Shown here in pieces: positions 1-64,000 of a stretch of 64,000 nucleotides of DNA (its first letter is position 1; every line of letters starts with the position of its first letter). Origin of the DNA: Podarcis melisellensis (Eukaryota); NCBI GenBank assembly GCA_964234715.1, contig OZ174276.1. One strand, 5' to 3'. The notes under the pieces were generated by a model, which worked only from the letters and a program-made list of their open reading frames with translations, was not told the origin of the DNA and made no database searches. A program made the position numbers and the translations under genes.

Positions 1-400
1 CCGGACTGAGAAAGGCAACTCTGGGCAGGGAGGAGGGTGGGATGTTCTGCGAGAAATACTGTACCATATAAGCTACCTCTTCTCCATCTGCCCCGACCCA
101 CCCACCCGTGTTTTCTTACTTCCCCACTCCCCGGCAACATGTGCAAAAGTGGCGGGGACTTGAGAGAAACTTCTGCCTTCTGTCGGAGTGCGAGTGGTTC
201 ATTCATCGATGCCTCTTCGAGGTTTCCAGAGTCCCTTCCGCGTTCCTTTGGCTGCCCGTTCCTTGCGTGCTGTGTGTGCTGTGCAGAGAACCTCTTTTTT
301 GTGTGTGTTGGTACCTTGGCCAGTACTGCGGCTCCAGCGTTGCCCTAGTAGTTTCATGATCAGAAAGCGAAGAGATTTTGTGCCTCGTTGAGCATCTTGT
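1..400. promoter_or_regulatory. GC/CpG-rich shoulder, probably the 3' edge of the MBTD1 5' CpG island (TSS upstream of the window)
   Basis: Many CpGs in the first ~390 nt versus CpG-poor sequence after; lies 5' of all MBTD1 coding exons. Confidence 0.5.
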
Positions 401-403
401 GTA

Positions 404-634
404 CAGTGGTACCTCTGGCTACGTACTTAATTCGTTCCGGAGGTCCGTACTTAACCTGAAACTGTTCTTAATCTGAAGCACCACTTTAACTAATGGGGCC
501 TCCCACTGCTGCCGCATGATTTCTGTTCTCATCTTGAAGCAAAGTTCTTAACCCGAGGTACTATTTCTGGGTTAGCGGAGTCTGTAACCTGAAGCGTATA
601 TAACCTGAAGCATATGTAACCCAAGGTACCACTG
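404..634. mobile_element. Tc1/mariner (Tigger/pogo-like) MITE, family A
   Basis: TA|CAGTGGTACC...GGTACCACTG|TA TIRs with TA TSD; 4 copies in the window. Confidence 0.85.
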
Positions 635-1202
635 TATATGCTTTGCAAGGGGATGTGCAGACCAGTGTTCAACAAACATTTCATTTGATTGTTTTTAGAA
701 GGTTGAATGTGGCCTTTGAGAAAACAGAGGAAATGTTTAGGTCTGCCAATGTTCAGTAGTGTAGAAGAGAAAACCTAGTAATCCAGGAAATGCCATGACG
801 AGTCTATTTCTTTAATTTCCTATCTGCTTGCTACTTTTCCTCCCCTGACATTCACACTAATCTGTAGGATTCTGCAACCCGCTTTGTTGCATACAAGTAT
901 CCTGGAGCAGAAAGTAAACGAGTCAGTTTTACCTTTCTCAGGGAAAGCTTTCAGAATTAATGTTATAACGAAGACTTTAAAGAGAAATTGCCAAATTAAG
1001 ATATGCTGAATCCTGACAATGAGAAGTTTCACTGGATAAAGTACGAAAGATGTAACTTTTTCATTTAAAATGCATTGACTTTAATGCATTATATTTGTGA
1101 CGTTGAAATGCTGATATCAGCATAAAGTTGCATTTCCTTTGTTAAATGTGGCTTATTTGTAATTAAACTTAAAATACAGAACATTCTGTTATGTATATAA
1201 AA

Positions 1203-1400
1203 CCAGTGTGGTGTGTTGGAGTAAGTCCTGGGATACCAGGGTTCAAATCACCTCTTGGCCATGAAGCTCAGTGAGTGACTTTGGGTCAGTCACTGCCTCT
1301 TAGCCTAGCTTATCTCACAAGGTTATTGTGAGTATGAAATGGAGAGAGGGAGTACAATTTATGCCACCTTGAGCTCATTGGAGGGAAGTGGGATATTAAC
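1203..1400 (+). mobile_element. Old tRNA-derived Squam3/MIR-like SINE
   Basis: CAGTGTGGTGT head, GGTTCAAATC B box, GTGACTTTGGGTCAGTCAC core. Confidence 0.6.
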
Positions 1401-1600
1401 TTAGTAGCAACAATAAGTAAACATTGAGCCCTATTTTAATGTGTGTGTTAAGAGATACAGTAGTTTTAAAAGTTTTAAATTTGTGACAGTGTTGCTTTGG
1501 ACACTGCTGATGCAGAGCTTTATTCTCAAACTTTTTAGCGCTTTCCTCCTTAACTTTCCTTTCCATTATGTATCTAGACTAAACACCTTTTTTGTCTTAA

Positions 1601-1737
1601 GGCAGTCTTCCCCAGCCTGATATCCTCCAGATGTTGTTGGACTACAGATCCCTTTATCCCTGATTATTAGCCGTGCTGACTGTGGTTGATGGGAATTGTA
1701 ATCCAAAACATCAGGAAAGCATTGGGTTGGGAAGGCT
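1601..1737. mobile_element. Degenerate palindromic hAT MITE (ACTACAACTCCCATCA family)
   Basis: Similar to the intact copy at 30616-30752. Confidence 0.6.
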
Positions 1738-2349
1738 TTTTCTTGCCTTTCTACAATACTTGATTGGGCTTTAATTGGGAAACACTCATGTGCATGTATA
1801 CTGAGTATTCTCATTTGCTTCAGTCTCCTGCCCCATTAATTTGTCCACTGTTCTCTATTCTGCCCATTGTGCATTGTCTGTATATCAGAACATGGTAGCA
1901 TGTATATCTTGCAAATCTTTTACTTCCTTAAATAGAGTATCAGCAAATGCCTTACAAAAGCTTCTGAATGCATAGCTATTGGAGGGAACACTGTGTTCTC
2001 GATGTTGTGTTGTCAGTTAACATGAGAGAGCATTTGGATCTTACAGACCTAGCTGGTCCCCTATGTGAACTAATTATGCATTCTAGAATAGTCCCAAAGC
2101 CTTCTGTAATGTTTGTTGGTTCCGTTACAGATCTGTTGATATGGAAAGTGCTCACTGAGGGTAAAAGTTCTGAAAATTTATGGATTAGTGTATACTGGAA
2201 GACAACTGGGTCATACCTTCTGCTATCACTGTTGGTACCACAACACACAACAGCATGTGCATTAAATCTTATGGGCCAATCATGCAACCTGCTGCACTAA
2301 CAATAGGTTTGTAGGATACGGACCAATTATTATTCTGTTGCTTCAGTTC

Positions 2350-2990
2350 TTAAAACAAATTTTTATTGGCTTTACTTTTTATACAGATACAAGAACCATT
2401 AAACACTTATGCAGCAGTGCATCTAATGGTTTTTTTTCTATCCATTGACTTTAGACATGAGCTTACACATTCAATGTTCAAACATATTACTTAATGTAAT
2501 CTCTCCACTGAAAAGATTGAGCTGTTAGGATAACAATGTCTTGATTTTGGTCATTAACATAGCTAAAGAAAGGGGCCCACATTTATTGGAATGCGTCTCT
2601 TTTCATTAAGCCTTTAATTGTCCTCTTGTGTCTGGTGAGACGCTCAAACATTGCTGCACCCCAGATATTATTTCCCCAAATGTTCAGAGTTATTTCAGTC
2701 TGGTTCTTTTATTATTGAGCTATCATTAATCATGCTGCAGTCAGTAAGAAGCCTACTAGTTCTCTGTAGTGAATAGTGGAGCCCAAGTCTATGTCCAAAG
2801 ATAGTAAGGCTAAGGTAGGATTTGGAGAAAGAGGTTGGCTTGTAATTATGGATATAATGGAGAATATTGCAAAAGTTCCTACCAAACATGAAAAAACCAA
2901 GTTTTCCATAACCATTCCAACATAAAGGGCAAAGGGAGGGATTAATTTTTGCCAGCCTGAATGTCACCCAGTGCCAGTGGAGGCCTCCTG
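2350..2990 (-). mobile_element. L1/Tx1-type LINE 3' fragment
   Basis: Minus-strand translation ...LALLSL...LLTAA*LMIAQ**K...W...AMFERLT resembles the L1 ORF2 C-terminus; ends in AATAAAAA. Confidence 0.55.
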
Positions 2991-4504
2991 CAAGCAAGCA
3001 GAGATTGTTTTATGAGGGGTGGGAATGGCCCAGAGACCTCATTTGTGATCTTCAATTGAGTGGCCTAATTCTGATTCCCATACAGTTTGAAGGCCTCCAG
3101 CACCCACTGCTTCATGAACTAATAGATTGTTGTATATAGGGAAGCGGCATCTTTCAGGTCATATGCTGGTTACAGCTGCATTGTTATAATCTGTAATGAT
3201 TAGCTATGGCTGTAAGACAGCAATGAGTTATTACTTTGACTTGTCAGTTGGTTGTTGTAGCTATGTAAAAATTGAGGTCATTGACAAATGTTGCCTAAAG
3301 TCAGTGCACGAAGCTGTTGTTTGACATGAGCTAGGCAGAAAAGAGGTGTTTAGAGATGGGGTTGGGAACTGCTTGTCTGCATGACATTACAGAAGACTTT
3401 TGGTCAATGTTGAAGGTATCTATGTTGGTGCAACATTATATGCATAGTGTTTAGCACTGCAGCAAATTATTATGTTGGAAGTTGCTATTGACAGGGATGG
3501 ATGAGCTGTTGCTACAACTGATTCATATCAAAACCATTTTGTGCATCTTCACAGTCACACAACTTAAGTTTCTCTTGTCTCTTTCTTGTTCTTCAGATTG
3601 CAAGTGCCTTGGGATGAGGATGGATATATTTATTTAGAACATTTATTGGCAGCCCAAGTGACAAAGTCCTCTGGGTAGTTCACACAGAGTACAATTTAAA
3701 CATTGATTTTCAGTGTTTAAATTAATCATTCCCTGCCCTTCAAAACTAGCACTAGCAGCATAACAGCATTTAAAGTCAGAGAAAAACAATCAGTCTATGA
3801 GTATTCTGGGGCAATATGCATCTTGCTCTTCTTCGCCAGGACTTGTTAGATCCCTGAAATGTTTAAGCTGTAAGCTAAACTAGAAAGAATTGTAGTCTGT
3901 GGCCATAATAGTTTTTAAAAGTGGACAATCATTGCAGCATATATTTAAGTAACTGTATTAGTTATGCTGCAAATGTAATCAAGTTCTGTGGTGCCTTAAC
4001 TGCACTTGGGATAGTGGTGTCTAGCTCTCTCTCTTTTAAGTTCTCAATACCATGCTGCTATGCAAACTTGCCACCCAAGATGAATAAAATTTCATTGGGT
4101 GATCATCACAGAAATACTAGTACTTCTTTAAAATTATAGCAGAAATTATAATAGAAAACATACTATGTATGTAACATGGATGGACGTTTCTAATTTTTGT
4201 GAATGTCCAAATATGTAATTTTTTCAGGCTCTCCCATCTCCTGACAAAATTTACTGTGACTTTTGCTGTTGAACACTGTATTTACTTATTCTGCCTCACC
4301 CTACAAATTATGAAAGTTGCTGTGTGAATAAGTGTATGTCAAGTACTCATGTGTAATACAGTCATTACATTTCCACAGGCTCTTCTGTCATCCCAGTAGC
4401 ACGTATGAGCAATTCAAGTTTGCATGACTATGCTTTGCAGGTTGCAATCACTATCTTTTTCTCTTAATGATGCTCAGGTTGTGTCTAATAGTCATAAGCA
4501 GTAT

Positions 4505-5260
4505 AAAAGTTATGGGACAGAGATAGCTTTGGTTGCCTTGGTGGATAACTTAACAATGGGAACTGGACAGGGGGAGTGTGTCCTTGTTGATTCTGCCTGA
4601 CCTCTTTGTGGCTTTCAAAGCCATTGACCATGGTAGCCTTGCTGGGATAGGACTTGGAGGCCCTGTTTTACAGTGGTTCCATTCCTTTCTGGAGGGGTCA
4701 ACCCAGAAGTTAGTGCTGGGGGACTCTTGTTTGACACCTTGGCTGCTGGCTTGCGCAGTCCCTCAATGTTATGTTTTGTCCCTCATGCCACTGGGAGAGG
4801 TAATCCAGAGTTTCAGAGTTTGGTGTCACTAGTATGCTCTTTTTCTCCTTTCCACCTGAATCCAAGGAAGCTGTCTTGATTTTACTGGTGTCTGTGATCA
4901 GTAATGGACTGGATGAGGGTGAGCAAATTGAAATGTAATCTACAGATAGGCAAGACGTAGATGCTCTTGGTCAGTCAGAAAGCATAACAGGGAACAGAGA
5001 TTCCAACTGTGCTATGTGGGGTAGCACTCCCTCTGAAGACACAGGTTTGCTGTTTGGGCATGCTCCTGGACTCAGCCCTGATCATGATCACTCAGGTTTC
5101 TTTGGTGACCAGGAGTACATTTGCACAGTTAAAGCTAGTGTGCTAGCTGTGCCTGTTCCTTGAGATGTCTGATTTGACCACAGTGACACACACCTTAGGT
5201 ACATGCCGTTTGGAATACTGTAATGCCCTCTTCTTGGGAATGCCTTTGAAAAGTGTATTG
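4505..5260 (+). mobile_element. L2 LINE reverse-transcriptase fragment (decayed)
   Basis: GTEIALVALVD...SLLILPDLFVAFKAIDHG...VLQWFHSFL, typical of L2 RT, with frameshifts. Confidence 0.75.
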
Positions 5261-5986
5261 CTCTAAATGTTGAACATTCAGATACTGCTGATAGGTCTGG
5301 AACTGTTATGGGTGGAAGACACTATTTTTCAGTGGTCTGCTCCTTTCTAATTGCTCAGTATTGGAAGGTAGCATTTGATGACTTCTGTTCAACTATATAC
5401 CTGCTGTATATCATAAGGAACTACTTTGTCCATCCTGCCATTGAATGGGATTGTCTGATTTATGGATTGGGATGCTATTGATATTTGGATAACAAATGAA
5501 ATTATTATTTTATTTTTACAACGATTTCAGAAGTGGCATTTGTTTTAGCAAATAAAATGTGTAGCATGATCTGCACTATGCAAGGGATATCTCCTTAGTA
5601 ATGGCATTCTGAGATTGCGCATGGTAGAGCAGCCATTCACATAAAATCTAACTTTTGTGATGCTTGTTTTATTCTATCTCTGTCAGTTGCCATGGAAGTG
5701 TTTCTATGACAAATCATTAACTTTATGGGAATAGTCTACTTCAAAGACTGAGAATATGTGACGGAAACAGATGAGGGGTGGGTTGTGCTTAGTGGCTAAC
5801 AAAAGGGGGGAGAATGGACCCTAGAAGTTGCAAAGAAGAACAATGATACACTCTGGCTCTGGCTTTTCTCTCTAGTTCTGGTGTGAAATGAGAATATACC
5901 ACAGAAAAGCTCCACAGTTTCTGAAGAGAAAATGGTAGGTCAGTGAGCTTAATTCCCTTCTCTGGGTTGTTACGTGGGGTTGCATC

Positions 5987-6112
5987 AAGTGTGGTGTAGT
6001 GGTTAGAGTGTCGGACTAGGACCTGGGAGACCCGGGTTCGAATTTCCACACAGCCAAGAAGCTCACTGGGTGACCTTGGGCCAATCACCTGGTCTCAGCC
6101 TAGCCTACTTCA
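5987..6112 (+). mobile_element. Squam3-like SINE 5' half
   Basis: GTGTGGTGTAGTGGTTAGAGTGTCGGACTAGGACCTGGGAGACCCGGGTTCGAAT tRNA-like head with A/B boxes. Confidence 0.75.
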
Positions 6113-6723
6113 GCTAATGTATGCTGCCTGCTGGTTAGCCAGAAGTGGATGAACTGTTGATGAACAATGCTGGGTATACCAACACATGATAAACTTACCC
6201 TTGAATTCTCCTATTGAGGACTTTGGTGGCATATTTGAAATCCGTAACTTCAGGACTGATGCATTCTATAGAGAAGCTAGCAAACCAACATAATTTTTGT
6301 ATAGCTCATTGCTTTACATTTGCCTATATGTAAAGCAACATAAGTGCTCCTCTGTGATTTCTACAATGGAATATATAAGGGTAATAAATTAAATGTTTGT
6401 GTTTGGTTATTGAACATAATTTTGTTGGGTGCTCATCCTGAAGATTGCTTTGTGTAGTGCAAAGTATTTCATTTTTAGTTTATTGTATACCATGGCACCT
6501 ATGTAACATTTGCATTTGCTTTTCATTTTGTCTGTCTACATGTGTTGTTTCTCTGTGTAACTTAAGATTATGTAGTATGGATCTTCCACACTCAGTGGAA
6601 ACCTTTTAAAATGCTGAAATATCTCTTTCAACTCCTTTTGTTGAGAGGTTTTAACATTTTAGCTTTTCTTTTTAGACTGAACATTCTTCAAGATCTGAAA
6701 GGAAGAGACGTGATTCGTTCGGG

Positions 6724-6877
6724 ATGTTTGATGGTTATGATAGCTGTAGTGAGGATACCAGTAGTAGCTCAAGCTCTGATGAGAGTGAAGAGGAAGTTGC
6801 ACCTTTACCCTCAAACCTCCCAATTATCAAGAACAATGGACAGGTCTACACATATCCAGATGGCAAATCTGGCATGG
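6724..6877 (+). CDS. MBTD1: MBTD1 coding exon 1 (exon begins 6676; canonical ATG 6724)
   Basis: MFDGYDSCSEDTSSSSSSDESEEEVAPLPSNLPIIKNNGQVYTYPDGKSGM matches the MBTD1 N-terminus; acceptor tttag|ACT at 6675/6676; donor G|gtgagt. Confidence 0.96.
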
Positions 6878-7974
6878 GTGAGTGTATGATTTTTCAGTGG
6901 AATGCTAAATCAAATGGCCACTTCTGATTTCTCTGGTGCCAACTTCTTTTTTCTGCTTGGATGTTAGGAGCAGTGACCAAAGACTGATGCACATATGTGT
7001 CGCTTTGTGTGAAGACTGTTCTACTGTTTCATGTCAGTAAACTACAGCTAAACTGCTCCTAGACAACCATAGAAGTGTGCTTAAGTCCTAACAAAGTGCG
7101 TGCATGATTCCTTCCTTTAGCATGCTTACAGAAAAATATTCAGAGTCAGCGTCAGGAAGAAGGGGACATCGCCACACCTGAAAACTTAAGAGATATTGGC
7201 TTGGATCCATAGTTCCCATAGGTGGTAATTGACTACACTCACTCAGAGAAGGCTTACTGAAATTAATTAATCTAACTTAGTCATGTTCAGTAATTTCAGT
7301 GGATCTGCTCTAAGTAAACTTGAATATCACCCCCTGAGTTCCCCTCACAGGGCTTTCTCACTGGAGAAGAGGAGGAGGTGAATGTTGTCCGTTCCTGCAT
7401 CTTATTGCAGACACTGAATAGTTGCTCTGGTGGCTAGTGGGACCATCTTGAACAGTGTTGAGGTGCTCTTGGGGGAACAGGAAGCAGCAACAATTGCCAC
7501 CCTCCCTTCCTCCAGTGGGAGCCTGTACTGAATCTCAATCCCTTCCATTTGGGGAAGTTGCACCTTGGATCTAGCCCATTGGAGAGGTGGCACACGCTCC
7601 TCTACCAACGAAGCCACAAGCTAAACCATCCAGCATTTCTGCTGAAATCTTCCCAAGCCATGCTCCAGATTTCCTCTCCATGTCTGTGCATGCACACAAA
7701 GTTCACAAAAATTGATACAGAAGAGGTTCTAATCCCAGTTGGGATAGTAGGGGGCAAGATAAGAAAAGAAGAGCAAGATTTGGGATGAGGGAAGCTTGTG
7801 TGTGTGTGTTGCCTTTTATCTGAGGATCACAGGGTGGGTGACAGTATAAAAACTCAAAAATACACAACATAGTAACAAACAAGACAATAACACACCCCAG
7901 CTATTTAAAGACTTATCTGATTTTATGAAAACAAATGATTTAAGTAATCGTTTCTAGTGCAGTATGCTGTTTAT

Positions 7975-8373
7975 TAGGGCTTGGCAATATCTGGTTTTCA
8001 ACAACGTGATATATCATCAGCTAAACATCGTGATATACCAGTTGAAGTAAGGTTGTAACTATTTAGAAGCGAATGGGGTAATGTGCCTGCAACTGCTACT
8101 ACTTTGGGGTCTAAAACTGATACATGTTTACTTACCTTTAACATGTTGGGACAACTGTTATTTTATAGTACAGAGCAACAGGGGCGTCATGAATCATGTG
8201 AGAAGTGATGACTGGCTTCATTGTTTTCCCCACACCACAATTTTTTTTTACAAAGCACACACATACATCATGATTCATGATACACCACCATGTCAGATAT
8301 TATGAAACCATTATGAAACCATGCAGACCGCAAACCAATTTTGGATTATGTATCAATACATTGCCCAGCCCTA
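7975..8373. mobile_element. hAT (Ac-like) MITE
   Basis: TIRs TAGGGCTTGGCAAT / ATTGCCCAGCCCTA; 8-bp TSD ctgtttat / ctgtttgt. Confidence 0.75.
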
Positions 8374-8940
8374 CTGTTTGTAGCATACTTGTGGAGGATG
8401 CCTTCACCCAGTTTTGGAAGGGTTTTCCCCTCAGCCTGCACATTGAGTACAGGCCCTTGACTCTCCTGAGAGCCTTTATGAAGGGCTGCTGGGGAGAAGA
8501 GAAGAAGGAGCAGGGAAGTCAGCTTCTGCCAGCCTTCTTCTGTGGGTTAGATCTGGAGAAAAGCACGTTATGCTCAAATAAGTAAATTATTTGGGACATT
8601 AAAACTTTTTTTGTACAGTGGAAGTGGTAGTTCATTCTCTTCAACAGAAACGAATCTCCCATGTCAAATTAAGGAAAGAGAAAGAGAAATAAGTCCAAGA
8701 TAAAAAGCTGTTTAGAATCTACATAGAAGCTATTAAATATCTGATTGATGAAGGATTGTATTATAAAGATAATATATAATGCATATTTATATTTGTGGTG
8801 TGTCTAAGTGTTGATAGCCAACACACATTTTGAGTTGACTATCTTGTATGTAGACTGCATAGAGCCATGGCTGCTTGACAATGAATGTGGCACTTTATAG
8901 TATAGATGTAATACATTGGCCATCTTTCTCCCTTTATCAG

Positions 8941-9074
8941 CTACCTGTGAAATGTGCGGGATGGTTGGTGTCAGAGATGCCTTTTACTCTAAAACCAAGC
9001 GCTTCTGCAGTGTTTCCTGCTCAAGAAGTTACTCATCGAACTCTAAGAAGGCCAGCATTCTGGCCAGACTTCAG
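8941..9074 (+). CDS. MBTD1: MBTD1 coding exon 2 (FCS-type zinc finger)
   Basis: ATCEMCGMVGVRDAFYSKTKRFCSVSCSRSYSSNSKKASILARLQ; tttatcag| acceptor, CAG|gtaacg donor. Confidence 0.96.
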
Positions 9075-9204
9075 GTAACGGTACAGTCACAGTTTTATTA
9101 TCTTTATTATATAGATAAGTTTTAAAACAGATTTTTTACAACACAGATTAATTTTTTTTTGCTGCTGCTTATTAATTAATTAACTTGTCCATAATATTGC
9201 AATT

Positions 9205-10988
9205 TCCAGAAGGGTAGCAGCATTGGCCTCCTGTAGCAAAAGCAACAAAATTTGTGGCGCCTTAAAACTAACACATTCATTATGGCTCTAGCTTACTTTG
9301 TCAGACGCATGAAGTGAAATTTTAGTTGGCAGTTGTGAAAATAACCAAATTGTAAGGTGGAAGTTGAATGACAATGAGATGCCTTGGAAGGCAGGCTTGT
9401 GCTTGCTCACAGACGACCCCCAACCTAAAACAGTTACTCACCATCAACAAAAAGCCACATAGCAGAGATAAGGACACAAGGACCAGATCTAGAACCCAAC
9501 TCTACTCCCATGACCACTGCGGCAACACTGTAGCAGGATAGAATAATGTTGTCCACAACTTCATGGGCTCATTCGTCTGCTCATCTTCCAGTGTGATTTA
9601 TTCCATTATCTGCCAATAATGTCCTTCTACATAGGACAAGCAGTTAAGTCTCTGTGCAAAAGAACAGCAATAGATAGACACAAATCTGCTAACAGAAATG
9701 GCAAACCTGTAGGGGAATGCTTTAATATTTCAGGACACTGTAACTGACCTTAAGGTGGCCATTCTGGAATGAAGGAAGTTAAAGGATGTGGGTGGCGCTG
9801 TGGGTTAAACCACAGAGCCTAGTATTTGCCGATCAGAAGTTCAGCGGTTCGAATCCCCGTGACGCGGTTAGCTCCTGTTGCTCGGTCCCTGCTCCTGCCA
9901 ACCTAGCATTTAGAAAGCACCTCAAAGTGCAAGTAGATAAATAGATACCGCTCCGGCGGGAAGGTAAACGGCGTTTCTGTGTGCTGCTCTGGTTCGCCAG
10001 AAGCAGCTTAGTCATGCTAGCCACATGACCCGGAAGCTGTACGCCGGCTCCCTCGGCCTATAGAGCGAGATGAGTGCCGCAACCCCAGAGTCGGCCACGA
10101 CTGGACCTAATGGTCAGGGGTCCCTTTACCTTTTACCACATGAAACAGCTGAGTTAGAATTTATCAGTGAGTTAGATGGCATGAGTTCTAGGTTTGCCCT
10201 TGTTTGTGTGGACAAACTTTTTCAGTTTGGTGAAAAGATCTCTGCCATAGATTTTAAAATAATACAGAATAACCACCTGTCTTCATTTGTTGTTTTTGTA
10301 CTGTTTTCAAAACTGTTTTTAGTTTGTGTTTGTCTTGAAATGTATATGGAAGGCAATTCGTAAATTAATGAATTAAATAAAATGCAGAGAGGGCAGGATT
10401 CAACGAAGTTGTTGCGATGGGAGAACAAGGTCTGTTTGCACACTGGGGCTGCTCTCCACCACCACCCCACACCACCTAAATCTGCTTTGCAGAGCTGGGA
10501 GAACCTTCATAACAGGTTTAGGAGGTGTGTGGGAGGAAGGGCAGGAAATATTGTTGCGCAAATGGACCTTTACCCCCATGTGCACTTAGTACTAAGTTGG
10601 ATTTCACTCAAAGGATTTTTATTATACTACATGTGTTAATTGACTTACCTCTGCCAGGGATATCTGACATCTATGATTGTTTCTTATGAATGGTTCCCTG
10701 CCCCATTATAGTTGTAATTCAATTACCTTAGCAAAGCTGGGTAAATTATTATCAATCTGTGATTAGAAAAGTGTGCCTACATGTTTAAGCTCTTATTATC
10801 ATGGTCCGTAATCTTTGTATCCAATTGCCATTCAGCTCCCACCTTACAGTTTTCATCCTCTGTATGCCTGCCAACTAAGATTTCGCTTTATGCATCTGAA
10901 ATGGGCTTGAGTCCACAGAAGTATATATCGCAGTAAATCTTGTAGTGTTTGAGGTACCACAAGGCTTAGTTGTGTTTATTGGCTACAG
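9205..10988 (+). mobile_element. Decayed Penelope-like element (GIY-YIG fragment with inverted pseudo-LTR), interrupted by a SINE
   Basis: 9570-9780 and 10140-10180 read like GSFVCSSSSVIYSIICQ*C..YIGQ..HKS..RNG.KPVGECFNISGH..DLKVAIL..ETAELEFI; 9300-9380 is the reverse complement of 10820-10900. Confidence 0.7.
9784..10137 (+). mobile_element. Full-length Sauria SINE (lacertid POM-type)
   Basis: GGTGGCGCTGTGGGTTAAACCACAGAGCC head, GGTTCGAATCCC B box, tail GGTCAGGGGTCCCTTTACCTTTT. Confidence 0.9.
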
Positions 10989-11185
10989 TAGTTACATTTT
11001 ATTGTATTGTAATATTTTATTATGTGGATTGTGTTGTGTGTATATGTTGTATGTTTACATAATGTAAACTGCTGTAAGATAATACAGAAAAAGAGCATTG
11101 TAGAAATGTTTAAATTAAAACTGCTCACCACTTGATTCTAACCTAGTGGTTGTTACCACTTCTCAGTAAAACAAACTGCAAGTTT

Positions 11186-11407
11186 TATGATATGATATCT
11201 TTATTGTCATTGTCCCATACAGAACAATGAAATTGAAAGATCTACATAAGACATTCAAAAACCCCTAAAAACTCTGAAACCCCATTTTAAAATACAATAT
11301 ACTATAGAGACTCCTTATACTGCATTTAGAACCAGAATTGCATTTGGGTAGAAACTGTTTCTCAGGCAGCTAGTCCTGGTCTTTATAACCCTATACCTTC
11401 TTCCAGT
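11186..11407 (-). mobile_element. Rex1/Babar LINE 3' end
   Basis: Minus strand encodes GRRYRVIKTRTSCLRNSFYPNAI (Rex1/Babar C-terminal motif), then ACAATAAAGATATC tail. Confidence 0.7.
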
Positions 11408-12987
11408 TTGTTATTTGTACAAATCAAGAAGTACAAACCATCATTTGGAGGATCAGGAATGAACCATTATAGTAATGGTGATGATGATGATAATAATTTA
11501 TTTATACGCCACCCACCCGGTTGGGTTTCCCATCTATGCATGACTTCCTCTTCCTTTTGCACAATTAACTTAATAGATGCTGGCTGGTTTGTCAAACCAC
11601 ATTTTGCCATGACAGCAAAACTAGCAAAGTTGTTTGAGTGACCTATCTGAACCAGGATCAGACAGTTCATGGACAGATTCTTCCATTCCAAACCATTATT
11701 TGGAGGCTAAGAAAATGTGATACTGGAATGTATTTATTTAATAAGTTAATGTAAGTTAGTTTGTACAAATGTAGTTTTAGTTACCTTGGGTTGCGTACAA
11801 CACTGCTGTTCCACTCACACAACATACGGTACTTCCACATGTGCAGTGGAAATGACCCTTCTCTCCCCTCTTGTGAAACCCCTCCAAATCTGTTCCAGAG
11901 AGTTAGGGGACCCTCTGGAGCAGATTTTGTGGACATGCAGGGAGAAAGAGGACGTCCTGTTAAATAAGGGAGACACTGCTCATGCAGCATTACCTTCTTT
12001 ACATCTTCCTTTCAAACAGCTGCATTGATATCACTGTGCATATATGTCGGAGAACACTTTAAGTACAAGCTTCAGATACACAGATGAGATTGGACTGAAG
12101 AATGCTAATCTCCACTCCATTACGTAATGGGTGTAAAAGTTGCTTTAAAGCTCGGTAGTCCAAATACTTTCAATTGGCCTCTGCAAAAGCCAGTGTAAGA
12201 ATAATACTAACATTTTATTTTAAAATTCCATCATGTTTGCAATGTACATTTTTGCTAATGTATAATGCCAGCCTTGAAGGAAAGATTGTACAATGGATTT
12301 AACTGCCAAGGGCTATTTGCACCTGCAGTGTTAGATATCCTTCTAACAGCAGAATACTAATGCATTTTCATCTGAGAGCGCTTGTTAAGCTTGAAAGATC
12401 ATGACTAATTCCATTGCTCTCTCCCAAATCCTAGTTCAAGAGTTTTGAATAATTAGGATTCGGTGTTACTTGTAATGTTAGAATGCAGTGATCAGAAACA
12501 TGATTTTTATATATTAAGCTTATAAGCTACATCCCCCCCCCCATTTTTGCTTGTGTTTCCTTTGAGACATCAAAAATTAAAGAAGATATCATGCCTTGAT
12601 AGGTTTTGGTAGCATCTGTTAGTTTGTACAGTCCTTCACTGAAACAAAATATATTTTTGTCTGCGTTTTGGGCTTGGATTGCACATCAGTTTTGTAGCAT
12701 ATGGAATGCATGCTACACCTTTCCTATTTTTGTCAGTGCACAAATGCCACGTGGTTATAGTAACATTCAGTATTTAAAGAAAATTCAAATTAATGTTAAA
12801 ATAGCAGCAGGCTAGGTGGTCTTTTGAATGGGATTTACCCAGAAACTGTTTTTTAAAAAAAGCTTTCTGATTAATTCTGTTTCTGAAACTGCAGTTACAT
12901 TTTGTGCAGCAGATTTCCAGAAACCCTGCTTCTAAAACGTCTTGATGTGAGTTTGAAAAGAACCTTATTCAGCTCTTGTTGTTTTAG

Positions 12988-13102
12988 GGAAAACCTCCAA
13001 CAAAGAAGGCTAAAGTGCTACAAAAACAACCTTTAGTTGCTAAATTAGCTGCATATGCCCAATACCAAGCAACGGTACAGAACCAATCAAAGACGAAAAC
13101 AG
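12988..13102 (+). CDS. MBTD1: MBTD1 coding exon 3
   Basis: GKPPTKKAKVLQKQPLVAKLAAYAQYQATVQNQSKTKT; ttttag| and G|gtaacg. Confidence 0.95.
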
Positions 13103-13731
13103 GTAACGTGGATGTTAGATGTCTCTGAGGAATTATTATTGGGTTAACATTCAGTTTTTCAACTTTGGGGAATAATTTCGAGAAGTATTGTAAGGTTTCT
13201 CTAACCACATATTTCAGCAATTTCCCAATGAATAAGAGGAATAACGTTTGCTAGTATTGTGAGGTGGGGTCTTTCATCTGAAGCTGAAGGGCATTGGTTG
13301 TTGGGGTGAACCTGTGAAACATTCTGAGGGGCTTGGCTCATGTGCCTTGCTTTCTACCCTTTCAGCTGTATTGGCATTTTCAACAGAACACATTGGCTGC
13401 TCTAGGGGTAGATAGATTTCTTTCCCATACTGCTATATCCATTTGACTGGATATAATAACTAACTGTCATATGAATCCTGATGGCATCAGTGCATGGGTT
13501 AGAATTGGTTTTTTGTTTTTGCTTCTGGCCTACATTAATTAGTTCCAGTCTAATCTATTTTCTAGAGGATTTTCTTTGGATAATCCACCATATTCACCTT
13601 GTGGTCATGCTTACAACCGTGCATTTCTGTTTCCTCCCCCACCCTAAAAGAGACTGGAAATGAATTTATATGTATTAAAAATTTATTTAGTAAATTATGT
13701 ACACATTGCTAAATAAAGTAACTCTTTCTAG

Positions 13732-13817
13732 CATCTGTTCCAGTGGAAGGCTTCAGTTGGGGCAACTACATCAATAGCAATAGTTTCACTGCCGCTCCTG
13801 TTAATTGTTTTAAGCAT
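13732..13817 (+). CDS. MBTD1: MBTD1 coding exon 4 (start of MBT1)
   Basis: ASVPVEGFSWGNYINSNSFTAAPVNCFKH; ttctag| and |gtaagt. Confidence 0.94.
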
Positions 13818-16104
13818 GTAAGTATGTTGCCTTTGATTTTATTATTTTTAGTAAATAGCTATAAAATAATTGCAACAGAGAATTTACAAACAGCGTGGTG
13901 AGAGTGGACTTCCCCTTCCTCCTACAGCTCCCTCTTCACTCCCCCAAATCTGCTTCTGAGAGCCCACCATTAAAGCAAATTTTGGGGGTATGTGAGGGGC
14001 TGTAGTTGGTGGGGAGTGAGAAAGTGTTGCTGGCAGACCAGCACAACTGGATTTTATCCTATGGCTTTCCCCTTAATCCTTAGGCATATATGAAATTTTA
14101 CTGATCTAACAACTGCAGTCTTGGGAGCTTCTATTTCAAAGATGCATGATGCTATTCAGTTTAAATGTTAGCTGTCAAAGCTGTGTGCAAAGTTTCAAAG
14201 CAAGTTTTAGATGTGGTTCTTGCCTGTGTGCATAGAACTGATTTACATACTAAGAAACTGTCTTGAAATCCTGTGGACCTTGAGAAGCAACCCAGTTAAT
14301 TGAAACCAAGTTAGTCTATTGGTTTGTCAGGCTTGGGTGGGGACCTCAGCCCAGCCCAATCAAACAAAGTCCTTTGAAACTGCCTGCAGATCTTCTGTGA
14401 ACAAAACAGAGCTCTGCACTGTCTCTCCTTAGAAGCAGCTGGAATTCAAAACAAGCGTGTTTTTCAGGTTAGTTTCACAAGAAGGAACATGTTGTAATAT
14501 GCCACTCTGTCAGTAGTAAGGTGCATTGTATACAAGGCTACATAATAACGATAAGGTTGTTCCTTTTTATAACAGAGATCAAGATCAATAAGTTGCTTTA
14601 TTAGCAAATAGGCAGACACATCCACAGCAAGGTTGTTTTAGGAATGGGTTCAAGTGATGCTTGTAAAACAAGACTGGTTTGGCTTCTGAGTGTGCTCTTG
14701 CTAGTGGAAGAAGAACCGATTTTTGCCCATTCCTCTCCCCTCTGTTGCACTGGAGGGGAAATGGGCATAAATTTGTGGCCTTTCTCCCGCCCTTCTGCTG
14801 GATGGGAAGTTTTCTGTGAATGGAGAGATAACTTCAGTTCATGGAAGTCAAACTTTCAATCCAAGCCCCTCTTCTCTAAAGCCCCAATTGTGATGAGTTC
14901 AGTATTTCCTTTGTGCTGCATGTAGGGCCAGTTTAATCATTAAAATGGTGGGCTGTATAGGTAATCATCAGGATTATTGTCCTGTGTTTTCATTGATCTT
15001 AACATTCATAACTTTAAAAGACAAATTCTACTGCCATACTCATCCCTTTCCATGATCCCATTCTCTCAGCACCTTGTAGCTGCTAGATCAGAGGAAGCAA
15101 ATGTGATAACAGTAATTCTGACTGGGTTCCTTCAATCCCTTTTATGAACGAAGCGTGACCAAAATGAGGCAGGTGCTGAATCTTTTTTGCCTTGTAGTAG
15201 TTTGCTGTTGCCACCTGCTTGTTTAACGCGTTGGTGGTGCAAGTCATGCACTGTCAATGACTTTAGACATGTTGGGAGAGAACAGGCCAAAATCAGCAAG
15301 CACCAAGGGTGTGGCTGCAGCAAAAAGACAAATGATTTGTATCAGCAAGCAGAGATTGTTTCCTTCAACCAAATAAACCCGTGCAGCATGTGAGAGAAGG
15401 AGGATAGCTGCCTTCTTGATGGTCTGGTTATCCCTGACAGACTGGTTTGCTTTAAAAAAAAGAAAGAAAGAAAGTTGAAGCAATTTAAATCTGTATATGA
15501 TTCTGGGGATTGTGGAATTGTCTTTAAGGCTGCAATCCTACACATGCTTTATTAGGAGTAAGGCCCATTAAACACAGTGGCAATATCTTTTGAGTATAGA
15601 ATGAAGTTGAAGGTTTCATGTCTTTATTAAACCACTAATTTTCAGACTCAATTTGTATCCTGTGCAGGACACAGAAAAGCTAGTGAGATACCTTGGGTGA
15701 GCAGTCATATTCTTGGAAAAGAATTCCTTTTGATTAACACCCCCCCACACACATTATACGTGCCCCTGTATTTTGGAGGGACAAGTGTCACTGGGGGATG
15801 TTGCCTGGAATACTGACTTCAGGTCTCAAATGTATTAAGGGGGCACTGATTGTACATTATATTTGTATCCCAGGTTTCTTTGCAAAAGTATCTTTCAAAG
15901 CAACTATCACTGAAACATACAATAAAATCCAACAAACAACAATAAATGAAACAATCAATTACTCTAACAGCAGAAGTATGGTTTAAATTGTATGCATTAA
16001 AATATCTAGAAAATAAATTCAGTTTCACATGGTCTCTAACATAGCAGGCACCAGATGATTGTCCCTGCAGAGAACATTCTGCTGTTGGACACCCCCAGCA
16101 AGAA

Positions 16105-16415
16105 ATCTGGTATGTTTAGCCAATAGAGAAGAAGTGGGGGGAAGCACAATGGCACTTTTCAAATATGTGAAAAACTGTCACATAGAAGAGGGCAAAGATC
16201 TGTCCTGGGCTCCTCAGAGGGCAGAAGTAGATCTAATGAGCATAGATTACAGGAGGGTAGATTTCACTGAGCATTGTGAAAAACCTCTTGACAGTAAGAA
16301 CAGTTTGAGGATGGAACCAGTTACTTAGTTGGGGTGGGTGAATGGGCAAGCTGTCACCGGAGAGCTTAACATAGAGGCTGGACAGCCATCTCTTGAGTTT
16401 GCTGTAGCTCTGGCA
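16105..16415 (+). mobile_element. CR1 LINE 3' fragment
   Basis: MALFKYVKNCHIEEGKDL...; CR1-type 3' sequence AGAGGCTGGACAGCCATCT. Confidence 0.7.
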
Positions 16416-16699
16416 TACAAGCCCCCTCCAGTTTTGTTTTTATGATAGTTCTACTGCATCTCCTCCATTGGGTGATAACTGAAGACTTGGGGGAGCCTTT
16501 TCTCCCTCCTCTTAAAGAGCAGCAAATGAGTGAATTATGAGCTTTACCTAGCCAAGAAAACATGGGTCAGCTCTGTGGCAGTGAAGGTGCAAGGGTGGAC
16601 AAGTGCTCTTTGCCGCTTGCCTGCTACTTGCACTTAGGCACGTTGCTAAGTCACAGACTTTGTAGCTGCTTTTTCACCAGCGTTTTGCTTTGGCTGGAT

Positions 16700-16865
16700 G
16701 TCAATCTGCTCTGCATGCAGAGTGTCCCAGGTTCAATCTTCTGCATCTCCAGAAGAAGCTGGGAGAGACCTTTGCCTGAAATCCTGGATGCTGCCAGTCA
16801 TTGTAAACAGTACTGAGGTGGATGGACCAATGGTCTGCCATGCGTAAGGCAGCCTCTGTGTTTCT
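16700..16865 (+). mobile_element. Old tRNA-derived SINE with CR1-like tail (relatives at ~26910-27180 and ~56835-57005)
   Basis: TGCATGCAGA..GTCCCAGGTTCAATC..GCATCTCCAG...GATGGACCAATGGTCTG. Confidence 0.6.
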
Positions 16866-17995
16866 ATATTTGAGCATGTTCTGGTGTACAGTGTAGTATT
16901 ATAGAAAGAACGGTGATTCATGAGGAAGGAGACCACAATTAGATGTTGTATGTTCTCTTAATTCTTTCATTTCAGCCTAGCATAGGCAGATGACAATATG
17001 TGTCTCAGAATTTCATCTTGAATTCCTTGCTTTATATGGTGAGCAACACAGTGATGAGGATTGTGTTCTGCTGCTCATACTTTCAATAATCATCAACAAC
17101 ATAAAAGTCTAGGAGGTTTTTTTGGGGGGGTGGGGAGATATCTAATGAAGCTAAATGACTCACAAACGAATTACGCAAGACTAAGTATGCATTTGGAACC
17201 TAATTTTAAGGTATTTTCTAAATTGGGGTAGGGAGCTGGATCCAGTCAGTTGGCTGGAACTTGCATTGCTGCACCATTGGGCCATTTTGGTGGGTGGGGC
17301 CCTCCTACCTGACAGTCATCTGACTTCACTATGATGTCAGGTGACCCATTTTTCCTTTGTAGTGTGGCAACTGGGCTACATAGAAATTTTAAGCCAAGTA
17401 GGGGTTGAAGTTACCCCCAGTAAGCTGATAGTAGCTGACTTCAAGCTCCATTTTTGGGTGGAATCAGCTGTGGTAACTCAGTAGCACAGCATATTTGAGC
17501 TGGTTTACTTTTGGTAACGGTTAGCTCATTGGTTGTGCACTGGCGAGGGAGCCTACCTGTCACCATCAGGAGTGCCTTTAAAGGTTACCAATTATACACT
17601 GGCAGTATGCCTTTACCTGCTCCTCATCTGATGCATCATTTGTGGGACTGTGGTTTGGGGGAAATGGCCTTGCAGACCAAATCGGAACCCCTGCCAGACG
17701 TAATTAGATCTATGGGCTGGAGGTTCCCCATACCTACCCTAAATGGATGTGCCTATTAAAACAGAGCTATGTAGGCAGCACAGACCATTGCAACAAACTG
17801 TTCTGATAGCATTTCGTGCACAATCTGCTATTGATTGTGCTGGTCAACACAGTCATGTTTCTAATCTTAGTTTCCATGCCTGAAGTCATCTGTGCGTATA
17901 TTCTGTTTTAAAATCTACCTCCAAGAGCGTGCACACTTGCAAACTTGCAAATCGGCATTCAAAACCAACTCTAGCAGCTATATGTTCTATATGTT

Positions 17996-18242
17996 CAGTG
18001 TGGTGTAGTGGTTAAGAGCGGTGGACTCGTATAATCTGGTGAACCAGGCTCGCATCTCCGCTCCTCCACATGCAGCTTCTGGGTGACCTTGGGCCAGTCA
18101 CACTTCCCTGAAGTCTCTCAGCTTCACTCACCTCACAGAGTGTTTGTTGTGGGGCAGGAAGGGAAAGGAGATTGTTAGACGCTTTGAGACTCCTTAGGGT
18201 AGTGATAAAGCGAGATATCAAATCCAAACTCCTCTTCTTCTT
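17996..18242 (+). mobile_element. Young Squam3-like SINE, full length
   Basis: tRNA head CAGTGTGGTGTAGTGGTTAAGAGCGG, 3' GATATCAAATCCAAACTC(CTT)n tail; near-identical inverted copy at 34303. Confidence 0.85.
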
Positions 18243-21200
18243 GATGTTGAGGAGGAAATGAGCTTCATTACTTTTAATTCATTCCACTGTGTCCATATAA
18301 ACAGGTATAGGGATTGCAGATGAGTCTACGTAGTAACATATAGTACATTAAATAGGCTGCCTTGTAATTAGCATTCAGATGTTCCACAAAGGAGCGCAAA
18401 TGCTTCCTCTTATTTATGTCCTAATTGCTGCTAGTGCAAACAAATGGTCGATTTGTTCCGAGGAAGTTGTAAAGTCTTATCTGGAGCTTTCCCTAGGCTT
18501 AACTTCATTATAGGGTTGCATGATTTCTATAAAACATACCAAATTCCATCAGTTATCTTAATAAAAGCTTTGCATCTCAAACATTTTGCCCCACTGCCTT
18601 TCTGGAAGAGGGGAGGGTGTCCTATGGAAAGTATATTTTTTGTTGCACAAGCCCCGTTTTTAAAGGTAATGTGCATTGGATGGATATGGAATCGTTAAAT
18701 GCAACAGATCAGGGTCACTGCAGACCCAGCAAGAATCTTCATCACTTTTTGCTCATCATGCAGACCTGGCCATATGTGCTAGAACTGGGATTGGAAACTT
18801 GTGGTCCTGCGGATGTTAATGGGCTCCCAACGCCCATCACCCCAAGCTAGCACAGGCAACGATCAGGGATGATGGGAGTCATTGTCCAGACACAGCTTCT
18901 TTATCCCCCTGTACTGGTAATAGTACAACAGAACAAACATGACAGCTACTAGCATTGTTCTCTGCATCAGATAGTGGATGGTCTTAAACCTATGCACACT
19001 TGGGAGTAAGTACCATTGAACTCAGTAGAAACTGTTTATTTAGTGCATTGTAACCTGGTTTTCAGATGCAATTTATTTATAAACTGTATGTAATTACATG
19101 AGGAATATTTTCCCCCTTTTCACTAGATGGCACTGATGCATTATCTGCTTACTAGCGTTCCTCCCCCTTTTTAAAATGCAGATATTATTCTCAATCCAGA
19201 GAGATATGTGAGGTCTGCATGTGCAGTGGGGCTTTTTCTGTCTGATTCCATGCAGCAGCTTTGTCTGAAGCAAGCAGTTATTTAAATTTATGCTAGTATT
19301 TTTAAAAAACAAACAAACAGCAGCTCATTCATTGTGGGGTGGGAGAGCCTCTCTTGGGTGGGGTCGCCTTGTGCTTGCACCCACATGAAGGGAACTCTGG
19401 ATTGTGGTCACTGCATATGCAACAGATATATCAGGTGCACCTGGAAAACAAAAATCTTGCACCATAGTTCTAAAGCCCCAGAGGCCTTAAATATTTCTGC
19501 CTGGTGTTTTTAGTGCATTTGAGAAAAGCCAGTAGTAATACTTAGCTATTCCAGGCAGAGAAGTTATAGGGTCAGCCTTTTTTTTTTGGGTTGGGAAGCC
19601 CACTTACATGAACCTGGACCTTGCCCATCAAGACCTTCCTGATTGCAACTTACCTTGCAGGGAAGGCGGCTGTCCCTCCCAGATAATTCCTCCAGAGTGT
19701 GCGCTGGATCAGAGTGGTGGCCCAGGCAGACCTTCCTTTTATTGGGAAGGAGCCCAAGATGGATGCCTTCATCATGAGTTCGAAAGGTAAACTTGTTCTT
19801 ATCTGTATGCTTATGGTTCTGCTAGTAAGCGTATTGCGCAAGAGAAGACAGTATGCTGGATATACACAGTGTACCATCGTTTCAAGGCCACGAGACCCAA
19901 ACCCATGATGGCTTTCTTTGGAAGCGACAGCCATATGGATTGGTGTAGGAGGAACTAGCAGAACCGCGATCTTCACAGACAAGGACAAGTTTAACTTTCT
20001 GCTATACCCCTATACCAATCCGAAACTTTGAAACCTGATGCATTCAATTTTGTTTCAATTGAATGGAGTTTTTGACGGGCATGTGCGACTCACAGGGATG
20101 TATGGCTCCAGTCTCTTTCTCACCATATGGCCTACCTCACAGGGTTGTTGTTAGATTAATTACTAGAAAAGAATCACTGCTGTCCTCCTGGCAAAGTTCA
20201 TGCGGGTAACAGTTTGGGACAGGTTGTGTGCAGAGCTGCAGTATGAGATAGGATGGATGCATCTGTGACTCTGGGGCGTGTGGTTCCTTATGACAATCTC
20301 TCACGTGCCCATGGCTCCAAAGAGCTTGACAAGCCCTCACTGTAGCCATTGCGCCACACTGTGATACCACACATACTGTCAGCTAGGTGACTCCCGCTGC
20401 ACGCATTGCCCTCCTGGCCACATTTTAGCTTCAGTCATGCCCAGCACTATTCTCCCCCCCCCCCCCCGGTACTTTACTTTATGGAGAGGGGAAACCACAA
20501 TAACTTTTGAATCACGGATTGGAACTTGACCAATTAAAAGGTCTACTTCACAAAAAGGCCAAACTTTTCACCAAAATTTGAAAGAAATATGTGATTTCTT
20601 TATAAATGGGAAAGAGGTCAAACTTTTAAACTTGTTGGATCTGTGTTAATTTTTATTGGATTGTTCTTTTTTTGGGGGGGTACTTTCATACACCTCATCG
20701 GGTAGACCATGTGTATGCAAAATTTCAAATTCACCAGTTCTATTAGCTATAGCCTGTTGAGACTTACCATGACGGAACTTGATTAACTGTAGAAGAACTG
20801 CCCTGCTTCTATTATCAGCATTCCCACCCCACAATAATACTCAGCCTAAATCTGTTTTCTGAACCTTGACAGCACCTGGCCATAAAGAGCTGCTGAAACC
20901 TCCTCCTCCTCCTCTTCCTCCTCCTTAAGAGGTGATCTGATAAAGACCAGAATTCATTCAAAATCAGAATGTTCCTGTTCACAACTAGATCAGTTTCATT
21001 CTGGAGATGATACGTTGCTGAGATACATTCATGTTACTACTTCTGTATAGTTTTCATTTGATTGTCAGTCCACTATTTTAACTAGTCAGGATTTTCCAAC
21101 CCAATCCTCAACATGTTTACTCAGATGTCCCACTGAATTCAATGGGCCTTACTACTAGGAAGTATTGAGGGCTGCTGCTTTAGGTCATAATGCCTCCAGA

Positions 21201-22141
21201 TTTGTCACTCCCAGACTTTTATGTATAGCTTCCAAGTTGACAGCACAAATACTTAATGTGGCATGTATATTTTCTGCTAAAGCACTCATTACTCCCTGAG
21301 AGTTTAAATAGACATGTTTTCAGTTAACATTCCCCTCATGTGTAAATTATTTACCTTGCCAGAAAAGTAAGGTTGGTTGCCCTGGAATCACTTGCTGACA
21401 CATCTGTGTAAGGAGACTGACTTATTTCTTGTAGCTTCTCAAGTATACTTGAGAAGGAACTTGAATATTTCCACAGCTGGATTAACTGCATGCTTTTCTA
21501 GCATGTGCAGAAAAGAAAGTTATTGTTGCAGTAGCCCATTTTAAAATATTAATCAGCAAATCTTCAAAGGTATTTCATCAGTTCTTCATTAAGTTAATTC
21601 ATTATAGCAAACTCTGCTCATTTCCTATTTAGTCCAATATCTCTTGCCATTCCTGTGTTGCGCATTCTGTTGTTGCTGTTCCTGAAGTAGTTAAAATCTG
21701 CAGAAAGTTCATATTCCAGGTTCACCCACAAATGAAGTAATTTTCTCTTTTTTAAAAAAAGAATTGCAACTAATTTCCACACATTGACCATTGCTAAAAA
21801 GGGAAAGCTACACATATCATTTTCTTCACACGATACTTTAAGGAAGTGATGCTACAACGAGTCATTAATGCAACAAAGGACTTCAAGGATAATTCAGATT
21901 TTTTAACTATGAGGTTACTGAAAAATAAAATTACCGTAAACCTTCACTGGTTGTGGTGGGTGAGAGAGGGAGGGATTCACTGTCATCAACAAAGGTAAGC
22001 CATGAGTTAACCAGTTTTACAAGCAGTAACCAGATAGCTTCCCCCGGAAAGAAAAGCCAGAGAGCTTGGCTAGTATTAATAGGTGGAAATAAGTGTTTTT
22101 ATGAATTACATGGTTTCTAACTTATTTTCCTAACATTGCAG

Positions 22142-22259
22142 GCACCTATGGGGACTTGCTGGGGTGACATCTCAGAAGGTGTACGTGTAGAAGTCCCTAA
22201 CACAGACTGCAGCCTACCTACCAAAGTCTTCTGGATTGCTGGGATTGTAAAATTAGCAG
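22142..22259 (+). CDS. MBTD1: MBTD1 coding exon 5
   Basis: APMGTCWGDISEGVRVEVPNTDCSLPTKVFWIAGIVKLA; ttgcag| and G|gttact. Confidence 0.95.
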
Positions 22260-23309
22260 GTTACTAACTTTGCATAAAATAATGCATTTTGAAGTGTAAC
22301 TGTCTCAATAAATAATTCAGGGATTTGAGCAGGTGTATATATTATTTAAAACAAAATGCATAGCAGAAGGGATAAGTCTTCTGTGTTGAATGATCCTTAA
22401 GGTTGCCATAGTGGGGCAAGTTCCTATTAAGTCAACAGTGGTTTACCAAGCAGATCTGTTTGAAACCCTGCCTATAAGGGATGATTCTGTGGAATTTAAA
22501 AGACTGTCATATTCAGATCTTGAATGCTATACACACTGTTAATTGTAGGCTTTGTTGTGATTCTTCAGGGGGTGATAAGGAGTAATTGTAATTTTTGTAT
22601 TATTAGAGCTACAATTGATATGTTTTCAACTTTAGGGGTTGAAAAACTTTGCCTTTGAGTAGTTTCCCTGATTCCTGATAAGTCTCTTGCTTGTGATTTT
22701 GAGCTAAGACTCATAATTTCCCGGCAGACTTCATTATGTGAAATTCCCTTTATGATCAACACACTGCTGTCCTCCAAGCAAAGCACTCTAGGTGTTTGAA
22801 ACAAGGTTATACACTCATGGCTTGTGGCTCTTTCTTTCTCTGTGACCTTTGAATGTTTGCATTGAGATAGCAGTTAAACCAACAGGCTCCCAACACATAG
22901 TTTGAGAAGCCTCATGTAAAACAAATTGCCTTAAAAACCAGGGAAAAAAATATATATTTCAAGGCCATGTCTTCTAACAGTATACTGTGCAGGAGTCGCC
23001 AACCTTTTTGAGCCTGTGAACTCATTTACAAATTGGAGAAATGGTTGTGGGCACTGCATGCACGCAATAATATGCGCCAACTCCTAGGGGCCCAAGCAAT
23101 TTTGGCCCCCCAAATATTTTTTTGAGGTGGCTGGGCCCCCTCAATATTCAGAGGACGTCACACAATGTCCCTCCAATCCTTTGGAGAAACTGGTGCCTCT
23201 GCACTCATGGCAACCTATTCTATTGGCTACAATAGATTGCTTCATTCAAGCTTAATTTCCGTGGAGGAAGAGACCTACGAGGGCTATGTTGGTGACCCCT
23301 AGTATAGTA

Positions 23310-23546
23310 CAGTCGTATCTTGGAAGTTGAACAGAAGCCTTTCTGGAAGTCCGTTCGACTTCCAAAACGTTCGGAAGCCAGAGAGCGGCTTCTGCAGCCT
23401 GCAGGCCAAGCGGAAGTCACAGAAGCCCCATTGGATTTTCAGCTTTCAAAAATACTTCACAAACCGGAACAGACGCTTCTGGATTTGCGGCGTTTGGGAG
23501 CCAAAATGTGTGAGAACTAAGCTGTTTGAAAACCAAGGTATGACTG
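23310..23546. mobile_element. Tigger-like MITE, family B
   Basis: TA|CAGTCGTATCTTGG...CCAAGGTATGACTG|TA; copies at 60529 and 63742. Confidence 0.8.
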
Positions 23547-23734
23547 TAACATCAATGTAGGAACTTCCCCTATTGACACAGCTCTAGTATAGGCAGTGGC
23601 AGCTGAAGACCACTTCCAACATCAGCTCGCTTCCTCTGGAAGCTGTTTCAAATGAAGGGGAGTGTGTGTTTGATTGTGGTGCATTTCTTCCTTAAGAGTA
23701 GCATGGATCAGCATGAGATTTCCTTCTCTTTCAG

Positions 23735-23869
23735 GTTACAGTGCTTTACTAAGATATGAAGGCTTTGAAAGCGATTCAAGTCTTGACTTCTGGTGTAACA
23801 TCTGTGGTCTTGATATCCATCCGGTTGGTTGGTGTGCAACAAGTGGGAAGCCTCTAGTGCCGCCTCGAT
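23735..23869 (+). CDS. MBTD1: MBTD1 coding exon 6
   Basis: GYSALLRYEGFESDSSLDFWCNICGLDIHPVGWCATSGKPLVPPR; ttcag| and T|gtacgt. Confidence 0.95.
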
Positions 23870-24207
23870 GTACGTAAATCTGACTTTTAACTGGCTGACC
23901 TTTAGTTTAATTTATCTTATGCTCTCTGTACTGATCCTTTAACTAACTTTACATACTCTCTTATGTTAAGTATAAATCTGATATCACAACATCTGTATAT
24001 CTCTCTCTGTATTTATCATATGAATGGATGTGCTTGTGTCTAACTCACGTTGTTGTCAAAATAGCTAAAAGTACTTCACGATGATAAAGTATCTGGATTT
24101 CCAGTAAATTCTGAAGACAATAACTTTTTGACATTGCTCATTCAGTGTCTTGCAGTACAAATTTTCAAAAGTGGTTAATGTCTGTTTGTTTTTCTGAATC
24201 TTGACAG

Positions 24208-24296
24208 CCATTCAACACAAATACACAAACTGGAAAGCTTTTCTGGTGAAACGACTCACTGGTGCCAAAACTCTTCCTCCCGACTTCTCTCAGAAG
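24208..24296 (+). CDS. MBTD1: MBTD1 coding exon 7
   Basis: SIQHKYTNWKAFLVKRLTGAKTLPPDFSQK; gacag| and |gtgagg. Confidence 0.95.
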
Positions 24297-24719
24297 GTGA
24301 GGCTGGTTTCAAAGAAGACCCTTGTCAGCCTTTTTGGCTTATTTATTATAGTACTTACAAAATGCTTTTGAGCATGAATACTCTAAAAACTGTTACATAA
24401 AAACAGTAAAATGCAATATGAAAATCAGAATTGGAGCAGAAAGCAAAAGCTGGCAGCAACAACAAAAAAGCAGCATCAGTTGGACCAGAAACAAAAGTTT
24501 CCAAAGCCTAAGTTATGAGACCACCACAGGAAAAGCTCTTTTCCTAGTTGGCAGTCTAAAGTCTGAAAGTGATGGTACCTGTCTTTGTTGACTGATCATA
24601 AAACTGGGTGTGGAAAGGGGAACAAAACAGGGGAAAGCACTCCCTGTGATACTTGTGGGCAATAGCAGATTCACATAGCCATTGTTGTAGATGGGTATTT
24701 GCAGAGGTACATATGTTAA

Positions 24720-25028
<309 letters not shown>

Positions 25029-25259
25029 TGATGTTCACGTCAGCTTTCAAGATACTGTATGAGAGTTGGACAAAGAAAGATGCTTTGAGGTTTGCTTGCT
25101 TTTTAAGCCATCAAGTGGTGTATACATTTTATGGAATAAAAGTATTTTTTTAAAAAAATGCTTTATTTGGTTTTGGTAGGCGTTTGTATTTTTAAAAGGT
25201 CACATGTTTGAAGTAGTAAATTAGAAATCTTCATCTATGGTTTTCCCCCTTTTTCACAG

Positions 25260-25315
25260 ATATTGCCAAGAAACAGGACGCTTATTTTGATGCACCCCCA
25301 CATTTATTTGCTAAG
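25260..25315 (+). CDS. MBTD1: MBTD1 coding exon 9
   Basis: DIAKKQDAYFDAPPHLFAK; cacag| and |gtatga. Confidence 0.93.
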
Positions 25316-25445
25316 GTATGATGTTTTGCAAGGAACGTGATTTATAATGGAAGGAATTGTTCATCAGCATTGAAGCTGGAGAAGCAAATAGTCTGTGATG
25401 CTGACCTGTGTTGCTTCCATTTGTTGCCTCAAAATGTTTCTTTAG

Positions 25446-25565
<120 letters not shown>

Positions 25566-25982
25566 TAATTTTGCTTGTAATTTCCGTTGCTATTGCTCTT
25601 GAGTGAATTTTCATTTTGTGTATGTATTTTATTGTGTTTTGTACTTCAATATATAATTAGTTGTTTTGTGATTTTAAACTATTGCAAGGGGGCGGGGAAT
25701 TATATTAAACAAACAAATCATATGGTCTGCCTCTGCTCCCTTAACTCATTTTTTAAGGGATCAGGAGCATTACATAGGTACTGGTTGTAACCAGCATAGT
25801 GTTGTACAAAAAAATCAGGAACCATATGGACAATATTGTTGTTTGCCTTAAAACAGGGTTGCCAAGTCAACCAGCAGCTGAATTTCTCTGAAAGCTTTTG
25901 CTCTTCACTTCCTGGTATTTTCCCACCTTTAAATGACTTTAACTTCTAAATCTTAACTGCTGTTTGTTTTTTGTTTATCTAG

Positions 25983-26189
<207 letters not shown>

Positions 26190-26624
26190 TAATTCATTTC
26201 TTTTTCCTTAAGCTTGTTTGCAAAAATCATATCCTTCACATCTCTGTTCAAACTCTAGTTTGGAGTTGCCAAACCAATTGTCGTTTAGCAGACAAGTGTT
26301 TCATTATTGCTTGCTTAACTATCCTTTGGCTGGCTGGGAATGTTGCAACTCTCTTTTTCTGACTTGGTTCTCCCGTTTGCTTTTTAGTCAGTGCAGAGTA
26401 AAGGAGTATAAGAATTGCCACTGCTGTGGCTTGCTGAAGTGGTGTAGATGGGACAAGCAGCTAGGCTAGGTGCATTATGGTTTAATGTCACCTCTTCATT
26501 AGTTATGCTATCCTCAAAGTAAGTGGCACTCTTCTCACCTGTCTAGGCCAGATTGGCCTAGTAACAGCATATATTCTGCCTAGTTTGATCAATTACTTCC
26601 TGTGATTTCCCCCCTAAAATCTGG

Positions 26625-26790
26625 GCTCAAGGTCATCCAGTGAATCTGGTTGGCAGGAGATTCAGGAGAGGCAAAAGGAAATACATTTTCGCATGACAAT
26701 GTGTAAAATTCTCTGCCCGATATCTGAAGGCTACTATCTTAGATAGCTAAGGGAATTGGATAAATTCATGCCGGGTAAAACTGTCAGTGG
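26625..26790 (+). mobile_element. CR1 LINE fragment
   Basis: GGTCATCCAGTGAA...GGAGATTCAGG..CAAAAGGAAATAC resembles the CR1 3' ORF2. Confidence 0.5.
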
Positions 26791-27326
26791 GTGTCAAGGG
26801 TTTTTTGCTTTTTTGTTTTGCATTTAAGGTTAGTGGGGTGGCCTCTTATTCAGAGCTCTGTCTGTACATTTGTGGTCCTTTATTGCACTCTGGCACTTCT
26901 GCTGAGGGAAGGGCCATAATTCAGTGAGAGATGGCATGTTTTGCATGCAGAGGCTCTAGAGCTGGATTCCAATGTTCTTCACCCCCCAGTAAGTGTTCCA
27001 ACTAGTGTTGTGATCTGGCAGCATCGGGAGGGCCCTCAGTTGAGTCCCTAGCATCAACAGCGAAAGGGATCTCTGATAAGGTAAAAGAGACCTCTATGTG
27101 ATACCTTGGAGAGCTTTTGGCAAAGTAGACTATGCAGGGCTAGATGGACTGATGATCCCACTTGGGAGGAGTAACTTCATAATTTATTCTAAGAAATGTA
27201 TACCCTGTCCTTCCATGGTTATCAAACTGCTTGGGGCAGATTGTTTATGCGTGTGAGTGTGTGTCTGTGTACAGATCAGGGCAAATGTTTTTGTGATGCT
27301 ACTACATAACTGTTAATCCCTTCTAG

Positions 27327-27409
27327 GTTATGCAAAACTACCTTTCAAATGGTTTGACTACCTCAGGGAAACGGGTTCAGTAGCAGCCCCTGTGAAGTTC
27401 TTTAACAAG
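27327..27409 (+). CDS. MBTD1: MBTD1 coding exon 12
   Basis: GYAKLPFKWFDYLRETGSVAAPVKFFNK; ttctag| and |gtaaga. Confidence 0.95.
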
Positions 27410-28352
27410 GTAAGACCAAAATATTTCACAGTTGTAGTGTACCTACAATTTGTGGTGCTCATTCCTTTGTTGGCAGCCCCATAGAATCTAGAAAATGTCT
27501 TCACATGTAGCTGTTATAGAAAAGCATCTTAACTATAAATAGAAAAGAGTACTGGCAGATAAGTACTTTCAGTAGATTCACCCTGTGGATTTAAGACTAA
27601 TTAAATGCAATGGTGGTTGAAGAAGGAAAAGAGTTATCCCAGTATTGCAATATTGGCATTTGAATGCTATATGAACACCTTTAGTTGGAACAGGAATATC
27701 ATAGCTGGGATGTAGTGAATGCACCCATTTCTGTGCCTCTCTTCCTTGAGGATATGCAACACTGAAAAACTCAGATATTTTATGTCATGTATGCAAGTCT
27801 TGTTTTGCATGACCGTACCAAATTAAATTAATTTTTTAAAAGAAAAGCTTATTAAATCATTGGTTCCATTCTGAAGCCCACACTTCAGTTTCCAAAAACT
27901 GAATATATTAGAGATTCAATTATCAAAAACCTTTCTGTTTAACATGTTACATTAAGGGCTTTCCACTTTCACTTATGCACCAAAGTGCTAGGGAATTACA
28001 ACTGTTGAAAGGGCCACACCCTCAACAGATATATCATTTAGGCAATATTGATATGGTATCCTATCCTGTGGTTCATTCCAGCTTTACCACTACCTTGGGG
28101 CTGGATGGCTGTCAGTGGTGGACCTAAGTATGTACCAGATTTTTCTGTTCACTGAAAAACACACATGGATGGAGCCTATTTAACTAAAGCTTCCATTCCA
28201 CCTTAAAAGTACCAACTGACAGCTAAAGTAAAGCATGACCAGGTAACTTGACTTGGGATCTCATGAACCCAGTATTTATAACCAAAGTGAACTAAAGGTC
28301 TGGTAGAAAGCTCTAGGAGATCCCAAGTGTTGTGCTGGATCATCTGTTACTA

Positions 28353-28762
28353 CCCTGTTTTCCCGAAAACAAGACAGTGTCATATATTAATTTTTGCCCC
28401 CAAAGATGCACTAGGTCTTATTTTGGGGAGAATTATGAGTCAACCAGACTCCGTTAGGGCAGAGCGAGCAGCAGACGGCAACTTGTCCTGCCGGCGGCGC
28501 AGGCTCTCTGATTTAAAGAGACCTCATACTGTCTGAACAGCTCTGGCTGCGCTGTGGCCAATCAGTGAGCTGCGTGACGGCACCCGCCACTAGGGTCCAG
28601 AGGAGTCAGACGCCTTACAGTAGCTTCGGGGGCCTTATATTCCGGGGAGGCCTTATGTTCGGGGGAGGACTTATTTTCGGGGGATGCCTTATATTACAGC
28701 GAGAGGTAAAACTGGAAGTAGGTCTTATTTTCAGGGGATGTCTTACTTTCGGGAAAACTGGG
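28353..28762. mobile_element. Tc2/pogo-like MITE
   Basis: TA|CCCTGTTTTCCCGAAAACAAGACA ... TGTCTTACTTTCGGGAAAACTGGG|TA; subterminal CTTAT(A/T)TTCGGGG repeats. Confidence 0.8.
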
Positions 28763-28893
28763 TACATACCTTGGTAGAATGAGAGTGCTCACAAGTGTAA
28801 GGAAATGTACCAGGAGAGAGAAAGGTTCCGTTATGGGAGAGGTGACTGTGAACATGTTTTAATCACAAAACTTTGCTTTTCAAAGCAATATGA

Positions 28894-29193
<300 letters not shown>

Positions 29194-30135
29194 TGAAACG
29201 TAGCAGACCTCTCTATGGTAATTTTTTTCATAGCTTTGTTTCTATTTTTAGATTTCAATCTATTTTCTGCCAGGTTACCAGCTAGCGCAAGGGTGTAGTC
29301 TGGGCAAACGGCTTGGACTTACACAATGCCATTTGCTTAATACTCCAGAGCTCAATCCGTTAGTCAGTAGTACTTCAGGGTGTTTGTCTTATTCTGTCCC
29401 TAATCACCACTGATATTTGGAAGGCAAATAAGAAAGCAAGTTGCTTTTAATGCAGTATTATTGGGAATACTGTATGGTCATGTAGATTAGCAAGTAATTT
29501 TGCATTTATTCCTTTAATTAACTAATTTCTTACCTGCCCCTCAAGGTAGTTCACAAATATACAATGAAGAGATAAACATTGTATGTGTTTGCATTGTTAC
29601 TATATTTTTATCCTATTGTTCTGACTTTTGGTTTATTTCTCTGGTTCATTGCAGTCTTTTAATGATGCCCTTACAATGATCAGTTATAGTAGAGTCATAT
29701 AACAGGCTTAGCAGCTTGACTCTATTAGTTATCAGTTGTACTGAGCATATTTTTAAAGGCAGAATGGCTCTGATTAGCCCAGATGGTGTGCATTTTGTAT
29801 GGTAAAATGATTTTACACGTGAAAGTATTAATCATTCCTGACTTGGGGGAATGATTCTGTGTAGTTTACTACCCTGCAACACAGTTGTTAATTCACATCT
29901 GGATCATTTTGCTTCCTATCACGTTATAATCACTTTGTCAAATGCGGGATCAAATAATGTGATATTAAAAGAAATGAGGGGCTCTGTCTAAAATTTCAAG
30001 AATATTCTGCAGTTTCAAGAGGCACAGGGCTAGAATTATACTGAATATAGGTGCTGCTGTCCACGAGGCTTCTGAAACACAAAGCACACAAAAAGGTGTT
30101 TAAATTCACTTTCTTTTTAAAAACATATATTTCAG

Positions 30136-30213
30136 CATCAAGAGATGGTCAGTCAAGCTCGTCAAAGCAGAAGAAAAAGTCAAAGTCACAACAATACAAA
30201 GGACACAAGAAAA
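30136..30213 (+). CDS. MBTD1: MBTD1 coding exon 14
   Basis: SSRDGQSSSSKQKKKSKSQQYKGHKK; ttcag| and A|gtgggt. Confidence 0.93.
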
Positions 30214-30615
30214 GTGGGTAACAGAAATTATTTGTTTTTACCTTCTTGCTGCAAAACTGCCTTTTTCTCTCAGGAAAAATGATGGTTGCGAATGATGCTT
30301 TCTGTTGAAATGTTTTTCAAGCTTAAAGTGCATTATGGCACAAGGAAAACTTTTTAAATTGAGTATTTTTTTTGTCACGTGAAATAAAATAAAGTGCAAA
30401 TATAAGTATTTTTTTAAAGCAAACTCTGTGGTAGTTTCTACTTAATATCTTGGTTTCAGTTTTAGGTCCTTTCATAGAAAACTTTTTCTCTCCAGAATAA
30501 GAGATTGATTAATTTTTGTTTAGGGTAGTACTGTCATCTTCACCAAGATAAGATAGATGATATATTTTATTATCATAGAACTAAAAATTAATGCTTTTTT
30601 TAGATTCACATAGAA

Positions 30616-30752
30616 CAGGCATAGGCAAACTCGGCCCTCCAGATGTTTTTGGGACTACAACTCCCATCATTCCTGACCACTGGTCCTGTTAGCTAGGGAT
30701 GATGGGAGTTGTAGTCCCAGAACATCTGGAGGGCCGAGTTTGCCTATGCCTG
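30616..30752. mobile_element. Intact palindromic hAT MITE (137 bp)
   Basis: TIR CAGGCATAGGCAAACTCGGCCCTCCAGATGTT with perfect 8-bp TSD acatagaa (30608-30615 / 30753-30760). Confidence 0.92.
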
Positions 30753-31991
30753 ACATAGAATTAATTTCAATCTAAAGTTAGAGAATACTGTAATCAGTTA
30801 TAATAAGTATACAGAGTAAAGTGAGGGTGAGTGTAGAAACAGAAATGAAGAATTATTTTTTGAAGTGAGAGCTTAGAAAAGAACTTTAGCATAGAATGTT
30901 TTATTGCATGTCTTGACCATTATAAGGTTAAGTTGGCATTCTTTATATTTTGCTTGATTGGTTTTCATGCTGGTATTTTCATCTGAAAGATGACAGCTTT
31001 TTGTGGCTACAGGAGCTGGCAAGATTGATCCATAGAGTTAATACCTATGGAGGGTCTGAAACACTGGAAAGACTTCCTTGCGTAGGGAAGTGTAATGAAA
31101 TTGTACTATATTTTAGCTAAATTAGATTTTAATTTGAAAACTTTATTTTGGACAGGCACACATTACAGCTGAGCTGTTAAGTTTCTCTTAATGGCTCAGC
31201 CTACATGGAACTTTTAATTTAGTTCCAGGTAGTGTAAATCATTAGAATTGAAATTACATCCATTGTACATTGTATTCCTTTGTATTTTTATTCTGAAGCA
31301 AGTCCCACAGGCCTGGTTCAGATACTTGGTTTACAGTTTGCTAAACCATGATTTTTAGGAGCTGGAAACAAGTGATGGAACCACCCCCTCCCACCTTTGA
31401 TATCTTCCTTCCACCTTGCTTACCCTCTGGTTTAATAAAACCACAGTTAATAGTTACGTCCAAAACAGGAAACTGCGGTTTAATGTTAGTTTTACCAATC
31501 AGGATTTTAAATTCTGAAGTTGTTTTAAGATCCTTGTTGGTAAACCAGTATTAAACCACAGTTTAGAAACAGCAGAGAATGTTGGTTTGGTTAAACTAGG
31601 ATGCAAGTAATGAGGAAGAAACATGTAATCTCAGTGCTTGTTCCCATTGCTAAAACTGGATTAGTAAGCTTGGGAGTAGAACATACAAACCAGTGGATAG
31701 CCTTACCTGAGTGTGTTTGGGATTGTAGCCTCAGCCAAATTCCTTCTGAAATGCCAAGTTTCCCACTTATATTAAACAACAAACGGAGAGCATGACCAGT
31801 CCGTTGTATCTGGAAGCAGGTAGGAGCGTGTGTGAGTTGAATGGAGATGGAGAGGAAGGTGAATCCTGGTGTATCTGCAAACATACTGTATCTTGCCCTG
31901 TAGAACTGGCACATTCTTTAGCTTGAATTCTGTTATTTTATTGGGAAATGGAATGTTTCTTCTTTTTGGATTTCCAGAAAGGCTCAAACAC

Positions 31992-32289
31992 CGGCGGTTT
32001 GAATCCCCGCAATGGGGTGAGCTCCCGTTGCTCGGTCCCTGCTCCTGCCCACCTAGCAGTTCAAAAGCATGTCAAAGTGCAAGTAGATAAATAGGTACCA
32101 CTCCGGCGGGAAGGTAAACGGTGTTTCCGTGCGCTGCTCTGGTTTGCCAGAAGCGGCTTAGTCATGCTGGCCACATGACCCAGAAGCTGTATGCCAGCTC
32201 CTGCGGCCAATAAAGCGAGATGAGCACCGCAACCCCAGAGTCATCCGTGGCTGGACCTAATGGTCAGGGGTCCCTTTACCTTTACCTTA
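31992..32289 (+). mobile_element. 5'-truncated Sauria SINE
   Basis: Colinear with 9845-10137; (ACCTTT)n tail. Confidence 0.88.
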
Positions 32290-33725
32290 CAAATATTTTA
32301 ACTCTCTCTTTCCCCTTTATCATGACAGTTAATGCAAAGTCATTAATTCCAATAATGAAACTCCTTAGTGTTGCTTTAGAGTTAGACAAATTGTAAATTC
32401 ACAGAAGGCTATAGACATTTTCAAAGTAATAAGGCTAGGACAAAACCTGTATGCTAAAAATGAGACGCTAAAATGATGTTGGAGCTTGTTACTCCTTCTG
32501 CACCTTTCTTAGCTCAACCCTTAATTTAAAGAACTCTTCTGAGATGGAGGAACTAACAACCATGGAGACTATTGTGGAGCAAGCCTCTTCTTTCATCCTC
32601 TTTGTTTGCTTTTGACTTTGCTCTATAGCGATTTTCTCCTTTGATCTGACCCCATTAAAAAAAACTAATGTGTTGGAGCCTTAGGTGAAGTTCAGCTAAA
32701 ATGCTTTATTTTATGTGGCAGGACCTAACTCCTTGAATGTGTATTATTTGACAGTGAACTAAAAGGAAAATTATAAATCTGCCTCAGTTTATTATGAGAT
32801 GGAAATAACTAGTCTGATTAGTCCTACTGTATATTGATTTTCTGCTCTGACTCTTGGCATTTTAAGTTGAAGAAAGCTTTATTTATTTACCATGCTTTAA
32901 TTGTAGGAAGCTGTAAACCAATGCAGCTGGATTAATTCATGACAGTGCCTTCTTCTTACAAGCATTTAGTAGTTATATTTATTATATTTATATTAAAAAT
33001 TATAAGCTGATTTTTAGCCAAAGAGGCTTCAAAGCAGTCTACAACAGCTACATAATGCAATAAGCATTTTCAAAAATAAATAAATAAAAGGAATTTGCAC
33101 TTTTTTCCGATGGCTGCTTAGTTCACTTGGGAATATTAGTACATACAAGGTGAGGGGTTTAGGACTTTCATGAACTTTAGTACTTTTTAATGCTGACCAA
33201 AAAAGACCACTGGCTGTTTTAGATTGTAATAACGAAGACTTTTTGCTTACACCACCTATGTCTGAGAAGTAGACAAAATGAATTGTACTAATCTAGCAAG
33301 CATACAGTGAGAATATTTTGTATTGGAATGTCGTTACCAAGTGAGAGTACCACCTTTACAAAGCACAGCTTCCTGGAATTGGGAGAATATTCTGCTCTCT
33401 GGGATACCCTCATCACCTGGCTCAGAAGGCACGTGTAGCATCTGTGAAGCTGATCCTGACTTTGATTATTAGGATGCAGCAGCTACTACCGTTTTCTATT
33501 TTCTCCTGTTTCTCCCCTCGGCCCAAGCCCAACTCCCAAATTTAAGCCAGACAGAGGGAGCGAGAAAGCAAAGCACTTGCCAATCTCTGCTCATTGATGT
33601 GCCCATGGCAAGAAACTGTGACACCTACCATCAGATAAGCACACAAGTACTTCGGCATGTCTTTGGTCAGTTTGGAAAGCCAGATGCTTAAAACCAGGAA
33701 GGGAGGTGACGTGATGCTTTTACGG

Positions 33726-33841
33726 CAGGCTTCCTCAACCTCGGCCCTCCAGATGTTTTTGGCCTACAACTCCCATGATCCCTAGCTATCAGGACCAGTG
33801 GCCAGGGATGGTGGGAACTGTAGCCTCAAACAGGAAGCCTG
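33726..33841. mobile_element. hAT MITE related to 30616, internally deleted
   Basis: CAGGCTTCCT...AGGAAGCCTG ends; shared GGCCCTCCAGATGTTTT..CTACAACTCCCAT core. Confidence 0.75.
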
Positions 33842-33941
33842 TTTTAGGATTTGTGTAGGAAAAAGCAGCATTCATACCTGTCGGCCAGAGGAGTGCTTCA
33901 GGCAAGCCAGCGCTGCACATAGACTCATATGTACTGGTAGA

Positions 33942-34103
33942 ATAATAATAATGATAATAATAATAATAATTAATAATTTATTATTTATACCCCGCCCATC
34001 TGGCTGAGTTTCCCCAGCCACTCTGGGCGGCTTCCATAGAAACCAAAAATACACTAAAATATCACAGATTAAAAACTTCCCTGAACAGGGCTGCGTTAAG
34101 ATG
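33942..34103 (-). mobile_element. L2-like LINE 3' end with (ATT)n tail
   Basis: Same sequence as 59282-59416 and 11490-11532: TTTATACCCCGCCCATCTGGCTG..TTTCCCCAGCCACTCTGGGCGGCTTCC. Confidence 0.7.
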
Positions 34104-34302
34104 TAGAACAAGTCGGCTTCCACTTTAAGCCTGCCAAAGAAGTTCATTCCAGGAGAAGCCAGTTCAAGGGTAGAGTGAGTATTTTCACACTTAGGTGGAG
34201 ATGCCCAGATAGGGGCTGAAGTGAGTTTACAGAGATTACCCTTCCCAAGGTTCCGAGATAGGAGGTTCTGAGAGCTCAGAGTTCCATAGCTGGAACCCAG
34301 GT

Positions 34303-34536
34303 AGAAGAGTTTGGATTTGGATTTGATATCCCGCTTTATCACTACCTGAAGGAGTCTCAAAGCGGCTAACATTCTCCTTTCCCTTCCTTCCCCACAACAA
34401 ACACTCTGTGAGGTGAGTGGGGCTGAGAGACTTCAGAGAAGTGTGACTAGCCCAAGGTCACCCAGCAGCTGCATGTGAAGGAGCGGAGACGCGAACCCGG
34501 TTCCCCAGATTACGAGTCTATCGCTCTTAACCACTA
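34303..34536 (-). mobile_element. Squam3-like SINE
   Basis: Reverse complement of the 17996-18242 family. Confidence 0.85.
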
Positions 34537-36069
34537 GATGGCCTGTGGAGATGGGTCCAGGTCATGATAGTGCTAAGGATTATGTTCCCTATCACAATTT
34601 AGACCATGGCTGGTGACAGCTACTTGTGGAGAATCTGTAAGAAAACAGCTGTGGGGCCGTGACCTGCACGGGGGTGTCTATATTGCTTAGCTCCCCATTG
34701 TAGTCTTGGTCTGGATTTCGCTTCTCTGCATCAATGGGAGTTTCCCTCTCAGTGCAAATAGCAGCCTAATCATTCATGCATTTAATGAATGCGTGAAGAA
34801 TCTCACATCCATTTTGGTGTTGTGTGTGGAGAAAATAAAGGACCTATTTGAGCAAAATGCAGAAATCTGCAGTAGTTCAGTAGCTACTGTAATATTCTTG
34901 TCTTTAACCTTCCATGGCAGAAGCTTGAAATACAAATTACTTTAGGTAGAACATGACAGTTCACAAAGAGCCTCAGTAGCTTTTTGACAACTTGGCAGAG
35001 TTTTTTTCCACCTTGGCAGAGGTTTTATTAGCATGAAACATACTGCAGTGAATTTAATACTAAAAGTGCTATAAAATGGAGCCCATTCTAGTAATACAAC
35101 ATGGAAAATAGAATACCCACCTGCCACACAGAAGGTGGGACCACACTTTTTTGGTTCTCCAAGCATTCTTGCATGAAAACACTTGTTAGTCAAGGGCATC
35201 ACAGAATATTCACATGCTATCATACTATTCGTTTTTCTCATATTAGTGTGCTGTAGTAGCTGCTGTACATTTTTATTTACATATCCATTCATGATCTGAG
35301 AGATGTTGCCTCTCAGAATCATTGACTGATGAGTCCTGCCTTCTGAGTCAAGTCAGAGAGGGTCGCTTCCATAGAGGGAAGCTTCTTCCACCTGTTGAAG
35401 CAGGAATTCACAGGTAAGATCTTACTACCACCTACACAGAAATTCTTCAGTAAACATAGCTTCTCAGGGTTATTTTTTTGAATTTCAATACATTTGCCCC
35501 ATGATTTTTGGGTGGCAAATCTGCATTTTTTATGGAGCAGCTCTTCAGATTGGTCATGTAGGCACTCTTTACTTATCAAGAGACAATGGATTAGAGGTAT
35601 CGTAGAAAGTAGTTTTTTTGTATAGCAGAGCATGTGCTTAATTGGTGTGACTTTATGAAAACCCTTAGTTTGCAGGTTTTACACAAAATTTAGCCTGTAA
35701 TTTTAAGCTGCTACTGAGGAATAAACCCAGAGGTGAGACGAGCAATATGAAACCACCAATTTTTTCACTAACAAATTTGCTTTTAAGGGTATTTCTTCCA
35801 TAAAGAGAGTGGTAAATTTAAGGTGATTCCTGAAAATGTGTTGTCATAGGAGGATGTTTCATAGAGTTCTGTGGCTCTGCCATGAGTCACCAGCATCACT
35901 TTCCAAAATAATTCCTTTGGCTGTAGTTAACGAAGATCTGGGCATGCACCGAGGTGTCCATAAGTCAAGTGAGCACCAACTGGAGGCCTTTCTCAGTGAG
36001 TGATTAGTCTTGAGTTGCTTTAACACACTTTGATCTAAGTGTTTTACTTTAGTTTGACTTGATGTTTAG

Positions 36070-36261
36070 AGAGGAAGATACCAGTTGGGAAGAAGCCTGT
36101 CAGTTTGTCGAGCGTCCCCATGACAGGTGGGGTGCGGAGGAGCTTCTCTGGTGATGAAGAGTTGACTCCTCCTCAGTATCGAACCCTTCCAGCACAGACA
36201 GCCCCGGAGGCCTGCCAGCCTCCCAGGACTAGCAGAGAGTTCAGTCCCAGCCTCAAAACAG
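36070..36261 (+). CDS. MBTD1: MBTD1 putative in-frame cassette exon (192 nt, phase 1-1)
   Basis: tttag|AG...ACA G|gtaatt; open 64-codon frame continuing exon 14: KRKIPVGKKPVSLSSVPMTGGVRRSFSGDEELTPPQYRTLPAQTAPEACQPPRTSREFSPSLKT; GC-rich versus AT-rich flanks. Confidence 0.78.
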
Positions 36262-39200
36262 GTAATTGGTCATGTAAAAAAAAAAAATCGCTTATTAATG
36301 GAGGGCAAAATTGATTGAGGATCAAGCATGGTCAGGCATGAAACATGCTGACTCATTGCCGCCCTCACTTTTCATTTAAAAATAGAAAGAACATCCATTT
36401 CCTCCAGTATTTGCATCAGCCCATGAGCCCATCTCATTGAATTAATCACAAGTGTTGAGTCCCTGTTTTTCCCTGCTGCTTCAGAACTCAGCAAATCTCT
36501 TCAAAATGAACTAAATGGAAGTGCTTTCAATGTACATATTGAAACAAAGTGAATAAGTGCCAATAGATTTCAGTTATCACTGGATATTATTTTATATCCT
36601 GGATGTCATATCCAAAAATAATCAATGGTCACCCTAAAAAAAAAAAGAGGGAAACTAGTTTTGGAAGATTTTAAAAACATCACCCCCCAAAACTTAATAG
36701 ACCTCTGTCAACAGCTTGCCATATTTTTCTTTAAGCTGAAAACAGATTTCAAAATGAGAAACACTCTCATTTATATGTCCCCAAAATAAGTCCCTGTCGT
36801 GTGTTACTATTCTGATTATCATTCTGACACAACGAACAGGAGAAAATGAGCAGAATGAAAGGGATTGAGTCACACTCGAGATCAATACAAACTGTGTAAG
36901 GTTGACATAGATGCCTCTTTCCAGCTGTAAGAGAATTGAAAGTACAAAGCAATTTACTCTCAACAGTGTTTAGTGTGGAAATAGGTGCTTATTTAGTCTG
37001 AAGTAGATGGCTGCCTCTAAGAAAATGCAGGAGCTTATATTGTCGGTCTAATTCAGAGTTCCACTATGGAGAACTCCCCCACTTGCTGGGCTTAATAGTG
37101 GAAAGGGTAGCACTGCATGCGCAAAGGATACTGGCAGCTCATTAAAGTCTTGTCAATGTCCATATGTAGGTTGAAACAAAATGGTGCCCACTTGGAAAGG
37201 TTATAAAATATGCTAGGTTTCAACTCTAGAAATATAAACAAGTTGGGTCTGCTCCCCTTCCTTGTGAAGTCTAACTAATGCAGAAATCTGGCGAGATTGG
37301 GAGGTTCTTTTCTGGACATAACCCAATTTGGACTCCACCAGAATCTATTGTAGGATCTTTCCTGTTCCAGAAGGGGCTTTGCAATTTTCAGGCTTGGCCA
37401 CAGATGCATATTGTCATGTACCTGTGGAATGATTGGTATGTTCCTGTGCATAAAGGCCACTGCAAAGGCTGCAGTTTGCTTGACATGAGTCAGTCTTTGC
37501 CTGCCAGCACCAAACAGCTGTTTTGGTATTGAGCAGGAAAGGTCCCATTTACACCATGCAGCGGGTTGCAGCGTGCACAGGGTCTCTGAACAGCGAGGAA
37601 CCAAAAATCTGCAAAGCCACTCAGTTTTACCACCTTCTGCTGGGGTAAGTGTCTTTCCCCAGTAAGCATACTGAAGACCTATGGCATATTTAAAACAATA
37701 GGCAGAAAGCCAAGCGCAGCTCATTATACATCCTCATTTTTCGGTCATTACAACATCTCTATACAGATGCATTGTTCAGTGGTAACTCACCTCGCTACTT
37801 AAAAGCTGGTCTTGTTTCCTTGAGTGTTCACACTACTAACTTTGTTTGTATTTTAAATGTTAAGAATTGTAAAACTGGTTGCATTTTTTCAGCACTGAAA
37901 ACTTCAAACCTTTAGGTAATTTTTGAGAGACTGGTCTCTGGGAGAACATGCAATGTCCCCAAATGAGTCCCATTTTTATACATGCATACAGTGTTAATTG
38001 ATTTGACGTAGGGTCTACAATGCACTGAATTTCCAAGGTTGCAAGGGTAGTGGGCTGGGGGCGGGGCTGATGGGGAATGCTACAGGACCTCAGTGAGTTT
38101 ACAAAAGTTCAGAAGAAACTTACACATATCTGCTACCTTCTTGCCTTCTGATAATTCTCCATGTTTACCCTAACCAATAAAACATCAGAGTCCCATATAT
38201 CTCCTTGTATTGTACTGACCCGGCTGTGTGGCTTTTTGAGATGGCTTTTCTTTTTGCAATATGCCCTTTTCTAATCCTTCGGATGAAATGCTTTATTTGT
38301 GCCACTGTCTCAGGCATGTTGAAAGATCAGAAAACAGGTATTTGATGATAGGGATGAAATTACCCTCTATGCTTCCTTCCATCAATTACTAAGGGTAGTG
38401 CCAGAATACCAGCTTACTTTGAACTGTAGCTGCGGAATTTCACCACTGGGATCTACATGTGAGAGGTCCATTTTCAATATGAAATAATGATGTGATGATG
38501 AAAAAGCATGTTCCCCCCCTTTTTTTTGGTGCACCTATTAAGAGCAATGGAGCATAGCTCCATAATGAATTTTGTAACCTAAAATTTAGGTCCTCTTGCC
38601 AAATAGAAATAACTAGAATGAACTGAACAAAATATTTCCTGTGGTGTAAGATGAAAATTGAGAGCATTATAATGAGCAACAAGACTTCATTATTATGCAT
38701 GATATTTTCTACCTTTAATTAACTCCTGTAGCTGCAGCTGAGTTATTTTCTTCATGTTCCCGAGGAGCTGCCTTGACTCCAATTGCTACTGCACTAATAG
38801 AAAGAAAAATATCTCTTTCCCCCCAATGCTATTGCCATTTTGTAAATCACCAGTATTTTTGTATTTGAAGCTAAAAGAAATAAAACAGGAGCTTGAAGCA
38901 AATGCTATTGTTTACTGAGCTCTTACACAAAATAAATAGGTTGCTTGCTCTTCTGTGACTCCATCCTAGTTACTGCCTTTGTTAGAAAGATGAAATGGCC
39001 CTGGTGCACTGCCCAGAGAGTTATTGTACCCAAAGATTCCCAGCGTTTCAAAAGTGTTCTGCAATTGGCATGGAAGTGATTGCCCTTTTGAGACCTAAAG
39101 CCTTTGTAGACATGTTGGACATGTGGTCCTTTCTTCGGGGTCATTGTGACCCCAAAGTCCAGCTGCTCTCAGTCTTTGATTGTTATGGAATAGAATATGA

Positions 39201-40220
39201 GACAATTTCAGTCTACTTTCATTCCCAAATTTGATCCTCCATGAAGTTCCCTCTCCTTGAGAGAGTTCAAAGCCACTCCACTTGTAGGGATAGATAAAGC
39301 AGGTGGGTACAGTCTGCCAAAATGTACGGGTGGAAAAAGAGTTCAGCAGTCTGTGATTACTAAAAGTGACATACAAGTGTGCTAGGAATTGGGGGGGGGG
39401 CAGGGAGAGAAATGAATTGAGTAAATATTTATTTTGCATGTTGTAGAATGTGTATCATTCTAATGTCATGTTTTAATATTTAAACTTTTTAAATTTTATT
39501 TAGCAGAGGAATGTGAGTCAGCAAGGAAGATGAGATAGAACCATACTAAGAGCGAAACCAAGTGACCTGTGTTTTAGTAAGGTTCCAAGTAGCAACAGGT
39601 TGTACTTTTGAGACTGCATTACAACATTCTCCTTTGCACTTTCCAAAGACTATTTATGTCAATGTTTGTAAAGTAAGCTGCAATATTGGATCCGAGCAAA
39701 AAAACAACAACTGAACTTGCCATCTTGTCATCAAAAGCTGCCTGTAATGGATGCTTCAGAAGAAGCATAAAAGGGAGAAAAGAATAGCAGTTATAGTATA
39801 TTCTTTTCCCACATCAGTCCCTTTTGCCAGCCAGAGCCTTGGATTATTTTTATTAATCATTTAGTTATTTCATGATCAGTTACTTGGCTCTTTTGGATAT
39901 TGTCTTTCTTATTAAAGGCTGTATATGTCTTGTTTGCTACTTTAGTCAGTGTCAACAGTTTTTATGCAGCTGTCTATGTGACTGTTATATCACATTTTTA
40001 ATGGAAGAGACTCTCTTAAAAAAAACTCGTCTGAACCATATTTGTTTCCTTTGTGTCAGATATAGCACACCTTCACCATACCATAGAATCATGGAGCTGG
40101 AAGGGACTCAAGGCCCATCTAGTTCAGCCCCCTGCAATGCAGGAATCTCGGCTAAAGCATCCATGACAGATGGCCATGTTTTGCTGGTTTGCCAGTATCA
40201 AAACAATAAGAAGCAGTATA

Positions 40221-40281
40221 CCGTATTTTTTGCTCTATAAGACTCACTTTTTCCCTCCTAAAAAGTAAGGGGAAATGTGTG
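40221..40281. mobile_element. Truncated Tc2-like MITE end
   Basis: TA|CCGTATTTTTTGCTCTATAAGAC..TTTTCCCTCCTAAAAAG..GGGGAAATGTGTG matches the left end of the 48705 element. Confidence 0.7.
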
Positions 40282-42146
40282 ACCAACTTTGACTATTGAG
40301 ACCAACTTTGACTATTGAGTTGGACCACCCAGGGGTGTAACATGGTGGTGGGCTGCCAGGGCGATGGCCCCAGGCACATTTTTCCAGGGGGCACTGTTCA
40401 CGCCGCCCTGCCAGCCCTGCACCACTTTGCAAGGCTGGGATCTGATCTGAATGTTTCACCGGGCAATTCATTCAGATCAGCTCCCAGCCTCACAAAGCGG
40501 CACAAGGCTGGTGTCACTCCACCAGCATCTGCTGTTTATAGCCACTGCTCTTCTTCACAGACACACAAGGACTACCTGCATGAAGCTTGTGGTCTACTTG
40601 GTAGTCTGGGGACCACAGTTTCAGAACTCCTGAACTAATCTATATGGGGGAGATGTAGAGTATACTCTTTATTTCTAGCATGCTAGTTCACACTTAATAA
40701 CTTTTTAAAAAAACAGTGTAGGTGGGAGTATTAAAACATATAACCCTAGCATTGGAGATGATTATAATCTGAACAGACCTCTATTCTGAATTTGTAGAGA
40801 GGCTTGTGTCAAAAGGCAGCTCTGATAAATTTTTCCAGTTTCTCTCTTCCACTACAGACCATGCCATGCTCTTCTAGACAGAAGTGGCTGGGACAGTGTA
40901 GGGTTTGTTTTGCAAGAGGTAGCCAGAAATCCCCATTGTGCAAGCAGAGTTCCACTTTTTCTTCTTTGGATAAAAACTTTAAAATGTCACTTGGTAAAAA
41001 TCACAAAAATTCAAGAGCAATATAATCCTTTAAGTAATTCATGTTATCCTATTGGTATAATAATCAATTTGCATTCCATACATTTTGACAAAAGCATTAA
41101 CAAATTACATTACAAAACAGGTGATTGTATCTCATATTCCAAAAATAATGAAAATGTGAGTCTACTTTTTCATAAAAACATTTTATTTGCATCCTCAGGG
41201 AATGTGTTAATTTCCCCATTATTACTTCCAATTGTAAAACTTGCAAAGTACATTCAGTGGATGCACCTTAGAATTCAAAGTGGTGGAGTAAATTGTTGTA
41301 GGGAACGTTATACAACTTCACAGAGAGGTATGAAAAATAAAAGTTTATTTTTGAAAAAGTAAGACCACCACAGTTTGGTAAGAGGCAAATTGGCATATAA
41401 TGGCAAATTGCCATTAAAATGAAATCCAAAGTAATGGCAAAAGGCAGCAAATGCTGTTTTGAATTACTTTTTAAAGATATTACTATTAAAACTGGCATAC
41501 CCCAATTTAGCAAGGGTGATCCTGGGCGGAAGCAGATCTCCCGGTTCCAATCACTCTCCTACATGCAAAAGGGGGCTGTGCTAGGTGAAAAGCAAAGGTC
41601 CTCATGCAACTATACCGAGTGTGGAACCTCTGACCTAGGGGTTAAATGAGGCGCTCCCTAGGCAACACCCCTAAAGGCCTTGTGCTTTTGCCTGGCTGGA
41701 GTGTACCCTACTATACAAAGACAACGGTCACATCCACTGCATCGCCCCAAACTGGCATGCAACACCCCAGAGCTACACCTGTGGAGATCCATGTCAGATC
41801 AGGGGTGGGTGTGTGGTTGTGTTCACCTGCCAAACAGACGAGGGCAACTTTTCAGGCTGACTCCACCATCCATCTCCTTATGGAGATACATGTGTGTTCC
41901 GTGTGGCGATTTGTGGGTCTGAGCCACTGTGTGCAACATGAAGGAGGCAATGCTGCTGCCTTATTCAGTCTAAATTGAGGCTCTTCATAGAAGACTAATG
42001 CTCAAGCTCTGGCGATGCCATTTTAAGAAAGGAGCAAGCAAATCTAAGAGGACTTGGATCTAGGAATCAAAATGTGAGGGATGGCTGAAAAAAAGTAGAA
42101 CCTAGGGAAAACGTGGGTAATACTCCTAGAAAAATACATAATAATA

Positions 42147-42223
42147 CAGGGTGATTCATCATGAAGTCTACAGTTCCCATTCACTATAAATGGAAACTGT
42201 ATACTTCATGATGAATCACCCTG
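42147..42223. mobile_element. 77-bp hairpin mariner-type MITE
   Basis: TA|CAGGGTG...CACCCTG|TA; 35-bp arms with 2 mismatches and a 7-nt loop. Confidence 0.8.
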
Positions 42224-43904
42224 TACTTTTTAAATATATGAAAAGCTGTCATAATTAACATAGAATGTAGGAGGATATTTGACTGTATGACCAAAATGGC
42301 TGCTGTCGAGTGAATGATTCTGCTTGTTCTGTTGATGTCATGAAAAGTGTTCGTTATGGGTCTGAATAATCATCTACCAAGATCAGTACAGTATCTTGGG
42401 TTTAGGCCCAGCGCTCACTGAGGTGGTAAACTCTCGCTGAGATGTAGTACTTCAGACCATAGGTGGGGACCTGAATGCTCACTCTCTCTCTATATATATA
42501 TTATACAGAAAACTAGGAGAAGGAATCTAGCCTAGCTTCTCCCTAATTTGCTGGATTTCTGTGTGCAAGGAATCTTCCTTAAAACTAGGGAGGTTTTTGC
42601 TGTTGAGCAGAACAAATGATTCAGCTGTTTATCATGGGTCCATGCACGTTTTGGCTTAGTCACGACCCTTATGTAATATGTACAGTATTTGAACCTTCTT
42701 GAAACCTCTGTGTAATTGTGATTGTGTCCCACTTTGAATCCTATATAAAACTATCACTGGGGTGAAAACACAGGATTCTGGGACTGGATTCTGGGTTGCC
42801 TGTGTGGTTTTGCAACATTCCCATCACATTCTTCATCAAGCAGCCTGAACACTGCTGTACCTAACATCCCCTATATTTAAATTTCACTTAATTCCTGTCT
42901 ATTTGAAAAGAAATTCCTTATTTGTAATTATTGCAATTGTATGTGTTCAAGCGGGGGTGGGTACCATTTTAGCAGCTGGGAGATTATGTGAGAAAAGTTA
43001 ACACATTTTTAAAAATTGTGCCTTCACCAATGAAAAGTACAATTTTAGAAAAAAATTTTTTACTAGTAAGCAGATTTGTGCACATTTAATAAACTGAAAC
43101 ATCCAGTCAATCAACTTTTTAAAAGTTGGGCAATGGCACAAATATCTTGGCTTGTAGGAGCTTGACAAAACATTTTCCTCCAATAAGTACTGTTTCTCAT
43201 CCTGTTTCCTTGCCTTTTAGTTAGGAAAGCCAATGTGAGGTCCCACAGAGTGTTAGACTTTGATCCAATAAGATCTGAGTTCCAAATCCCATCTCAGCTG
43301 GATCTCACTCGTGTTTTTAAGAAAAATCACTCTCAGCCTGAGTTTCCCAGTCTGTTAATATACTAATAGTGGTTAATAGAAGAGGGCATGCACATGAAAG
43401 CAAATGATAGAAAGGTTGAAATACACACTGATTTTTTTTTTAATGGAATAGATAATAGTAAAATGAGATAATAACTTAATACAGGGGATTTCTGCTTAGT
43501 CCTTTGTGCTGTATTTGTTCAACAATCAATGCCTTGTTTTCCTCCCAAATGTTTCTTATGATGAGTGGAAATGTTGTATCTTGAAGAGGAGGATTCTGCT
43601 GAATGGGAAGCAAATCTCTCCACAGTTATAGTACTAAAAGGTCATAACCAAATCACCTATTCTTTCCTCCTTCCTTTTCTTAGTCACATTTTCAATTACA
43701 GCCCATGAGTTCAGTATTTTTCAATGTCTGTACTTAATTTTTCCAGTGTTAAATTGTGGGGGTTTACATTTTGTTACAGAGGTAACAACAAGTTGGAGCA
43801 TGCTTGAAAATTTCAGAGTCTGAACTGAAAGGAAATGTGTTGCTCCCTGTGTCTTCTAATGTTCACCAACTTTTCATTTTTTAAACCTCCTTTTTCATGT
43901 TTAG

Positions 43905-44023
43905 TCTCCTCACTGCAGCTGAAGGAGGAGTTGCTAGATGGAGAGGAATACAACTTTCTTCAAGGAGCATCTGACCAGGAAAGCAATGGGTCAGCCAGCC
44001 ACTACATCAAACAAGAACCCTAA
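43905..44023 (+). CDS. MBTD1: MBTD1 last coding exon
   Basis: (V/I)SSLQLKEELLDGEEYNFLQGASDQESNGSASHYIKQEP-TAA matches the MBTD1 C-terminus; the 15 core exons total 1890 nt = 629 aa + stop. Confidence 0.95.
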
Positions 44024-47000
44024 GGGCAGATCAGGGCAGGATGGTACAAAAAGAGCCTTTCTTCAAGACTGATGTTCCCATTCTGAAGATACAGTTTGAT
44101 GGCTTCTACTAAGGGCACTTTGCTAACTGCAGATAAGATTTCAATTCAGAATTTTTGGAGGATGAGGAAACTATTTTAGTGAAAAAGATTTTTCAATTTA
44201 TTAAAAATAATTGACACTTGTGTTGTATTTGAAGCTTTTAAAAGAATTTTTGTAATATTTTCGAGTTCAGATTTATTGTGCATTGTTAAAAAAATGAGAT
44301 TCTAATTTTTTGGTAAGAATTAAAAGCTTAATTATAGCAGGATTGCAGGAAACCCTTTGAAGAAGATGAGGTGGTAGTATTTAGTTGAAAAAAAAAAAAA
44401 AGCAAATGAACTGTTTGTAACAAGTGAGCCTTCTGGTACAAGCTGGGAGATTCTGAATTTAAAGCTACACTAGTCATACCCTGTCTTTTCCATGGTGAAA
44501 TCATGGGATTCTGATCTTAGGGGTGGTGAAGACATACCAAAATAGGTTGGAAGAATGGAGTCTGGAAAGGGTTCCTCCTGGAAGTGGCAACATAATTTTC
44601 AAGAGTTTGTGCTTAAATTTTGGGAGAACGAAGCTGAGGTCCAAGCTTTTTGGAGGCCATTGGGTTTGGGCCGGATACTGCTGCATTGTGGTTTCCTGTT
44701 CACATTTTAAAATGTCGGGATATTCATGGAAATGATCAGCAAAGCTTCAGCACATTTCGGCTGGAGAGGTTACAAAATGGACATGAGTTTGTGACTTTTT
44801 TCCCCTTGTGTAAGGAAAACGAGGCAGATGCAAATGGCCCTTTTCTACAGAAACTTTGTGACAGGCCTGCTTTCCATCCCGGTGGAAGACACAGCTGAGG
44901 CAAATAGACATTTTGCTTTCCCTACCCATTTGGAAGAGCTTCTGGGTTCTGAATTGAACTGGCTTGCCTAAGGATGACATGACCCTGCTTTTAGGCCTCA
45001 TGCTTTCTTTGACTTGGCTGCGGACACCATTTTCAAGCAAAAGGTTTTCGAGAACACATAATGACTGATGTGGCAAGAATGCTGAAGAACCTGGAATCTT
45101 TCCTCCGAGAGTTGAATCTGTGTGGATATTCGCAGATGGCTTCATTCTCAGAACTAACATGCTGACATTGCCACTCTGTGGTGTTGTGACAGGATGATGA
45201 TGCGTGTCAAGAGTTTTGCTTTTACCAGTAAGGTTCATTAACTAAACTCTCAGGAATTAACTGCTTATGTTCTGTAACTGCTTCTGGGTCATTGCAGGTC
45301 CTCTTTAGAGCAGTATAAATGTCAAATTCTTGACTCTAGGGTAGGACTTAGAAGAAAGTAATCCTATAGATTAACCTCTACACACTTTAAGCCTAATGCT
45401 TTACATTGGCAACTTGCAAAGCCCCAGAGATGATTTTTTGGCATATGTTTTGAATTTTTAAAAACGCATAGAAAGTTGAAAACCAGCAATTTTGATTCTT
45501 TTCTTAATTAACTTGCTCTATTGTTGGGTACATACCATTGGTGATATGCAAAGGTTTACCACATTCTATGCAAGAGGGGATAATGGTATAAAATTTTGTA
45601 ACTACTGGAAGTACATTTTTTCTGTATAGTATAGGAATGTATGAGAACAATTTCTAGTCTCTTCCCCCCCTCCCCCTATAGCTGGGCCATTTTTGACTGC
45701 TTCATGTATACATATTTTTAAACTGATTATCAGGTGTCAAATACTTGTGAATTTAGGTGATAATTAGATATTCTCTCTCTCTAAAAAGATTTCGGCTTAA
45801 GTGAGCTGCCTTCATTTTCTTTTCCTTGGGTACAATGCCCACCCGCTTCCACAAATGCTGCATTGCAGCTGTTTTTGAAACTTCTCCAGTTTGTAAAGCA
45901 GCTCCTAACGTGGCCAGAGAGGGCTGCTTTGGAGGGAGGGCAGCAAAACAATGCATTGTGTGTACACACCCACAAAGGGGTTCACTAGATTTCAACTAAT
46001 ATTTTGAAATGTCACAGTACAAACGGACCTAAGAAATCCTCCTCCCTCCCTGTATTTTTGTTAATTCTTAAACCAGTGCCTCTCAAAACCAAGGATGATC
46101 CATGCCATCAGGCCAGTCGATAGAATGATCTAAAAGGCAGAGACTCCAGAGAGAATTGGAATCAATTTTCCCCCCATTTTAAGGTGTAGTTCTGTTAGCC
46201 TTGCTCACACCTAATAAAGGCAGTATACTCTCTCTGGCAGGATTGGCATTGTCAAGACTGTGGTGCTCTGGGGCTAGCATTCAGAGCCTGTGTTTTCATA
46301 TGGTCTGACTTGGAAAGATTTAGAGTAGCCCTTGTACAAGTATTTCTTCTGATTTCAGTAGGGACCACTTGCATAATACTGCTTAATATATAAAAAAGAT
46401 ACAGGAGAAGGCCTAGACTAGTGTCCTTTGTCAAGAGGAGAAGAAAGCCAGAAAGAGAGCTTAAGATTTGTGTGTAAATTGAGTCCTGTATGGTCATAAA
46501 ATCCAATCTTGAGCTTCACCCAACACAACATACCCTTTAGGTGAAATTGCCCCCTTTTTACCTGACAGAAATTCCGCATCTAACAGCTATATAACGGCAG
46601 AAGTTCAGAAGGTACAACTTTCTTCATCACTGCACATTTAATGCTTTGAACACTGAACCTGCTGGATTTCTGCTAGTCATGCAGTCTGTCAGGATCAAAG
46701 GTGGAAATCCTCCTCCTACCTCTGTTGAATACGGCAGCTCCTGGAACATCCATAGCCACATTTGATCCTTACCACATCAACCTGAAATAGTCCCAGGGAC
46801 CTGTTGGACCTTGTCAGACCTAGAACCATGCTACAAGGGTGATCATCTTGATTAGTGCTACGTTGCTAGTCTTTGGGTTTCTGGAGGTAGATCTGCATAC
46901 ATGTTAAGTTGGTACCACTGCCAATCTAATCCGCCCCAATTTCTGCCTGTAGGCAGAATACCACATCCCAATACATAACGTGTGTATGATAGACTTCTTA

Positions 47001-48090
47001 TTTGCGGAAACACCTATTATTAAAATTGCTTCATGACTCCCTTGTGCCAGCTTAGTTCCCTGGGGTTATTACTTCCTTCGCTTTGTTTATTCAGTGTTGA
47101 TTCTAAGCAACATTTGTCTGTGGCCTCTTAATACAGATGATGACTGGGTGGCAGTGAGCTTTCTTAGTACTGGGTTTAATTGCTTTGGTATGCATGCATC
47201 TTTTTTTTTGTATAATTTAGCTCGAAGAACATTCTCTTTATTTTACTGTGAACTAATTAACACAAAATTGGGATGGTATGGGGGAGGGGGGAAGAGTTGG
47301 TCAGGGATTGATGCCTGTACTGATGCAAAGGGTCAGCTATTTTCAGTATTTGGCGCACATTTTTTAAATATATAAACAAGAAGGCACCACAGACAAGGTC
47401 AAGTTGCATTGTAAGTGCTCCTTCTTTTTACAGCCGACCCTGTTTTGTTTTAAATTTCCTTGCTGAATCTGACAAAAGCAAAAGCAGTTATCAGTTTCTT
47501 GTTCTATTGATACTAACACGGGTTTCAGTGTTTGTTCGTTTTTATTGTCGTCGTCATTTTTATGTGATGTGAACACCTTCTCCCATCAATATTTGTATTA
47601 TGGTGCTAATATATTTGGTAACAATCCTTTATTGGAAAGGGATTAAAACTGTGATTAAATTGATTTTTTTTTCTTTTTAATTTTCATATTTAAGTAAAGT
47701 CTCAGCCATTTATAAAAAAAGAAGAAAAAGCATCAACTTTTGCCCTGGAAAAACAATCAGGGCAGAAGTTTAAAAAAAAAAAAGTTGAATAGGGTTTTTA
47801 CATCATTTCTGTATGTATTTGATATAGATCAATATCTGTATAAATTTAATCTTTTATTTTCTGGTAACTTGTGTGGTCAAATGGGAGCGTTTTAAAACCT
47901 CTAATGAAATGTATATAACTCAGTGAAAATGCTTTTGATGAAATTAATGTTACTTTCATTTTTACCAGACTGCAAATTTTCAAGCATGGATGTGAAAAAA
48001 AGCATTAAAAATTATAACTTTGTGTACAAGATGAAAATAATTCACTAAATTTGCCTTTTTTACACAAAATAAAAATGTTAAAAGTAAAGC
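44024..48090 (+). other. MBTD1: MBTD1 long 3'UTR (~4.1 kb)
   Basis: U/AU-rich with no recognisable TE; ATTAAA at 48004 and AATAAA at 48068, followed by GT/T-rich sequence. Confidence 0.7.
48068..48073 (+). terminator. MBTD1 polyadenylation signal AATAAA
   Basis: Canonical hexamer at the end of the U-rich UTR with downstream TGTGGGTG/TTTTCCTCTCTC element. Confidence 0.65.
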
Positions 48091-48704
48091 CATGTGGGTG
48101 GACCTTTTCCTCTCTCATTTTCAGGTGACGCCAACATGAATCCTTAACAGCAGCAATTTGCTTAGAAAACCAGAGCCTGGTCACACAGAACGCCAATAAG
48201 GCTGCAATAATAATAAAAGGGTTTGATAAACACAGCCATTATCAGATATGGCCTAGGATCTCCTACAACAGTTTCTGGAACATTAGAATTTCACACTGTT
48301 AACATTCAATTGCAGCCCCAATATGAGTCACACAACTTAGTCTTAATCACTTAAAATTTATGGAGTTGAAATTTCTTAAATTAGCAGCAGCTTCCTCCCT
48401 GGCTTGACAAATTTGATCAGCAGTGTTCAGCCAACATCATTATGGCTTCTAAAACATGGCTCTCCTATAGTATTGCTGGGCTTGATCTTGGATTCTGAAA
48501 GCAGTCCTGTGGTAAGGAATATTTCATCTTGTCTTGTTGAAAAAGAAAGCAGTAGTTTGTTTCTTCAATGAATTGTTCAAGCTAGCTTAGACTTCCTTCA
48601 GGATCCTCAAAAGAGCTCTCACACATCTCCATTTGTAACACATATCTGAGCTAATAGTCCTAAACCACTTTGAGAAACAATGCACAAGCTCCAGTGAAGC
48701 TTTA

Positions 48705-49583
48705 CCGTATTTTTCGCACCATAGGACGCACCTTTTCCCTCCTAAAAAGGGGAAATGTGTGTGCGTCCTATGGAGCGAATGCAGGCTTTCGCTGAAGCCT
48801 GGAGAGTGAGAGGGGTCGGTGCGCACCGGCCCCTCTCGCTCTCCAGGCTTTGGGAAGCTATCCGCTAGCCGTGGGAGACCCAGCTCTCCCACGGCTAGCG
48901 GAGCGCTGCATCAATCCCGAAGCTTGGGGCGTGCGGAGCTCAGCGCGCCCCAAGCTTCTGGGTGCCGGCAAGGTCTCCGCTAGCCGTCTAGACCTTGCTG
49001 GCTTCCAGAAGCTTGGAGGCGCTGAGCTCCACACACCCCAAGCTTCGGGATTAGCGCTCCACTAGCCGTGTCTAGGCTGCGGATAGCAGCCTGCTTCCCG
49101 GAGCGTCGGGCGCCCTGAAAGCAGAGCACCCGGCGCTTCAGGAACACACCCGCAGCGTGGGGAGTCCTGCAGGAGTTCCCCACAGGGCTCCCCACGCTGC
49201 GGATAGCAGCCTGCCGCCCGGCGGGTGGGGCGCCCTGAAGCAGAGCGCCCCTCGCGCCGGGCAGACATCCGCAAGGTGCGGAGCCCTGCAGGAGTTCCCC
49301 GCAAGGCTCCCCACGCTGCGGATAGCAGCCTGCTGCCTGGCAGGTGGGGCCCGCTGAAGCAGAGCGCCCCGCGCGCCAGGCAGACATCAGCCAGCCCCAC
49401 AAGCTCGGGGGACAGCAGGGAGGCGCAGCGCCACTATCCCGCTGTTCCTTGACCTGGTTTGGCTTCCCTGACCTGCTTTTGGGGGGGAAATAAAGGGAAA
49501 TTTTTCCCCCTTTATTTCCCCCCCCCCAAAAAAAACTAGGTGCGTCCTATGGTCCGGTGCGTCCAATCGTGCGAAAAATACGG
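48705..49583. mobile_element. Tc2-like non-autonomous DNA transposon (879 bp, GC-rich, internal tandem modules)
   Basis: TA|CCGTATTTTTCGCAC...GTGCGAAAAATACGG|TA. Confidence 0.88.
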
Positions 49584-49719
49584 TAATTTGCAATAGTTAC
49601 ATTTGCCAGGCTATTTTTAATTTGCTGGGTACTCCTAGTAAATCTACAACAGAAACTGTTGATAAGCTACCTTTTCATTTTTCTAAAATGAAGAAATGAA
49701 AACAACTAATAATTCATCT

Positions 49720-49725
49720 TTTATT
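49720..49725 (-). terminator. NME2 polyadenylation signal AATAAA
   Basis: tttatt on + strand, ~110 nt past the NME2 stop, followed on - by T/GT-rich sequence. Confidence 0.75.
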
Positions 49726-49835
49726 TCTTAATGCCAATAATCACAAAGGTAACCGTGATAATTGCTCCCAGGACAGCAGGTGGGTGGAATGAGATGCTTT
49801 GTTGGAAGAAGGCAGAACTTGTCACCTGGACTAAT

Positions 49836-49953
49836 CTATTCATAAACCCAATCATGAGCACAAGGTTTGTAGTTCACTAGTTCTTCAGGCTTGAACCACA
49901 GATTGATCTCTTTCTGAGCACTTTCCACAGAGTCACTGCCATGAATGATGTTC
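49836..49953 (-). CDS. NME2: NME2 last coding exon (catalytic His in HGSD)
   Basis: [42 protein letters not shown]; cctgtag| acceptor; AHDWVYE end is NME2-like. Confidence 0.94.
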
Positions 49954-50476
49954 CTACAGGGAAGACCAAGGAATTCCGTTTACAAAACTTGTGTAGCATT
50001 TAGAGACATTTCTGAAAGAAGAATCTGGAACAGAATACTTGACAGCTAAGCCTACACATATGAAATGTCTAGGTTGATAAGAAAGTATCCACAAGATTCA
50101 GTCAGTTTAGCTTTAAGTATTTCTTAGTCACACACACAAAATGAACCTATCATCGCCTTTTATCAAATGACTCGCCAACTGTAAAGGTAGTTTCACGGTT
50201 ATGTGAATGGCTATCAGCTAGCTCTTGATCATCAGTACCTTAAATAAGCGACCAGTTAAGCTGTTTGACAAAAGCAAGCGGAACGCTCAATTTATCCTGT
50301 TAACACAAAAGCATTTTATTCTGCTGGAGGTATGCTTACACTACCCAGTCTTCTGTTTTAAATAGTGAGGCATGTATTCTGAACATTTTCTTTTAAAGGT
50401 TTTGATAATTAGTAATACTTCAGTAGCACCTTGCAAGTCTTATTTAATACAGATAAATATAAACCCCAGTACCAAC

Positions 50477-50589
50477 CTGCCCACTTGAATGCAGAAGTCG
50501 CCACGGATAGTGCCAGGCTTGGAATCTGCTGGGTTAGTTTCCCCCAACATCACTCTGCCCGTCTTCACCACGTTGAGTCCTTCCCAAAC
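50477..50589 (-). CDS. NME2: NME2 coding exon 3 (Kpn loop)
   Basis: [37 protein letters not shown]; ttgcag| and AG|gttggt; 113 nt. Confidence 0.95.
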
Positions 50590-51546
50590 CTGCAAGAATA
50601 AACTGGTTTAGCACATATGTTTAAACCACGGTACTTGACCAGATGAAAGTGATGAGAGCTTTTCTTATGGAGTATGTTCTTTGTGAAATGAAACAGGCTC
50701 TGGCAGGTTGAGAGATCCTCAGAAGACCACGTTGTGGGGGCATGCGTCATTTTGTCAGGCAACTGATATGCTTGTGAAGACAGAACATTTGTAATGGCGC
50801 AACACTGAATTACACCCTTGCTGTACATCTGTGCAGCAGGTCCCGGGAGTTTCTCTTTTCAAATAAGGTGGGGAATGTTTAGGGCTTTTTCCTTCTCTAC
50901 CCTTTCTAAGTGAAAGATGAAGAGGCCAGTTCAAAGCATGCCCACTTGCAAGTACCACAATTCTAAGTGGATTCACTTCTTAGTAAACCAAATTAGGGTC
51001 TGTCTGCACAACATTTGCAGCAGCGTTAGCAGACTGCAAGAGGAAATTATTTTGGAAACAGCCAATCACTGTTTCACTGTTAGCAGAAAAGAAAAAACAA
51101 AGCAATAAATTCAGAGTGAAGTTTAAAAAAAAATATTCTAAGATGAATTAATATTTCTAGTCCCAATGATCTTTTAAAAGGCCCCATCTTAATTGGTCAC
51201 CCACTCTAGAGGGCTGCCTATTCTGATCTTGCTCACCAAGGAAGGGGCAGAGCTACCCTCAGATTTCATCTCCGGTATTTCTCTCCTCTACTCTGAAACA
51301 AGAGGCGGCTTGTTAGGGAATCAGAATTAGCTGCAGAGCAGAACTGATAAATTACTACAAACCTGCACCATCTTGCCTTTCCTTACTTTTCCACAAAGGC
51401 CTAAAGGAGAGGTAAGCTAACCTGTGGCAGCTGGGCTACAACTATATGACCATTGGCCATGCTGGCTGGGGCTAATGGAAGTTGGAACCACACCTGGAGA
51501 GGATCAGGTATGAGTCTGATGTTTAAGTTTACATAAAACCACTTAC

Positions 51547-51648
51547 CATGGGTACTACAGGCCCAGAATTCATATATTTAACCAAACCAGGGTAGAACGG
51601 CCGATCTTTCAAGTCAATATAGTGCTGTTTGAGAAGCTCTTCAGAAGC
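51547..51648 (-). CDS. NME2: NME2 coding exon 2
   Basis: [34 protein letters not shown]; ttacag| and |gtaagt; 102 nt. Confidence 0.95.
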
Positions 51649-52249
51649 CTGTAAGAAAAGAGATGGTTAACGCTCATGATTAACTGCAGAAAGGAGCTGC
51701 TCTGAGCCACCCCTACTTAACCTAAGTCACTTAAGAAGAGTCCTGCTGGATCAAAGCAAAACCTGTCTAGTCAGTATCCTGTTTCCCAGTGGCTAACAAA
51801 AATGCATATGGTATAGAAGGCCCACAAGCAGGACATCTAACACTGAGCCAGTACACTGCCAAACAAGTAGCAAAGCACTCATAACTAAGCTCAAGAGTTA
51901 GGCTATAAGAAAGCAAACTAATGGTAGTTTGGACAGTCAGTACCAACAGATCGTCCAGCAATGCTGCTGCTGTACAAGTTGCGTATTATCTTACTCAGTA
52001 TAACCTTCTAGTCAAGGTCATACCAGCTTGTATGTATTGGGTTACACAGGTAGTTTTAATAGAACCTACTGTACTTAGCAGGGAAGGGACAACCACCAAA
52101 CTGAAACAGCAGGAAGACGAGGCTTGTATATGTATAATTGAAAGCCTGTAGTTTGACATATACTGAAAACAGGATATTTTTGTCTCGTTTTCTAAAGTAG
52201 CTTTTGCTCTGCCTTAGCCTTGTGCAAGCTACAAAAAGTGTGCATAGGC

Positions 52250-52403
52250 CAGGGGAGCCCAAACTTTTTTCAAAGAGGGTCAGATATGATGAAGTGAGGC
52301 CAACCAGAGTTGTTCAGTTTTTTAAGGATTGAAGTTATTGAACTTTATTTTAGGATTTTACCCCAGAAGATAAACTGCCACAGGAGCCGGATTAAACCCC
52401 CTG
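52250..52403. mobile_element. hAT (Charlie-like) MITE
   Basis: CAGGGG...CCCCTG ends with perfect 8-bp TSD gcataggc. Confidence 0.8.
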
Positions 52404-52619
52404 GCATAGGCGCTAGGCTATATTTAGCTTTCCCGCAGCTATATAAGCTAAATTAAAAAGGCAACACACATGCAGACCACAGTGTAGCCCTTCACTAAAT
52501 AAGTGTCCTCGAGAGCATACCCCTCCCAAAATAAAACATTTCTGAGTGAAACAGCACTTGAGCTCAAATCATCCACAATCTGCAACCCATGTCGTGGTTC
52601 AAATTTGAATAAAACACGA

Positions 52620-52762
52620 GGCTGTTTAGCTCAGTCAGTAGAGCGTGAGAATTTTAATCCCAGGATTGTGGGTTCAAGCCCCACTTTGGGTGAAAGATTC
52701 CTGCATTGCAGGGGGCAGGACCTCATGGCCCCTTCCAACTCTACAATTCCATGATTCTATGA
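52620..52762 (+). mobile_element. tRNA-Lys-derived SINE with CR1-like tail (Squam2-like)
   Basis: TTAGCTCAGTCAGTAGAGCGTGAGA..TTAATCCCAGGATTGTGGGTTCAAGCCCCAC head plus CCTTCCAACTCTACAATTCCATGATTCTATG tail. Confidence 0.75.
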
Positions 52763-52913
52763 ACCGATACTTAAAAGACCGTTTAGGCAAAAGATATCCA
52801 AATGTTGAAATATTTCAAATCATGTCAGAAATAAACAATTTAAAACACAAATACAAGCTCACACCTCCATCTCCACCTTCGATTTTGGTAGTTCCATTAT
52901 GTCACCTCATATA

Positions 52914-53103
52914 CAGTGGTACCTCAGGTTAAGTACTTAATTTGTTCCTGAGGTCCGTACTTAAGCTGAAACTGTTCTTAACCTGAAGCACCACTTTAGC
53001 TAATGGGGCCTCCAGCTGCTGTCGCACCACCGGAGCCCGATTTCTGTTCTTATCCTGAAGCAAAGTTCTTAACCTGAAGCGTATGTAACCTGAGGTACCA
53101 CTG
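52914..53103. mobile_element. Tigger-like MITE, family A
   Basis: TA|CAGTGGTACCTCAGGTTA...TAACCTGAGGTACCACTG|TA. Confidence 0.85.
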
Positions 53104-53431
53104 TATAGCACAATTACGAGCTTTCTGCTGTTAACTTGCATCATGACTCACTTGATGGGTCCCTCAGATTGATGAATGACTATTGCCTAATGTTGTACAC
53201 CTCAGCCCTGTGAGGTGACTAAACTTATCAATTAGGGTAGGGTGGGAGAAGATGAAATGGATGGAGCAGCAGCAGAAAGAGGACAAACCCTCCAAGAAAT
53301 CAGTTCAGGCAGTTGGTAGGATTGAAAAGTTCCTCCCTCAGCGGCTTGCTAGACAGGATGGAAAGGAGAGGGATGGATGGATCTACTTTTTGGTTCTGGC
53401 CCTGCCCAGTGCTGGCCTGCAGCCTCTGATC

Positions 53432-53451
53432 TCTCTCTCTCATACACATAC

Positions 53452-53487
<36 letters not shown>
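53432..53487. repeat. (CT)n/(CA)n microsatellite
   Basis: ctctctctc followed by cataca/caca run. Confidence 0.9.
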
Positions 53488-53545
53488 TGCAGAAAAAGGT
53501 TCTCTAATCCTGCTTTACTGCACCATTTACCAAGATTAAACTTAC

Positions 53546-53674
53546 ATGCATAAATTTCATAGCCACCAGTTTGAATCCCTTCTGTTCAAATCGCTTGATG
53601 ATTTCACCTATGATTCCCCGCTGGACTCCATCAGGCTTGATGGCAATGAATGTGCGCTCTGTGTTGGAAGCCAT
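53546..53674 (-). CDS. NME2: NME2 coding exon 1 (exon starts 53681, ATG 53674)
   Basis: [43 protein letters not shown]; total CDS 462 nt = 153 aa NDP kinase. Confidence 0.95.
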
Positions 53675-54479
53675 TATCTCACTGCAAAAGAAACGCTAAG
53701 AGAAGTGAGTAGGATTGGAATTATACCCACAAACCACCACAGAAGATGAACTTATAGAGGGAAGGAGTGCAATCAAGATAAGTAAGATTTTACAGCAGGA
53801 CCAATGCCACAGAAGAACCTAGAACAGGTTACCCTAACCTATTGCCATCTAGTCGTCCTTGGACAGCAAATCCCATCATCCCTGACTGGTGGCTATGCTC
53901 ACTGGGGCCGATGGAAGTTTGAGCCAAACATCTTGAGGGCATCAGGTTGAGAAACACATGTGAAAAAATGCACAAGGTACTTCCTGTTCGTCAAGGTGAC
54001 CGCTGTTCAACATTAAGAGGTCAACTCACCAACAGTAAAACAGGGCTAATGAATTATTATTATTTTGAATTTCTTGTAGAAATGTTAAGTTAGCTTTTAA
54101 AGGACAAGCTGTGTGATAAATTGTCTCCCTTGAACTGGTATACCATTAACTCTATGAGAAAGTGGCAACAGCAGTTGGCAGCCTCCAATGTCATTCCTTC
54201 TTTGCTCTTACGACTTTTGAGATCTGCCATCTTAGGAGCACACCAAGTCCTGTGATTTATTAAGAATCCTTTCAGTAACAATATAGTTTTCATCTTCAAG
54301 TTGGGAATGCATGAAAATCTTACTTTAAAGAGCAACCCAATGCATTCGAACAGGACACAAAAGCAACCAGGGAACAGACTGGGTGCTCTTTGTTTCATTT
54401 TTAAAAATATCTGCAGCATCACCAAATAGATAATAAGGAATCGTATTCAGGGCCATAGCTAGGGGGTGGTAAGGTGGGG

Positions 54480-55620
54480 TCCTGCCAGGGACGCAAGCGG
54501 GGGGGCGCGAAAAATCGGCTAAAAAATATGTCTATGATCACATGGCATGGCGTATTTGAATGGCAATGCCCATGAACTGCGGGGAGGAGGGCTGTCCCCC
54601 TCAAATATTTTAAGGGACGGGAGCAAAGGTACCTCGGCCCCTAGGAGTTGGCTCCTATGTTATACGATATAATGGAGGTCGGATTTCATGGGGGGGGTGT
54701 TTTGGCAGGCTTTGGGGCTTCCTCCCCGCCCTGTTGCAATTCTACACCCCTCCCCCCCCCCCAAGCAACGGGGCAGGCACCATTCGACTGCACGTGGGCA
54801 AGCCTTCCTCCACCATCCGTCCACGTGTCGCGGAAGAGCCCTTTGTTACCCTCCCCTCGGGCGGCGTCTATTTGGGCCTCTCCGCCCTGGGGCTGCAATC
54901 CTACACCCATTTACCCGGGAGTAAGCCCCACTTAATCCAACGGGACTGACTTCCGAGTAGACAGGCACAGGCATGTGCTCTGCGGCGGCAGGGCTGCCGC
55001 CTTCTTCTTCTCGCCTCGGCCGCCTCAAGTTACAGAGGCCCCCGAGGGGAGGCGAGGAGAGGTGGCTGCGCCTCACAGGCGGCTGCAAAATGCGCTCTTT
55101 TTTTTGCAAAAGGCACCCCCCCAGCCGCCATTTCCTCTTTAGCCGGCTCCAGCTGCATTTCTTCCTCCTCTTTTTTTTTTTGCCCCAGAACCTCGTTTTG
55201 GTTTTTTCCTCCAAGAAGAAAGACTAAAGAAAAGGGTGGGTGGTGGGAATAAAGCTCACCTCAGCTGCAAGGAGTCTGGTCGGGCCCGGAGAGCGTGTCT
55301 GCAGCTGCCGTCTCCCTGCAAATCTCCAGGGGAAGAGGCGGAGCAAGGCCGGGCCGGCGCCGGAGACAAGCCGGGAGGGGAGCAAAGGAGGCGGGCTTGG
55401 TCGTGGGCTGCCTCCTCCTCCTCCTACTCCGCGGAGGTCCCTCGCCGCCGCTTTGGTTTTTGCAATCTGAGCAGATGGTGGTTCCCCGCCTCGCCCCAGG
55501 ATCCCGAGTTGGAGGGGGAAAACATGCCAGCAGCATTTCTGTGTTTTCTCCACTCCAGTCAGTGGAGGAAACAGTCTGAACAATATACAGCACAAAGCAA
55601 CCCGGAGATTGCTTATCCTC
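54480..55620. promoter_or_regulatory. CpG island / NME2 promoter and first intron
   Basis: Very high GC and CpG density; GC-box-like motifs, two CACGTG E-boxes, YY1-type GCCGCCATTT at 55124. Confidence 0.85.
55260..55340 (-). other. NME2: NME2 putative non-coding first exon
   Basis: Strong donor CTGAG|gtgagc at 55260/55259 inside the CpG island; pyrimidine-rich candidate start CTCTTCCCC at ~55337; 5' boundary is a guess. Confidence 0.6.
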
Positions 55621-56403
55621 AGAACTCGTTGAAATGAATGGACCCGAGTTATATAGGGTACCCCTAATCTTGTCCGCTACTTAGAAGTAAGTCCTATAGA
55701 ATTCAGTGGGACTTGCTCCCAGGGAAATGGGGATGGGGTTGCAGCCTCAGTCACGTTCGTAGGTGACAAAAGCCAGGGATTTTAATCTGCATGGGGCCAG
55801 GGGGCTGATGGGAGCGGATAGGGATTTTGACAGGTGGGTGCTCCTGCTCACCTGTCAGATTTGGCCTGTGAGGCAGATCCTGATAAAAATCTGGCCCGTG
55901 GATCCTAAAAGGTTCTCCACCTGCTCTAGCTACGGAGAGCCCATCAGTACAAGCCTGCCTCTCTGATGCAGAGGGGAAGCTGATAAAATCAGATAAAACA
56001 TGCTTTGTAGCAGACTGTCTGGGATTCCCATTTTTTAAACAACGCAACTTAAAGTCCTCTGCCTTTTTGCCAAGAACGTGTAAACTGTGCTATGATGTGC
56101 TTTGATTTTTCCACCAAGCCCAAGCATGTAACTTTGCTTTCCACAGTATCACAGGCTTCTCAGTGTAATAATTTCATGAGGTATTTTTGCTCCCATTAAC
56201 ATGTTGCAGCCTTTAACCACTTCCTCCAATCACTCCTCAAATTGACTTATTTACAAAGGAGATCCATTACTTCTCCTGCTAATAGTTAAAGGAACCCACG
56301 CATCCCCAAATAGATCAGGCCCTCAGGACAGAAGTTATTTTTCACAATTTCCTTGCTGAAAATCTCTTCCCCTCCTCCTGCAAAAGATGCTATTAACACC
56401 AGT

Positions 56404-56571
56404 CAGTGGCGTAGCGTGGGGGGTGCAGGGGGGGCGGCCGCACCGGGCGCAACATCTGGGGGTTAGGGTTAGGGTGCGCAAATCCATGGGTTAGGGGGCG
56501 CAAATCCATGGGTTAGGGGGCGCAAATTACTTGTCTTGCCCCGGGTGCTGACAACCCACGCTACGCCACTG
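56404..56571. mobile_element. hAT (Tip100-like) MITE carrying TTAGGG motifs
   Basis: TIR CAGTGGCGTAGCGTGGG / CCCACGCTACGCCACTG; perfect 8-bp TSD acaccagt. Confidence 0.9.
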
Positions 56572-57499
56572 ACACCAGTTGAGGCAGGAACATGTAATGA
56601 GGATACCCATCCCCCACCACCAATACTAATACCAGCTTCATGGATGTAATTTCTAGTGGGGAAACTGGGCAGGCGAAAGTGTTAGCACCCTTTCTTGCAG
56701 TGCTGTAGCCTGGGTCCAGTTCAGGTGGATCTTCAGCTGCTTTTAAGTCTTGTGGAGAAAATAAACAATCATATGTATTTGATCATCAAACATGCTAAAC
56801 TGGGGTTTGCACTGTGGAAAGGAACATAGTTTTGGGGAGGACTGCTCAGGATTTCATGTGCTGAAGATCCCAGGTTGAAACCCAGCATTTCCATTTAAAA
56901 GGAGCAGCTGGCAGATCATGGAGGAGACCTCTGTCAATACTTTGGGGAGCCACTACCAGTCAGAGGAGACACTACTGGAATGACCTGGTGTAAGGCGATT
57001 TCTTATGATCAGAGTTGAGAAATTATAATTCATGATCTGAGCTTTCAAACGTACAAGCCAATCATGCTGAAGAGCAGCCTGTCTGCTTTCTTAACTGTGA
57101 TACATAGCATGAATTACGTTTTTATAGCTCATGTAATCAGGATAAGGAAACATGTACGCAGATGTAATGAAGCTCAACAGAATTAAGAAGCAATACTGTA
57201 CAATGCCCTCCTTTCCAACAACAAACAGAGTAATAGAAATGAGTGACAGGAGGCACAACTTAGTGAATGTCCCTCGTATTAATCGCCTTTTCTCATAATG
57301 CATTTCATAAGCATCTATACTAATCTTGCCTTAAAATGGCCTATGAGCAGAGTTAGAATTAGAGGGGATAAAAGAGTTTAATAACCATCTGTATAAAGCT
57401 TTATTTTCAAAGTGATACCGCAACCCATGTGTATCCACTAGAAGCAAAACCAACATTTAAAATTTGCCAATATTTGTTACAATTAAGTTTTATCCAGTG

Positions 57500-59031
57500 C
57501 CACTATTGAGGATGTGTTGTGGGAACACTGTCAACTTATGCAATCTGCTGATGTGGGCAAGGTGCTGGCAGCAGTACATCTGACCACATGTCCCCTTGAC
57601 CCCTGTCCCTCCTGGCTTACTAATTCTAGCAGAGGGCAGCTGACTGGTTGGGTCTAGAGTGTAGTTAACACTTCATTGTATGAGGGATGGTCCCTGCTGC
57701 CTTGAAAGGGGCAACTGCTAAAGTGTGGCAGCTCCTAAAGCAATTGACTCTGGACCCCTTAGGCTAGAGCAACTATCAGCTAGTTACAAATACCTGGTCA
57801 GGGGCCTGAGTCTCCCTGGGTCGCCCTGATGGATGACCTTTGCAGAGAGCAGGACACAGAGAGTGTGACCTTGCTTCTGCTTCTTGATCTCTTGTTCATT
57901 CACCATGGAATCCCTCTGGACTGGCTCTGGGGAATGGGAATTGGGACCACAGTATTCTAGTGGTTCCAATCCTGCTTTTGGGACAGAGTCCAGAGACTAG
58001 CATTGGGAAGGTGCTTTTCGGCTCCCTGGGCAGCTATGTTATGGGCTGCCACTTGACGTCCTCTTATTTCCAATGCTATTTACTATCTGCATGAAGCCAC
58101 TGGGAGCAGTCATTGGGAGTTTTAGGGCAGGGTCTGTTTCTCCATAACATAACTCAGCTCTATTTCTCTATAACAGCTGAATTAGGAGAGGCCATACAGG
58201 CTCTGGGCTGTTGCTTGGATGCAGTGGTGAGATGGATGAGGGAAAACAAGCTCAACTTGGACCCTGGCAAGATGGAGGCACTGTGGGTGAGTAACTCCCA
58301 TGTCTGAGAAATTGGGTCAGTTGCCTGCCCTGGGTGGATTGTACTCCCCCTGAAGGAAGAGGTTCGCAGTTTTGGGGAGCTTCTGAATCCAGTTCTGTCA
58401 CTTGAGGTTCAGGTAGCCTCAGTGCCTTTTACCAGCTGCAATTGGTACAGCAGCTACACCCATTCCTGGACCAGGAAAGCTTGGTCACAGTAGTCCAGGT
58501 ATTGGTTACTTCAAGGCTGGATTACTGTAATGTACTCTTGTGAGGCTTCCCTTGCACCTGATTTAGAAGTTGCAGTTAGTACAGAATGCTGCTGCACGAT
58601 TGCTGATAAGAGCCAGCACATAACACCTGTGTTCCGTGCCAATTTGCTACCGGGTCAGGTTCAAATTGTTAGTATATAAAGCCCTTAGCAACTTGGGACC
58701 AGTCTACATGCAAGATCACCTCATATGCCAATTCAACCACTTCAGTCTGTAGAACTGGCACTCAATATTTTAGTGTGGCAGCATCTACACTTTGGAACTC
58801 CCTGCCTATTGATATCAGACAAGCACATTCACTGTGCACTTTTGGCACCTACCCAGATATCTAGAATGTTGATGTGTGTTTTAATCTGTTTTTAGTTTAT
58901 TACTGGTTTTAATTTTTTGTATGTTTTAAATAATTGTTTTTACTGATAATTTCATTGCTTTATTCTTTTTGTAAACCATTTTGAGGGTTGTTGTTTTTTT
59001 ACAGTCAGGTGGTATATAAATTTTATGAAAT
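57500..59031 (+). mobile_element. L2 LINE, decayed 3' ~1.5 kb
   Basis: L2 RT motifs (TTCPLDPCPSW; VVRWMRENKLNLDPGKME; LVTSRLDYCN; KLQLVQNAAARL) and L2-type 3' end. Confidence 0.8.
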
Positions 59032-59251
59032 CTATCTATCAAATAGATTACATTCTATAAGTATTCAATATGCTGTGATTACACCATATTTAAATTACAC
59101 TGTAGTGTAATGATTTGCATTGCTGCATTCATGACCTGACATTTTAAGGTGAAACAGAAGAGCCACTCTGCTGATCCATTCAGGGAGTATGTTATTTATC
59201 ACTTGTGTAACATATTCAGTGGCAAATGGTTTGTATACAATAGCTTCTCAT

Positions 59252-59416
59252 AATAGTAGTAGTAGTAGTAGTAGTAGTAGTAATAATAATAATAATAATT
59301 TATTTATACCCCACCCATCTGGCTGGGTTTCCTCAGCCACTCTGGGCAGCTTCCAACAAAATATTAAAATACAATAGTCTGTTAAACATTAAAAGCTTCC
59401 CTAAACAGGGCTGTCC
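59252..59416 (-). mobile_element. L2-like 3' end with (AGT)n(AAT)n microsatellite tail
   Basis: Same family as 33942-34103; tail runs into AAT and AGT repeats. Confidence 0.7.
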
Positions 59417-59749
59417 TAAACAGCCCTTCTCATCTTGCAAACTCATAAATATGAACAACCTAAAGTAATGGTTGACTCCATTGAGTACAGTAAATATAAT
59501 AAAATTAAGCATGTGCGTTTGATAACTGCTGAAGGAGAGCAAAAGTGTGTTCTCTTCTTCAACAGCCCCTCACCCCATTTACTTTTCTAATGAATAAAAG
59601 TATATTCCAGTTTAGTTAAAACCTTCAGTCAGCACAACAAATACAATTAACATTTATAAATCACACAGGGCATTTGGGGAAACAATTTTAGAGGATATTG
59701 GAGGTAGGAACTGTTTCCAGATAAACATAACAAAGGAATACACAAGTTT

Positions 59750-59867
59750 TTAATCATAGATCCATGGGTGCTCACAGCTTGTGTAGTCGACAATTTCTTC
59801 TGGTGTGAACCATAGGTTGATTTCAATCTCAGCATTTTCTACAGAGTCACTGCCATGAATTATATTT
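59750..59867 (-). CDS. NME1: NME1 last coding exon
   Basis: [42 protein letters not shown]; tttcag| acceptor; upstream tandem position and DYTSC/WIY are NME1-like. Confidence 0.88.
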
Positions 59868-60528
59868 CTGAAAGGGCAATAAAGTTGAAAAGAATTTGAT
59901 CATTATGGTAATCAAACAGAAAAACATAGAAATAATAGTTTTATTGGCTGTTATGTATTGACAAATGGACAATAACCCCTCCCCACATATTAATATACTC
60001 CATATGCTGCAACAGAGAAATGTCGTTGCTGGATGTAACGTGAAACCCTTGTGTTTCAGTAATTGTTTGCTACTATAACAAGCTATTTCTTTTCCACTCC
60101 TTTGCACCCTCCTTAGACAAAGTGTTTATTTCCTACAGGGCATATTAAACTGTGTGCAAAGTTTCCAAGTCTTAAATGTAAACCACAGTCCAAAGTTTTT
60201 ATAATGCTACTTGTTAGACAAGCCTATGGTGCTCAAAGGGGAAAACAATATCGCACAATGTATTCTTTGTAAAGGAACTCTGAGGTGCTACAACAGCAGT
60301 GTTTGATGTTTTTAGCAGGCCAGCCTCTCTCCATAACCAAGGCCATCACATGCAGTAGCATAAGGAAATGTGGCAGGAGGAACTATGGAAAATACAGGCA
60401 CTGAGATAATGAAAAAGGCAAAAGCAGGGCTTGTTAGGCTTGCTGTAATGTTGGGGAGCTACTATGAGAAGCACCAGCTGTTCAGGTCATAACTATTAAT
60501 TTACACTCCAAATGTCTTTTTAAAAATA

Positions 60529-60778
60529 CAGTCATACCTTGGAAGTCAAATGGAATCCGTTCCAGAAGTCTGTTTGGCTTCCAAAACGTTTCGAAACCAA
60601 AGTGCGGCTTCTGATTGGCTGCAGGAAGCTCCTGCAGCCAATCAGAAGCCATGGAAGCCCCATTGGATGTTCAGCTTCCAAAAATAGTTCACGAACTGGA
60701 ACAGTCACTTCTGGGTTTGCAGTGTTTGGGAGCCAAAATGTTTGAGAACTAAGCTATTCGAAAACCAAGGTACGACTG
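60529..60778. mobile_element. Tigger-like MITE, family B
   Basis: TA|CAGTCATACCTTGG...CCAAGGTACGACTG|TA; internal palindrome GCTTCTGATTGGCTGCAGGA/TCCTGCAGCCAATCAGAAGC. Confidence 0.82.
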
Positions 60779-60792
60779 TAGTAGTAGTAGTA

Positions 60793-61204
60793 CCATAATT
60801 TTCCATGTATAACATGCCACCGTGTATAAGACGCCCCCTATTTTGGGGGACAGAATTAATAAAATGGGGGGATTTGCACAGAGTTGTTGAGCATTTTGGG
60901 GGGAGGATTGCCCAGGGTTGTTTTTTGGGGGGAGAGGATTGCTCACTTAGCCCCCTAAACAACACTTCCAGAAGCCAACAAACGTCTGACCGCTCGCCCC
61001 CAGAGGCTGCCTATCGCCCACTCAATCAATAAAAGCCCTTGATGCAGACACTTATCACGCGCACTACCGCCACTGACAATCTCCTGCTCGTGGCAGCAAC
61101 CAGTCCCCCGTCCCCCCTCTCTACTACCCATGTATAAGATGACCCCTATTTTTATACATTACTTCATTGAAAAAAATCCTTGTCTAATACACAGAAAAGT
61201 AAGG
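60793..61204. mobile_element. Older Tc2-like MITE
   Basis: TA|CCATAATTTTCCATGTATAA ... TAATACACAGAAAAGTAAGG|TA; internal GTATAAGA(C/T)G repeats. Confidence 0.55.
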
Positions 61205-61467
61205 TAAAGCTAAAGGGACCCCTGACCATTAGGTCCAGTCGTGACCGACTCTGGGGTTGCGGCGCTCATCTCGCTTTATTGGCCGAGGGAGCATGACTAA
61301 GCCGCTTCTGGCGAACCAGAGCAGCGCACAGAAATGCCGTTTACCTTCCGGCTAGAGCAGTACCTATTTATCTATTTGCACTTTGACGTGCTTTCGAACT
61401 GCTAGGTTGGCAGGAGCAGGGACGGGAGCTCACCCCGTTGTGGGGACTCGAACTGCTGACCTTCTGA
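61203..61467 (-). mobile_element. Sauria SINE, truncated with internal deletions
   Basis: Reverse complement of the 9784-10137 family. Confidence 0.88.
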
Positions 61468-61477
61468 GTACTGTACA

Positions 61478-61478
<1 letters not shown>

Positions 61479-61512
<34 letters not shown>
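61479..61512. repeat. (AAT)n microsatellite
   Basis: About 11 AAT units. Confidence 0.9.
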
Positions 61513-61513
<1 letters not shown>

Positions 61514-61599
61514 CACAGATATAATATTTGTATCCTAACTGCATGTATACTAGAACTAGTTAGCAATTCCATTTTGTAAGACGACAATTTGGAATTTAC

Positions 61600-61712
61600 C
61601 TGCCAACTTGCACACAGAAGTCACCGCGAATTGTGCCAGGTTTGGAATCTGCAGGATTAGTTTCTCCCAGCATTACTCTTCCGGTCTTAACTACATTGAG
61701 GCCTTCCCATAC
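61600..61712 (-). CDS. NME1: NME1 penultimate coding exon (earlier exons lie beyond the window)
   Basis: [37 protein letters not shown]; ttgaag| and AG|gtaaat; 113 nt. Confidence 0.9.
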
Positions 61713-62317
61713 CTTCAACAACCAAAGAACTGAGATTAAAACGATTGTTGCAGTAAAAGAGTAAAAGTCAGTATATCACAATATTCTCACCAACTCCACC
61801 ACCGTGTGAATAAGACAGCAGTGTGCAAATGGCCTCTCGGAATTTACCCCATCAGTGGACAGAGGAAAAAGCAGGGGACCATTTCACAAAATTCTTCCGA
61901 GGGGAGGGGGAGAAATTATCCAACATTTGCTTAAGGGTGTGGCTTCCCACTAGCAGTGGAATTTAGCACAGTTTAAATATTTTAACCTAAATCTTTTTTA
62001 AAATCTTTTTTTCTGGGTTGGTAGCCTGGTCACAATTTTACACCCTCCATGATTCCTTAGATTATCTATCCATAGTTCTGGGACATTGTGAAACAAACAA
62101 AAGGCTGCCATTATAAAATGCTTGAGGAAATTTGGGGAAATGGTATTAAGTGGCCTTCTTCTAGGGTGAGAAAAAGGAACAAACTCAGAAGATTTATCAG
62201 ACAATGTCTTATGAGAAATTTTGACTCAGCTTTAATTAATAGAATTTGGTTGTAACTAATTAAACTTTGAAGCTTTCCATGGGCCTGTATGGACTGTGAC
62301 CAGAACCAAGTACAGTA

Positions 62318-62559
62318 CAGTGGTACCTCAGGTTAAGTACTTAATTCATTCCAGAGGTCTGTTCTTAACCTGAAACTGTTCTTAACCTGAAGCACCACTT
62401 TAGCTAATGGGGCCTCCTGCTGCCGCCACACCTCCGGAGCACGATTTCTGTTCTTATCTTGAAGCAAAGTTCTTAAGCCGAGGTAATATTTCTGGGTAAG
62501 CGAAGTCTGTAACCTGAAGCATATGAAACCTGAAGTGTATGTAACCCGAGGTACCACTG
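62318..62559. mobile_element. Tigger-like MITE, family A
   Basis: TA|CAGTGGTACCTC...GAGGTACCACTG|TA. Confidence 0.85.
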
Positions 62560-62716
62560 TATAGCATTATGCCCATTTAAGCCCCACTGATTTTTATGGG
62601 ACTTAGATGACCAGAATGAATGTGTTGCTCACAGGAACATATGAAGCTGGCTCTTACTTAGCAAGACCACTGGTCCATCTGTTCCATCCAGTACAGTTTA
62701 CTCTGACTATGAGCTA

Positions 62717-63173
62717 CCGTATTTTTCGCACCATAGGGCGCACCGGACCATAGGGCGCACCCATTTTTTTGGGGGGGGGAAATAAAGGGGAAAAAATTCT
62801 TTCCCCCCCCCCCAGGCGCGGGGCTGGGGCGGGGGAAGCTCGAGCTTCCCCCGACCCCAGCCCGCAAACAGGCAGCTCTCTGCAAGCCGTGGGAGCACTC
62901 CCGCTGCTTGTGGAGAGGTCCGCGAAGCCTGGGCGCGCTGAGCTCAGCGCGCGCAGGCTTCGGCATGCTGGCAACTCTCCGCAAGGAGCCGGAGCGCTCC
63001 GGCTCCTTGCGGAGAGGTCCGCGAAGCCTGGAGAGCATGAGGGGTCGGTGCGCACCGACCCCTCTCACTCTCCAGGCTTCAGCGAAAGCCTACATTTGCA
63101 CCATAGGACGCACACACATTTCCCCTTCATTTTTGGAGGGGAAAAAGTGCGTCCTATGGTGCGAAAAATACGG
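62717..63173. mobile_element. Tc2-like MITE (same family as 48705, opposite orientation)
   Basis: TA|CCGTATTTTTCGCACCATAGG...CCTATGGTGCGAAAAATACGG|TA. Confidence 0.88.
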
Positions 63174-63399
63174 TATTCTTTTTCATTTGGTAGCCTGGGG
63201 GGGGGGGAATCCCCTTCTGCTTTTGTGGCTGAGTGTTGCCACATTGTGTATGTTGGTGGGTCAGCCAGTCAAATTTATTTGCTAAACACCAATAGCCATC
63301 ACAAAAATGCAAATTTTCAGGTAGAGGGATACATTTTAACAGAGGCGATCCCCAACACATTGGACCCCAACTTGTGTGATAATTTTATTATCTCATCTA

Positions 63400-63596
63400 C
63401 AGTGGTACCTCGGGTTAAGAATTTAATTCGTTCCGGAGGTCCGTTCTTAAGCTGAAACTGTTCTTAACCTGAGGTACCACTTTAGCTAATGGGGCCTCCC
63501 GTTGCCGCCGCACGATTTCTGTTCTCATCCTGAAGGTTATATTTATGGGTTAGCGGAGTCTGTAACCTGAAGCATCCGTAACCTGAGGTACCACTG
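63400..63596. mobile_element. Tigger-like MITE, family A
   Basis: TA|CAGTGGTACCTC...GAGGTACCACTG|TA. Confidence 0.85.
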
Positions 63597-63741
63597 TATT
63601 GGACTGCTAGAGAAACCATGATACCTTTTGTGTAACATATTATCCCTACTAACCAGTAAGTGACAAATTTTACAATGATACACAGCGAACAACATCTTCC
63701 GTTTCTCTCTCTCTGGCCACAGATGCATAAATGAACATTTA

Positions 63742-63979
63742 CAATTGTACCTTGGTTGACGAACAGAATCCATTCCAGAAGTCTGTTCAACTTCCAAAAC
63801 ATTCGTAAACAAAGGCTGATTGGCTGATTGGCCCCAGAAACAATGCCAACAGCCAAAACGGACGTTCGGGTTCCAAAGAACGTTCGCAAACTTGAACACT
63901 CATTTTCGGATTTGCGGCATTCAGGAGCCAAAATGTCTAAGTTCGTCAACCAAGGCGTTCATCAACCAAGGAACGACTG
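63742..63979. mobile_element. Tigger-like MITE, family B (degenerate)
   Basis: CAATTGTACCTTGGTTGA...TCAACCAAGGAACGACTG. Confidence 0.7.
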
Positions 63980-64000
63980 CACAGGCATTCCACTGCATCT

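Follow-up and report, generated by a model that had tools for sequence, protein, structure and literature searches.

The NME1 and NME2 genes of this lizard can be joined in frame across a read-through splice junction, and we consider this join real but ordinary and already known: read-through has been recorded for lizards as the anole NmeLV (PMC2777172) and as a GenBank entry of Podarcis lilfordi named "NME1-NME2 readthrough transcript". Exon anatomy and reading frame, together with the leaders of eight species and the fused gene models of relatives, lead us to conclude that the fit is probably a by-product of the history of the two genes, with a read-through that would be low-level, as in human, and not under selection.

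By its sequence, the stretch of DNA analysed (64,000 nucleotides, here called the window) is that of a lacertid lizard near Podarcis or Lacerta which carries two tandem group-I nucleoside diphosphate kinase (NDPK) genes. Of NME1 the window contains the 3' half, exons 1-3 lying beyond the window end, whereas every coding exon of NME2 is included (Table 1). Peptides from six out of six exons scored above the curated cut-off of the Pfam NDK profile PF00334 (29.5-53.3 bits, gathering cut-off 27) and together tile profile positions 1-135. The last exons of both NME1 and NME2 contain the catalytic histidine motif NIIHGSD, and profile score and motif place both genes in the NDK family. According to exon map, identities and protein tree they are an adjacent pair on the same strand, the NME1 ortholog being upstream of NME2. 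NME1-type exon 4 codes for VWEG...FCVQVG plus AG (profile positions 73-108; 37/37 identity with Zootoca NDK-A). The last NME1 exon starts with (R)NIIHGSD and continues to WIYD and the stop TAA; over the NME1 tail, 73 of 75 residues agree with Zootoca NDK-A. NME2 is 153 aa long here, and its exons are identical (152/152) to NME2 of Lacerta agilis / Podarcis muralis v2 and P. lilfordi. In the protein tree, sauropsid NME1 forms a clade (support 92/87) and mammalian A and B cluster together (89/81), but the data do not reject a single clade of amniote NME1 (p-AU 0.23). The tree would be compatible with one or several amniote duplications and does not resolve the choice between them. Of the 113 bases of exon 4, 21 differ between NME1 and NME2, all but two in third codon positions (19), and judging by such mostly synonymous differences the paralogs are old.

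Table 1. Exons, splice sites and related features of the NME1-NME2 locus (positions of the window; a slash within a sequence marks the splice site)
Feature	Position	Strand	Details
NME1-type exon 4 (penultimate)	61712-61600	minus	phase-2 donor ...GTT GGC AG/gtaaat; CAG/gtaaat at 61600/61599
NME1-type last exon	59750..59867	minus	acceptor ctttcag/A; stop TAA at 59752-59750
Internal weak donor in NME1 last exon	59786..59792	minus	ATT/gtcgac; exon portion ends at 59792; site used by the P. lilfordi read-through model
NME2 exon 1, 56-base 3' part	55260..55315	minus	acceptor tttgcag/GGAGAC; donor GAG/gtgagc at 55260/55259
CpG island	54500..55750	minus	GC 0.58-0.61; CpG o/e about 0.6
14 extra bases via alternative upstream acceptor	53682..53695	minus	cttag/C; acceptor at 53695; leader becomes 21 bases
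NME2 start exon	53546..53681	minus	acceptor ttttgcag/; leader TGAGATA (7 bases) 53681-53675; ATG 53674-53672; 43 codons; donor CAT/gtaagt
NME2 exon 3	51547..51648	minus	exon map and Pfam NDK match
NME2 exon 4	50477..50589	minus	exon map and Pfam NDK match
NME2 last coding exon	49836..49953	minus	stop TAG; exon map and Pfam NDK match

The sequence-only reading had described a penultimate NME1 exon that ends in phase 2 (GGC AG/, 61600) and a 7-nt leader, TGAGATA, before the NME2 ATG that would keep a read-through in frame despite its initial TGA. Both descriptions were borne out. A scripted splice of the two exons (61600->53681) gave AG/T GAG ATA ATG, that is S-E-I-M, in frame and free of stops, as expected of an NM23-LV-type join, in which the phases agree and the leader contributes no stop codon. 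The acceptor of the NME2 start exon is matched in the P. lilfordi model and in the agamid, snake, gecko, turtle and bird loci. Both nearby alternative acceptors are incompatible with the NME1 exon-4 donor: joining it to the acceptor at 53695, employed with its 21-base leader in the RefSeq model of isoform X1 of P. raffonei, results in AGC ... AGA TAA and hence a stop, and a stop is also encountered with a GAG/ acceptor located 4 bases downstream of 53681. For one species, we estimated the probability of an open in-frame join at about 0.3. Because chance alone accounts for this much, an in-frame join in a single species is nearly uninformative.

An NM23-LV-type transcript could arise if transcription proceeded past the NME1 poly(A) sites, so that the exon-4 donor skipped the terminal exon and paired with the acceptor of NME2 exon 2. 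At a length of roughly 270 residues, the chimera would consist of about 114 from NME1, S-E-I and the 153 of NME2. As the last NME1 exon is skipped, the NME1 part is confined to Pfam NDK positions 1-108 of 135, and the full domain with catalytic histidine in both halves that characterizes a tandem double-domain NDPK is not found. The earlier designation of the product as a double-domain NDPK therefore has to be withdrawn, because the exon with the NME1 catalytic histidine is missing.

A close parallel is the human NM23-LV / NmeLV (Valentijn et al. 2006; NP_001018146, 267 aa). There as here, NME1 is followed in tandem by NME2 on the same strand, and the penultimate exon of NME1, which has a phase-2 end after ...QVG, is joined straight to the start exon of NME2; leader length is 1 mod 3 and the whole of NME2 is retained in the chimera. 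The differences lie in the leader and linker (7 bases and S-E-I in the window, 4 bases and R-T in mammals) and in the status of the lizard chimera, which is predicted from the genes. For squamates, the anole NmeLV (ENSACAP00000002161; Desvignes et al. 2009, PMC2777172) is a read-through model of the same gene pair, but it belongs to the Iguania rather than the Lacertidae and is a genebuild model published without junction detail. The exact exon-4 join, cag/TGGAATA-ATG, is found in a hypothetical protein of Phrynocephalus forsythii (JRQ81_002117; P0254, 267 aa), an automated annotation model whose linker differs from that of the window by one residue. About ten mammals have fused models with QVG-R-T-M or R-A-M; the turtle models show R-T or R-I, the bird models S-A or S-T and an agamid model S-G-I. 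A protein word search with the 45-residue start exon returned only fragments of 25-79 aa, none of them with a QVG-x-M join. AlphaFold2 gave the agamid fused model a mean pLDDT of 33 with a 10-row alignment, too low to use.

If the chimera were selected, the length of the NME2 leader, defined here as the bases from the splice acceptor to the ATG, should remain 1 mod 3. This is the case for 7/8 NME2 leaders read from DNA (lengths 1, 4 and 7), in a set of eight species that includes lacertid, agamid and gecko lizards, a snake, a turtle, a bird and an amphibian. The leaders include TGAGATA (7) in the window, TGGAATA (7) in Phrynocephalus, AATT (4) in Crotalus, GACA (4) in Mauremys, CGCC (4) in Zosterops, TGTTAATT (8) in Gekko and a single G (1) in front of the single gene of Xenopus. 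Overall, lacertids and iguanians have leaders of 7 bases, and mammals, birds, turtles and one snake have leaders of 4; the S-G-I-M of Anolis NME2 models implies the 7-base class. The human leader, given in the sequence-only reading as 4 nt and thus 1 mod 3, agrees with mammalian models (QVG-R-T-M), among them those of orang-utan and mouse. The in-frame fit across amniotes is therefore widespread, with Gekko kuhli as the exception: NME1 lies directly upstream, but the 8-base leader puts the join out of frame, with a stop after 17 codons. A single assembly underlies this exception, and short runs of T and A, in which the assembly may be wrong by 1 base, abound in the gecko leader. At least four leader-length changes can be inferred (1/4, 4/7, 7/4 in the snake and 7/8 in the gecko), three of which are multiples of three. 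Such a share exceeds the naive expectation for indels, and a weak constraint on the leader is conceivable.

Does this pattern reflect selection or inheritance? That purifying selection on a functional chimeric NME1-NME2 protein holds the leader at 1 mod 3 across amniotes appears quite unlikely to us. It would account for the seven in-frame leaders with their three different lengths, for the fused models in mammals, birds, turtles and lizards, and for the human protein, which has been reported (Valentijn 2006). However, fused models are a biased sample, because they are possible only where the frame fits. The NME1 start exons have 4-base leaders of their own (Phrynocephalus GACG, Mauremys GACA, Zosterops GACC), which makes this state older than any fusion, and Xenopus, a single gene with no NDK gene within 6 kb upstream, is 1 mod 3 without a partner. 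Gekko, on the other hand, is out of frame although the genes adjoin. In chicken the genes are reported to be separated, without read-through, and NmeLV, listed for the anole lizard, is not listed there (PMC2777172). Moreover, the NME1 part would lack its catalytic exon, and expression of the human NME1-NME2 fusion is far below that of NME1 and NME2 (PMC7782836). Even less credence is given to an elaborated version, in which the leader changed on three or more occasions, each time by exactly three bases (from 1 to 4 to 7, with a return to 4 in the snake), under selection for a chimeric subunit, perhaps tuning the assembly of mixed NDPK hexamers, in most amniotes, with geckos and chicken as secondary losses. 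If selection were nevertheless demonstrated, this would be a rare instance of a conjoined-gene protein that has persisted by conservation over about 300 million years, and NM23-LV would have a function.

We thus favour inheritance. Because the start exons of NME1 and NME2 both have 4-base leaders in Mauremys and Zosterops, the frame fit would date from the tandem duplication: an ancestral gene with a 4-base, Kozak-bearing leader would have passed it to both paralogs, the lineage of lacertids and iguanians would have altered its length by 3 bases and kept the frame by chance, and the gecko would have lost the frame. The leader of NME1 itself is beyond the reach of any fusion and equally conserved, so that conservation of the NME2 frame is no sign of selection. 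Of the earlier proposal that the frame is kept across amniotes and marks an ancient, selected product, the widespread compatibility stands; its second half is not supported, in view of the NME1 leader, Xenopus and Gekko. Conservation of a reading frame is weak evidence for function unless a control is at hand, and here two were available, the NME1 leader and the single-copy amphibian gene. When a gene whose 5' leader is very short duplicates in tandem, an in-frame read-through option comes about automatically, and this locus is a clean example.

Lacertid read-through might instead take the route of the P. lilfordi model (CAI5765919.1; P0419, 314 aa), from 59792 via 55315-55260 to 53681. The model belongs to the lineage of the window at genus level and shares with it the acceptor of the 7-base leader and the open frame, but leaves NME1 at a weak donor within the last exon and includes 56 bases of NME2 exon 1, contributing the linker GDGSCRHALRARPDSLQL plus AG. 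Among the routes considered, only this type of join would retain the NME1 catalytic histidine; with both catalytic histidines present, its product would qualify as a genuine two-domain kinase. The route can be mapped base for base onto the window, in frame and with the identical linker GDGSCRHALRARPDSLQL-SEI-M, and the annotation drew on Illumina RNA-seq and PacBio Iso-Seq via PASA (PMC10214862). Still, its first donor, ATT/gtcgac, is far off consensus, and since ab initio predictions also entered EVM and the product was named by Blast2GO similarity (PMC10214862), the model may be a computational merge. On balance, we judge this route unlikely. The opposite view, that NME1 terminates efficiently, that this lizard makes no meaningful chimeric RNA and that the frame fit is an unused coincidence, is in our opinion very improbable. 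Several AATAAA/ATTAAA signals that lie between 59304 and 57382, past the stop of NME1, would fit it, as would searches that found no lacertid fused model of exon-4 type in the protein collections searched and no Logan-derived fused reptile protein, and the returned RefSeq Podarcis and Zootoca entries, which are separate genes. Yet read-through is common between genes 4-6 kb apart (PMC2953495), and absence from protein databases counts for little because rare isoforms are seldom assembled.

Given the annotated P. lilfordi read-through product, some chimeric RNA is perhaps real. The CpG island between the two genes likely represents the NME2 promoter together with the non-coding exon 1, and has to be crossed by every read-through transcript.

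Motif scans and exon mapping placed two nucleoside diphosphate kinase genes, an NME1-type gene and NME2, on the minus strand of the window. Of the NME1-type gene, which lies upstream, it contains just the final two exons, the first exons being located past base 64000. Every exon peptide matched Pfam NDK above the curated threshold, and the exons jointly tile the profile. The NME2 exons are identical (152/152) to the Lacerta agilis/Podarcis muralis (v2) and P. lilfordi proteins and match that of P. raffonei at 151/152; the NME1-type tail shares 73/75 residues with Zootoca NDK-A. These matches place the window in a lacertid near Podarcis or Lacerta. Exon 4 of the two genes is unlike at 21 of 113 bases (19 of the 21 at third codon positions), and the duplication is therefore, judging from these bases, old and without recent homogenisation.

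Features of the window (/, splice site)
Feature	Position	Strand	Pfam NDK positions	Remarks
NME1-type exon 4	61712-61600	-	73-108	donor CAG/gtaaat
NME1-type exon 5	59867-59750	-	111-135	begins (R)NIIHGSD, stop TAA
NME2 non-coding exon 1	end 55260	-		donor GAG/gtgagc; within CpG island 54500-55750
NME2 exon 2 (start exon)	53681-53546	-	1-38	
NME2 exon 3	51648-51547	-	40-72	
NME2 exon 4	50589-50477	-	73-108	
NME2 exon 5	49953-49836	-	111-135	stop codon 49838-49836
Dispersed repeat pair	62316-62431 and 63398-63513			
Dispersed repeat pair	53000-53077 and 62404-62481			
Dispersed repeat pair	60527-60746 and 63740-63941			

The sequence-only reading had NME1 exon 4 ending in phase 2 (...GTT GGC AG/ at 61600) and the NME2 start exon beginning ttttgcag/TGAGATA ATG, with a 7-base leader between acceptor and ATG (53681-53675). 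Both were borne out, and a script reading of the joined sequence is in frame without a stop; the chance expectation of an open in-frame join in any one species is, as proposed, about 0.3. The cag/ acceptor is the conserved one, placed identically in the agamid, snake, gecko, turtle and bird compared, and at 53681 it is also taken by the P. lilfordi read-through model. Two alternative acceptors were rejected: GAG/ATA, where the join reads AGA TAA, a stop, and the upstream tag/C at 53695 (21-base leader), where the join with NME1 exon 4 likewise ends in TAA. The latter is the acceptor in the RefSeq model of P. raffonei NME2 isoform X1 (255 aa), in which the exon-1 donor (55260) is spliced to cttag/C, 14 bases upstream of 53681, opening a 102-residue N-terminal extension from an ATG near 55536; the codon matching this ATG differs in the window (CGT vs CAT).

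NME2 leaders were read from the DNA of seven species: four squamates, a turtle, a bird and a frog. In Xenopus tropicalis no NDK gene was found within 6 kb upstream.

NME2 leaders read from DNA and the reading frame of the join to NME1 exon 4
Species	NME2 leader	Bases	Join	NME1 leader
Window (lacertid)	cag/TGAGATA	7	in frame, S-E-I	outside window
Phrynocephalus forsythii	cag/TGGAATA	7	in frame, S-G-I	GACG (4)
Crotalus horridus	cag/AATT	4	in frame, R-I	absent from locus
Gekko kuhli	cag/TGTTAATT	8	out of frame	start exon absent from locus
Mauremys mutica	cag/GACA	4	in frame, R-T	GACA (4)
Zosterops borbonicus	cag/CGCC	4	in frame, S-A	GACC (4)
Xenopus tropicalis	cag/G	1	no NME1 partner	

Protein models of Anolis, Pogona and Phrynosoma (S-G-I-M) imply a 7-base leader, and a 4-base leader is implied by those of about ten mammals (QVG-R-T-M or R-A-M), two further turtles (R-T or R-I) and two birds (S-A or S-T). 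Sampling of fused gene models is biased, since a predictor can fuse genes only where the frame fits. Provided that it has the usual cag/ acceptor, an unidentified squamate-like genomic ORF (P0003, a Logan contig fragment of 75 aa) hints at a leader of 10 bases, which would also be 1 mod 3.

In Gekko kuhli, NME1 is kept just upstream of NME2 on the same strand, and the NME2 gene model shares the cag/ acceptor (...VVLIM). The exon-4 join reads SVNY... and stops after 17 codons. Its leader (L003:12280-12287, GCA_051903775.1) is the single exception to 1 mod 3 among the NME2 leaders examined; as the source protein record is flagged UNVERIFIED_CONTAM, the base count is provisional.

Frame preservation had been proposed as the mark of an ancient, selected amniote product. 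Tabulating leader length modulo 3 upheld the widespread in-frame potential but did not support the step to selection. A 4-base leader occurs on both paralogs and is therefore older than the duplication; the read-through would have been in frame from the duplication onward. NME1's own leader is equally constant, though no fusion constrains it, and Kozak context together with the abutting acceptor would be reason enough for a short leader to evolve slowly. Squamate leader-length changes, two or three frame-keeping and one frame-breaking, are too few to tell weak constraint apart from chance or 3-base acceptor shifts. The in-frame NME1-NME2 potential is real, widespread, inherited, and lost in at least one squamate. 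Published work agrees: in-frame conjoined genes of such origin form a recognised class, of which NME1-NME2 is the textbook example (PMC2953495), and expression of the human fusion is far lower than that of NME1 and NME2 (PMC7782836).

The cis-duplication has been placed before or around the amniote radiation by Desvignes et al. 2009, who listed the read-through (NmeLV) for the anole lizard, reported none in chicken and inferred an inversion there (PMC2777172). Such a separation is not general in birds, as in the passerine Zosterops borbonicus (L006 4382-8434) NME1 and NME2 are same-strand neighbours with about 4 kb between them, and a duck has a fused NME1-NME2 model (Anas P0255). In a small protein tree of 24 NME1/NME2 sequences, a sauropsid NME1 clade was recovered (support 92/87), and mammalian NDK-A and NDK-B clustered with each other (89/81) instead of joining sauropsid NDK-A. 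Gene conversion, rate effects or separate duplications may explain this grouping; the AU test did not reject a single NME1 clade for amniotes (p-AU 0.23). The age of the pair is based on the published synteny, not on this tree.

The expectation of a double-domain kinase did not hold for the NM23-LV-type join. The predicted chimera retains NME1 only to Pfam NDK position 108/135, lacking the NIIHGSD exon with the catalytic histidine and the NME1 C-terminal segment, and would comprise one full kinase and a truncated N-terminal copy. The in-frame potential is already on record for lizards and is ordinary. A second, unexpected route came from the lacertid NME2 90% cluster, which includes a 314-aa protein, CAI5765919.1, named "NME1-NME2 readthrough transcript [Podarcis lilfordi]". 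It runs through NME1 to ...WFTPEEI, then GDGSCRHALRARPDSLQL, then S-E-I-M and the complete NME2. The model maps exactly to the window, from donor ATT/gtcgac (59792) through a 56-base piece (55315-55260), which stops at the NME2 exon-1 donor, to 53681, with the same linker and an open frame. Unlike the NM23-LV-type join, this route leaves NME1 at a weak donor within its last exon and passes through a 56-base stretch of NME2 exon 1, and it would retain both catalytic histidines. For the P. lilfordi annotation, ab initio models were combined in EVM with evidence from Iso-Seq, RNA-seq and PASA; the product name was assigned through Blast2GO (PMC10214862). Given this mixed evidence, the origin of the name and the poor first donor, we regard CAI5765919.1 as a putative transcript.

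The NME introns and the upstream region carry dispersed, SINE-like repeat copies, 73-90% identical. A (TG)n/(TGTA)n microsatellite (about 53440-53490) lies just within NME2 intron 2, and an (ATT)n run (about 61480-61530) just within NME1 intron 4. The GC-rich block 62500-63250 (CpG o/e about 0.7) contains no NDK exon. A second CpG island (49001-49500, GC 0.68), about 350-850 bases beyond the NME2 stop codon, is a possible promoter for the next gene.
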